NCBI GenBank assembly: GCA_030603385.1
Contig: JAUVXW010000028.1
Coordinates: 1 to 61,376, forward strand
Origin: Promethearchaeota archaeon
GTDB taxonomy: Archaea; Asgardarchaeota; Lokiarchaeia; Sigyniarchaeales; SOKP01
Reading direction: 5' to 3'
DNA length: 61,376 nucleotides
Below the pieces are notes generated by a model, which saw only the letters and a program-made list of their open reading frames with translations, did not search any database and was not told where the DNA came from. The position numbers were made by a program, and so were the translations under genes. This document shows positions 1 to 61,376 of the stretch, piece after piece; within the stretch, counting starts at the first letter, position 1; each line of letters starts with the position of its first letter.

Positions 1-162
1 ATACGTGTAGATCGTGGCGTTTTTAATATCAGAAGGTTTTATTGGCATTAATAATATTAAGGATTTCACGAAGATAAATCTTTCTATCTCAACGACGAGT
101 GCTTCTCGATTTTGTCGGGTGAGTGTAGATCAACAATTAAGAAAAAAAAGGAAAAAAAAGGA

Positions 163-984
163 TTATAGAGGTATATCTTTTTTATTGAAAACAAGGAGGC
201 TTGCTACTATTAATCCAGCATTTATATAGCCTAAAATAATAATATCTCGAAGATAAAGGGGAAAGTCCGAGTGAACCAGGTATTCGGAAGGATTAAAATA
301 GTAGAATACTGAAATATATTTTACCCCTTGAACTGATTCATCCATGTAAATATAAAATTCACCAAGAAAGAACATTAGAAATAAAACTACAACACCTAAT
401 GCCATTGATTTTCTTGTAGTAAGAAAAATTGTTGAAAATAGTATTGCAAACATTGCTAGTGCCCCCAAGAAAAGGACGACGCTTAAATAAGTCAACCATA
501 ATCTATCGAAATATAATCCCTCTTCATGAAATGTTGAAGAAAATGCCATACCTCCCATCGTTATAAGAAAGAAAATTCCCATTGTAGCTACTATGAAAAT
601 GTAAAGGAATGAAATTTTACTACCTAAGAAGTTGTATCGAGTGACAGGTTTAGAAAGTGAAAGATCAATGGTTTTCTCCTCAACTTCTTGAGATAATAGA
701 CCACTTGCCATGTAAACAATATAAATACCTGCGTATAACCATATAAAGGATAACATTTCTAAGCACCAATATCCATAGGGATTAGAAAAAATTTCGATAT
801 CTCCAAAAAACTCAAACATTCCTTCCGGAAAAGCGGCAAGAAAGTCTTCTAATGCTTCGAGATCCATATCTCCAACCAAAATTATGACAAAATAGCTTAG
901 TAATCCGACAATTCCCCCCAAAATTAATAGTATGTATTTCTTTGTCAGTAAATATTCTTTTAAACTCATCACAAATTGTCTCAT
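163..984 (-). CDS. ABC-2 type transporter permease
   Basis: About 6 hydrophobic segments; EVEEKTIDLSLSKPVTRYNFLGSK matches the ABC-2 permease loop (ExExGTxxxLLxxPxxR type); abuts the ATPase gene. Confidence 0.85.
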   Translation of the reverse strand: MRQFVMSLKEYLLTKKYILLILGGIVGLLSYFVIILVGDMDLEALEDFLAAFPEGMFEFFGDIEIFSNPYGYWCLEMLSFIWLYAGIYIVYMASGLLSQEVEEKTIDLSLSKPVTRYNFLGSKISFLYIFIVATMGIFFLITMGGMAFSSTFHEEGLYFDRLWLTYLSVVLFLGALAMFAILFSTIFLTTRKSMALGVVVLFLMFFLGEFYIYMDESVQGVKYISVFYYFNPSEYLVHSDFPLYLRDIIILGYINAGLIVASLLVFNKKDIPL

Positions 985-1941
985 CTAGGATTCCACCTCC
1001 TTTCTTTTCATAGGTTTGTTTTCTTGAGATGAGGGTACCTGATAATATTTTAAAAATATATCCTCTAATGCTGGACTTGTAATCTCAGTATCAATAATGT
1101 CGGCTTCCGAAAGTAAACGAAGAACTTTCGAGAGTTCCTCCCGAGACACTAAAAATGACGCGTGGGTGTCATTTAAAATGACTTTTTCTACTTTTTCACT
1201 TGTTAGCTTGTTTGAGAACTCCTGTAAGCCTTTTGCAGATACGAATTCAATTTTAATCTCTTTCAATGCCATTCGCTTTAATTGTTTGATCGTTGCTACT
1301 TCAACTATGGTTCCCTCACGAATGATCCCAACACGATGAGCAACTTTCTCTACTTCACCTAACAAATGGGAGCTCAGTAAAACTGTAGAACCAGTTTCTT
1401 CTTGTTGTTTATGGAGAATATTATAGAATTCAGCTGTGATAAGAGGATCTAAACCTGAAGTTGGTTCATCAAGAATAAGCAGATCTACTTCAGGGGCAAG
1501 AACAAGTACTATTCCAATTTTCTGTTTATTACCTTTACTAAGCTCTTTAACCTTCCTATCAAGTTCTAAACCAAAAATCTCTGCTAGTTCTTCTATGCGA
1601 CGACCTGGAATGTGATTTTGATATAATCCAAGGAGATACTCTATATTACGTCGAGCAGATTTTTCTTGGAATAATCCTAGATCCCCCGGTAGATAAGCGA
1701 CACGTTGACGTATTGCTACTGAGTCGAGATGAACATCAAGATTAAAAATTTTCGCTTCCCCAGATGTTTTTCGGATAAGATCTAAGAATACTCGAATAGT
1801 TGTAGTCTTTCCAGCACCATTAGGTCCAAGTAATCCAAAGATTTCTCCTTTAAAAATCTCTAAGTTTAAATTCTCAATTCCTCTACTGTTTCCATAATAC
1901 TTTGTTAGTTCTTTTGTTTGAATTACTAATTCTTTGGACAG
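985..1941 (-). CDS. ABC transporter ATP-binding protein (318 aa, probable CTG start; the ORF track shows only the last 126 aa)
   Basis: Manual translation upstream of 1365 stays open for 192 codons: Walker A GPNGAGKTT, signature LSKGNKQK, Walker B LLILDEPTSGLDP, H-loop SSH. An in-frame TAG lies 4 codons above CTG(1941), and GGTG lies 7 nt upstream of the CTG. Confidence 0.88.
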   Translation of the reverse strand: MSKELVIQTKELTKYYGNSRGIENLNLEIFKGEIFGLLGPNGAGKTTTIRVFLDLIRKTSGEAKIFNLDVHLDSVAIRQRVAYLPGDLGLFQEKSARRNIEYLLGLYQNHIPGRRIEELAEIFGLELDRKVKELSKGNKQKIGIVLVLAPEVDLLILDEPTSGLDPLITAEFYNILHKQQEETGSTVLLSSHLLGEVEKVAHRVGIIREGTIVEVATIKQLKRMALKEIKIEFVSAKGLQEFSNKLTSEKVEKVILNDTHASFLVSREELSKVLRLLSEADIIDTEITSPALEDIFLKYYQVPSSQENKPMKRKEVES

Positions 1942-2028
1942 TTTTTTACACCACTAATTATTTTAGATATTTTATTTCTACATCTATTTTTTTTTTATAT
2001 AACTAATTTATAAAACTTACTTTTTCAA

Positions 2029-2099
2029 GTTTCAAGGATTATGAAACCATACTTAATATATGAAAACAACCTATTTAAATGTTTCACAAAGTTTGAATT
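2029..2099. promoter_or_regulatory. Two candidate operators (GTTTCA-N7-TGAAAC/TGAATT) in the divergent ABC/regulator promoter
   Basis: Perfect inverted repeat gtttca-aggatta-tgaaac at 2029-2047; second copy gtttca-caaagtt-tgaatt at 2081-2099 directly after TATA-like tatttaaat. Confidence 0.45.
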
Positions 2100-2145
2100 T
2101 TATAAAAGAATATTTAAACAAGTTAAGATATATATTATTTAAGAT

Positions 2146-2664
2146 ATGACTGAAGATATGATTACTGAAGATGGTTCAGGAGACCGAAAACATCTTTTTA
2201 GCGATAAATTAAGGAAATATGAAGACAAGATAGTCAATTTTATTATAGACATTGGAACACGTAAAAGAGTTAACCCAAAAATGCTCCAAATTTCCTCATA
2301 TTTATTAATTCATGAAAGTTTGACTCAGAAAGAATTACAAGAGTTAACAGAATTTTCAATGGGTACAATTTCAACGTACTTATCAGCAATAGTCGGTGTA
2401 GGCGGGTTTCAGAAAGAACGCATTCCTAAAACTCATACTTTTCGATATTTATATTCTGGAAACCTAGAGGAAATGGCAACAAGAGGAATAGATGTCATGA
2501 TCAGCACCTTTACTTCTATGGGTGTTTATTTAAATGGTAAAAAGAAAGAATTAAAGAAATTGATGGAGCAAAATAAAAAAGGAGCTGAACATCTTTCTCA
2601 AAGAATTGACGAACTTCTAGATACATTTGAATTCTATAAACAAATATTCCCTATGATGTCTTAA
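2146..2664 (+). CDS. Winged-helix transcriptional regulator (GbsR/MarR-like)
   Basis: LTQKELQELTEFSMGTISTYL helix-turn-helix followed by wing and helical dimerisation region. Confidence 0.7.
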   Translation: MTEDMITEDGSGDRKHLFSDKLRKYEDKIVNFIIDIGTRKRVNPKMLQISSYLLIHESLTQKELQELTEFSMGTISTYLSAIVGVGGFQKERIPKTHTFRYLYSGNLEEMATRGIDVMISTFTSMGVYLNGKKKELKKLMEQNKKGAEHLSQRIDELLDTFEFYKQIFPMMS

Positions 2665-2684
2665 TAAAGAGAGATTGTATACTC

Positions 2685-3197
2685 ATGAGTGAAATTAAGT
2701 TTGATCCAGAGGTTTATCTAATTGAAGATGAGATGATAAACCAATTAGCAGCAGCACCAATATTTTTTGGTCGGGATCCCGTGTTTATTAGACTTTTAGG
2801 TTTATTCATAACAAGGAAATATCTTACTCAAAAAACATTACAAAGAATAACTGGATTATCAGCAGGTAAAATTTCTGAAGAAGTAAACCAGCTTTTAGAA
2901 ATGGATCTAATAAAGAAAGCTGATGTGTCGAAAAAAGGAAAGATTATATATTCTGCAGATTCTGCTGGTTTGGTGTTGCTTAAATTTAGCAAAAGTATTA
3001 TTGATATAATGGTTAACTGGGGACAAGATTTAGAAGAAATGAAATTAGAATTAGACAGTAATAAAACCTTGTTGGAAAATGAAAAAGGGTATAACCGAAT
3101 TACAGAATTGAATAATAATTTCTTAGATGCTATTAAAAAGTATAAAAAATCTTTTGATGTGATGGATGAAAAAGTCAGATCTTCAAATGAACCTTAA
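2685..3197 (+). CDS. Winged-helix transcriptional regulator (GbsR/MarR-like), paralog of the upstream gene
   Basis: LTQKTLQRITGLSAGKISEEVNQL HTH aligns with the upstream protein. Confidence 0.7.
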   Translation: MSEIKFDPEVYLIEDEMINQLAAAPIFFGRDPVFIRLLGLFITRKYLTQKTLQRITGLSAGKISEEVNQLLEMDLIKKADVSKKGKIIYSADSAGLVLLKFSKSIIDIMVNWGQDLEEMKLELDSNKTLLENEKGYNRITELNNNFLDAIKKYKKSFDVMDEKVRSSNEP

Positions 3198-4097
3198 TTA
3201 CATTCGAGTTAAATTTTTTCTTGGCATTTGTTTGATTCTTGGATCATTCATATATGAATCCAACGTTGTAATAAACATTTCTCGGTCTATTTTAATATTT
3301 GCTGATTCAATTGAACAATAATTACTAACATGGTCATTGAACACTTGAGAAGTAACGTTTTCCCCAAGATTTGCAATTATATCTCTTTCTTCTTTTAAAT
3401 TTTCAACTGGGCTCAATAAGGTAAATTCTCCAGATTTTAAATCCTCCCAAAGAGGAATGCTAGGTGAAATATTTAAGGTTCGGAATCTAAAAATCGTTGG
3501 GTTTATTTCAGTTAATACCCTCGCAGTTTCAATTACATGTTCTTCTGTATATTTATGTCCTCCTAATCCAAGTATTATATAAAGTGATAATTTAATTCCA
3601 GCATTTAACAGTCTTTTTCCAGCCTTTATAAAAGACTTTGCATTAGTACCTTTTTTCATTAATCTTAAAACAGTATTTGAACCACTCTCTAATCCCATAT
3701 AAACTATATCTAATCCCGTTTCAGCTAATTTTTTCAATTCTTCATCTGTCTTTCTTAATATATCTAATGCCTTTGCGTAACAACTTACATGTTGAACATT
3801 CCTGAGTTTTACTCTTACGTATTTTACAATTTCGACTAGATAGTCTGTTGGAGCTGAAGTAGGATTTCCTCCCGCTAGAAATACAGGAAATCCATGATAA
3901 TTGTGTTTAGCTGCTTGATCAATATCTTTTTTGACGTCTTCTAAAGGTCGTATTGCATATTCTTGAGTAGTTCCATACATTCCTTTATATGTTCCACAAA
4001 ATCTGCATTTGTTCCATGAACATCCACCTGTAACAGCAATTAATAGAGAATATGCTTCTACTGGGGGCCTTATAATAATCTGTTCAGGAGGGAGCAT
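3198..4097 (-). CDS. Radical SAM protein
   Basis: CSWNKCRFC (CxxxCxxC), IIRPP-EA-SL N-terminus, GLESGS motif. Confidence 0.9.
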   Translation of the reverse strand: MLPPEQIIIRPPVEAYSLLIAVTGGCSWNKCRFCGTYKGMYGTTQEYAIRPLEDVKKDIDQAAKHNYHGFPVFLAGGNPTSAPTDYLVEIVKYVRVKLRNVQHVSCYAKALDILRKTDEELKKLAETGLDIVYMGLESGSNTVLRLMKKGTNAKSFIKAGKRLLNAGIKLSLYIILGLGGHKYTEEHVIETARVLTEINPTIFRFRTLNISPSIPLWEDLKSGEFTLLSPVENLKEERDIIANLGENVTSQVFNDHVSNYCSIESANIKIDREMFITTLDSYMNDPRIKQMPRKNLTRM

Positions 4098-4226
4098 TTT
4101 AGTTAACCTAATTTATTTTAAAAATTATTAATTATCTTATTTTTAATTTAATTAAAATCAGATAAATTTTTAGATATTATTATTATAATTTACAATTGAT
4201 TAATAGATTGAATATAGGTTATTAAG

Positions 4227-5837
4227 TTGAATGAATTATTTAAATGGGATTTCATATATCCATCTCAAAGAATGCCTATTTTGGCAAATAACATAGTTTC
4301 AACATCTCAACCACTAGCTTCTCAAGCAGGACTTCAAATGCTTTTAAAAGGCGGAAATGCTGTTGATGCTGCAGTTGCTGCTGCGATTTGTTTAACCGTT
4401 GTTGAACCAACGATGAATGGTATTGGAAGTGACGCTTTTGCAATATTATGGGATGGTAAAAAAATAGTGGGATTAAATGCATCTGGTAGATCCCCCACAG
4501 CATGGACACCAGAACATTTTTCTGGTCGTAAGATAATGCCATTAATTGGTTGGGATTCTGTGACTGTTCCAGGAGCTGTATCTGCCTGGATTGAACTTTC
4601 AAAAAAGTATGGCCAATTATCATTTAGAGAATTATTTGAACCGGCAATTAAATACGCTGAAAATGGATTTTTGGTTTCACCGATAACAGCAATAACTTGG
4701 CAATCTCAATTTGATTCCTATGAAAAATTTATCCCAAATTTCAAAGATACATTTCCTGAGTTTTTTAATTCTTTTTTTCGTAATGGTAAAGCTCCAAAAC
4801 CGGGAACTATATTCAAATTTCCTGCTCAAGCAAGAACTCTAAAATTAATCGCAGAAACGGAAGGAGAAACATTTTATTGTGGGGATCTAGCTAAAAAAAT
4901 CGTAGCACATGCAGAAAGAACAGGCGGAAGTTTAACACTAGGGGACTTGGAAAATCATAATGCAACTTGGGAACAATCTCTCAAAATCGATTTTAATAAT
5001 GTCACTTTACATGAAATTCCTCCAAATGGTCAAGGTTTGGCAGCACTAATTATGCTTGGAATTCTTAACCAGTTCGAATTGAGTTCATATGAAACAGATT
5101 CCCCTGAATCACTTCACTTACAAATTGAAGCTATGAAATTAGCCTTTGCTGATGCCTATCGTTATATTTCAGATCCATTTGCTTTAGAATTTAATCCATT
5201 GAGTTTCTTAAAATACGAATATTTAGAAGGAAGAGCAAGTTTGATTGATTTAAAGGAAGCTAGACAATTCAAAGAGGGGATACCAAAAAAAGGAGACACG
5301 GTATATTTAACGACAGCAGATTCTGAGGGTATGATGGTATCTTATATCCAATCTAATTATGCAGGTTTCGGCTCTTGTATTGTTGTTCCTAATACGGGAA
5401 TTAGCCTTCAAAATCGAGGAAATGGATTCTCTTTAGTGGAAGGACATCCAAATCAAGTAGGACCTAATAAGCGCCCGTTTCATACAATTATTCCAGCATT
5501 TGTAACGAAAAATGGGAAACCTTTAATGAGTTTTGGAGTTATGGGGGGAGCTATGCAGCCACAGGGACATGTACAATTGATGATCCGTATATTTGAGCAT
5601 AGACAAAATCCTCAGGCAGCATTAGATGCACCAAGATGGCGAGTTTCTCAAGACTTGAAAATTTTTCTCGAATCTGGATTTAACCAAGAGGTTTTTAATG
5701 GTTTATCTCAATTAGGGCATGAAGTTTCTAAAAGAGATTACACCAGATTTGGCGGTGGACAAATAATATATAAGCTTGAAGATGGTTATTTAGGCGCATC
5801 AGATTGGCGTAAAGACGGTCATGCTGTAGGATTTTGA
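4227..5837 (+). CDS. ggt: Gamma-glutamyltransferase family protein
   Basis: GGNAVDAAVA, VPGAV, PPNGQG, nucleophile Thr in DTVYLTTAD, GVMGGAMQPQGH, GASDWRKDG. Confidence 0.93.
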   Translation: MNELFKWDFIYPSQRMPILANNIVSTSQPLASQAGLQMLLKGGNAVDAAVAAAICLTVVEPTMNGIGSDAFAILWDGKKIVGLNASGRSPTAWTPEHFSGRKIMPLIGWDSVTVPGAVSAWIELSKKYGQLSFRELFEPAIKYAENGFLVSPITAITWQSQFDSYEKFIPNFKDTFPEFFNSFFRNGKAPKPGTIFKFPAQARTLKLIAETEGETFYCGDLAKKIVAHAERTGGSLTLGDLENHNATWEQSLKIDFNNVTLHEIPPNGQGLAALIMLGILNQFELSSYETDSPESLHLQIEAMKLAFADAYRYISDPFALEFNPLSFLKYEYLEGRASLIDLKEARQFKEGIPKKGDTVYLTTADSEGMMVSYIQSNYAGFGSCIVVPNTGISLQNRGNGFSLVEGHPNQVGPNKRPFHTIIPAFVTKNGKPLMSFGVMGGAMQPQGHVQLMIRIFEHRQNPQAALDAPRWRVSQDLKIFLESGFNQEVFNGLSQLGHEVSKRDYTRFGGGQIIYKLEDGYLGASDWRKDGHAVGF

Positions 5838-6055
5838 TATAAAAAGAGATAAGTAAAAAATTTTGCTATCTTTTCACGAAATATATTTCATTATTTTTTC
5901 TATTTTTGTAATACCGCTAAAATTAAAGGGTTATTAATCCTTTAAACAAAATATTTATATTTTTAATAATTATTTCAGATGTAATAATTTGAATTTCAAA
6001 TTTAACCTAGTAAAATTAAATCCAATTCTTCATTTACTTAAGAACATTTGAGCTA

Positions 6056-6652
6056 ATGAGTTACGATGGAAAAGAGGTTATATATAGCTTTAAGATAGTA
6101 ATATGTGGCGCTAGTTCAGTAGGAAAGACGTGTCTTTTTAATCGTTACTGCTTCAATTCATTTGATTTCGACACATCTTCAACAATAGGAATAAACTTTC
6201 ATTCAGTTCATTTAAGGATAAATTTTAAAGAAAATCCCGATGAAATAAAAGAGAATTATATTGTTAATTCAATTTTCGATTTTGGTGGTCAAGAGCGTTT
6301 TGTACCATTGCTTCCTAGATTCATTGAAGGTGCTAATGGAGCATTACTAGTTTTTGATTTAGTAAATACCTTCACATTTAGTCAGTTAGATTTTTGGTAT
6401 GAACAACTAATTAAATTTGCTGTCAGTTCAGATATCCCTATTATTTTAGTAGGAAGTAAGAGCGATTTATTAGAGAAAACACCTATATCAGAAATTGTCG
6501 ATGATAAATTAATTCATAAGTATATAAGAGAAAAACAATTAGACGGGTTTTATAGGACATCTTCTTTAGAGAATTATAATGTTTTAGAGGTTTTTAAAGA
6601 ACTTAATAACATAATGTTAAGGAGACTACATATACCTTATGTGGTTGTCTAA
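6056..6652 (+). CDS. Rab/Ras-like small GTPase
   Basis: G1 GASSVGKT, G2 STIG, G3 DFGGQERF, G4 SKSD, G5 TSSL. Confidence 0.9.
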   Translation: MSYDGKEVIYSFKIVICGASSVGKTCLFNRYCFNSFDFDTSSTIGINFHSVHLRINFKENPDEIKENYIVNSIFDFGGQERFVPLLPRFIEGANGALLVFDLVNTFTFSQLDFWYEQLIKFAVSSDIPIILVGSKSDLLEKTPISEIVDDKLIHKYIREKQLDGFYRTSSLENYNVLEVFKELNNIMLRRLHIPYVVV

Positions 6653-6670
6653 AAGAAAGATATATCATAG

Positions 6671-7747
6671 TTAAAACTCTCTTTCATAAATGAAATCAGA
6701 GAACTCGTTAAAAAAAATCTTTTGCTCCTTGTTGAGATCAGGGTATATGTCCTTTAGATTATTCTTTGCTTGTTCTACTAAGTTTTTCGATAGGTGTTCA
6801 GCTATTAATAAAGCATTTGTTTCAGTGAAAATATTTTTCACTTCTTTTATATCATTTCTAGTTAAATTGTCTTTATGATAGATTTCATTCAGTCTCTTAG
6901 ATTGGTTTTCATCAGTATTTTGAACTGCTAAAATATACACAATTTTTGAACGATTTTTCGCCTTGATATCATCTTCTAGATCAATAATATCATCTCTTAT
7001 GGCATGAGCTTGACCAATACTCAGCAATGCATCGCTTAGAGGTTTGATTTGATATTGGATATTTCCTTTTGCTAAAATAGCACCTATTTTTGCAGATTTC
7101 TCGAATAATTTAGCTCTCTGATATTCGGCAATATTTAAATACTGCTCCAAAGTCATAGTTATTCGGTTATAATTCATATATTCTTCGATTAGTTGTCCCT
7201 TCATTAAGAAATCCATAGCTTTTGTATACTCATTGATGGCTAACATTTTTGGCTGTTCTGGGAATTTTGCAGATTTTAAAATGTCTAAACCTAGTAAGTA
7301 TCCTTGAGTGCCTCCTAAAATGCTCATATCTCTTCCATATAATCTAACAATCTCATCTTTATTATGGATATTAAGATCTTTATAAATTTGATTTAATTCA
7401 TTCTTTAATTGCATGTGAAAAGTCGGTTTACCTCTTCTTATTGGATCGTCATCCAAAAGATCATCATGAATTAGATGTCCACTATGTAACAATTCAACCG
7501 CTATAGATACTTCTCGTATTTGTTCTAATTGATCTTCTAAATACATTGGATTCACTATACCAGAAAAAGCAGCGCTTAATAAAACAGGATGAATTCTTTT
7601 TGCTTTATCGTTTAAAATAAATTTTTCAAGTTGTGCAATAAAATCCTTGAGGAGGATATCCTTTTCCGTTTTCCGTAACTGAGCAAAATATTTCTCCAAT
7701 TCTTTATTAACATGAGCTTTTTCTGTTTTAAAGAATTCTTCTATCAT
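6671..7747 (-). CDS. Polyprenyl diphosphate synthase (trans-isoprenyl transferase family)
   Basis: First Asp-rich motif HDDLLDDDPIRRGKPT, GQ motif, second motif RDDIID. Confidence 0.88.
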   Translation of the reverse strand: MIEEFFKTEKAHVNKELEKYFAQLRKTEKDILLKDFIAQLEKFILNDKAKRIHPVLLSAAFSGIVNPMYLEDQLEQIREVSIAVELLHSGHLIHDDLLDDDPIRRGKPTFHMQLKNELNQIYKDLNIHNKDEIVRLYGRDMSILGGTQGYLLGLDILKSAKFPEQPKMLAINEYTKAMDFLMKGQLIEEYMNYNRITMTLEQYLNIAEYQRAKLFEKSAKIGAILAKGNIQYQIKPLSDALLSIGQAHAIRDDIIDLEDDIKAKNRSKIVYILAVQNTDENQSKRLNEIYHKDNLTRNDIKEVKNIFTETNALLIAEHLSKNLVEQAKNNLKDIYPDLNKEQKIFFNEFSDFIYEREF

Positions 7748-7846
7748 TTTAAAATCGTAAAAATTTCGTTAGTATTAATATAAAACATATAATAATTTAA
7801 TTTAATTATATCCTAATAATTTTATACTAAAGGAGAATTTTAAAGG

Positions 7847-8359
7847 ATGAAAATAGCAATTATAAGTGATTCGCACGATCATAAATATAACATTCTCCGA
7901 GCGGTCTCAATAATAAATGAAAGAAAAGTTAATGCGGTTATTCATTGCGGAGATTATGTTGCACCTTTTGTTAAAAGATGGTTTGATAAGCTCGATGATG
8001 CTATAAAGAAAAATTTTTTCGGGGTTTTTGGGAACAATGATGGAGAAAGATTGTTTTTAAAGCAAAATTTGGGGCAAATATGTCAATTTGCTCAAAATGG
8101 TAATGAGTTGATTTTAGAATTAGGAGGAAAGAGAATTTTTGCCTCCCATATGCCAAGAAAGGAAACTATAGAAGCATTGGCTCATTCAGCTAAATTTGAT
8201 ATTATATTATCAGGACATACGCATTCTCTAATAAATAAAAAATATGGAAATGGAGTTTTAGTGGTTAATCCAGGCGAAGTATGTGGTTATTTAACAGGAA
8301 AATCGACATTTGCTATTATAGATACGGATAAGATGGAAGCAGAAATAATTGAATTATAG
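7847..8359 (+). CDS. Metallophosphoesterase, YfcE/MJ0936/Vps29-like family
   Basis: ISDSHD, HCGD, GNND, SH, GHTH, NPG motifs. Confidence 0.9.
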   Translation: MKIAIISDSHDHKYNILRAVSIINERKVNAVIHCGDYVAPFVKRWFDKLDDAIKKNFFGVFGNNDGERLFLKQNLGQICQFAQNGNELILELGGKRIFASHMPRKETIEALAHSAKFDIILSGHTHSLINKKYGNGVLVVNPGEVCGYLTGKSTFAIIDTDKMEAEIIEL

Positions 8360-8408
8360 AATTTAAATTAATTTTTTCTCTACATTATTTATAATTAAGA
8401 TTTATTTA

Positions 8409-9836
8409 ATGAATTACTATATGTCAACATTATCACCTAAGGAAATTTACGAGGATTTAAAAAAAAAAAAATTAGACAAAAGTAAAGCATCAGAATTATT
8501 GATATCAGTAATTGAAAATCCTCTCGAATTGGACAACAGAACCAGGATTTTAAGTGTAAAATTCTTAGGTTTAATCGGTTCTAAAGAAGAGAGCGTATAT
8601 TTTTTTCTTGAGAATCTATTAATATCAGATTTAAATGAGTTAGTACGGGGAAACGCCGCGAGTATTATTATTAGAAATTTCTCTGATCAAGCATTAGAAC
8701 CAATTAAATGGGCTTTAAACCATGAAGAATCAGAGTCTTGTATAATTCTAATAATAAAAACATTAGAAAAAACTAATAACTTAAAATTAAAATCGTTATT
8801 GAAGACTATCGATTATATCAACTTTGAAGGGAAAATCTTCTTCCCTTTTGGGCCTTATCCAATTATTAATTTAAGCAGTAGCAATATAGATAATATATTA
8901 AAAGTTAAAGGTTTGGGGAAGTTAAAAAATTTAAATAAAGTGTATTTAAATTTTAATAGGATTACGGAAATAGAAGGTTTGCATAACCTAATTAATTTAA
9001 AATCTTTACACTTTCAAGGGAATAAAATTAAAGAAATTAAAGGGTTGGAACACTTAAAGAAATTGGAATACTTATACCTCAATAATAATGAAATCTTTAA
9101 GATCCAAGGGATCAAGAACCTTTCTAATTTGAAATCATTAATGATTTATGATAATCAGATCGCAGAAATACAAAAGTTAGAACATTTATCAAACTTAGAA
9201 ATATTAAATCTACGGAACAATAGAATCAATGAAATTAAAGGGTTGAAATGTCTCAATAATTTAAAAAGATTAGACCTTAGTAATAATAGAATAACTGAAA
9301 TTAAGGGTCTAGATAATCTTACTAACCTAGAATTTTTAGATCTAAGTTATAATCAAATATCTGAAATTAAAGGATTAGATAACTTAAAAAATTTAAAATT
9401 TTTAGATCTAAGAAATAATAAGATAACAGCGATAAGACAATTGAACATATTAAAACAATTACAGCACCTATATCTTGGATTCAATAGAATCTCAATAATA
9501 GAAAATACTGAGAATAAAAGTATCCTTGATACTTTAAGTATTGAAGGAAAGAATATTTCAAATTCACCCTTCGATTTTTTTTACAATTATAAATCACGCA
9601 AAAACTCAGTTAATAAAAAATTATTAGAAATAAGCGACATTAAATTAATGCCAGAATTATTCAAATCTCAATCTTTACTTAAGGAATTAAAACTGATTAG
9701 TAATCCAATAAATTATTTTACGTGTTCTTCATGGATTATGATATGGAAAAATAATGAATTTGAAATTTTTCGATTTAGTAAATCCGGAAAGATAACATGG
9801 GTTCAGAGGAGGAGGAAACAGTATTTACCTGAATAA
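8409..9836 (+). CDS. Leucine-rich repeat protein (SDS22-like LRRs) with N-terminal HEAT-like region
   Basis: About 10 tandem 22-aa LxxLxLxxNxIxEIKGL repeats; LENLLISDLNELVRGNAA HEAT-like segment. Confidence 0.9.
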   Translation: MNYYMSTLSPKEIYEDLKKKKLDKSKASELLISVIENPLELDNRTRILSVKFLGLIGSKEESVYFFLENLLISDLNELVRGNAASIIIRNFSDQALEPIKWALNHEESESCIILIIKTLEKTNNLKLKSLLKTIDYINFEGKIFFPFGPYPIINLSSSNIDNILKVKGLGKLKNLNKVYLNFNRITEIEGLHNLINLKSLHFQGNKIKEIKGLEHLKKLEYLYLNNNEIFKIQGIKNLSNLKSLMIYDNQIAEIQKLEHLSNLEILNLRNNRINEIKGLKCLNNLKRLDLSNNRITEIKGLDNLTNLEFLDLSYNQISEIKGLDNLKNLKFLDLRNNKITAIRQLNILKQLQHLYLGFNRISIIENTENKSILDTLSIEGKNISNSPFDFFYNYKSRKNSVNKKLLEISDIKLMPELFKSQSLLKELKLISNPINYFTCSSWIMIWKNNEFEIFRFSKSGKITWVQRRRKQYLPE

Positions 9837-9917
9837 ATTTATTTGAATTCTATTTGTTTTTTATTTGTTTTTTATTTTCGGAAACTTTTAATTATGAATT
9901 CCTAATTTTTAATTATT

Positions 9918-11123
9918 ATGTCATTACCTTTAGAAGGGAAAGTTATATTAGATCTTTCGAGGATGTTGCCAGGTCCCTACTGTTCCATGATACTTAGTGA
10001 TCTTGGAGCAGACGTCATCCGCGTGGAAGATCCTAATTATCCTTATAGTAACCCTCCACCTTTTTTCCAAAAAGGCAAGTATAGGGAAAGTGCCTTTCAT
10101 TCCATTCTAATGAGGAATAAGAAATCTATTACACTTAACCTGAAAAAAGCTGAAGCAAGAGAGATTTTTTATGAATTGGTAAAGCAAGCAGATGTGGTTC
10201 TCGATACATTTCGACCAAAAGTAATGAATAAATTAAAAATTGATTATGATACTTTAGCTTCAATTAATCCATCGATTATATGTTGTTCCCTAACAGGATA
10301 TGGTCAATATGGCCCCTATGAACAAATTGCAGGTCATGACCTTAATTATATAGGAATATGTGGCATTTTAGATTTAAATAAGGAGAGAAAAATATTTGGA
10401 TCGGGAGATCAAATAATACCTCCTATAAATCCGGGTGTTCAAGCTGCTGACATTGGTGGGGCATTGGTTACAGCTATAGGAATATTAGGGGCAATTATTG
10501 AAAGAGAAAATAATCCTAAAAAAAAAGGGCAATACATAGATATTTCAATGACAGATTCAGTCTTCTCATTTATCCCATTAGTTTCAGCTTACCATTTCGC
10601 TGAAGATCTAAGCGAAGGAATAAACATTTTACACGGAGATTTTCCATTTTACGCGATCTATAAAACTAAAGATGACAAATTTTTATCAGTTGGAATTATA
10701 GAAGTAAAGTTCTGGAGAGAATTTTGTAAAGGATTGGGGCGGGATGATTTAATACCAAAACAATTTGAACAGGGAATAAAAAGAGAAGGAGTATTTGACG
10801 AAATTCAAAAAGAGTTCTTAAAGAAAACACAAAGAGAATGGATGGATATATTTATAAGTCTCGATGCTTGTGTTATGCCCGTTAAATCTTTTAGAGAAGC
10901 TTGCGAAGATCCTCAAATAAAAGCACGTAATATGGTGGTAGAGATGGATCATCCTAAACTTGGGAAAATTCAAAATGTAGCTTCACCAATTAAATATTCC
11001 CGAACACCACTCAAAATAAGAAGTTTTGCTCCTAAAATAGGTCAAAACACGAAGGAAGTTTTAAGAAGTCTGGGTTATTCGGATGATAAAATTCGAGACC
11101 TTAAAAAAAAAGGGATAATGTAA
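9918..11123 (+). CDS. CoA-transferase family III (CaiB/BaiF, AMACR-like)
   Basis: DLSRMLPGPYC, LGADVIRVE, RNKKSITLNLK, GHDLNY, APKIGQNT. Confidence 0.92.
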   Translation: MSLPLEGKVILDLSRMLPGPYCSMILSDLGADVIRVEDPNYPYSNPPPFFQKGKYRESAFHSILMRNKKSITLNLKKAEAREIFYELVKQADVVLDTFRPKVMNKLKIDYDTLASINPSIICCSLTGYGQYGPYEQIAGHDLNYIGICGILDLNKERKIFGSGDQIIPPINPGVQAADIGGALVTAIGILGAIIERENNPKKKGQYIDISMTDSVFSFIPLVSAYHFAEDLSEGINILHGDFPFYAIYKTKDDKFLSVGIIEVKFWREFCKGLGRDDLIPKQFEQGIKREGVFDEIQKEFLKKTQREWMDIFISLDACVMPVKSFREACEDPQIKARNMVVEMDHPKLGKIQNVASPIKYSRTPLKIRSFAPKIGQNTKEVLRSLGYSDDKIRDLKKKGIM

Positions 11124-11130
11124 GTTTTAA

Positions 11131-11523
11131 TTAAAGTATTTGGAATTCCACAAGTATTATTAATGTCGTAATCAAAAGAGAAATGATTGTAAATACAATT
11201 AACATAATAAACATTGGCCAATCTTTTAACTGACCATAAAAGCCAGCTGCATTTATTGTAGAATAAATCACCATTCCAATAGATATATAAAATATTGCCA
11301 TCCCCCAAGGTTGGTTAGCAAATAATCCAAATCCTCCAATTAAAAGCATGACCGCTGTTATAAATTCAGCAATTAGATGAAAAGATATTTGAGTTGGTTT
11401 AGTGGTAAGGTCTGGGACTTCTCTCTTTCCTAATAGAAAAATCCACATACATAACATTGCAATTCCTATTATAATGGTATAAATTGATGCTATTATTTCT
11501 ATAACTATTATTTTCACCTTCAA
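11131..11523 (-). CDS. Small 4-TM membrane protein
   Basis: Four hydrophobic segments, FHLIAE motif. Confidence 0.7.
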   Translation of the reverse strand: MKVKIIVIEIIASIYTIIIGIAMLCMWIFLLGKREVPDLTTKPTQISFHLIAEFITAVMLLIGGFGLFANQPWGMAIFYISIGMVIYSTINAAGFYGQLKDWPMFIMLIVFTIISLLITTLIILVEFQIL

Positions 11524-11764
11524 AGATTTAATACCATGAAATTTATTAGTCGTGATATTTAATTAAATTTTTTCAAATAAAGTCTCATAAATACCACTTT
11601 AGATTTTTTCTTTAGAAAAGGTAAAAATCAATTTGATAGCATATGTCATTTGTTTTATCTAATTTTATATGTATTGTTTTGAGAAAAATCCTAGCTTCTT
11701 AAAACTAAAAGAAAATTAAAATGCATAATAATAAAAGGTAATTTATATTTTAGAAAAAAAAGCA

Positions 11765-12262
11765 ATGTCTATAGATTTAAAGTTATATGATGCTATTAAA
11801 GACTCAGGAATAAATCTAATTCTTTCATTACCATGCATCATGCTTAAGGGTTTATTGCAACTTATCGAAGAAAAAAACGAAATTCAACATATTTCGATTA
11901 CAAGAGAAGAAGAAGGTGTAGGGATAGCTGCGGGTGCATATTTAGGTGGTAAAACTCCCGCAATTTTAATGCAAAATTCGGGTTTAGGCAATTCAGTCAA
12001 TGCTATAAAGTCGCTTTTACAATTATTTAAAATTCCTGTTATTTTTATAATGAGTCACAGAGGTGCTGAAGGAGAAAAAATTTTGGCTCAAATTCCTATG
12101 GGACAACTAACACCCGATTTACTAGATTTATTAAAAATAGAAAAATTTATTATAGATTCGAAAGAAAAAATTAAGATTATAAAGAATACTGTTGAACAAA
12201 GTAAATCATCAGAAATTTCAGCAGGAATTCTTTTAAAAAAGTCTTTATGGGGTGTTAGATGA
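11765..12262 (+). CDS. comD: Sulfopyruvate decarboxylase subunit alpha
   Basis: SLPC, TREEEGVGIAAGAYLGG, MQNSGLGN, SHRG, QIPMG. Confidence 0.88.
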   Translation: MSIDLKLYDAIKDSGINLILSLPCIMLKGLLQLIEEKNEIQHISITREEEGVGIAAGAYLGGKTPAILMQNSGLGNSVNAIKSLLQLFKIPVIFIMSHRGAEGEKILAQIPMGQLTPDLLDLLKIEKFIIDSKEKIKIIKNTVEQSKSSEISAGILLKKSLWGVR

Positions 12263-12813
12263 AGAGATTTGATGCTATAAAGAGAATTGTTGAATCACTA
12301 AGTAATGAACTTATAATATGTAACATTGGTGCTCCTTCAAGAGAATTATATAATATCAAAGACAGAGCGGAGAATTTCTACATGTTAGGATCCATGGGGC
12401 TAGCCTCATCTATAGCGTTTGGGCTTGCTCTCTCGAGACCTAGAAAAAAGGTTTGGTGTATTGATGGAGATGGGTCGTTACTAATGAATCTAGGTAGCTT
12501 AAGCACCATAGCAAATAACCAACCAAAAAATCTAACTTTAATTGTTATTGATAATGGTTCCTATGGATCAACAGGTAATCAAAAAACTTATACAAGTAAA
12601 AAAACCAAATTAGAAACTATAGCTAAAGGTGCGGGATTTGAATCGATTACAGTTATTAACAATGAAGAAGATATTATTCCAATATTGAAAGGATTAGAAA
12701 TGGGGTGCCATTTTATAAAGATTAATACACTGCCTGGAAATGCTCAAGTAGAAAATATACCATTAAAACCAGAAGAAATTAAAAATAGATTTATTGATTC
12801 TATTTCAAGATAA
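12259..12813 (+). CDS. comE: Sulfopyruvate decarboxylase subunit beta
   Basis: NFYMLGSMGLASS, TPP motif DGDGSLLMN...DNGSYGSTG; ATGA overlap with comD. Confidence 0.88.
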   Translation: MKRFDAIKRIVESLSNELIICNIGAPSRELYNIKDRAENFYMLGSMGLASSIAFGLALSRPRKKVWCIDGDGSLLMNLGSLSTIANNQPKNLTLIVIDNGSYGSTGNQKTYTSKKTKLETIAKGAGFESITVINNEEDIIPILKGLEMGCHFIKINTLPGNAQVENIPLKPEEIKNRFIDSISR

Positions 12814-12946
12814 TTATTAAATTAAAATTGTTTCTTAATAGAATCTAATATTAATTCTAATTATACATAATTTTAATTAAGTACAGACTTATTATTTTTT
12901 TAAAATAACATTATAATTATATAAGCTAAAATATAGATAATCTAAA

Positions 12947-14548
12947 ATGTCGGAAGAATCTAGAAATCCAATTGATAACGAGGAGTTAAAAAAGGATAAT
13001 GTAAAAAATGAATCTGAAGATCAAAAACCTTTAGTGGAAAAGCAAGAAGCTCAAATTGGAAAACCTATTTTGATAAGAGCAGAAGCATATAAGACAATTA
13101 TTTTGTACGCAAGTAGATACTCCAACAGATCAATTCCCCCTGAGTATTGGAAGGAGATTTATGGGATTTTAATAGGACATTCTGATGATGATCTTGTATA
13201 TATTGAACGAGCAGAAGCATTAACATTTGGACATGCCACGGATGTTCAATTAGATGAAAGACATTATGCATTTATAGCAGACATTCAAGAAAAATTAGAT
13301 GAAGAAAAGAAGGGGTATTATATGATAGGATGGTTCCATTCTCATCCGGGATTAGGACTTTTCTTTTCTTATATTGATCTTATCAATCAGTTAGGATTCC
13401 AAGCGAAAAATGATGATTTCTGTGGTTTAGTATTTGACCATACACTTTTAGGAAAAAAGAAACAAGAAAAAGTAGAGGGTACTGATTATACAATAACTAA
13501 ATATGAAACTGGGTTTGAGATTTACCGAATATCAGATGTGAATATGGACACCAATGATGCAGGGTATGATAATAATTATCATAGAGTCGAATATATTATA
13601 GATGGATTAAACAAATATTTCTTTGCTAATGCCCTATCAGAATTGTCCGCATTAGTTTCTGAAGGAAAACCTTTACAATCAGCCTATGGAGAGGAATATA
13701 GAAAAGAAGACACTAGTTTAGTCAATTCTACAGCGAAATCTCAAATAACTGAAAGAGTCTCCCCCTTTGACTCTAACATTGGTAGTAACTCAAATGAAAG
13801 TTTTTTAACAGAAATCCCAATGGATGAAGATATTTCATTTAATGTAGATGATTTTTCTCATAAAGATGAGAAAAGAAATAAAGAAATAAAATTAAAAGAA
13901 AATGCTGAACAATTGATTTATGAGGGGAACCAGGCATTCAATAATAAAGACGCATTTACCGGGATAGAAAAATTTAGACAAGGAATTAATCATTACAAAG
14001 AAATAAAAATTTTTGATAAAGTAATGGATTTATTAAGAACTGTATCGCAAAAGTGTATTGCTAATGATCATTTAATTTTTGCCGGAGAATTTGCTGAAGA
14101 TCTTTTCAAACTCTCAAAAAAACACAAAAACCTTTTCTATAGAGGAGTAGCAAATTATATTTTAGGATATATACTCCTAAAGAAAGTTGAAAATGATGTT
14201 TTAGAGGAGGGTTTAAATAAAATTCAAGATGCCGCGGTAGATTTTGAAAATGAAGGTGATTATGCCGGGGCAGGAATGTGTTTTAATAAGATTGGCAACA
14301 TTTATCAATCAAGGTTAAATATATTAGAAAATGCTTGTCTATTTTATAGAGCTGCAATTGAAAATTATAATAAGGCAATTCTAAAAATGCATCCTTTAAG
14401 AACATCATTTTGGAACAAACCAGAACTACTTATACAAAAAATTATAGAACTACGAGATATTGCTGAAGAATTATTACCTAATCTTGATAATATTGAAATA
14501 AAAAATAAGATCATCAACGATCTCAGAAATTTACAATATAATTTTTAA
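12947..14548 (+). CDS. JAMM/MPN+ metalloprotease (Rpn11/CSN5-like) with C-terminal TPR/SNAP-like helical repeats
   Basis: KEIYGILIG ... GWFHSHPGLGLFFSYID is a complete E...HxHx7Sx2D motif; acidic linker followed by TPR-like helices. Confidence 0.85.
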   Translation: MSEESRNPIDNEELKKDNVKNESEDQKPLVEKQEAQIGKPILIRAEAYKTIILYASRYSNRSIPPEYWKEIYGILIGHSDDDLVYIERAEALTFGHATDVQLDERHYAFIADIQEKLDEEKKGYYMIGWFHSHPGLGLFFSYIDLINQLGFQAKNDDFCGLVFDHTLLGKKKQEKVEGTDYTITKYETGFEIYRISDVNMDTNDAGYDNNYHRVEYIIDGLNKYFFANALSELSALVSEGKPLQSAYGEEYRKEDTSLVNSTAKSQITERVSPFDSNIGSNSNESFLTEIPMDEDISFNVDDFSHKDEKRNKEIKLKENAEQLIYEGNQAFNNKDAFTGIEKFRQGINHYKEIKIFDKVMDLLRTVSQKCIANDHLIFAGEFAEDLFKLSKKHKNLFYRGVANYILGYILLKKVENDVLEEGLNKIQDAAVDFENEGDYAGAGMCFNKIGNIYQSRLNILENACLFYRAAIENYNKAILKMHPLRTSFWNKPELLIQKIIELRDIAEELLPNLDNIEIKNKIINDLRNLQYNF

Positions 14549-14631
14549 TTTATATAATTAAACCTAATTGAAATTCATAAAAATTATATTTTAGGTTTCA
14601 TTATTTTATATACTTCTTTTGGTGATTAATA

Positions 14632-15318
14632 ATCCCTAGACGGAAACAGAAAGTTAATTATACAAGAAAAATTGTTTGTAAACATCTTGAACCTAAAGGT
14701 GATATTAGTAATAGCCTACAATCTTTAGTTTATTGTCCTTCAAGAGATTTAGTTTTAGGAACACGCGCTTACGTATGTCAAGTTTGTGACTTGTATGATC
14801 CTGTTAAAAATAACCGCAGATTTTCAGATGTGTATGAAGAGAGTAAAAATATTGCTGAAAAGAAAATTAAAGAGAAACAAATAAAATTAGAAGAGTTTGA
14901 ACTTGCCGCAATAAAAGGAGATGATGAAATTGATTTATCAATTGATGAATTTGAGGAAGAAAATGAGAAAGTTCCGTTAAAATTTGAAAAAAGAAAAGCA
15001 GGCAAAGCAGATTTGGAGGATTCTGAAGAATTTGCTGAAGTAGAATGCCCATTTTGTGGTGAAATGTTTGACGATCTTGCATCACACATTCAGAATTGTG
15101 AATTCGCGCCCGATGACGTTAATATTACTGATATAATGCCTGCAAAAAAGAAAAAAAGAAAAAAACCTAGTGGAAAACCTGGAACTCCCAAAAAAGCTAC
15201 TGCAGAGAAGCAAAAATGCCCATATTGCGGAAAAGAATTCATTAGACTTGGTAGACATTTAAATTCTTGTCCAAAGAGACCTACTGACGTAGATGATGAT
15301 GAAAATAAAGATGAGTAA
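14632..15318 (+). CDS. Multi-zinc-finger protein (N-terminal Cys4 region plus two C2HC fingers); probable ATC/ATA start
   Basis: Frame is open 53 codons upstream of the track start (IPRRKQK...CKH...YCP...CQVCDLY); GGTGA at 14621-14625; fingers CPFC-x9-H-x3-C and CPYC-x9-H-x3-C. Confidence 0.75.
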   Translation: MPRRKQKVNYTRKIVCKHLEPKGDISNSLQSLVYCPSRDLVLGTRAYVCQVCDLYDPVKNNRRFSDVYEESKNIAEKKIKEKQIKLEEFELAAIKGDDEIDLSIDEFEEENEKVPLKFEKRKAGKADLEDSEEFAEVECPFCGEMFDDLASHIQNCEFAPDDVNITDIMPAKKKKRKKPSGKPGTPKKATAEKQKCPYCGKEFIRLGRHLNSCPKRPTDVDDDENKDE

Positions 15319-15372
15319 AGACTTTTTAATGAAATTCTAAGTAATAAACAAGTTCCTGGCTATATAACTGAT

Positions 15373-16122
15373 TCAAAAGGACACTTTTTTAAAATAAACT
15401 TCTTGAGTATCTGAAATATAGTTCTTTATTGGGCTTTTAGGCTGTTTCATAATCAAGTTTATGAAATCAACTAATCTATCCTGATTTATTGCCATTCTAT
15501 TAGAGAGAGTAGAAACTGAGACTTTATCATATTCTTTAGAAAATTCTGATAATTTAGAGTTTAGCAAATTTTGATAGACTAACGAAATTAACAATTTTAA
15601 ATTTGGAAAATTTTCAGGTTTTATGTCTTTGACAAATTCAAAAATCTTTTCAGAAGCATTATGATAATTTAATACTTTATAACAGCTTAGAATCTCATAT
15701 AATTTTTTTATATATCTGAAATACTTAGTTATATTATCACTAATATCTTCTAGATTACATTTATCAAAATTTTGATCTACTTCACTCTTTAGCATAGCTA
15801 AAAGCTTTGAAAAATCCTCAAGATTAGACTCGTTAAGCTTTTCCCTCAAAAGATTATTGAAACGACGTTCATATATCATTCTATGTTTTGATAATTCGTT
15901 GTGAACTTGTTTGTTCAGTTCATAAAAATCAAGTAGCTCTTTCTTAAGATTAAAAATATTTTTGTGTTCCTCAAGTAATACTAATGCAGATCGTACTTTT
16001 TCCAAAGCTGAATTATAATCTCCAATTTTTACTTTTTTTAGAATAATAGATTTATAAAAATTGAGCTCTTCAATAAGGTCTCTTTTATTCTTGAAACTCT
16101 CGAGATTATAATTGAAATTCAT
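15373..16122 (-). CDS. Helical protein with C-terminal PCI-like winged-helix domain
   Basis: LSEFSKEYDKVSVSTLSNRMAINQDRLVDFINLIM...YISDTQEVYF resembles the PCI consensus (skpYssisl.la..l.....ve..l..lI......Id.....v.F). Confidence 0.6.
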   Translation of the reverse strand: MNFNYNLESFKNKRDLIEELNFYKSIILKKVKIGDYNSALEKVRSALVLLEEHKNIFNLKKELLDFYELNKQVHNELSKHRMIYERRFNNLLREKLNESNLEDFSKLLAMLKSEVDQNFDKCNLEDISDNITKYFRYIKKLYEILSCYKVLNYHNASEKIFEFVKDIKPENFPNLKLLISLVYQNLLNSKLSEFSKEYDKVSVSTLSNRMAINQDRLVDFINLIMKQPKSPIKNYISDTQEVYFKKVSF

Positions 16123-16285
16123 ATTTTATATAGATAAAAATGAAAATACATATTCTTATTACATATTAAATAGATCAATTACACATTTAAACTTACTACT
16201 ATTTAATTAATAATTTCTCTAAAAAAATTATCAGATTTCCTTTAAAAATTAAAAAGAATAAGAAAAAAATTTCCTCTTTTTTTAG

Positions 16286-17440
16286 TTAAACTCCTTTTCG
16301 TAATAAATGATTAGCGATTACCATTCTTTGAATTTCACTTGTTCCCTCGTAAATCTCACCCATCTTTGCATCTCTGAAATATCTTTCTACAGGATATGCT
16401 TTCATTAAACCGTATCCTCCATGTATTTGAACAGCACTATGAGCTGCTTGCATTGCCGCCTCAGATGCTACCAATTTTGCCATTGAACTAACATGTCCGT
16501 AGTCCATTTGATTATCATACATATAAGCGGCTTTATATGTGAAATATCGCCCCGCTTCCACAGCACATGCCATATCTGCGATTTTCCATTGAATCGCTTG
16601 AAATCTTCCAATTGGTTTTCCAAATTGCACTCTTTCATTTGCATATTTAATTGAGGCTTCTAACGATGCTTGTCCTAAACCTACAGATTGAGCAGCAATA
16701 CCAATTCTTCCATATCCTAGGATTTGCATTGCAAGCTTAAATCCGTCTCCAATTCCCCCTAAAATATTCTCCTGCGGTATTCGAACATCTTCAAATACAA
16801 GCTCAGATGTATTAGAGCCGCGAACCCCTAATTTATTTTCTTTTGCACCTACAGAATAACCGGGAGTATCAGTATCAACAATAAAAACAGTTAGCTGTTT
16901 TCTACCCTCTTTTTCACCAGTTTTAGCTATTACGAGTAGTGTATTTGCGATACCACCATTGGTTGCAAAAATTTTAGTTCCATTGAGTATATATTCATTA
17001 CCATCTTTTTCTGCTGCTAATTGCACTCCTCCCGCATCTGAACCTGCGTCTGCTTCTGTTAAACAAAAGGCTCCTATTTTGTCACCTTTAGCAAGATCTA
17101 TTACAAATTTTTGTTTTTGTTCTTCAGTTCCAAATTTATAGATAGGATAAGTAGCAAGGCTATTATGAACCGCAATAGAAAGCCCCCAAGCCGCATCGGC
17201 ACGCCCAATTTCCTCAACAACAATACAATAGGCAATGCTATCATCATGAAGTCCAGCTCCTCCGAACTCTTCGGGAATACATGCCCCAAAGTATTTCATT
17301 TCTTTCATTTTTTGTAAAACAGTTTCGTCCAATTCCTGTTTTTCGTCACTTTCTTTTGCTACAGGTACAATATATGCCTCAGCAAATTCTCTTGTAATTT
17401 TTTTCAACATTTGTTGTTTTTCAGTTAAAGAAAAATCCAT
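16286..17440 (-). CDS. Acyl-CoA dehydrogenase (short-chain/butyryl-CoA type)
   Basis: FCLTEADAGSDA, LNGTKIF, KLGVRGS, RVQFGKPI, QIHGGYG, IYEGTSEIQR. Confidence 0.95.
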   Translation of the reverse strand: MDFSLTEKQQMLKKITREFAEAYIVPVAKESDEKQELDETVLQKMKEMKYFGACIPEEFGGAGLHDDSIAYCIVVEEIGRADAAWGLSIAVHNSLATYPIYKFGTEEQKQKFVIDLAKGDKIGAFCLTEADAGSDAGGVQLAAEKDGNEYILNGTKIFATNGGIANTLLVIAKTGEKEGRKQLTVFIVDTDTPGYSVGAKENKLGVRGSNTSELVFEDVRIPQENILGGIGDGFKLAMQILGYGRIGIAAQSVGLGQASLEASIKYANERVQFGKPIGRFQAIQWKIADMACAVEAGRYFTYKAAYMYDNQMDYGHVSSMAKLVASEAAMQAAHSAVQIHGGYGLMKAYPVERYFRDAKMGEIYEGTSEIQRMVIANHLLRKGV

Positions 17441-17792
17441 AATAAATTCAACATTTTTTTTTTCTGTTTTTTTAATAACTATATTTAAAAAATAGTCTAT
17501 TTGGAAAAATTAGTTATTTATCTTAATTATATTTTATTAAATTAAAGGAGGATATTTGGCAAGTTAATTTTACATTAATTTATGCTATATTAGTCGTTGG
17601 AAATACTGAAGTTTCACCAGTCATCAAAGGTAATATACTAATAACTAGTTCATAAAAGCACAATCTAAAAGAATTCATAGATAAAGGAGAAATTGATGAT
17701 CAAGGGGGAATAATAGCAAAAAATCTAGAGAAAAAAGTTAGATAATTACTTTTAAAGTTAAAAAAAATAAAATTTAAGGAAGAAATATTAAT

Positions 17793-18194
17793 TTATATTT
17801 GACGAGTCCCACATAATGGACAGATTTCTGAATCACCAACTGGATTTCCGCAATCCTTGCATCTCTTAATTTCATCAACTATATCCTCGTCCTCGGAGAC
17901 GTCAATTTTATCTTCATATTCCTCAATTTTTCCTACTCCTTTTGAGAAGATAGATCCTGGTCTGTCCCCGGGCCAAAGTATATTGATAACTATGCCGGAG
18001 ACTACTAGAATGGCACAAATAACAATATAAAAGGTTAAACTCGTACCGAAATTTTCTTTAAAGAACTGTGTTGTATCCGTAATCCAATCAACCATCCACT
18101 GTCCTATGGGAACCACCAATGGTTTTAAAAAAATGAGAATAGAACCAACTATATCTGCTAATACTTCCAAAAAATCCATTGTTTGAAATATCAT
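17793..18194 (-). CDS. Membrane protein with C-terminal zinc ribbon
   Basis: TM segments plus CKDCG...CPLCG. Confidence 0.7.
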   Translation of the reverse strand: MIFQTMDFLEVLADIVGSILIFLKPLVVPIGQWMVDWITDTTQFFKENFGTSLTFYIVICAILVVSGIVINILWPGDRPGSIFSKGVGKIEEYEDKIDVSEDEDIVDEIKRCKDCGNPVGDSEICPLCGTRQI

Positions 18195-18213
18195 TTTTCT
18201 TATTCCACCTCTT

Positions 18214-18687
18214 TTACTCTTTCATCCGGTTTTCTCGGATTTTCTCTCTATTAATTGTAAAATCAATAACATCATACACTTTAAGTACAATTGTTAAAAA
18301 GTAGATCCCCATATATGTCAAAAGCATCTGTGAAATGTCCAAAGAAAAAAATCCAAAATCTAAGATAATGAATGTTATTTCAGCAGCACCAGAGAATCTA
18401 TAACTCCAGAGATATAAACAATTTACAATAACTTGAATGAAAGCAAAAACCCCTTTTCTAATTGATTTTTTTGGAGAAGAATATTTGAAAAACGCCAATC
18501 CACTTACTAATAATCCAAAAGCAGTTAGCCAAAAAGTTATATTTTGTTGATCTTGTTTTTCCCATTTTAAAGGTAAACCTTCAATGCTAAAGATTAATGT
18601 AAAAAGTATTAATGGAATAACAATAGTAAATAAAACGTAAACTCCAGTAAATAAAAAACCTCTTACCATATTTTTAACAGCACCCAT
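18214..18687 (-). CDS. Hypothetical 4-TM membrane protein
   Basis: Four hydrophobic segments; GGAGG RBS upstream; co-oriented with both neighbours. Confidence 0.7.
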   Translation of the reverse strand: MGAVKNMVRGFLFTGVYVLFTIVIPLILFTLIFSIEGLPLKWEKQDQQNITFWLTAFGLLVSGLAFFKYSSPKKSIRKGVFAFIQVIVNCLYLWSYRFSGAAEITFIILDFGFFSLDISQMLLTYMGIYFLTIVLKVYDVIDFTINREKIRENRMKE

Positions 18688-18699
18688 CCTGATAACCTC

Positions 18700-19278
18700 C
18701 TAAAAAGGGCTAGAATCCCCTACGAATAGATTGAGAATTGTAATTGAAAGAGAATGCATTCCTATTGAATAGTCTAAACTAACTGTAAAATTTGCATAAA
18801 ACTCTAATGCAGGAGGTCCCCTTAACCAGTTAATCTCTGTTGTGGGATGTGGAAAATTTTCATGAAGAAAACTGCTATTCTCACCAAAAAAGACGAAGTT
18901 TCCAATTACACCTTTAGGGATGTCAACAAAATTCTGAGTTTTATCAAGTATCTTAACAACCCTAGTGTCATTCATCATTCCATCAATGTGACTATAATTT
19001 AAGAATAATTGAATGCCTATTTCAAGGTTTTCTAAATCAAAATAACCCGTGTTATTAAGTTTAAACGGTAAAGAGAAATTAATATTTTCAATTTCAAGCG
19101 TAGAATTGTTTATGTCTAGATTAAATTCTGCGTTATCAGTGTCTACTTGAATATTATCTGTATTTGATAATATCAAAACTGCAGATAATCCACCCAAAAT
19201 TGAAACCATAGTTACCGATAATGTCAATAAAGAAATAAAAATACGAAATAATAGTCTAAAAACACGCGACGGTCTCAT
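18700..19278 (-). CDS. Membrane-anchored beta-rich protein (possibly LEA14/WHy-like Ig fold)
   Basis: N-terminal TM, LPFKLNNTGYFDLENL motif, several N-x-S/T sequons. Confidence 0.6.
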   Translation of the reverse strand: MRPSRVFRLLFRIFISLLTLSVTMVSILGGLSAVLILSNTDNIQVDTDNAEFNLDINNSTLEIENINFSLPFKLNNTGYFDLENLEIGIQLFLNYSHIDGMMNDTRVVKILDKTQNFVDIPKGVIGNFVFFGENSSFLHENFPHPTTEINWLRGPPALEFYANFTVSLDYSIGMHSLSITILNLFVGDSSPF

Positions 19279-19627
19279 ATTAATCGAATTTAGATGTTTT
19301 TTGTATTATTTTTAATAAATTTATTAAATTAACTATAGGATATTTATAAATTTTACATTTTTAATTCTTAAGGTATTTAAATTTTAACAAAATGTCAAAG
19401 AGGTTAACAGAAGTTCTGATTTTCAAATTTTTTTTAAGTCCTTTAAGCTTTTTTAGAGTAAATTCTAAGATATGTTTTCATGAGTCATAAGAATCAGATT
19501 GATTATATTTAAGGATTTCTTTTACTAAAGCCTATAAGAGAATTTAAATTTATTAAATCAAATAATGAGTTTATATGTATATATTTCTTTTATTAAAAAC
19601 ATCTAAATAAAAATTAAAATTTGTGTA

Positions 19628-22444
19628 ATGAAAATGGAAAATATTCAATCGCATGCAATCGATTTTGAAGAAGTAACTGAAAAAATGAATACCTCTACTG
19701 AAATTGGTTTGGCTGAAAAAGAGGTTCTAAATCGACTTGAAAAATATGGCAGAAATGAATTAATTAAAGAAAAGGGTAAGACAGCCTGGCAGATATTCAT
19801 AGGGCAGTTTAAAGATTTCCTTATCTATCTTCTGTTGTTTGCAATACTTATTTCAATTTTGATTGGAATCTATGAATCTGGGAAAACTGGTGAAGTATGG
19901 GCTTCAGAATATACAGATGCAGCTGTTATAGGAATAATTTTGATTGTAAATGCCGTATTAGGTTTTTACCAGGAGTATCAAGCTGAAAAATCCCTAGAAA
20001 GTCTAAAGAAACTGGCACCTCATTTTGCTAAAGTCCGAAGAGATGGTAAAGTTATAGAGATTGGTGTAGAGGAAGTCGTTCCTGGAGATATTATACTCTT
20101 TGAGGAAGGAGATAAATTTCCTGCAGATATAAGGCTTTACAAAGAATATTCACTTTATGTTGACGAGGCAATTTTAACTGGAGAGTCGAGCCCCGTTAAA
20201 AAACAATTAAAACCCGTTGACGAGAAAATGATTTTAGCAGATAGAACTAATCTTGGATATATGAATACTATAATCACTCGAGGCAATGGAGAAGGAATTG
20301 TTATAGGAACAGGAATGCAGACAGAAATTGGTAAAATAGCAGAAAGTTTACAAGAAGAAGAAATTGAACTCAGTCCATTTCAGAAAGAGGTAAATAGATT
20401 TGGAAAACTTCTTGGAATTTTAATATTGATAATGTGCGCTATTGTTTTTATTACTGAAGTATTGCTTATTATGATTTTAGGAAGCCCTGATCCTTTAGAA
20501 GAAATGATAGAAGCTTTTGAGATCGCAATAAGCTTAGCCGTATCTGCTGTCCCTGAAGGGCTCATAGTCGTTATTACTGTTGTTATGAGCATAGGGATGA
20601 GAAAAATGGCAGATCGTAATGCATTAGTACGTAAACTCACTGCTGTTGAGACACTGGGAAGAGTAAGTATTATATGTTCAGATAAAACAGGTACTTTGAC
20701 AAAAAACGAAATGACAGTTGTAAAAGTGTTTTCAGGAGGAAGAGAATACAATGTCGAAGGAGTAGGATATGCACTTGAAGGGAAGATTATTGATGATAAG
20801 GGAAAACAAGTTCCCTTATCGGAAGAAAATTATATTAAAAAATTTCTCGAGGTGTGTATGTTTTGCAATAATTCAAATGTCTCTCCAATAAATGATGGTA
20901 CTAACAATACCGATGTTGTTGGCGACCCAACAGAAATCTCACTAAAAGTATTAGCTATGAAAATGGAATTAGATACAAAAGCTGAAAAAATTGATGAAAT
21001 TCCTTTCAGTTCTGATAGAAAGATGATGTCAGTTGTATCAAAAATTGATAATCAAATGTTTGTCTTAATTAAAGGTGCTCCAGATGTATTATTAAACAAA
21101 GCAAGTAAGGTAATTATAGATGGTCAAGAAAAGCCTATTAATGAAGCAAAAGATATTATTCTGCAGAAAAATGAAGAATTTGCGAGAGATGCACTTCGAG
21201 TTTTAGGTATAGCTTATAAACCGATAAAAGAAGGATATAAAGAGGAAGAAATAGAAACTGATTTTACATATATTGGTTTAGCAGGGATTATAGATCCAGC
21301 AAGGGATGAGGTAAAAGATGCTATTGAAGAAGCTCGAGACGCTGGTATTAGAACCATAATGATCACAGGTGACCATAAAATTACTGCTATTGCAATCGCT
21401 CATGAAATTGGTTTAACACAATCAAGTGAAGCCATTACTGGAATGGAATTAGAGGAAATGAGTGATGATGAACTCCGTGAGAGAGTAAAAACAGTAGATA
21501 TTTTTGCGAGAGTGTCTTCTGAACATAAGCTAAGAATTTTACGTAGATTAAAGGAACTAGATTTTATAGTTTCAATGACAGGTGATGGGGTAAACGATGC
21601 CCCAGCTGTGAAAGGAGCACATGTAGGTGTCGCAATGGGCCTTAAGGGGACGGAAGTAACTCAAGAGGCTTCAGAAATGATATTAATCGATGACAATTAT
21701 GCTACAATTGTTAATGCAATAGAGGAAGGCAGAGGGATTTTTGAAACCACTAAAGGATTCTTTAGATATATGTTGAGTACTAACTTTGATGAAATATTTT
21801 TAATTCTTGTAGCCTATATTGTAATGAAACTATTTTCAAGTGTGTTTCTTGCCCTTCCGATTAAGCCAATTCAGATATTATGGCTTAATATAGCAACTGA
21901 TGGTATACCCGCTATGGTTTTGGGACTTACGCCTACAGATCCCGATGTAATGAAAGCGAAACCAAGAAAAGGATTTACCTTGTTACCAGAGATTAAAGGT
22001 CCGGTTCTTTTACTTGGAATATATACTTCGATCACGGATATTGCTCTCTATTTACTGTTATGGGGTGTCTTTCTTCCTGCTTGGGTTGATGCGGGAATAG
22101 ATCCTCGTTTAACGGCAGTAGATAGCGCATATGCTATCTCTTTAGCTCAGACAATATTATTTACAAATCTGGTCATTTGTGAATTAATGTTTGTTTACAC
22201 ATGTACTTCTAATCTGAAGCCATTTTACCTGTTTCCAAATAAACATTTATTCTGGGCTACCGGACTTTCTTTAGGTTTACAATTGCTTATATTATATACC
22301 CCTATGGGAATAGCATTCCATGTTATACCCCTGTTCCACCCTTATTATTGGGCAACACTTATTATTGCTGCATTTAGTGTCTCAGTCGTAGATGAATTAA
22401 GAAAATATAGAATGAGGAAAAAGAGAGGAATTATACTAAGATAA
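19628..22444 (+). CDS. P-type ATPase, type II (Ca2+/cation transporting)
   Basis: TGES, VPEGL, DKTGTLT, KGAPD, MITGD, TGDGVND, QILWLNIATD. Confidence 0.95.
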   Translation: MKMENIQSHAIDFEEVTEKMNTSTEIGLAEKEVLNRLEKYGRNELIKEKGKTAWQIFIGQFKDFLIYLLLFAILISILIGIYESGKTGEVWASEYTDAAVIGIILIVNAVLGFYQEYQAEKSLESLKKLAPHFAKVRRDGKVIEIGVEEVVPGDIILFEEGDKFPADIRLYKEYSLYVDEAILTGESSPVKKQLKPVDEKMILADRTNLGYMNTIITRGNGEGIVIGTGMQTEIGKIAESLQEEEIELSPFQKEVNRFGKLLGILILIMCAIVFITEVLLIMILGSPDPLEEMIEAFEIAISLAVSAVPEGLIVVITVVMSIGMRKMADRNALVRKLTAVETLGRVSIICSDKTGTLTKNEMTVVKVFSGGREYNVEGVGYALEGKIIDDKGKQVPLSEENYIKKFLEVCMFCNNSNVSPINDGTNNTDVVGDPTEISLKVLAMKMELDTKAEKIDEIPFSSDRKMMSVVSKIDNQMFVLIKGAPDVLLNKASKVIIDGQEKPINEAKDIILQKNEEFARDALRVLGIAYKPIKEGYKEEEIETDFTYIGLAGIIDPARDEVKDAIEEARDAGIRTIMITGDHKITAIAIAHEIGLTQSSEAITGMELEEMSDDELRERVKTVDIFARVSSEHKLRILRRLKELDFIVSMTGDGVNDAPAVKGAHVGVAMGLKGTEVTQEASEMILIDDNYATIVNAIEEGRGIFETTKGFFRYMLSTNFDEIFLILVAYIVMKLFSSVFLALPIKPIQILWLNIATDGIPAMVLGLTPTDPDVMKAKPRKGFTLLPEIKGPVLLLGIYTSITDIALYLLLWGVFLPAWVDAGIDPRLTAVDSAYAISLAQTILFTNLVICELMFVYTCTSNLKPFYLFPNKHLFWATGLSLGLQLLILYTPMGIAFHVIPLFHPYYWATLIIAAFSVSVVDELRKYRMRKKRGIILR

Positions 22445-22608
22445 GATTAGTATATCTTTTTTTTCATCACTAATTTTTTAAATTTTTTATATTAATATTT
22501 AGTTCTTTTTACTATCAGTTCGATTTTTAATTAATTTTATATTTTTTTTATTATTTTATAAAATAATTAGAACTGAATAGTTCAATATTCTTAAATGAGA
22601 TAATAGTA

Positions 22609-23298
22609 ATGAACATTGCTGAAGTTTTGAAGAATAAGATTGAAACAAATCAAACAGTCTTAACCGAGTTTGAATCCAAGGAGCTTCTACAAGAAATTGG
22701 AATTCTTGTTCCTGGTCAAAAATTAACAACTTCAAAGGAAGAGACTTTATCCGCAGCAGAAAATATTGGTTTTCCTATAGTTTTAAAACTCATGGCAGAA
22801 GATATAGTCCATAAATCTGATACTGGTGCTGTAAAACTAAATTTAAAGAGTAAACAGGAAGTTGAAAATGCCTATGAAGAATTAATGAAAATTCCTTCTC
22901 AAAAAGAGAAAAAGATCTCTGTGCAAAAAATGGCAGATGAGCCAATCACAGAACTTATCATTGGAATGACAACTGATCCCCAATTTGGACCTGCTTTAAT
23001 GTTTGGCATAGGCGGTATTTTAGTTGAACTCCTAGAGGATGTAAGCTTTAGAATAGCTCCTATAACGGAATATGATGCTAAAGAAATGATCAGAGAAATT
23101 AAAGGATTTCCAATACTCGACGGATATCGTGGGAAACCAAAAGCGGATCTTGATGCCATTGTAAATACTTTGCTAACTATATCTGAACTTGTTGTTAAGC
23201 ATGAAGAAATAAATGAAATGGATCTAAATCCAGTTTTCATTTATGAAAAAGGCTTAATTTGCGTAGATGCTCGGATTATTTTAAAGAAAAGTGATTAA
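22609..23298 (+). CDS. acdB: Acetate--CoA ligase (ADP-forming) beta subunit, ATP-grasp
   Basis: LTEFESKELL, IGFPIVLK, IVHKSD, DPQFGP, FGIGGILVE, EMDLNP, VDARI. Confidence 0.88.
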   Translation: MNIAEVLKNKIETNQTVLTEFESKELLQEIGILVPGQKLTTSKEETLSAAENIGFPIVLKLMAEDIVHKSDTGAVKLNLKSKQEVENAYEELMKIPSQKEKKISVQKMADEPITELIIGMTTDPQFGPALMFGIGGILVELLEDVSFRIAPITEYDAKEMIREIKGFPILDGYRGKPKADLDAIVNTLLTISELVVKHEEINEMDLNPVFIYEKGLICVDARIILKKSD

Positions 23299-23556
23299 CG
23301 GCTATCTAAATATCTGTTTTCTAAGATTAACACTAAATTTTAATATTTATTTTTGAATTATTTTTTTTAAAAGCTATACTAACTGGAACATACTTGCTCC
23401 ATATTAGATACATTTAAAGGATCTAATTGTGATATAACCTTTAAAGTTTAACATAATATTTTTCAAATTTAACCTACAAACCTATAAAATTATTAGTATC
23501 AATTGCTAATAAAAATATAAAAATAATAATTTAATTAAAAAAAATTTTATCGACTT

Positions 23557-26500
23557 ATGTATAACTATAACATTAAAAAAAACAAAAGGATTCTAATTCT
23601 CTTTCTTTTAACGATTACGATAAGTTTCTTGAACTTTAATCTATTTATGTGGAACTTAGATAACTCTATAACTGATGAAGAATCATCTACTAAATTTCAA
23701 CCATTAAATAAGTTAAAAACCTCTAGTTATCCTCAAACTTTTGGAAATTCCGGTGAAGATATTAATGTGACTTTACATCAGTCTTATGTGAATTCTTCTT
23801 TTGATACTATTGTTAACACTTCGATAGTGAATGGTAATAATTTTACATTACCGTGTCCAACTGATACATGGTTTAATTCTAGTTATACTAATATAACTGT
23901 GAAAGATATCTTTGCACCTAATAGATCAATCTCTATTGAAGAGGATTCCCAGTCTGACGTGTATATGAATAGCGACATAGTTACATCATTTACTATAAAT
24001 CAAGTTGGTTGTTATTTAATAAATGCTTCTTTCAATATATTTGTTGAAGCAGGAACGCCTGGTATTTCTGTGTATTTATATAATTCAACTTTAGGTAGTC
24101 CCGATACATCATCTGTACAAGTAATTGGTTCTTTTTCAACAAGTACTCCTGGGTGGAACAATGTTAAATTAACTAAGACTCTTTTAAACAATACTGAAAC
24201 GGAAAACAATAAATGGTATATAGGTATCAAAAAAACCGATGGTGATCCATTAACTGCTTGTAAATGGCGTTTCGACCCAGATCCCCCAGGAGGAACTGAT
24301 GGAAGCAATGATTCAGATGCTTTTTCTAAACCCGGTGTTAGTTGGAATGCAGAAGCAAGAGATTACACTCTAAAGATCTATATTTCTCCTATCGACAAAG
24401 ATGCCAACCCTTCTGATATTGGTTTAAAAATAAATGGAGATTCAGTAACAAATATGCAAAATGGAAAAGGTTATTGGGAATCAACAAAAATAAATAGTAG
24501 TGCTACTGGTGAATTAAAATATAATGTAACAGCAGATTGGTGGGATATAGAATGTAACATTTCTCAAGTTTTAATAAACTATACAAAAACAGATTTAACC
24601 GCAGGTTCTAGTTTTGATGTTTCTGGAAGTGGTCAAGATATTGCATGGAACGTAACTAGGAATGGGGGATTTAATTATTTTGGTACAGATTTTAGTAATT
24701 ATAGAATCAATTTTACAATACCAGCTACTTGGCATGATAGTAGTATTAAAGTTTTTAATGGTAGTGATGAATGGTCTATTAATAAAAGATTATTAGGTAA
24801 TGGTTATAGAGAAGTTATGATTCCAAATGCAGGAAACGGCACATATTGGTTTTTAAACGCGACTTCAGATAATCTTCTCTTTTCTATTAATACTTATGTT
24901 GACGGGAATGCATATAATATCGTAAACTACACTAATGTAGTACGGTTTAACGGAACATTTACAGAAGTTATAGATGAGGGAATACTTAACTTAAGTGTTT
25001 ATAGTCCTTCACCTTATTATTTAAACCATACGAATACTTTAAATATTTCTCAACAAATTCCAGGTACAGAATTTTTCGTTTATGATTGGGATATTTCTGA
25101 TAATGCAACTGAGTATGGTGTATTTATTACTCGTATGGCATGGAATAATGGCACCGCTGCAGGATTTCTAATAGGAGATTTAACAATTTTAGGTGAATCA
25201 GAATTAAAAGTAATTTCACCTTTATCGTTTACTTTTGATGCTAGTGAAACCTTTGATTTGATTTTATTTTTTAATGATACCGGACAAAATCCAAATATAA
25301 AAAATGTAACAAGCGCAGATATCCAATATAAAATTAATGATGGAGCTCCAAGAACAGATTCTATCGAGATTGGAGAGGGACTTTATAATATTACTTTCGT
25401 TTGTAATGACACTGATTTCACTTCTAATGGTCCGAATGTTATAACAATTAATGCTAGTTACAATTTTTATAACAATCAAAGCAAAACAATAGATATCACT
25501 ATAATAGGGGAAACTTCATTAACAATTATTAATCCTTCAGCTGGTTCTAACTTTAATTCTTCAGAAGTAATTAATTTAATCATTGAATTTAATAATACGA
25601 TTAGAGATGAGATAATCACAAATCCTATTATAAATTATAGCCTTAATGGAGGTATTGATTGGAGACATGATAATATTGGAGATATTGGAGATAATAAATA
25701 CAATATACTAATTGATTGCAATGATACTCAGTTTGGAAATTACGGGCCACAGTTTATTATTGTGAATACAAGTAAACAATATTATTATAATCAAAGTGAA
25801 CCGTTAAGTATTACAATTACAGGAGATACTACTTTATATACTACTGAGATATTTCCTGATCCTAGTATAGGTTATTACAATTCTGATGAAACATTTAATA
25901 TCACCGTATACTTTGAAGACAATGGAAGGAACGAAGGAATAATTGGGGGAAATCTGGAAGTTCATGTTAAAGAAGTTTCAGAACCTTTATATAATAAATA
26001 TACTACTGTATCAATAGTTGATATTGGTGCGGGATATTATAATATTACAATAGAATGCAACAATTCATTATTTTACCCTTATGGTAAATTTGATATAAAA
26101 TTTAATATTACTAAATCGAATTATTATACTGCTGAGGAAATATTAACAGAAATAGTTTTTGGAAATACCACTCTCACCATTCTTGATCCTATTGGCCCAA
26201 TATCTTATGTTGAAAACGAAATATTTGATATACAGATAGAATATGAAGATCATACTTTATCTAGCGGGATCCTTGGAGCAGATATCACCTATACTATTGA
26301 TGGTAATAATTATCTATCGGTTAATGTAACAGATAATTTAGATGGTACATATAATATTACTATTTATGCGGGTCATACCGATTTTGACCCTAATTATGGT
26401 AATGTCGACATTATTATTAGGGCAAATAAAACAAATTATATCAATCTAACGAGGAGTCTTACATTTGAAAGGCAAATAATAACTCAAATTGAACCCCTAA

Positions 26501-29500
26501 ACCCTCCTTCTTTAATAGAAGTGATTAGAGGTAACAGTGTTTTTTATACGTTTAATTATTCAGATAGATTAGGAACGCCAATTGATAGATATGATACATT
26601 TCAAAATACTACAAATTTACAAAATTTCGAATGGAATATTGTGAATGATGGAGCAGGAAATTATACTCTAGAGTTAAATACTTCAAAAGTCCTTGTGATA
26701 GAAACTCCTTACACTATCAACTTTAGTATATATGCATTTGGAAATCAGTCTCAAGAGATTTCATTCACGATATTAGTAACAATAATTCAAACAAGTATTG
26801 AAATCCAATCATGGAACAGTAATTCTGATTTTGCTCGAAGTACTTGGACTAATGTATCTATAAATTTCCACTTTAAAGATACCACAAATAACGCCCCAAT
26901 TGATGGATTACTTGATAGTGATGTTAAAATTAAGGATTATTATGCAGGCACTACTTGGCTTCCCGGATTTGAATTATTTACTGAACTGGGACCTGGAAAT
27001 TATAAATTGAATATTAGCACTGTAGGAAAGAACTCAGGTTTATATACAATACAATTGAATATCTCTAAATATCCGAATTACAACTGGAGCTTGGCTTACA
27101 TTCAATTTTACTTAAGAGGAAATTACACTCAAATTAATATGATTTCAGTCTCTGATCCTGAAGCAATATTAACCCCTACTGGTATTGGAAATAATTATAC
27201 AACCTTCTTAGGAAGTGATTTAACTGTTGAGTTCAACATAACAGATACAGAGTTTAATAACAACGTACTTATTGAATTTGCAGATGAATATATTATAACT
27301 TTTAAAAATCTTTATACAGGAATAACTGGAACACTTCAGGAAAACCTCGTTTTTAATCTTATAGAAGCAGATTATGGTATACATACAGGAAGCATTATAA
27401 CTTCAGAATTAACAGATACTGGATTTTATTTAATTAATATCACTGTTGTTATGTTAAATTATGAAAACACTACATTCAGTTTTAATTTAACTTTAGTAAA
27501 TTCACAAATTAATATAATATCAATTTCTAACCTAGGAGGACAATTAGAACCATTTGGAACAGGAGATTATTATAATTCTTCTATAGCCCTTGACATTAGT
27601 TTAGAATTTAATATAACTGATAATCAAGCTTTAAATAAAATAATCGCGAGAGATGCCGATTCCTATTTGGTAAGATATATAAATTTAGGCACAGGACAGA
27701 ACGGAACTGTTCTTAACAATTTTGCTTTCAACTCACCTACTTCAACGTATATTGGAATCATAACAACTTCAGGTTTACCTGTAGGCAATTATTTGATCAA
27801 CGTATCAGTTGTGATTTTGGATTATAAAGTAATACCATTAACTTTCAATTTAACAATAGTTTCTGCAGATAGCTATATTATATTTATAACTAATGTAGGA
27901 GGTCAATTATCACCTACTGGGGTGGGCGGTTTTTATGAACCTACTGTAGCAACTGATATTGACATTGAATTTAATACAACAGATGCCTATTTTGGAAATA
28001 TTATTCAAATTGAACCAGGAGTATCTTATACCATTTATTACACCAATATCGATACGAACGAGAATGGTACAATACTTCATTCAATTGCCGAAGGCGCTTC
28101 AAGTCATTTTGGGAGTTTAGATATCTCTTCATTTTCAATTGGAAATTACTCTGTTACAATTATTATTAACAAGTCAAATAACATAGTTTCCATTCTTAGT
28201 TTTAAATTAAGAATAGTTTACGCAAATAGCAGCATTATATCAATAACTAATCTTGGAGGTCAATTAGAACCATCAAGTATAGATAATTTCTATGATACTT
28301 TCATTGGAAGTAATATTGGTATTGAATTTAACATATTAGATGCGCATTTTGGAACTACTATTCAGATTGGTGCAGGTATCTCTTATTCTGTTTATTATCA
28401 AAACATTGATACCTTAGAAAGTGGTACTTTGCAACACACATTATCCGAAATTATCTCATTACATTCTGGATCATTAAACGTTTCCCTATTACCCGTTGGT
28501 AATTACTCATTTTCTATAATAGTAGCTAAAAGCACTAGTAATGTAACTTTAGTGAATTTTCTATTAAGAATCGTAGAAAAATATGAGACTAGAATTACTG
28601 TGTACAAACCTGAAAGTGTTAATGCTGGACTTCCGTTTACAATTATAATCAAAGCAGAATATTTCAATGGTACTGTTTGGTTACCCACAGCAGGATCAAA
28701 TATGACTATAACTCTATGCTATAATGGTGGAGCTGGCGAATCTCAAGATTATTATACTAATAGTACTGGAGAAATAGAAATTATAATACCTACTTATAGT
28801 GATACTATAACATTGAATTTAACCATTCAGTTAATTAGTGCTTATTATCACCAAGGATATGGCCCTGATGTTTCAGATATTGATATTATACCTATACCAT
28901 TAGGTTTTGGATTTGAAGATATTTTGCCGTACTTAATAATTGCGGGGATAGCTATTGCTGCTGTAGGAGGATCAGTTGGTATTTATCGGGGAGTAGTTGT
29001 TCCAAAAAAGCGGGAAAAAGCACGGGTTTTAAAAGAGGTTAAAACAATCTTCGATGATGCTATTAGTTTAGAACATATCCTAGTGTTATATAAAGGGACA
29101 GGTACATGTATTTTCTTCAAATCTTTTGGATCGGAAGGCATTGACCCAGAATTGATTAGTGGCTTCATTTCTGCAATTTGCTCATTTGGAAAAGATTTAG
29201 TTTGTCAGGAGGAGTTAAATGAAATTACCTATGGTGATAAAATGCTTTTATTATCAGATGGTGAATTCATTAGGGTTGCATTAGTGTTATCTAAAAAGGC
29301 CTCGATCATTTTGCGTAAAAATCTAATGGATTTTATAAATGGGTTTGAGAAATCGTATGCAAGTGAACTACCTAATTGGAGAGGGCAGTTAAATGTATTC
29401 AGAAACGCTGGAAGAATAGTTGACGAGATATTAAGTACTTCGATCATTCTCCCTCATGAAATCACATATGAATTCTCAAACATTAAAGCCTTGAAGAGTC

Positions 29501-30282
29501 CTCACTCTAAAGATGTGTTAAAAGTAGCTAATACTTTGGTGAAAGATTCAGACCGAACTTTCTTCTTTATTGCAACACTCTTGAAAGAAGCAACTGAAAA
29601 GACACATAAAGACACCGCAGAAATTTTTATGGGGATTAAAGAATTAAGAGATAAGAAAATATTGATCCCAATAGAAATAGGAGCCATCGAAGCTCAACCA
29701 ATTTCTCAACAAGAATTAGTTCTTATAAATCAAAAAGTTGCAGGATTAGTAAATTTATCTCAAGAAGAAAAACAAAAATTAGTAAATGATCTTGCGCAAG
29801 TGGGTCCTGCTGAGAGGGAAGCTTACTTTGCTAGTTTAATGGAACAGCATGCAATCGTTTCAGCTCCAATTGAAGAAAAACCTGGTGCTATTTTAATCGA
29901 TAATGTAAAAGGTGCTAAAAAAGAAATTCGTAAATTAAAGAAGATGGCTAATACTGCAAGGAAAGAGAAGGATTATGGAAAAACAATTAATATTTACCAG
30001 AATGCCGCAAGAATAGCTACAAGTTGGGAATTAACTGGAGAATTAGAACAGTTAAATGAATTTATACGATTAATTAAAATTGTGGATCTTCGAATCAAGA
30101 TGAAAACACTTGAAAAAGAAGCAAAATTAGCAGCGAAAGAGGAAAAATATAACGAGGCGGCTCAAAAATATAAAATGTCTTCGAAAATTGCCTCCGAAAT
30201 ATTTAAGCTAGGTGGAACTGAACTGACAAAAGAAGTTAAGAGACTCTCGAATAAATCTAAGGAATATGAAAAATTAATTTAA
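23557..30282 (+). CDS. Giant single-pass surface glycoprotein with Ig-like repeats and cytoplasmic longin-like, winged-helix and TPR/MIT-like domains
   Basis: N-terminal signal/TM; many N-x-S/T sequons; repeated G.G.YNITI motifs; TM ILPYLIIAGIAIAAVGGSVGIY; then LEHILVLYKGTGTCIF...DPELISGFISAICSFG (longin-like). Confidence 0.8.
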   Translation: MYNYNIKKNKRILILFLLTITISFLNFNLFMWNLDNSITDEESSTKFQPLNKLKTSSYPQTFGNSGEDINVTLHQSYVNSSFDTIVNTSIVNGNNFTLPCPTDTWFNSSYTNITVKDIFAPNRSISIEEDSQSDVYMNSDIVTSFTINQVGCYLINASFNIFVEAGTPGISVYLYNSTLGSPDTSSVQVIGSFSTSTPGWNNVKLTKTLLNNTETENNKWYIGIKKTDGDPLTACKWRFDPDPPGGTDGSNDSDAFSKPGVSWNAEARDYTLKIYISPIDKDANPSDIGLKINGDSVTNMQNGKGYWESTKINSSATGELKYNVTADWWDIECNISQVLINYTKTDLTAGSSFDVSGSGQDIAWNVTRNGGFNYFGTDFSNYRINFTIPATWHDSSIKVFNGSDEWSINKRLLGNGYREVMIPNAGNGTYWFLNATSDNLLFSINTYVDGNAYNIVNYTNVVRFNGTFTEVIDEGILNLSVYSPSPYYLNHTNTLNISQQIPGTEFFVYDWDISDNATEYGVFITRMAWNNGTAAGFLIGDLTILGESELKVISPLSFTFDASETFDLILFFNDTGQNPNIKNVTSADIQYKINDGAPRTDSIEIGEGLYNITFVCNDTDFTSNGPNVITINASYNFYNNQSKTIDITIIGETSLTIINPSAGSNFNSSEVINLIIEFNNTIRDEIITNPIINYSLNGGIDWRHDNIGDIGDNKYNILIDCNDTQFGNYGPQFIIVNTSKQYYYNQSEPLSITITGDTTLYTTEIFPDPSIGYYNSDETFNITVYFEDNGRNEGIIGGNLEVHVKEVSEPLYNKYTTVSIVDIGAGYYNITIECNNSLFYPYGKFDIKFNITKSNYYTAEEILTEIVFGNTTLTILDPIGPISYVENEIFDIQIEYEDHTLSSGILGADITYTIDGNNYLSVNVTDNLDGTYNITIYAGHTDFDPNYGNVDIIIRANKTNYINLTRSLTFERQIITQIEPLNPPSLIEVIRGNSVFYTFNYSDRLGTPIDRYDTFQNTTNLQNFEWNIVNDGAGNYTLELNTSKVLVIETPYTINFSIYAFGNQSQEISFTILVTIIQTSIEIQSWNSNSDFARSTWTNVSINFHFKDTTNNAPIDGLLDSDVKIKDYYAGTTWLPGFELFTELGPGNYKLNISTVGKNSGLYTIQLNISKYPNYNWSLAYIQFYLRGNYTQINMISVSDPEAILTPTGIGNNYTTFLGSDLTVEFNITDTEFNNNVLIEFADEYIITFKNLYTGITGTLQENLVFNLIEADYGIHTGSIITSELTDTGFYLINITVVMLNYENTTFSFNLTLVNSQINIISISNLGGQLEPFGTGDYYNSSIALDISLEFNITDNQALNKIIARDADSYLVRYINLGTGQNGTVLNNFAFNSPTSTYIGIITTSGLPVGNYLINVSVVILDYKVIPLTFNLTIVSADSYIIFITNVGGQLSPTGVGGFYEPTVATDIDIEFNTTDAYFGNIIQIEPGVSYTIYYTNIDTNENGTILHSIAEGASSHFGSLDISSFSIGNYSVTIIINKSNNIVSILSFKLRIVYANSSIISITNLGGQLEPSSIDNFYDTFIGSNIGIEFNILDAHFGTTIQIGAGISYSVYYQNIDTLESGTLQHTLSEIISLHSGSLNVSLLPVGNYSFSIIVAKSTSNVTLVNFLLRIVEKYETRITVYKPESVNAGLPFTIIIKAEYFNGTVWLPTAGSNMTITLCYNGGAGESQDYYTNSTGEIEIIIPTYSDTITLNLTIQLISAYYHQGYGPDVSDIDIIPIPLGFGFEDILPYLIIAGIAIAAVGGSVGIYRGVVVPKKREKARVLKEVKTIFDDAISLEHILVLYKGTGTCIFFKSFGSEGIDPELISGFISAICSFGKDLVCQEELNEITYGDKMLLLSDGEFIRVALVLSKKASIILRKNLMDFINGFEKSYASELPNWRGQLNVFRNAGRIVDEILSTSIILPHEITYEFSNIKALKSPHSKDVLKVANTLVKDSDRTFFFIATLLKEATEKTHKDTAEIFMGIKELRDKKILIPIEIGAIEAQPISQQELVLINQKVAGLVNLSQEEKQKLVNDLAQVGPAEREAYFASLMEQHAIVSAPIEEKPGAILIDNVKGAKKEIRKLKKMANTARKEKDYGKTINIYQNAARIATSWELTGELEQLNEFIRLIKIVDLRIKMKTLEKEAKLAAKEEKYNEAAQKYKMSSKIASEIFKLGGTELTKEVKRLSNKSKEYEKLI
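27130..28575 (+). repeat. Four tandem ~120-aa repeats within the giant surface protein
   Basis: Recurrent [IS]..I[ST]N[LV]GGQLxP.G...Y......I..EFN.TD motif (first copy divergent: ISVSDPEAILTPTG). Confidence 0.75.
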
Positions 30283-30437
30283 TTTTATTTTTTCTTTCTT
30301 TTTATTTTTTATTTTAATATATATCATATATTTTAATTTAGATCTAACGAAAGTAATTATAAATTGAAGTAACCTTTTTATGATCAATAAGATAAATTTT
30401 TATAGTGTAACAGAATTCCAACTGATCTTATTTTATC

Positions 30438-30959
30438 ATGTTTCTATTAAATGCTTTAGTAAGTAAAGAAATATCATCCATCAATGTTTTATTTATCTTT
30501 ATCCTAGTTTTTTCAGCTCTCATTAATTTATCTTTTTTAAGAAGAAGAAGAGAAGAAAAACGAGTAAGATCTAAAAAAAGGAGAGAGGAGAAAGAGGAGA
30601 ATAAAGAGGAAAGATCATTAAGTATGGAGGAATTTAAGAAGGTTGAGTTAAAAACAATTGTAATTGAGCAATCAGAGTTGGATAATGAATTTAATAAACT
30701 TAATTTAGAACAACAGAAAAAAGAATCATTGCTAATTCACCCTAAAATAAAAAAACAAATAGAAAAAATTGTTCTAAAAATTTTATACAAGGAAAAATCA
30801 GTAAAAACCTTAAAACTCTTGAATGATAAAGTCTTAGAGAGTGCTGCTGAACAAAAAGTCACCGTTTCTGAAAAAGTTATTAATCTGATAATAAATCAAA
30901 TGAATAAGATTGGGAAAATAGAATTTACACAGAAAGAAGGTTGGAAAATAAAGATTTAA
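30438..30959 (+). CDS. Membrane-anchored protein with charged linker and C-terminal winged-helix-like domain
   Basis: N-terminal TM, R/E-rich linker, INLIINQMNKIGKIEFTQKEGWKI. Confidence 0.55.
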   Translation: MFLLNALVSKEISSINVLFIFILVFSALINLSFLRRRREEKRVRSKKRREEKEENKEERSLSMEEFKKVELKTIVIEQSELDNEFNKLNLEQQKKESLLIHPKIKKQIEKIVLKILYKEKSVKTLKLLNDKVLESAAEQKVTVSEKVINLIINQMNKIGKIEFTQKEGWKIKI

Positions 30960-31001
30960 TTCTAAGTAGTTTTATGGTTTTACCGTTTTTATAAAATTTA
31001 A

Positions 31002-32234
31002 TTAATCAGATATTCCACTTTCTGTAATACTAAAAATAGCCTCACATTCAGGTAAGTGAGGTGCGTCAACTATTTTTGCTATTCTCTGTTCTCCCTTACC
31101 TTTTCGTAAATATACTCTAATAGTTGAACCATGGGCAACGATATTTCCTCCGGTAGCCCGTAAAGGGTTTCCATAAAAAACATCGGGCTTAGACTGGACT
31201 TGGTTTGTTAAAACAATTGCTAAATCTGTATATATATCGCATAACCTTAGTAAATCGTGTAGATGAGAATTTATAGTTTGTTGTCGGTTTGCTAAAGTCC
31301 CTCTTCCGATATATTCGCTTCTAAAATGTCCTATAAGTGAATCAACGACAATTAATTTTATGTTTTTTTCTTTAATAATATTAGCTGCTTCCTTAATTAG
31401 TAAAATCTGGTGATCAGAATTATAGGCTCTCCCAAAAACAATATTTTTCAACACATTATTATAATCTAAATCAAGTCCTTCAGCCATTTGAATTATTCTT
31501 TCTGGCCTAAAAGTGCCTTCTGTATCAATATACAATGCTCTACCTTCTAGTCCACCCTTTTCTTTGGGTAATTGTACATTCACACATAACTGATGCATGA
31601 TTTGAGTTTTTCCCGTTCTATATTCTCCAAAAAATTCAATTACACTTCCAGTCTCCACACCACCGCCTAAAGAATCGTCTAGTTCTTGACTACCTGTGGT
31701 GATTCGTGCGATATTTTTTCTATGTTCCCATATTGCATCTGCAGACTTAAAACCGATCCCCAATTGGGTCATCGAGGCTTTAACTAGTCTTTCAGTAGTT
31801 TTATCACCAAGACCACTTTCCTCTTTAATTATTGAGGGTGGTGTATATGCAATTGATTCAAGGCTGTTGAACCCTGCCTTTATAAGCTTATTTAAAGTAG
31901 CTTCTCCTACACCAGGAAGTTTTTTAACTGCATCTACGCAATCTTTTAAGTCATCTTCATTCCCATCAATATCAGATTTTTTTTCATCCTCTAATTGAAT
32001 ATCAATTTCATCAGTTCTTTCTTCCTCTTCTAATTCATTAAAGGCTTCAATTAGTTCTTCTTCATCATCATAGGTATTAGGATTTGCCTCTTCCACAGAA
32101 TTTTCCATTTGGGCATACTTTAAATGTTCTTTATAAATTTTTCCTTTTGTATGCGTTCTTTTGCATTCTGGGCAATAATATGCTTGACCTTCAACAAATT
32201 CACTTTTATCCTTTGTATCTACGGCTTTAGCCAT
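31002..32234 (-). CDS. radA: DNA repair and recombination protein RadA with N-terminal zinc-finger/acidic extension
   Basis: HhH LPGVGEAT, polymerisation motif GFKSA, Walker [39 protein letters not shown]. Confidence 0.95.
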
Positions 32235-32516
32235 TTTTTATCACTCGATTAAAATTTTAGAGTATTTTATATACTTAATTTTTATTATGCATAGATATTC
32301 TGGTATTTATTTTAAGTAAAATAGAGTTCTGATTTTTGGATTTACTTTATAAATATTCTAATAAGAAACGACAATATTGAGAGGATTCTTAGTTCGATGA
32401 AAAAGAGTTTTCTTGAATTCTACATATTATTTTATTTATTAAATAAAACAATAAAAACAAGATAGAATTATAAGAAAATATTAAATAAATAAACTTAATT
32501 ACTTGGTGAAATTTAA

Positions 32517-33764
32517 ATGAAGAATAACATAAAATTAGAATATTATCCAAAATTAGATGAGACAGTACTTCAAGAATCAATAGAGATCGTTCATAAAAAT
32601 AAAGAAAAATGGGATATTCCTTTTTTCTTTGATACTAAATCTTATTTAGACCTTAATCATATCAAACAAACCTCCAAGTCCGTAATAACAGAGGATATTA
32701 AGAATGTAATAGTACTAGGAACTGGAGGGTCAATTCAAACATTATTAACATTAAAACATTTATCACAGAAAAAAATATTCCCTATTACAAGTTCTAGAGC
32801 GGTAGAATTAAAAGGATGTTTGGATAAGACTTCTCCAAATGACTCAATTGTAATTCCAATCTCAAGAGGGGGGGAGACATTAGATATTAACTCTACAATT
32901 GGAATTTTATTAAGGGAAGGGTATAAGTTTCTAGGCTTATCATCTAAGGGAACTATGAATAAGATACTACAAAAAATTGGCTGCCCTATTTTAGATGTCC
33001 CTAATCTTAGTGGACGTTTTGCAGGATCAGTTACTAATGTAGGTATTGTCCCAGCATTTATTTCAGGGATTAATGTTGAAGATTTCATAAAAGGGTTGGA
33101 GGATGGATATAATTTATTTTCTGATTATAAAAAGAATTTGGCAGTAGAATTTTCAGCTTACCTATTCAACATATATAAAAAGGGTTATAATGTTATATTT
33201 TCAATGCCATATTCTAAAAATTTAGAGGGAAGCACTGGATTATGGGTTCAATGTGTTTCTGAAAGTACGGGAAAAGACGAAAAAGGTATGATCGGGACTT
33301 ATCAAGGTGCTCCAATATGCCAACATTCCGTCTTAGAATATTTGCTAGGAGGAACCAAAGGTATAGTAACGCCAGTTTTGTGGACTGTGGAACATGAAAT
33401 GCATGATTTAAGTTTGGAATCCTCTATTGAATATGTAAATGGAAAAAGTGCTCAAACAATTGTCAATTACCAGGCAGATGCAACTTTTCAAGCGTTAATT
33501 CAACAAGGTGTTCCTACTGCTAAAATCTCTATTGAAACTCCCACAGAAATGAATATGGGCATCCTTACTGCATTCATTTTATCTTCAGTATATTACCTTT
33601 GTTTGCTATTAAACGTTAATTGGGCCAATAACCCAAAAGTAATAATTGGAAAAGAGATTTGTAATCAAGCCCTTAAAGATAACGTAGATTCTGAAGAGGG
33701 AGAAGAAAAGAGAAAAATTATCGCATTAGAAAGTTTTATTAACTTTTATTCTTCTCATTTTTAG
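32517..33764 (+). CDS. pgi: Glucose-6-phosphate isomerase-like SIS-domain protein
   Basis: LGTGGS, ISRGGET, SGRF, ESTGK, QHS, NPKVIIGK correspond to PGI motifs, though divergent. Confidence 0.65.
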   Translation: MKNNIKLEYYPKLDETVLQESIEIVHKNKEKWDIPFFFDTKSYLDLNHIKQTSKSVITEDIKNVIVLGTGGSIQTLLTLKHLSQKKIFPITSSRAVELKGCLDKTSPNDSIVIPISRGGETLDINSTIGILLREGYKFLGLSSKGTMNKILQKIGCPILDVPNLSGRFAGSVTNVGIVPAFISGINVEDFIKGLEDGYNLFSDYKKNLAVEFSAYLFNIYKKGYNVIFSMPYSKNLEGSTGLWVQCVSESTGKDEKGMIGTYQGAPICQHSVLEYLLGGTKGIVTPVLWTVEHEMHDLSLESSIEYVNGKSAQTIVNYQADATFQALIQQGVPTAKISIETPTEMNMGILTAFILSSVYYLCLLLNVNWANNPKVIIGKEICNQALKDNVDSEEGEEKRKIIALESFINFYSSHF

Positions 33765-35212
33765 ATAATAAAAGCATCATATAAGACATTAATAGCTTTA
33801 ACACAATCCTTTCTTTCTATTATAGCAGTAAAATTTAATTCAGAAGAGCCCTGAGCGATCGCTAATATGTTAATATTATTATTACCTAATGTTGTAAATA
33901 CTTTACCTGCAATACCAGGTGTGTGGAGCACTCCTGCACCTATAACTGCAACAAGAGAAATATCATTATTAATTTTTATTCGAAACCAGTTCTTTCCAAA
34001 TAAATCTGAATTTCTCAATAAGAAACTTACTTTCTTCGAATCTTCGAAATCAATTCCAAATGTAATATTATTTTCAGAAGAACTCTGAGATATGAAGACA
34101 AGATTCACATTATTGTCTCCTAAGAGAGAAAACAGTTTAGAAGCTGTTCCTGAAAGTGGTATCATCGTGTCACTTTCAAGGGTAACCATTGAAAGTTTAT
34201 ATATTGAAGTAATAGCTTTAATAACATTTCCATCTTCAACAGATTCTTTCGTAATTGTAGTAAATTCATCGGAATCAGGTTCATTAAACGATCTGATTTC
34301 AGATGGAACATTTCCTTTCTCACTAACATCAAGACATAAAGGATGTAAGACTTTTGTGCCAAAAAAGGATAGTTCTTTCGCTTCAATATATGAAATTTGC
34401 TTTAAAAGAGAAGTTTTTTTAGAAATTTTTGGGTCTGCGTCTAGTAATCCCTTAACATCTTTCCAATATATAACTCTAGTATCAAATATGTTCCTTAAAG
34501 AATAAGCTATTATAGCTGCTGTTAAATCTGTCCCTCCTCTTCCTAAGGTTGTAATTTTTTTATCCTCTTTTGTAGAGGCAAAGAATCCGGTGATACAAGA
34601 TGTCAAATCAGGCTCTGATTTTAATAATGGCACTAAATCCTCATTTATAAGTGCTTCTGTATCATTTAATAATGGTAATGCATTCCCAAAATTATCATCT
34701 GTAAGGATTAACTCATTTGAGGGGAAATATTTAGATTTGATCCCTAAAGAGTTGAGATACTGAGTTAAAATAAATGTACTAAGTTTTTCTCCATAAGAAA
34801 TGATAAGATCTTGAATTTCGATACTTGGTCTTATTAATTTTATAACATGTCCTAATTGAGTTAGTTCCTCAATATTTTTTTTCAAAAATATGATTGATTT
34901 TTCATATTCGATACTTTCAAAATTCATTAATTGCTCAATTAATTTTCTATGGATAGAATTTATATTATTAAGTATACTTTCGCAACCTAAATCTTCGTTA
35001 CAAGTCTTCACGTAGAAATCAATTAGCTTATCAGTAATATCCTTCATTGCTGAAGCAACGATTACTAATCTTGACTTACCTATATATATTCTAATGATTT
35101 CTGCAGTTTGAGTATAAGATCTAGCATCTTGTAAACAAGAACCACCAAATTTCATTATTACGAGACTATTTTTCTTGTTAGTTAAACTTATCACCAAAAC
35201 CTCTCTTTTCAA
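33761..35212 (-). CDS. lysC: Aspartate kinase with two ACT domains (true start probably a few codons downstream)
   Basis: MKFGGS, SYGEKLS, TTLGRGGTD, KDVKGLLDADP, FGTKVLHP, IAQGSSELN. Confidence 0.92.
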   Translation of the reverse strand: MKREVLVISLTNKKNSLVIMKFGGSCLQDARSYTQTAEIIRIYIGKSRLVIVASAMKDITDKLIDFYVKTCNEDLGCESILNNINSIHRKLIEQLMNFESIEYEKSIIFLKKNIEELTQLGHVIKLIRPSIEIQDLIISYGEKLSTFILTQYLNSLGIKSKYFPSNELILTDDNFGNALPLLNDTEALINEDLVPLLKSEPDLTSCITGFFASTKEDKKITTLGRGGTDLTAAIIAYSLRNIFDTRVIYWKDVKGLLDADPKISKKTSLLKQISYIEAKELSFFGTKVLHPLCLDVSEKGNVPSEIRSFNEPDSDEFTTITKESVEDGNVIKAITSIYKLSMVTLESDTMIPLSGTASKLFSLLGDNNVNLVFISQSSSENNITFGIDFEDSKKVSFLLRNSDLFGKNWFRIKINNDISLVAVIGAGVLHTPGIAGKVFTTLGNNNINILAIAQGSSELNFTAIIERKDCVKAINVLYDAFII

Positions 35213-35319
35213 AAAAAAAGGGTGCTTTTATAGATTAAAAGAAAATACTAAACTTAAATATTCATTTAAAAAAGTAGTATAAATTGATTTAAATTTTATT
35301 GAACTAATGGTAAAGTATT

Positions 35320-36558
35320 ATGACACAAAAAATTAAAATCCCATGGGCAACATGGAGAGAACCAGGATTTATAAACTTGGATTTCCCCGATTCTTGGGAT
35401 ATATCAATATGTAATATGGAAGGAGCAAAATATAGTGAATTATCAGAAGTTGAAATTAAAAATGCCATTTTAAACCCAATTGGTACCTTAAAATTATCAG
35501 AATTAGCAAAAGGGAAAACAAATATTGTTATTGTCATTGATGATATGACTAGACCAACTCCAATTTATAAAATTTTACCTTTTGTTCTTGAGGAATTGAA
35601 GAAAGCTAATATAAAAGAAAATCAAATAACAATCCTTTTAGCAATAGGGGCTCACAGACCAATGACAAGGCAAGATTGTATTCTTAAATTAGGAATGGAA
35701 ATAGTGAATAAATATAGAATTGAAAATCATCATCCTTATGAAAATTTAGAATATTTGGGTGAATCATCAAAAGGAACACCGATTTGCGTTAATAAAACGT
35801 ACGTTGATGGAGATTTAAAAATTGCTATAGGGGGTGTAATACCTCATTCTCTTGCGGGATTTGGAGGAGGTGCTAAAATAGTACTTCCAGGTGTATGTGG
35901 AATAGATACTCTTGAAGCAAATCATAAAAGTCTATCGGGAGGAATTGGAATAATTACTGAAGCACGTCGAGATATAGAGGACATTGCTGAGATGGTAGGA
36001 TTAGATTTTTCAATAAATGTAATATTTACAGATAAGGGTAAGATTGCAGGGATCTTTGCAGGGCATTTTATAAATGCTCATAGGAAGGCTATAGAATTTG
36101 GAAAGCAAGCTTATTCAACAGAAATAACCCAAAATAATCAAATTTGCTTCTTCAATACTTTTCCAGAAGACTCAGAATTAAATCAAGCTCAATATAAAGC
36201 ATTTAATTTCTTGATGACGGCGCCAAAAACACTACTCGATCCAGATGGAGCGATTGTCGCCATGACATGTTCATATGAAGGGCGGGGATATCACAGCCTT
36301 GTGGCAGAAACAGGAGCAAGACTCTATAAGAATATCGGAGACACAAAATTTTGGGATTTCTTTATCCAAAAAAGAAAGGTATATCTTTTTTCCCCGAATG
36401 TTAATGAGATAGATAAGAATCATTTATTTCCCAAATCTGTTATATTATTTAATAAATGGCCTGATTTGATTCAAGAATTGCAAAATAAATTTGGTGAAAC
36501 TCCCAGAGTAGCAATTATTCCAACTAGTATTCAGATTGCAGAGAAAAGAGAAAAATAA
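35320..36558 (+). CDS. Lactate racemase-like (LarA family) protein
   Basis: DDMTRPTP, AIGAHRPM, PHSLAGFGGGAKIVLPGVCG, NH. Confidence 0.85.
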   Translation: MTQKIKIPWATWREPGFINLDFPDSWDISICNMEGAKYSELSEVEIKNAILNPIGTLKLSELAKGKTNIVIVIDDMTRPTPIYKILPFVLEELKKANIKENQITILLAIGAHRPMTRQDCILKLGMEIVNKYRIENHHPYENLEYLGESSKGTPICVNKTYVDGDLKIAIGGVIPHSLAGFGGGAKIVLPGVCGIDTLEANHKSLSGGIGIITEARRDIEDIAEMVGLDFSINVIFTDKGKIAGIFAGHFINAHRKAIEFGKQAYSTEITQNNQICFFNTFPEDSELNQAQYKAFNFLMTAPKTLLDPDGAIVAMTCSYEGRGYHSLVAETGARLYKNIGDTKFWDFFIQKRKVYLFSPNVNEIDKNHLFPKSVILFNKWPDLIQELQNKFGETPRVAIIPTSIQIAEKREK

Positions 36559-36561
36559 AAT

Positions 36562-37200
36562 TTAAAAAACAAATATAATGACTGCTATTGCTGCGATGCA
36601 ACCTAATATAGAAAATCCATATGTGATTAAATGATTACCCACTTTGAACTTGGCATGAATGATTTTGAAGTCAAGATCAATTCTAAATATATTTTCATTA
36701 GTTTTTAAATGTCCATATAGAACTAAAGGTGTCAGATACCTAACGTATAGTCTTTTCCAAAACATTATTGAAAACATCACAATTATCGAAGCAAAGGTTA
36801 TCTCTAATTGATCAGCTTTCCTTAAACGAATAATAAGATAACCAAGGAAAACAGCGCCAAATAATCCTAATTTAATAAGTAATGGCACTTCTTCAAAGGT
36901 TGAGATGGTTGAACCAGAGAGCCACCCTGTATATAAATCAAGATAATTTGGTAGAAATAAGAGTGGACTTATTAAAAACACGACAATTGGAATGCATAAA
37001 AATATTATAAATATTTTCATTTCTTTCCAATCTTTCTCAAATAGAAATTTAATAAAAAAATATGGTGCTGCAGGTAAGGTAAACCATTTAGTACACATTG
37101 TTAGTCCAGAATAAAGATAATATAAAGAAAGGATAAGAAAAATATAAAAAAAACTATCAGTTATATGATACCCACAATCTATAGGACTGAATACATTGTT
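36562..37200 (-). pseudogene. Probable 5'-truncated polytopic membrane protein (GT-C/GT87-like fragment)
   Basis: Frame is open 34 codons above the ATG at 37098 up to a TGA; T-K-W-F-x-x-P and RYLTP patterns; shorter than typical GT-C proteins. Confidence 0.4.
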
Positions 37201-37441
37201 TCAATATTATAATTGTACAACATCCTATAATGATGCGTTTTGTTTTTACTTCCATGTTGAGAGAAAAAAATTAAAACTATTAAATAAATTTATAGAATTT
37301 GGTTAACTAATTTCTTATAGAAGTGAAAATTCTCATTATTGAAAGTGTTTTAAGAAATATTAAGGGTAAATTTTATTATTTTGAAAGCAATAAATCAACA
37401 TATACTTAGAATTATCAAATTTTAATATAATATCAAATATA

Positions 37442-38704
37442 ATGGAAAAAGTTGAATTATTAGCTCCTGCAAAGAATTTTAAAGCTATTAAAGCAGCATC
37501 GAAATATGCTGATGCGGTATATTTCGGTCTCGAGAAATTTAATATGAGAATGCGTTCAGAAAATATAACTTTAGAAGATCTAAGTAAAGTTATGAATTTC
37601 TGCAATAAGCATAAATTAAAGACATATCTAACAACGAACATTTTAATGTATGATAATGAGCTAAATGAACTAAGATATACGATAGAGATTGCAAAAAATT
37701 CTGGAATAGATGCTATAATTATACATGATATAGCAGCTCTTGAAGTTGCCAAAGAATTGAATGTACCATTTCATATCTCAACCCAGTGTAATGTTTCTAA
37801 TTCTTTGTCCGCTAAATTTTATGAAGATCTGGGGGCAGAGCGAATAATTTTGGCCAGAGAGTTATCTTTAGAAAAGATTAAAGAGATTAAAAGAAATCTA
37901 GCGAAAACTGAAGTTGAGGTTTTTATACATGGAGCCATGTGTACTTCAATTAGTGGAAGATGCTACTTCTCTCAAGATATTTGTGGAACACCGGAAAAAT
38001 CAGCCAATAGAGGAAAATGTGAACAACCATGTAGAAGAAGATGGTGGGTTCGTGAAGAATCAGGGAGAGAGTATATTTATGACGGAGTAAGATTTATGAA
38101 TTCTAGGGATTTATGTACAATAGCATATATCCCTCAATTAATTGAAGCTAACATTGATGCTTTTAAAATTGAGGGAAGAATGCGTCACCCACATTACGCA
38201 GAAATTGTTACCAAAACATATCGAGAAGCAATAGAAGCGTATTATAATGGAACGTTTACAAAAAAGAAAGCTGGTAGGTGGGTCACCGAATTAAAAAAAG
38301 TCTATAATCGTGGATTTACCCCAGGTTTCTATTTTAAAAGGATGACAGAAGAAGATCATCAACACAAATCACCTACAAATTTGTCTCACTTTCGTTATAT
38401 AAAAATTGGTCAAGTAAACGAATACAATCCTAGTACAAAGTATGCATCTATCTCCTTAGATAATGGATATCTTACTAAAAACGATGACCTAATTATTATG
38501 GGCAAAGAAACAGATACTTATATTCACCAAAAAGCTAATGAAATTAAATATCAAGGTAAATTAGTAAGTAAAACACCTCGCGGAACTAAAGATGAAAAAG
38601 TATCAGTTGAATTAAAAATAGAAGATGTTGTAATTGGAAAAGGGCAGGATAAAATTTATGTTTTTACTGATAAAACTTACGGAAATGAATATGTTTTACC
38701 CTAA
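37442..38704 (+). CDS. Peptidase U32 family Fe-S protein (TrhP/RlhA-like RNA hydroxylation family)
   Basis: ELLAPA, ADAVYFG, HISTQ, LARELS, HGAMCTSISGRC, CEQPCR, KIEGRMR. Confidence 0.9.
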   Translation: MEKVELLAPAKNFKAIKAASKYADAVYFGLEKFNMRMRSENITLEDLSKVMNFCNKHKLKTYLTTNILMYDNELNELRYTIEIAKNSGIDAIIIHDIAALEVAKELNVPFHISTQCNVSNSLSAKFYEDLGAERIILARELSLEKIKEIKRNLAKTEVEVFIHGAMCTSISGRCYFSQDICGTPEKSANRGKCEQPCRRRWWVREESGREYIYDGVRFMNSRDLCTIAYIPQLIEANIDAFKIEGRMRHPHYAEIVTKTYREAIEAYYNGTFTKKKAGRWVTELKKVYNRGFTPGFYFKRMTEEDHQHKSPTNLSHFRYIKIGQVNEYNPSTKYASISLDNGYLTKNDDLIIMGKETDTYIHQKANEIKYQGKLVSKTPRGTKDEKVSVELKIEDVVIGKGQDKIYVFTDKTYGNEYVLP

Positions 38705-39398
38705 ATTTTACTGTCCGAATCTGTAAGCAATCTAACTAATTCTTCAATAAATACACTCTCCTCTTCTTCCATTGGAGAATTTCCCCATCGTCTTTGTGGT
38801 GATGGAAAAAAAAATTGGGAAAAATGGAAACTTCTTTATAAAGGCTCTCAGCGGTAGTGAGAGCGCTCACTAAAGTTAGACAATGATATCGACAAAAAAG
38901 GATTATTATAGAAAGTTAGATAGAATAGTCATGCAAAATAGAGATAAATATTAGATATTTTAATTTTCAGAATTATGTCGAGAATGAGCTAAAATTTTAA
39001 GAGGCCATATTTACATACAAAAAAGTATGTGATAAAATCATTAATTTTATTCAAGTTACTACAAAATTATCTTTTTCTAGAATTAATGAGATAAGAATGA
39101 TATAAAAAGAAAAAACGGTGACAGAAATCGAATAATTATTAATGGGTTAATCTTGCAGTGGAAATCTAATATTTTTGATCTTTTTCTAATGAATCTGATT
39201 TTAAAATATCTTGATAAAAATCAAATTTATTAAATGCTTCTTTAACATAGAAATAATATTTTCTTAGAAATATCAAATCCTTATCAAATCGATATATTGT
39301 TGATTTACTAGAATTTTTATATTTCTCTTTCCAATAATTAAATAAAAATATTAAGAATTTAGATCATTTATTATTAATAAAAAATACCCAATATTGGG

Positions 39399-40700
39399 AT
39401 GAATATGGAATACATTAAGAATATCTCTGACGAAATTGATAAAATCGGATTTAAGGCATATGGTAAAATCATAGAAATAGAATTTGTAGATGGAGTTATA
39501 CATAGGTATGAAAATGTTCAAAAGAAAATTTTTGATGATTTCAGGAACGCTGATTCACAAAAAGATTATTATGTTAATCACATCCAAAACAGCAATCTTG
39601 ATTATGATACTATTAAAGAGGGAAATAGATCCGATATTGAGGTATTGAAAGATCGACAACGTAATCTAGTAACTCAATTTGTGGATTATAACTTGAGAGC
39701 ATTGGCAGAATTGTTAGAAGAAAAAACTATTGATCTTCAACCTCAATATCAGCGAAGATATCGTTGGAATGATGAAAGACAATCGAAATTAATAGAATCA
39801 TTTATAATGAATGTTCCAGTTCCTCCAATATTTTTAAATGAAGATGAATTTGGAAAATATTCTGTTATAGATGGTAAACAACGATTAAATACTATTCAAA
39901 GATTTCTTACAAGTGAATTAGAACTAGTTGGTCTAGAAGTATATAGAGATTTTAATGGAAAAACTTTTTCTGATCTACCATTAATATATCAAAATTATAT
40001 AAAAACTCGAGCTGTTTTGAGGGCAATTATAATACTCAGCGAATCTGATGAGGATATTAAATACAAAGTTTTTCAACGTCTAAATACTGGAGGTGTAAGC
40101 TTAAACGCTCAGGAGATACGGAATAGTGCTTATCCTGGAGATTTAAATGATTTGATTTTGACATTGTCTGAGAATTCAACATTTCACAAATTATTAGGAG
40201 TAGATGATATAAATGAATCAAAAATTTATCAAGAAATGAAGGATGTAGAATATGTACTCAGATTTTTCACTTTTTTTGAGAATCCAAACTATTTTTCAGG
40301 AGATATTGCTTGGAAAATGAGTGATTTCATTAGAAAAAATCAAAGGATGGATAGAAGTAAAATTATAAAATTTGAAAAGAAATTTCTATCTACAATTAAT
40401 TTTATTTATAGATTATTTGGTGAATATGCTTTTAAAAGATGGTGGGAAACTAAGGGTGAATGGAAGAAAAAAATTACAACGCCATTGTTTGATGCTGTAA
40501 TATTCGCATGTGTAGACCGTGATGAAAGTCTTTCAATACCGAATGATTTTGATAAGGATGATTTTATCATAGAATATAAAAAACTTTTCTCAGATAAAGC
40601 TTTTGATGATTCAATTACTTATCACACAGGTACTTCCCCTGCCTTTAACACACGGAAGGATAAGGTCTATAAATTAATAACTGTTTCCTTAGAAAGGTAA
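39399..40700 (+). CDS. KTSC-domain + DUF262 (GmrS/ParB-like) fusion protein
   Basis: N-terminal IGF...IEIEFVDGVIHRYENV...FDDFRNADSQKDYYVNHI is KTSC-like; PQYQRRYRW, LIESFIMNVPVPPIF, VIDGKQRL, FQRLNTGG, QEIRN are DUF262 motifs. Confidence 0.85.
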   Translation: MNMEYIKNISDEIDKIGFKAYGKIIEIEFVDGVIHRYENVQKKIFDDFRNADSQKDYYVNHIQNSNLDYDTIKEGNRSDIEVLKDRQRNLVTQFVDYNLRALAELLEEKTIDLQPQYQRRYRWNDERQSKLIESFIMNVPVPPIFLNEDEFGKYSVIDGKQRLNTIQRFLTSELELVGLEVYRDFNGKTFSDLPLIYQNYIKTRAVLRAIIILSESDEDIKYKVFQRLNTGGVSLNAQEIRNSAYPGDLNDLILTLSENSTFHKLLGVDDINESKIYQEMKDVEYVLRFFTFFENPNYFSGDIAWKMSDFIRKNQRMDRSKIIKFEKKFLSTINFIYRLFGEYAFKRWWETKGEWKKKITTPLFDAVIFACVDRDESLSIPNDFDKDDFIIEYKKLFSDKAFDDSITYHTGTSPAFNTRKDKVYKLITVSLER

Positions 40701-40707
40701 AGACTCA

Positions 40708-41403
40708 ATGATAACTTCAAGTGCCTATGATATGTTTCTTAAATCCTTAGAAATTGCCAGAGGATTAATTCAATTAGATACGTATAGCGTACCACCTAAA
40801 CCAGAAGATAAGAAATATGTTTATGGTTTACGAGGGGGTTCTGTAATATTGATTGTTGCATCATTTGAAGAATTTTTAAATAGTTTACCCGATACCCATT
40901 TAGATGTCATAAAAAGACACATCAGAAATATTGATTTTTCAAAATTACCTGGTAAATTTATAATAACAAATGTTTCTAGGACATTATTTGAATTATCAAA
41001 GAATAAAGATATTGGAAAAATACCAGATGTAAAAAAAACTTGTAGATCTATTATTAATGATGAGATAAATACTTCAGTTTTCAAATTACAAGGTTTTAAT
41101 CCTAGACCAAAGCAGATAAATAATCTTTTTAAGGTAATTGGATTTGAAAATATTTTTGAACAAATAACAGAAAGATTTCAAAAAAGATGGCATAAAAGAA
41201 TCAGTACATATCTTATTATGGATAAATTAAACGAGATAATTGAAAGACGGAATAGGGTTGCTCATAATGCATCTATGACATCTCATATAACTAAAAACGA
41301 TTTAAATGAGGCAATTGATTTTCTAAGGATTTTAGCTCGGTTATTAGATATGACATATAAAAAACGAATAAATTATATCTGTATATCAGCAAAAATCACG
41401 TAA
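40708..41403 (+). CDS. HEPN domain protein (RiboL-PSP/MAE_28990-like), putative RNase effector
   Basis: LIVASFEEFL N-terminal helix and RRNRVAH (Rx4H) motif; 7 nt downstream of the DUF262 gene. Confidence 0.85.
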   Translation: MITSSAYDMFLKSLEIARGLIQLDTYSVPPKPEDKKYVYGLRGGSVILIVASFEEFLNSLPDTHLDVIKRHIRNIDFSKLPGKFIITNVSRTLFELSKNKDIGKIPDVKKTCRSIINDEINTSVFKLQGFNPRPKQINNLFKVIGFENIFEQITERFQKRWHKRISTYLIMDKLNEIIERRNRVAHNASMTSHITKNDLNEAIDFLRILARLLDMTYKKRINYICISAKIT

Positions 41404-41485
41404 TAAATAAAAATAATGAATTTTTATAAGATTCGAGGATGAGAGTATTGTATAAAAATTTGCTGAAATTCCAGTAAGTTGCAAT

Positions 41486-41513
41486 GAAATCTTATAAAAT
41501 ATCATAAGATTTC
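41486..41513. repeat. Perfect 10-bp inverted repeat with 8-nt spacer between convergent genes
   Basis: gaaatcttat-aaaatatc-ataagatttc. Confidence 0.6.
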
Positions 41514-42185
41514 TTATAGAAATCTGATTTTTTCCAGGTAATAGTCAAAATCTATTCCTTTATTGAGCGAATCATCATATTCCATTAATTTTTTGAGTTT
41601 TAAATGAGAATATTTTGTATGGTATAGAACTCTTAACAGAAATACCGGGAGTATTCCAATATAATAGCATTTAAGATAAAATAATTCTTTTTCATATCCA
41701 AGTAATCTACAGGATATAACTTCATGTAAATTTAAGGCTTCTCTAATCTCATTTTCAGTTAAATCCCTAACAAGTAATCCCATATTTTTATCCAATTCTT
41801 TTTTTGAAATGTTAGGGTTTCGAGAAGCAATATAACTTCTAAATTGTTTTCTATCCTCTTGATTCAAATATTTCATAACAGCAGCAATAACTTTTTCAAA
41901 ATATTTTTCTTCATTAAGTAAAAATGCTCTTATGTTTAAGGCCATATCAGGAGCTATATTAAAATCATTTTTATTCCTAACTCTACAAGAAATTGTAGTG
42001 GACCTACTATGCCAAAAATGTCTTTTTCTTTTATTGATAATATAATATTCTGAATCATCTTTGTCAACAATGTTGTTAACAACTTCCAGGATTCTTTTAC
42101 TCATTTTTCTCAACATTTGGAAATATTGTAAACCTATTATGGAATATAAATCAATGAAAATATATAAATAATTATTATTAATCAA
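41514..42185 (-). CDS. Hypothetical protein (start probably at an internal Met)
   Basis: 223-codon ORF with no recognised motif. Confidence 0.6.
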   Translation of the reverse strand: MINNNYLYIFIDLYSIIGLQYFQMLRKMSKRILEVVNNIVDKDDSEYYIINKRKRHFWHSRSTTISCRVRNKNDFNIAPDMALNIRAFLLNEEKYFEKVIAAVMKYLNQEDRKQFRSYIASRNPNISKKELDKNMGLLVRDLTENEIREALNLHEVISCRLLGYEKELFYLKCYYIGILPVFLLRVLYHTKYSHLKLKKLMEYDDSLNKGIDFDYYLEKIRFL

Positions 42186-42930
42186 TTAATTTAATCCATG
42201 TTTACAATATTTCAATGCGAAATCTTGAAGTTAAGATGCTTTCTCAAAATATTCCGCCGGAAAAAGTGAAATTTCACCATAGTGATTTATTGAATTATCC
42301 TATTAATGGGATATTTCAAAAAATGTTCGAAAATTAGAACTTTTCTAAATTTTGGAAAAGCGAAAGATCTTTAAAGTTAATGAATTAAAAATTGTTAAAA
42401 ATTTTTAACTCGAGAAATTGTGCAAGAATTTGCATTGTTTGAAAATTTGAAGAATTTTTCGAATTTAGAAATCTGAAAAATTTTTTACTTTCGAAAATAA
42501 TTCAGAGATTATTGAAAGCAAATTTGCGATAAATTAAGTTACCTTAAGATTGCATTATTGCACTTTTAAGGTTGAAAGTTAAATAATTGAACTTTTTGAA
42601 AAAGCTCATAGTTGACTTTTTGAAATTTATTAAATCTTTTTTTAATCAGTATAACCACATTCTCTTCTTATTTTCATAATTTCTTCTTTATTTCTTTCCT
42701 TAAACTCTATATAATATTCATTTTCATTTTTAGAGAAAAATAGACATTCTTCGAAAGCTAAACGTGTGAAAAAGCGACTGATTTTTTCTTTTAAAACTTC
42801 AAGACCAGGACTTATTAATCTTGCTTTCCAGAATTTTTCTTTATATTTTTTATTTATAATATTTATAAATTATTTTCGATTTTTAATACTTATGATATGA
42901 CATGATGAGTTTAGATGATTAAGTGAAAAA

Positions 42931-43368
42931 TTATTTCTTTCTTTCTTTGTCCCTCTTTATTGAATCTTCACATTCACTCAAGACCTTTAAAATATAAATT
43001 TTAATCGAATCAAATTCATTTTCATCAAGACGACGAATATAAGGTATTGCCTGTGAAAGATAATTATAAATATAGTTTTTATCATATGTAGGATAACCTC
43101 CTTTATTTAATTCTTTTCTTAAATCAGAGTATATATCTTCATATCCCTCAAGTTTATATTTCTTAACAAGCTCATCGAGTGATAATGACAAAACATCCTC
43201 CCTAATGTAAGAATATAGCATATCAATATGCTTAATTGATTTAAGTAGTAGTATACCACCACCAGCAAGAATTAAGATATTTTCTATATTGTCTTCCCTC
43301 TTACTTGGTCTCCATAATATAACATTACCATTTGGTAATAAATATTTATTAACTATCATTCCTATCAA
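42931..43368 (-). CDS. Hypothetical protein
   Basis: 145-codon ORF with protein-like composition. Confidence 0.6.
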   Translation of the reverse strand: MIGMIVNKYLLPNGNVILWRPSKREDNIENILILAGGGILLLKSIKHIDMLYSYIREDVLSLSLDELVKKYKLEGYEDIYSDLRKELNKGGYPTYDKNYIYNYLSQAIPYIRRLDENEFDSIKIYILKVLSECEDSIKRDKERKK

Positions 43369-43399
43369 TTTGTTTATATCTTAAAAAAAAATTAAAATT

Positions 43400-43693
43400 T
43401 TAAATTGTTCTTTTTCCATTCTCGTCTAATTTCTTTACTTTTTCACATATCGTACCTTGTTTCACTTGGTATCTAATATATTCACCACTATATCTATCTA
43501 ATTCGCAATTTAACACTTCTGTTATATTACTATAATAAATATTTTTCGAGTATCCCAAAGCAATTAAATCTGTAATTATTGGCATTTCAACAAGATCTTT
43601 TGGTTGTTTTCCTTCTACCCAATGACCTTTTTTCTTATCTATATATGTATTACGTATTTCATCAAGATCCAGAGGTTTATTTTCTCCAAACTT
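43400..43693 (-). CDS. Hypothetical protein, possibly 5'-frameshifted
   Basis: Frame is open 36 codons above the ATG at 43585 (KFGENKPLDLDE...); the TTG behind the GGAAGTGA RBS-like motif is one base out of frame. Confidence 0.4.
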   Translation of the reverse strand, partial: KFGENKPLDLDEIRNTYIDKKKGHWVEGKQPKDLVEMPIITDLIALGYSKNIYYSNITEVLNCELDRYSGEYIRYQVKQGTICEKVKKLDENGKRTI

Positions 43694-43773
43694 TCAATTT
43701 TTATTCACTTCCTTTTATTTTTTACTCTCTTTCCTGAATATTTTTTTCATGGTCATGGAGCCAGGAGAAAATT

Positions 43774-44673
43774 TTAATGATCTAAATATTTTTTATTTTC
43801 TTCTATATAATATTTAAAAAACCATTGAATAAATGGGAATGCATAATCTTTTTTATCAGCTTTTTCTAAAGCTCTATAATATTGATCCCTAAATTTTGCA
43901 TCTATATCAATCAAAGGATAATTATTCTTATTTAAAATATAGGTTATTAAAAAACGTGCCACACGCCCATTCCCATCTCCAAATGGATGTATAGCAACAA
44001 ACCGATAATGCATTACAGAAGCAACAAATACAGGATGTAAAATATCCTTTTTATCATTATACCATTCAAATAGATCTTTTAAAAGCATTTCAATTTCAAT
44101 TTTAGACATAGGAGGTTCATAATTACTTCCTTCTATAAAAACAGGATAATTCCTAATAACTCCAGCGATATTATGATCAGTTATTTCAAATAATTCTCTA
44201 TGCCATTTACATACTAAATCCATTGATAATTCTTCAATAGTAGTAACTATTTTTTCATAAATGTTCATATGAGCTTTTGTTTCAATAACATCATTAAGCG
44301 GTTTATTATTTGGTGTAATGTTATTATTTATCACTTTTTCTGTTTCACGTAAAGTTAACGTTGATCCTTCAATTTTACTTGAATGATGAGTAAATCGAAT
44401 ACCAAAACTTCTTAGGTTTTTCGCTTTGATTGATGAAGGCATTGAATTAAAAGAATCTTGATATTTTTTAGTTATCTTTTCTATAATTGGAATCCATCTG
44501 TCTTTAACTACCTCATAAGAAAAATCTTCCCATAATTGAACTAAATCATCATAAGGAGGTATCTCTACCCCAACATACTTCTCTTTTTTAAAAAATTTCT
44601 TATCCTTTCGATAAGAATAGGATAAATAATTATATTCTCTTCCATTAACTTTATGTTTTATTATTGTTGCCAT
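43774..44673 (-). CDS. Fic family protein (AMPylase) with internal inhibitory helix
   Basis: HPFGDGNGRVAR catalytic motif; SSKIEG matches (S/T)xxxE(G/N); basic beta-rich N-terminal extension. Confidence 0.92.
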   Translation of the reverse strand: MATIIKHKVNGREYNYLSYSYRKDKKFFKKEKYVGVEIPPYDDLVQLWEDFSYEVVKDRWIPIIEKITKKYQDSFNSMPSSIKAKNLRSFGIRFTHHSSKIEGSTLTLRETEKVINNNITPNNKPLNDVIETKAHMNIYEKIVTTIEELSMDLVCKWHRELFEITDHNIAGVIRNYPVFIEGSNYEPPMSKIEIEMLLKDLFEWYNDKKDILHPVFVASVMHYRFVAIHPFGDGNGRVARFLITYILNKNNYPLIDIDAKFRDQYYRALEKADKKDYAFPFIQWFFKYYIEENKKYLDH

Positions 44674-44763
44674 ATGATCTTATTATCACCACAAATATAT
44701 ATAATTTTTGCTTTTTATATAAAATGTGGAGATAATTTTTTCTATTTTTTCTTAGTAAATATA

Positions 44764-44913
44764 CTAAGATTTCTTTTCTTTCACAACAAAATAAATAAAA
44801 CCCTTAATGTCTTTAGTACCAATTACTTCAAAACCAATTTTATCAAGTTTTTCTTTTGCTGCTAAAAATTCTTTAGCAAATTTCATTTCAGAATCCATTT
44901 CTAAAGACATCAT
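44764..44913 (-). CDS. Small hypothetical protein (49 aa, not in the ORF track)
   Basis: Manual translation MMSLEMDSEMKFAKEFLAAKEKLDKIGFEVIGTKDIKGFIYFVVKEKKS*; TATA-like tttaaata upstream on the minus strand. Confidence 0.5.
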   Translation of the reverse strand: MMSLEMDSEMKFAKEFLAAKEKLDKIGFEVIGTKDIKGFIYFVVKEKKS

Positions 44914-45152
44914 TATTTAAAATAAATTCTAATCAACTATTTAAATGTATTGGTAAAAATGCCCAAAAACTAGTGAAAAAAGCTATATTTTAATCAATTT
45001 TTTAAGGATTAGGATAATAATCATTATCTAAATTATCATCATCAAATTATAATTTAGTAATTAATAATTTATTATACTCTTTGACAATATAAAGCTTGTA
45101 TTAATAATTTAGTTTAAAAAGAAAAAAGATATCATTAATATTGGTGACTAAA

Positions 45153-45686
45153 ATGGCAAAAAAACCGAGTCAAGAACCAAGATTAAAACCAGTATTAAAA
45201 AGATACATATCGAGAATTGGAGAACTAGGAAAAGAAATAAAAGTTCCTAAGGTCGAGTACGGATATATATTTCATTATCCTAAAGGAACTATTACTCAAA
45301 AAAGACAAAAAAAGTTTTTAGGAAGAAGTTTTCAAGCATTTAAGCCAAAAAGCGAGAATACAATCGTTATCAACCATAAAACAGAAATTTCTCCTGAACA
45401 TGCTAAATCGTTGGCAAGTAATCCAAAATTGAAAGCAGAGGTTTATTCTGATATAATAAAAGTATTTTTAATAAAAAATGTAGAATATGTAGTAAAACGG
45501 CAAGAAAATGCTTTTTTTCTCTCAGTACAGATCTTTCTTGAAAATGAAGGTAAAATTTCTATGAACCAATTTTATAAAGCAGTTCGTAATTTATTTTCAG
45601 CAGATCTTTATTCAGTTATAATTATCCAAGAAAAATGTTCAGGAAAAGTAAAAGGGAAAGATGTTGATTCTCCATATCACATTTAA
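45153..45686 (+). CDS. Hypothetical protein, possibly DUF2299-like
   Basis: ATG 5 nt after GGTGA; alpha/beta pattern ending ISMNQFYKAVRNLF recalls DUF2299/YbjN-like folds (by eye). Confidence 0.55.
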   Translation: MAKKPSQEPRLKPVLKRYISRIGELGKEIKVPKVEYGYIFHYPKGTITQKRQKKFLGRSFQAFKPKSENTIVINHKTEISPEHAKSLASNPKLKAEVYSDIIKVFLIKNVEYVVKRQENAFFLSVQIFLENEGKISMNQFYKAVRNLFSADLYSVIIIQEKCSGKVKGKDVDSPYHI

Positions 45687-45714
45687 TAAGAATCTCTTCT
45701 TTTCTTTATCCAAT

Positions 45715-46308
45715 TCACTCACTTCCTTTTATTTTTTTAAATAATATTTTTTTATCTATTCTTCTCATTCTATCAAATAGGTCTTTCTTACTAATTTTAA
45801 GATATTTCATCGTAGTTTCAAGATCTTTATGTCTTAGAATTCCAGATACATCTTCCAATGCCATTCCATTGTTTAATAGGTGTGTTGCTCGTGATCTCCG
45901 GAAACTATGGGTAGTTATAGGTTTTTTAATTTCTGTTAGTTCTACACATTTTTTCACAATTTTATAGGCCATAGGATAACTAAGTTGAGAAGATCGATTG
46001 GATTGAAATACAAAATCTTGAGATTTAATCTTTTTATCCTTACAAAAGCGTTCAATTTCTCCATAAATATGTGGTGGTACTGGTTGAGTTTCCCAATTCC
46101 TCTTGTCTGTTTTTTGATCTCTCAGTAATAAATAAGTGTAATCATCTTCATTTCTATAATCTTCATATTTGCTATTTAAAGCTTCTGAAACTCGTAAAGC
46201 ACCATAATAACAGATTCTCATTAATAAAAGATCCCTAGAGGAGATTCCAGGAGTTTGCCATAATATTTCGATTTCTTTCTCTGAAAGCCATTCTTTTGAA
46301 TATTTCAT
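45715..46308 (-). CDS. Tyrosine recombinase/integrase, catalytic domain only (197 aa)
   Basis: ALRVSE (R), QKTDK (K), HSFRRS (HxxR), LRHKD (H), TTMKY (Y). Confidence 0.93.
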   Translation of the reverse strand: MKYSKEWLSEKEIEILWQTPGISSRDLLLMRICYYGALRVSEALNSKYEDYRNEDDYTYLLLRDQKTDKRNWETQPVPPHIYGEIERFCKDKKIKSQDFVFQSNRSSQLSYPMAYKIVKKCVELTEIKKPITTHSFRRSRATHLLNNGMALEDVSGILRHKDLETTMKYLKISKKDLFDRMRRIDKKILFKKIKGSE

Positions 46309-46496
46309 TTTTCTTTTGTTTTAATTAATTTTTTTCCATGTGTGAATTCTGAAATTGTATTTATCATATTTATTAAATAGTAGTTAATATCTGTTCTGAC
46401 CCCATTAATAGCTCCTAGTAAATCTTTAGGATCCAAGTTTTCTTCAATTGAAATATCTAAACCTTCAAAATTACCTTTTACTTCTATTTTAGTCAT
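46305..46496 (-). CDS. Small hypothetical protein translationally coupled to the recombinase
   Basis: ATGA overlap with the recombinase start. Confidence 0.55.
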   Translation of the reverse strand: MTKIEVKGNFEGLDISIEENLDPKDLLGAINGVRTDINYYLINMINTISEFTHGKKLIKTKEK

Positions 46497-46973
46497 TTTT
46501 TACACTTTTATTTATTTTTATAAATTAAAGATTTTATAGGAAAATCTCTACTTATGGATTGGATGATTATTTTTATTTATAAAGACACTTATCTTTTGAT
46601 TAACAAAAGTAAAGATTTTACCGTATTTTCTTTACTTAAAAAACAGAATAATTCATTTATAAAATATGATCATTATGCATATTTTCACATTAATAAAAAA
46701 AAAATAGAGAAAGAATCCTGGCTAATATTTTATTCATGGAGGAATAAAAGAGGTTCATTCTCTAAGGTTATTATTATTTTTCTAATATTTATTTATGCAT
46801 GAAAGGAATATTTTTTGGATAATAAATATAATAAATGTATTTTTACAGAAATAATTAGTTTTAAATAACCCAAAAAAGGCAAATTTCAAACAATTTTTTT
46901 AAAGTTGATATTTTCATTGTTAACACATCAAAAATGATCTTATTGTGTTATTTGCATTGTTTTTATGTAGTTA

Positions 46974-47086
46974 TTCTCAATTTTATTAAAACGCTTATTT
47001 TTTCCACAAAAACCTTTTAATATGTGCAATTCTTTCTCAACTTTATCAAAACGCTTATTTTTTCCACAAAAACCTTTTAATATGTG
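46974..47086 (+). repeat. Two 53-bp direct repeats at 60-bp period (2 mismatches) in the divergent control region
   Basis: ttctcaaYtttatYaaaacgcttattttttccacaaaaaccttttaatatgtg at 46974-47026 and 47034-47086. Confidence 0.9.
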
Positions 47087-47273
47087 TTAAATTCAATAAT
47101 TTTGGAAAAGAAAAAGAAAGAGTGATAAATCTTATCAATAATAACATTTATAAATAAATCTGATCTAATTTTAAGCAATAAATGTTTTTATGCAAAAAAT
47201 TGCACAAAAATCTTTAAAATTTAACAAAAATAAAAATTTTTAATTAAAAATTAAATAAAAAAGGTATGAAAAT

Positions 47274-48383
47274 ATGGCAGAAAAGCAAGGCCGTGTTTCA
47301 AGTAAGAGAAGCCTGGGGGAAAAATACAGCGATCTCGATAAAAAATTCAAGGTTCTCACCGTTTTCGGTATTATTTTCTGTATTGCTGGTTTACCATTGA
47401 TAATCTGGGGAGGTATTTGGGCATATAACACTTATGCTATTGGAGGCGAAACACCAGAAGAAACACCAACTACAAAACTATATTCTACTTTTGCATTAAT
47501 TTCGAATGTTGATGGGGAAATTGTTTCTCCTTTTGTTGAGATGGATATTTGGGGGCAAAAAGATAGCGCAGATTTTAGTCTGGGCATGGAAGATATTACT
47601 GATCTAACAAACTTTGAAAGAATAGAAACAAATACAGATGCTGATGATATAGAAATTGATTTAAGAGATGGCGACTATTATTGGGCAGAGATTACAGGAA
47701 ATAGTTTATATCAAAACACATTCTATTTACTCTATGGGGGTGCGAATCATGATTATATCAGATATGGTCATGATCCAAGTTCCGCTGTTCCTTTTAATAT
47801 ATTCGTTAAAAATACTGGTGCTGCAATAACCATTCCTGGTCATCAGACCAACGGAAATTTTACTGGTGTATTGGATGTTCCAATCAATAGTAGAACTCCT
47901 GCGAATTGTCATTATGGCGATAATTGGGCACTTAGCACAACTGAATTTGCTGCATTGACACAAAGGCAACAAGAAGTCTATTGGGATGAAGGAAATTGGT
48001 GTGATCAATTTCCAACTTATGATCCTACACTTGATATCGTAAATGAATATGATCGTGCTTGGGAAAAAATTACAAATGCACCTGCATTAAAATTTGTAAT
48101 GAATGATACAATCAGCGTGGTTGATGGTGAAGCGACTCAAATCAATTGTACAATTGGTCGGGGGTATTCTATTGATTTTTTGATTTCGGGTGTTAATCTC
48201 TATATGGCATGGTATGAAGGAATTGATTTCGATCCTTTTCCTTATACATTTGACTTCGAGATGTGGTTCGGTGTTAATATTAGTATAACAACCGTTTATA
48301 GCGGTAGAGCAAATGTTTTCGGAGCATTCTCATCTTTAGCTTGGGACACGACATATAATGAAATCGGCTTAGTTGCTGCATAA
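47274..48383 (+). CDS. Type II membrane protein (basic N-tail, one TM, acidic beta-rich ectodomain); putative virion/envelope protein
   Basis: TM VLTVFGIIFCIAGLPLIIWGGIWAY; sequons NFT, NDT, NCT, NIS; first gene of the module. Confidence 0.65.
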   Translation: MAEKQGRVSSKRSLGEKYSDLDKKFKVLTVFGIIFCIAGLPLIIWGGIWAYNTYAIGGETPEETPTTKLYSTFALISNVDGEIVSPFVEMDIWGQKDSADFSLGMEDITDLTNFERIETNTDADDIEIDLRDGDYYWAEITGNSLYQNTFYLLYGGANHDYIRYGHDPSSAVPFNIFVKNTGAAITIPGHQTNGNFTGVLDVPINSRTPANCHYGDNWALSTTEFAALTQRQQEVYWDEGNWCDQFPTYDPTLDIVNEYDRAWEKITNAPALKFVMNDTISVVDGEATQINCTIGRGYSIDFLISGVNLYMAWYEGIDFDPFPYTFDFEMWFGVNISITTVYSGRANVFGAFSSLAWDTTYNEIGLVAA

Positions 48384-48406
48384 TTTGCCTTATTAAAGGT
48401 GATATT

Positions 48407-49834
48407 ATGAAAATATCAAATAAATTTTTTTTTCTTTTTTTTCTTTCTATATTTATTCTAATACCAATTAGTTTATTTTCTCCATTTGTAAGTGCTGGAG
48501 AAGTTGCTGATCCGATGATTTCTACGGATATTCTATCTGTTGATTTGGGTACATTTCAAGACAATACACTTGGAGATGGAAGTGGAAAATTTGACTATAT
48601 TACTGGCGGATTTGATCTTATTTCTTTTGAGAATTTGGGTCAGTATGGACAACCAAACCCTGAAACGAATGAAGTTATATATAGGGCCAAAGTGAAATGG
48701 GGATTTGAAGTAAATGCGTGGACATCAACTTTATTTAGGAATATATATCCATTTATAAATATTGAAAATATAGAAGAAGTTGCTTTTTTATCGATACAGT
48801 ATTGGAAACATATTCCTTGTATTTGGCCTAGATTAATTGAAGGTCAAACAAGTACTCCTCAATATAAAATAAAATTCTATGATATAGATTATGGGACAAG
48901 TAAGACAGAATATGTTTATAATTATGCGGTTGAGGAAGTAGATGTACCTGGAAGTTATTTACAACATAATTATCATGGTTATATTCCAGTTACTGTTGGG
49001 ATTGATCCGGGATTAGCATATTCTGGTGAAATTAAGGTTGCTGGGCAAACATTTACAGTTCCCACATTAACATCTGATATTCTTTATACTAAAATAGCGG
49101 ATATGAGAGGAGGGGAATGTGGAAGTTATGAGGATAGATATACGGATCAAGGAATAGATAGTGCATCTGTGACTGTTGATGTGCCAGAAGGAACCTGGAG
49201 TTCTACGACAACAAAACTTACTGATTGGTTTAATGATGAAGATGTTGGATCAATAACAAAAAAATCAAATGATACATTAACGGTACAACAATCTGTATAT
49301 GATTTATCATATAAAGGAGATACAAAACATGCTTCTGGAACCAGTAATGAATTTATGTTTAATTTACCAATTCATATACAACCAGAAGTGACGAAGTTAC
49401 GAAATTATTTCAATTTAAAACGCGGTGGATTTCATTGGTATACATGTTGCGGAAAATATAGGAAAAGTCCTTGGACTGTAGATGAAAGGATAACAAGAGA
49501 TGTATCTGTTAGTGTTCAAAATGTCTTCGTACATTACGATTTTGAAATGGAAACAGAGTTATTTATGACTTGCCAATTTGAAGGGGAGATTAGTGAATCA
49601 TTTCTTGAAGATCCAAACTTAATAATTTCAGATATGATCTGGGATGCATCAATTTGGGGAGATGAAACCGTACATATTAAACTCCCAAAAACAACCAAAT
49701 GGTGGGAGGAAATTATAATCTGGATACTTATTATTGCTGTTGTCGGAATTAGTTTTTATATTATATTAAAATATATAAAAAGTAAAAGCAGAAGACCACA
49801 TTATATCGTAATCAATAAACAGGGGGCAAAATGA
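48407..49834 (+). CDS. Type I membrane protein (signal peptide, beta-rich ectodomain, C-terminal TM, basic tail); candidate spike
   Basis: Signal ending ...PFVSA; TM IIIWILIIAVVGISFYIIL; tail KYIKSKSRRP; GGTGA RBS. Confidence 0.7.
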   Translation: MKISNKFFFLFFLSIFILIPISLFSPFVSAGEVADPMISTDILSVDLGTFQDNTLGDGSGKFDYITGGFDLISFENLGQYGQPNPETNEVIYRAKVKWGFEVNAWTSTLFRNIYPFINIENIEEVAFLSIQYWKHIPCIWPRLIEGQTSTPQYKIKFYDIDYGTSKTEYVYNYAVEEVDVPGSYLQHNYHGYIPVTVGIDPGLAYSGEIKVAGQTFTVPTLTSDILYTKIADMRGGECGSYEDRYTDQGIDSASVTVDVPEGTWSSTTTKLTDWFNDEDVGSITKKSNDTLTVQQSVYDLSYKGDTKHASGTSNEFMFNLPIHIQPEVTKLRNYFNLKRGGFHWYTCCGKYRKSPWTVDERITRDVSVSVQNVFVHYDFEMETELFMTCQFEGEISESFLEDPNLIISDMIWDASIWGDETVHIKLPKTTKWWEEIIIWILIIAVVGISFYIILKYIKSKSRRPHYIVINKQGAK

Positions 49835-51042
49835 TGAGAAAGGGGATAATAATCATTGTTTTACTTTTGATTTCCGCATGTATAATTCCTTTTATCATTT
49901 TTAGTTTACAATTTTTTGCGCTTGACCCGGGTAATGGTGGGGGAATTCTTCCTGATTATATACCAGATCCAGAGTATGATATAGGAATTCCTGTGCTTGA
50001 TGAAATTACTCCTGAAGTTGATTATGATGGAAGTATCAGATTATATTGGGATATAGTATCACCATATACAATATCACATTATCGTGTTAAGAGAATATTA
50101 GGTTCTGGTGTATGGGGGTTTATTGCTCATAATGTAGAAAATAAATATTATATTGATCTTAATCCACAAGAAGGAGTATATCAATATAAGGTTCAAGCAG
50201 TTGCTATAATTGATGGATCAAGTTATTATTCTGAGTATTCAAATGTTCAATCAGTTCAGGTGGTATCTCAAACTACTAATATTCCTGTACTTAAAGCAAT
50301 TGACGGTCCTTGTACTGATGGAACTGTTGAATTAGATTGGAATGCAGTTGAAGGTTATCTTGGTGGAACTATTATGGGATATCATATTTATAGATATTCC
50401 GCTTCAGAAGGATGGAAAGAAATTGATGGTGTTTCTTTTGGAATAACTGAATATACTGATGATATTGAAGTAAATGGAGAGTATCAATATTACATTAAAT
50501 CTATAACTCTTATCCATTTAGATATAGTAGAAAGTGACCCTTCAAATATTCAAACTGTAGTTGTTGATATACATGTAGAACCACCACCACCACCACCACC
50601 AGAACTTCTTCCTTCAAATCCATCAATAATAATAAATTCTGGAGTTGAAACAACCGATTCATTTGAAGTCACACTTTCACTTTATTGTGATCGTGCTGAT
50701 GAGATGCAAATTCAGATATCTATTGGAGTCTGGACTGACTGGGTTGATTATACAACGACATATATTATAACATTACTTGGAGTTGCAGATCCTGATTATC
50801 CTGATTTTAGAGTTAGTGTTATATTTAGAAATGATAATGGAACAACTGAAGATGCGGGGTATGGTGATATTTATGATGATATAACATATGAGGAACCAAC
50901 ACAGGAAGAAGAGGAAGAAGAGGAAGAACCATCTCCAGAAGAAGATTACACATTAATATATGTTTTACTTGGAGTTCTTGTAGGATTAATTGGAATAGGT
51001 GTTTTTCTAAAATATAGAAAGCAAATAATAAAATCTAAATAA
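49831..51042 (+). CDS. Membrane protein with two fibronectin type III-like domains, poly-Pro hinge, Ig-like domain, acidic linker and C-terminal TM
   Basis: GSIRLYW...YQYKVQAV...SEYSN and GTVELDW...YHIYR...YQYYIKS...SDPSN; (cca)7 at 50581-50601; poly-Glu. Confidence 0.8.
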   Translation: MMRKGIIIIVLLLISACIIPFIIFSLQFFALDPGNGGGILPDYIPDPEYDIGIPVLDEITPEVDYDGSIRLYWDIVSPYTISHYRVKRILGSGVWGFIAHNVENKYYIDLNPQEGVYQYKVQAVAIIDGSSYYSEYSNVQSVQVVSQTTNIPVLKAIDGPCTDGTVELDWNAVEGYLGGTIMGYHIYRYSASEGWKEIDGVSFGITEYTDDIEVNGEYQYYIKSITLIHLDIVESDPSNIQTVVVDIHVEPPPPPPPELLPSNPSIIINSGVETTDSFEVTLSLYCDRADEMQIQISIGVWTDWVDYTTTYIITLLGVADPDYPDFRVSVIFRNDNGTTEDAGYGDIYDDITYEEPTQEEEEEEEEPSPEEDYTLIYVLLGVLVGLIGIGVFLKYRKQIIKSK

Positions 51043-60300: not shown

Positions 60301-61376
60301 TAACTAACCTAAATAGCACCCTATTAAACCAGATGGTATCTCTTGGTGTGGACATAACAAACATTAATGCAACGATATATAATCAGATTTTGAGTTTACA
60401 AGTGGATTTAACAAACATTAATAGTTCGATCACCTCTCTCCTAACTAATATTGGATTGAATATCTTAAATCTTGAATCTGATATAAATACTTTATATCTA
60501 TTTACAAACACATCAATTTGGAATCTAAATAGTGCGATGAATAGCTCTTTTATTTATTTGGAAAATAATATTTATTCTATTAACCAGAGCATTTCTACAT
60601 TGGTTATTGGAATAGATAACAGCATTTCGCTTGTAAATGCTACTATTACGTCAATGTTTACCGAAATGAATCAACAGTTTATAGTGGTTCAATCAACATT
60701 AAATTATTCGTTTGCGTTTTTAAATCAATCAATAATACAATTGGCAAATGATATAACAGAAAACCACGTTATATTATATAATCTAATAGAACAGAGAGCA
60801 AATGAGATTGATAGTAGCCTAATTGATGTTCAAACTCTCATTAATCTTGTAAATAATACTGTTGCTGATGAAAGTCTTGTTATCCAAACTCTTGTTAATC
60901 TTATTGGTGCAAACATAACAAATAATCATATAATCATCAACAATCTACTTAATTTAATCGATAATAATATTACTAATAATAATATACAACTCGTTTCTAT
61001 TTTGGAAGTAATTGGAAACAATATTACTACGAACCATTTTGTAATCCAAACTCTTATAGATGTAATAGGTAATAACATAACATATAATCATATAGAATTA
61101 CTTACGAATTTGAATCTTATAAACACTACAATATCTCAAAATCAAATCGAACTCATAAACAGATTATTATTTATCAACAATACGATAAATGATATGATGT
61201 TTGAACTCACCAATCAACTATTATTTTTGAATGGTACTATTTATAACGCTGTCTTAAATTTGAGTACCTCTATTGAGTTTGGAGTAGATATGGTTCTTGG
61301 AAACATAACGATTACTTATCAACAGAATGAATTTTTAACTGAATTATACAAGGAAACTATGTTTTCCCAATTGCTT
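54375..61376 (+). CDS. Giant adhesin/spike: signal/TM, two LamG-like domains, jelly-roll-like domains, 5-repeat beta-propeller and long 18-residue-repeat coiled-coil stalk; in-frame TAA at 60054-60056; runs off the window
   Basis: NTWYHIKIVFD...FYIDG and DAWIHIKVSFD...VWIDG; WDGTHLWVVG repeats; manual translation shows the same frame open for 440 codons after the TAA with the same repeat. Confidence 0.8.
57660..58275 (+). repeat. Five 129-nt (43-aa) tandem beta-propeller blade repeats
   Basis: tgggatgga at 57699, 57828, 57957, 58086 and 58215 (exact 129-nt period). Confidence 0.9.
59870..61170 (+). repeat. 18-residue (54-nt) coiled-coil-like repeats of two types
   Basis: NINSSIxNQIxxLGVDIT type (about 59870-60430) and LIxxIGNNITxNHxxIxT type (about 60840-61170). 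Confidence 0.8.

What the first reader, a model, noticed from the sequence alone, without database searches (positions are those of the whole stretch)
39399..41403. KTSC-DUF262 fusion plus HEPN RNase: candidate antiviral system variant
Seen: an N-terminal KTSC-like domain fused to a DUF262 domain with intact QR/DGxQR/FxRLN motifs, tightly followed by an Rx4H HEPN gene. Established: DUF262 (GmrS/ParB-like) and HEPN domains recur in defence systems, and from memory a DUF262 + RiboL-PSP-HEPN pair resembles PD-T4-2. KTSC domains bind single-stranded nucleic acid. Inference: KTSC adds a nucleic-acid sensor that gates an abortive-infection RNase. I do not know of this fusion being described, especially in Asgard archaea.
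Basis: partly seen in the sequence, partly recalled or inferred. Interest (0 to 1): 0.72.

Follow-up and report, generated by a model that had tools for sequence, protein, structure and literature searches.

The report
KTSC-tagged DUF262–HEPN defence gene pair
An Asgard archaeon carries, on a strain-specific island beside a mobile element, a two-gene module (ParB-like DUF262 NTPase plus HEPN RNase) of a widespread type related to the E. coli anti-phage system PD-T4-2. Its one unusual feature is a small acidic KTSC domain fused to the front of the NTPase.

Summary
Gene A (39399-40700, probable start 39405) has four parts: KTSC, a linker, ParB-DUF262 with intact QRxxxW, DGKQR and FQRLN motifs, and a helical ParBDB-like domain. 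Gene B (40708-41403) starts 7 nt later and is a RiboL-PSP-type HEPN with an invariant R181-x4-H186.

The core pair is not new. DUF262-only homologues of A had a B-type HEPN gene directly downstream in 42 of 42 close metagenomic loci. The pairing was predicted in 2013, and PD-T4-2, described as having the same two domain families, was validated in E. coli in 2022.

The new part is the KTSC fusion. It has a single origin and forms one small clade of about 19 protein clusters. It was found in 3 of 400 Asgard genomes, all in one family.

The domain is strongly acidic in all 18 fusion proteins (pI 4.2-4.8). The same fold forms the tip of the HerA C-terminal arm in a solved SIR2-HerA antiphage complex. 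Its role (trigger sensor, autoinhibitor or docking arm) is therefore open.

This scan reached the same conclusion earlier on another Asgard genome (e1-5519671).

Verdict: a new variant of a known kind, of moderate interest.

The parts
39399..40700 (+). Gene A: KTSC-DUF262-ParBDB protein (433 aa ORF; probable start at 39405, 431 aa)
   Evidence: ORF. Pfam KTSC plus GmrSD_N. PADLOC NsnA 5.5e-75 over residues 88-428, and PD-T4-2_A 7e-39. Start inferred from homologues.
39405..39617 (+). KTSC domain (residues 3-73), strongly acidic
   Evidence: Pfam 43.9 bits. PDB 7x8c by sequence, E 6e-5. Fold matches: Z 12.5 to 4rgi, 12.2 to 7x8c, 10.6 to HerA residues 612-696 of 8wld. Net charge -5 here and -5 to -12 across the clade.
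39618..39671 (+). Flexible linker (residues 74-91)
   Evidence: pLDDT below 50 at residues 78-87. This is the most variable segment of the protein: dN/dS is 0.85-2.4 in the three pairs where it could be computed.
39672..40103 (+). ParB-like DUF262 NTPase-type domain (residues 92-235) with QRxxxW, DGKQR and FQRLN motifs
   Evidence: Pfam. Key motif residues invariant in 57 sequences. Fold matches to SspE (Z 7.3), ParB (Z 6.4) and sulfiredoxin.
40104..40697 (+). Helical C-terminal domain (residues 236-433), ParBDB-like
   Evidence: The NsnA profile is matched to position 380 of 385. BrxU residues 1-420 align to model residues 92-430, Z 9.2. Domain definition from PMC12065111.
40708..41403 (+). 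Gene B: RiboL-PSP-type HEPN protein (231 aa), the predicted RNase effector
   Evidence: Pfam PF18735, 5.6e-21. AF2 pLDDT 90.2, all-helical. HEPN structures head the fold search.
41248..41265 (+). HEPN catalytic motif R181-N-R-V-A-H186
   Evidence: Read directly from the translation. R181 and H186 are invariant in alignment A5. G40-L-R-G-G44 is also invariant there.
38721..39398 (.). Context: upstream strain-specific spacer. Conservation with same-genus genomes stops at about 38720. Bases 38754-39293 are repeated at the start of own-genome contig C51.
41514..46796 (.). Context, not part of the pair: a block holding a 223-aa ORF, a Fic gene and a short tyrosine recombinase. Three of its segments (41514-42253, 44750-45044, 45718-46796) are shared with element copies on own-genome contigs C41 and C15.

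Best explanation
This is a two-gene, defence-type sensor-effector module carried on a strain-specific island beside an integrated mobile element. Protein A is a ParB-like DUF262 NTPase with a helical DNA-binding-type (ParBDB-like) domain. It is the sensor or switch. Protein B is a HEPN RNase and is the effector. By analogy with the studied DUF262 proteins (GmrSD, BrxU, SspE), A would recognise a feature of invading DNA or an infection cue and use NTP binding or hydrolysis to change conformation. That change would release or activate B, whose RNA cleavage stops viral multiplication, possibly at the cost of the cell. The KTSC domain is a clade-specific addition to the N-terminus of A, joined by a flexible linker. 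It most likely changes when the switch fires. It could do so by binding a protein or other trigger, or by holding A in an inactive or oligomeric state, and is less likely to act as a simple nucleic-acid binder. Shown here by computation: the domain identities, the intact motifs, the strict A-B gene coupling, the single origin of the fusion, and the location on a strain-specific island. Inferred: antiviral function, the direction of control (A over B), RNase activity, and any role for KTSC.
For: Domains and motifs. Coupling: a B-type HEPN ORF lies directly downstream of A in 4 of 4 fusion loci and 42 of 42 close DUF262-only loci that have at least 600 nt of downstream sequence. The same holds in bacterial (Puia) and other Asgard genomes. 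Defence-type setting: similar pairs sit between conserved genes of P2-like E. coli and Klebsiella phages. Conservation with 53 same-genus genomes stops at window position about 38720, and none of the 53 holds A. Own-genome element repeats, a Fic gene (PADLOC PDC-S04 9e-38, SoFic 1.6e-33) and a recombinase lie beside the pair. Literature: 'Ribo L-PSP-HEPN ... operon with ParB' (PMC3710099). PD-T4-2 protects E. coli against T4 in its native strain (PMC9519451), and DUF262 and PF18735 HEPN are assigned to it (PMC10952713, bioRxiv 10.1101/2024.10.26.620412). DUF262 acts as an NTPase sensor in SspE and GmrSD, and clade-specific N-terminal add-on domains occur on NsnA (PMC12065111). KTSC fusion: it forms one clade with SH-aLRT 99. 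dN/dS is 0.31-0.60 in four pairs, close to the rest of A, so the domain is maintained. The same fold occurs in HerA of a solved SIR2-HerA antiphage complex.
Against: There is no experiment on any member of this family branch. PADLOC models for PD-T4-2_B, NsnB and NsnC do not match B or any of its homologues, so current catalogues would not call this a system. No DNA methylase or other recognised defence system lies next to the pair, apart from the Fic gene. A toxin-antitoxin or addiction role for the neighbouring element fits the same anatomy. The dN/dS values are rough: NG86 on DNA of about 27% G+C, with low dS.
Confidence: 0.62

Rival explanations
1. One reading: KTSC is a single-stranded nucleic-acid sensor that detects viral ssDNA or RNA and thereby gates the HEPN RNase.
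For: Comparative-genomics papers label KTSC as RNA-binding (PMC7824862) or DNA-binding (PMC9503650). N-terminal add-on domains on NsnA-type proteins are mostly DNA-binding folds (PMC12065111). The KTSC domain sits in that same position.
Against: Those labels are predictions, and I found no binding experiment in the library. The domain is acidic in all 18 fusion proteins, with net charge -5 to -12 and pI 4.2-4.8. KTSC is otherwise combined with TPR, ankyrin and Sel1 repeats and with further KTSC copies, which are protein-binding scaffolds.
Confidence: 0.15
2. KTSC is a structural docking or oligomerisation module, or an acidic autoinhibitory lid on the basic DNA-binding part of A. On this reading it is not a sensor of anything foreign.
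For: The same fold (Z 10.6, rmsd 2.2 A over 69 residues) forms residues 612-696 of HerA in the Paenibacillus SIR2-HerA complex. Those residues lie within the 'C-terminal arm domain', which as a whole contacts the neighbouring subunit (PMC11472057). The domain is acidic while the rest of A is basic in most clade members, with pI about 9. It is tethered by a flexible linker. Acidic sigma-70 region-1.1-like domains are listed among the NsnA N-terminal domains (PMC12065111).
Against: The contacts described for the HerA arm are made mainly by its helices, not explicitly by the KTSC-like tip. No interface was predicted or tested here. In the window's own protein, the rest of A is not basic (pI 6.0).
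Confidence: 0.3
3. The pair is a toxin-antitoxin-like addiction or competition module that serves the neighbouring mobile element. B would be the toxin and A its neutraliser. It would not be host antiviral immunity.
For: It lies between own-genome element repeats, next to a recombinase and a Fic gene. HEPN toxins with protein partners are well known (5yep and 7ae2 among the fold matches). One Asgard genome keeps an intact B beside a truncated A (L013).
Against: An intact B surviving beside a truncated A argues against A being an essential antidote. A keeps a complete NTPase motif set, which is typical of sensors. Relatives of the pair occur in many contexts without element genes. Defence and addiction roles are also not mutually exclusive.
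Confidence: 0.12
4. It is a decaying, non-functional remnant.
For: Relatives do decay: there is a truncated A in G177 and a DUF262 homologue with two in-frame TAA stops in G181.
Against: Both frames are open. All catalytic and nucleotide-binding motifs are intact. dN/dS is below 1 for every part except the linker. The 7-nt coupling is conserved in L006 and L007.
Confidence: 0.03

Closest known systems
PD-T4-2 (E. coli ECOR65; Vassallo et al. 2022, PMC9519451)
   Same: It is a two-gene system, reported to consist of a DUF262 protein and a PF18735-type HEPN protein (PMC10952713). It has no DUF1524 nuclease and no ATPase. A matches the PADLOC PD-T4-2_A model at 7e-39.
   Different: B and all its homologues fail to match the PADLOC PD-T4-2_B model. 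A scores much better against NsnA. PD-T4-2 has no KTSC domain. The host here is an Asgard archaeon, and nothing has been tested.
Menshen NsnA, especially 'Type II' Menshen with N-terminal add-on sensor domains (Li et al. 2025, PMC12065111)
   Same: A has the ParB-DUF262 plus ParBDB core (NsnA model 5.5e-75, profile positions 42-380 of 385) and a clade-specific extra N-terminal domain on a linker. This is the published pattern of independent recruitment of N-terminal domains.
   Different: There is no NsnB ABC-ATPase and no NsnC inPIN-nuclease. The partner is a HEPN RNase. KTSC is not among the 33 N-terminal domain families named in that paper's main text. That survey covered bacteria.
'Ribo L-PSP-HEPN in operon with ParB' (Anantharaman et al. 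2013, PMC3710099)
   Same: It is the same HEPN family (PF18735) and the same operon partner class. The association was predicted to be conflict- or defence-related.
   Different: It was listed for Bacteria only, without the KTSC fusion.
HerA of the Paenibacillus SIR2-HerA antiphage complex (PDB 8wiv, 8wld; PMC11472057)
   Same: It carries a KTSC-fold module (residues 612-696) attached to a defence NTPase. The fold match is Z 10.6, and there is a weak sequence match at E 0.057.
   Different: The module is C-terminal, not N-terminal. The NTPase (HerA) and effector (SIR2) are unrelated to A and B. The authors do not name the module KTSC.
GmrSD / BrxU / SspE (type IV restriction-like DUF262-DUF1524 enzymes)
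   Same: They share the DUF262 NTPase and the following helical domain (BrxU Z 9.2, SspE Z 7.3). In these enzymes DUF262 acts as a sensor that activates a nuclease.
   Different: They have a fused DUF1524 DNase. Here the effector is a separate HEPN RNase.

Membership tests
PD-T4-2 | Two adjacent co-oriented genes: a DUF262 protein followed by a HEPN protein | tested here: met
   The gap is 7 nt.
PD-T4-2 | First protein matches the PD-T4-2_A profile | tested here: met
   PADLOC PDLC04027, E 7.2e-39, profile positions 43-287 of 363. The match is partial and weaker than the match to NsnA.
PD-T4-2 | Second protein matches the PD-T4-2_B profile | tested here: not met
   There was no PD-T4-2_B hit for B at E up to 1. 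Five homologues gave none at E up to 10, and seven more distant partners gave none at E up to 0.01. B does belong to PF18735, the Pfam family that the literature reports for PD-T4-2.
PD-T4-2 | Protection against phage that depends on both genes | not testable with these tools
   This needs an experiment.
Menshen (NsnABC) | NsnA: ParB-DUF262 plus ParBDB | tested here: met
   PADLOC NsnA, 5.5e-75, residues 88-428 against profile positions 42-380 of 385.
Menshen (NsnABC) | NsnB ABC-ATPase gene directly downstream | tested here: not met
   The downstream gene is a 231-aa HEPN. No NsnB hit was found in the neighbours.
Menshen (NsnABC) | NsnC (inPIN plus nuclease) as third gene | tested here: not met
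   The next ORF (41514-42185) is on the opposite strand and has no family match.
GmrSD/BrxU/SspE | C-terminal DUF1524 (HNH-type) nuclease fused to DUF262 | tested here: not met
   Pfam reports only KTSC and GmrSD_N above their cut-offs. The C-terminal half is the helical middle domain only.
KTSC (PF13619) | Profile match above the curated cut-off | tested here: met
   43.9 bits against a cut-off of 25. 47.3 bits in the own-genome scan, where it is the only KTSC found.
KTSC (PF13619) | KTSC fold | tested here: met
   4rgi Z 12.5, rmsd 1.7 A over 71 of 71 residues. 7x8c Z 12.2. Foldseek target-normalised TM-score 0.88.
KTSC (PF13619) | Nucleic-acid binding (predicted for the family) | not testable with these tools
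   Only predictions exist in the literature. The acidic composition argues against it.
HEPN, RiboL-PSP family (PF18735) | Profile match above the cut-off, and the R-x4-6-H motif | tested here: met
   75.8 bits against a cut-off of 28.4. R181 and H186 are invariant.
HEPN, RiboL-PSP family (PF18735) | HEPN helical fold | tested here: met
   HEPN proteins make up most of the top 13 rows of the search of representative PDB chains (Z 8.1-10.2). Z values in this range for helical proteins need the sequence evidence as support. Foldseek alone found nothing.
HEPN, RiboL-PSP family (PF18735) | Operon with a ParB-family gene | tested here: met
   and PMC3710099.

The most novel reading that the evidence does not exclude
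KTSC is a reusable 'trigger or latch' module of prokaryotic immune NTPases. It is attached to HerA in SIR2-HerA and to DUF262 here. In this Asgard clade it would be an acidic latch that masks the DNA-binding part of A until a basic viral protein or another infection cue pulls it away. That would be a protein-sensing mode not yet described for DUF262 systems, and it would occur in the archaeal lineage closest to eukaryotes.
Probability: 0.15. Interest if true: 0.6.

Novelty: new variant of a known kind. Interest (0 to 1): 0.38.

Why it matters
DUF262-HEPN pairs are very common. One system with the same domain pair works in E. coli, yet how they work is unknown, and the PADLOC models tried here did not recognise the HEPN partner of any pair tested. 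A natural variant with an extra, well-folded, separable N-terminal domain gives a handle on how the switch is controlled, by comparing proteins with and without KTSC. The same fold on an unrelated defence NTPase (HerA) suggests that KTSC may be a shared accessory module of immune systems. That would give a first functional context to a domain family that has structures but no known function. It also adds a documented, horizontally mobile defence-type module to the thinly described immune repertoire of Asgard archaea. It does not bear on eukaryote origins.

Tried and rejected
I took gene contexts from the search for related loci and the genome search instead.
2. Complex prediction on A plus B, with alignments, gave no verdict (score 0.00). 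This is not evidence either way.
3. hhalign of the B alignment against the HEPN partner in E. coli phage P2_4B2 gave no significant match (probability 0.4%). The HEPN partners are too divergent for this link, although both match Pfam HEPN families.
4. I looked for fused A-B or longer B-containing proteins, which would be Rosetta-stone evidence. None was found. The tool itself rates this as weak evidence.
5. B against plasmids by tblastn gave no match.
6. A profile of B against PDB sequences gave nothing significant. Foldseek on the B model also gave nothing. Only the search of representative PDB chains that does not rely on Foldseek recovered HEPN folds.
7. The ESM Atlas gave no usable hit for the KTSC part.
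8. No att-like direct repeats were found around 38.6-47.6 kb, no tRNA in the window, and no Rfam match in 36-48 kb. The exact limits of the island or element are therefore not defined.
9. The sigma-70 promoter and terminator scan was uninformative for an archaeon.
11. The Menshen paper has no supplements held as text. I could not check whether KTSC appears in its tables.
12. I rejected the idea that the pair is Menshen, because there is no NsnB or NsnC. I also rejected a GmrSD-type enzyme, because there is no DUF1524.
Full report
**1. The observation**

ORF A (39399-40700, +, 433 aa) and ORF B (40708-41403, +, 231 aa) are real open frames. They are separated by 7 nt.

Pfam finds KTSC in A at residues 10-64 (E 2e-11, 43.9 bits, cut-off 25). 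It also finds GmrSD_N/DUF262 at residues 102-245 (E 7e-29). In B it finds HEPN_RiboL-PSP (E 5.6e-21).

An AlphaFold2 model of A, built on 57 homologues, has mean pLDDT 84.9. It has a low-confidence linker at residues 78-87. Residues 2-73 superpose on the two KTSC crystal structures: 4rgi at Z 12.5 and rmsd 1.7 A over 71 residues, and 7x8c at Z 12.2. Residues 92-430 align with BrxU residues 1-420 (Z 9.2), and the DUF262 core aligns with SspE and ParB proteins.

The three DUF262 motifs are QRRYRW (118-123), DGKQR (158-162) and FQRLN (225-229). Their key residues are invariant across the 57 sequences.

In B, R181 and H186 (RNRVAH) are invariant in 14 homologues, as is a GLRGG motif at residues 40-44. 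The B model (pLDDT 90.2) finds mostly HEPN proteins at the top of a search of 48,161 representative PDB chains.

Homologues and the called gene begin at the second Met of the ORF (residue 3), so the start is probably 39405.

**2. Host**

The two closest genomic relatives are titled 'Promethearchaeota archaeon' MAGs. The window's genome is placed in a large genus of the same phylum.

**3. The core pair is a widespread, tightly coupled module**

The best homologues of A fall into two groups. About 19 clusters are KTSC-DUF262 fusions at 50-100% identity. Beyond them lie thousands of roughly 372-aa DUF262-only proteins from Bacteria and some Archaea, at about 50% identity over the C-terminal 80% of A.

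I checked what lies downstream in 80 metagenomic loci.
- All 4 fusion loci with at least 600 nt of downstream sequence have a B-type HEPN ORF adjacent.
- All 42 close DUF262-only loci (E below 1e-90) with that much room have one too.
- In the more distant strata the partner is more divergent or sometimes absent.

The same holds for a Bacteroidota genome (Puia, L008) and for other Asgard genomes (L011, L012).

Similar pairs (DUF262 plus a RiboL-PSP or MAE_28990 HEPN) lie between conserved genes of P2-like phages of E. coli and Klebsiella.

**4. Relation to named systems**

PADLOC scores A best against Menshen NsnA (5.5e-75, nearly the whole profile including the C-terminal domain). PD-T4-2_A comes second (7e-39).

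Menshen needs an NsnB ATPase and an NsnC effector (PMC12065111). Neither is here, so this is not Menshen.

PD-T4-2 is a two-gene system, validated in its native E. coli strain (PMC9519451). DUF262 and PF18735 HEPN are assigned to it (PMC10952713; bioRxiv 10.1101/2024.10.26.620412).

The architecture and the Pfam families therefore agree with PD-T4-2. However, neither B nor any tested homologue matches the PADLOC PD-T4-2_B model.

The operon association 'Ribo L-PSP-HEPN ... operon with ParB' was already listed in 2013 (PMC3710099).

So the pair works like PD-T4-2 and belongs to the same broad class. It comes from sequence branches that the PADLOC models do not recognise.

**5. The KTSC fusion**

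On a tree of the DUF262-ParBDB part, the 18 fusion proteins form one clade (SH-aLRT 99). In this sample they sit beside a group that includes Bacteroidota proteins. The other Asgard DUF262-only proteins branch elsewhere (quick tree, midpoint root only).

Among 400 genomes of the phylum, the fusion occurs in 3, in three genera of one family. None of the other 53 genomes of the window's own genus has it.

An exhaustive phmmer search with residues 1-97 against 1.84 billion representatives found 41 KTSC proteins. Only one of them is a DUF262 fusion, and it belongs to this same clade.

One member (KKN41746.1, from a marine sediment metagenome, locus tag LCGC14_0720150) is already public and is named only 'hypothetical' or 'DUF262 domain-containing'.

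KTSC is the only domain of its family in this genome.

dN/dS for the KTSC part is 0.31-0.60 in four pairs, similar to the rest of A. B evolves faster, at 0.63-0.85 (rough values).

**6. What KTSC might do**

I found no experiment showing nucleic-acid binding by KTSC. Two comparative-genomics papers call it RNA-binding or DNA-binding by prediction (PMC7824862, PMC9503650).

Three observations bear on its role.
- The KTSC part is acidic in all 18 fusion proteins (net -5 to -12, pI 4.2-4.8). The rest of A is basic in most of them.
- Other KTSC proteins found with this query are stand-alone, tandem, or fused to TPR, ankyrin plus Mrr_N, Sel1 or Fic-like_C modules.
- The same fold (Z 10.6, rmsd 2.2 A over 69 residues; weak sequence match, E 0.057) forms residues 612-696 of HerA in the solved Paenibacillus SIR2-HerA antiphage complex. 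There it lies within the 'C-terminal arm domain', which as a whole contacts the neighbouring subunit (PMC11472057).

PMC9503650 also notes HerA systems coupled to KTSC genes.

These points favour a protein-contact, latch or trigger-binding role over plain ssDNA or ssRNA binding. Nothing here decides between those roles.

The general idea that N-terminal add-on domains tune sensing in NsnA-type proteins is published (PMC12065111). KTSC is not named in that paper's main text.

**7. Genomic setting**

DNA conservation with same-genus genomes covers window 30000 to about 38720, the end of a U32 peptidase gene. Among the listed matches, none from another genome lies further right.

Bases 38754-39293 recur at the start of own-genome contig C51. 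Three other segments (41514-42253, 44750-45044 and 45718-46796) recur on contigs C41 and C15.

That block holds a Fic gene (PADLOC PDC-S04 and SoFic) and a short tyrosine recombinase. Earlier notes of this scan describe 45715-61376 as an integrated capsid-less element.

In the C41 copy, the slot that corresponds to A/B holds a different four-gene operon with a ParB_N protein.

The pair is therefore variable cargo at or beside a mobile element. This is a typical place for defence genes, but I found no att sites.

**8. Decay in relatives**

One Asgard genome keeps an intact B next to an A that lacks its first 232 residues (L013). Another has a DUF262 homologue with two in-frame stops (L014).

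**9. Verdict**

The module is a PD-T4-2-like / NsnA-like DUF262-HEPN pair. The KTSC fusion is real, monophyletic and rare. Its proposed role as an ssNA sensor rests on an unproven premise and fits the sequence poorly.

The same fusion was examined earlier in this scan on another Asgard genome, with the same outcome (e1-5519671).

It is a new variant of a known kind, of moderate interest.

Noticed in passing
window 43774-44673 (-): Fic/DOC-family protein (Pfam 1.3e-18) that matches the PADLOC candidate defence families PDC-S04 (9e-38) and SoFic (1.6e-33). It lies 2.4 kb downstream of the pair, inside the low-GC block (about 25% G+C).
   Followed up: partly
window 41514-42253, 44750-45044, 45718-46796; L105 (G000:C41) and L107 (G000:C15): Three segments of the block to the right of the pair recur at 88-95% identity on two other contigs of the same genome. 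They cover a 223-aa ORF of unknown family, a 300-nt spacer and the short recombinase. This indicates a family of related mobile elements with different cargo.
   Followed up: partly
L105:1824-5203 (+) and L105:6595-7398 (+): In the C41 element copy, the slot that corresponds to the A/B pair holds a four-gene operon with a ParB_N-domain protein (3e-13). A PAPS-reductase-like gene lies further inside. This may be another ParB-based conflict module in the same hotspot.
   Followed up: partly
window 38754-39293; L106 (G000:C51:1-2076): The spacer upstream of gene A is repeated (96-97% identity) at the very start of contig C51, where an extra 1.6 kb is inserted. It may be an element end or the cause of an assembly break.
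   Followed up: no
L013 (G177:C10:534463-538056): A same-family Asgard genome keeps an intact HEPN partner (about 51% identity to B) beside a DUF262 gene reduced to its C-terminal 199 residues. The effector has outlived its partner.
   Followed up: partly
L014 (G181:C25:1-3552): A DUF262 homologue (about 34% identity) is interrupted by two in-frame TAA codons. No B-type gene was detected in the 900 nt downstream. It is probably a pseudogene.
   Followed up: no
L097 (Escherichia virus P2_4B2, gp44/gp43) and L098 (Klebsiella phage ST16-OXA48phi5.4, gp38/gp39): P2-like phages carry DUF262 plus HEPN pairs annotated as hypothetical. The DUF262 proteins match NsnA and PD-T4-2_A, but the HEPN partners match no PADLOC model. 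Such pairs would go uncalled by that catalogue.
   Followed up: partly
window 45141-45686 (+): A 181-aa ORF with a sub-threshold match to DUF2299 (E 2.7e-4, 21.1 bits against a cut-off of 22.8). It lies between the Fic gene and the recombinase.
   Followed up: no
P0130 (783 aa): A protein that combines two N-terminal KTSC domains, ankyrin repeats and a C-terminal Mrr_N domain. This is another KTSC architecture that looks conflict-related.
   Followed up: no
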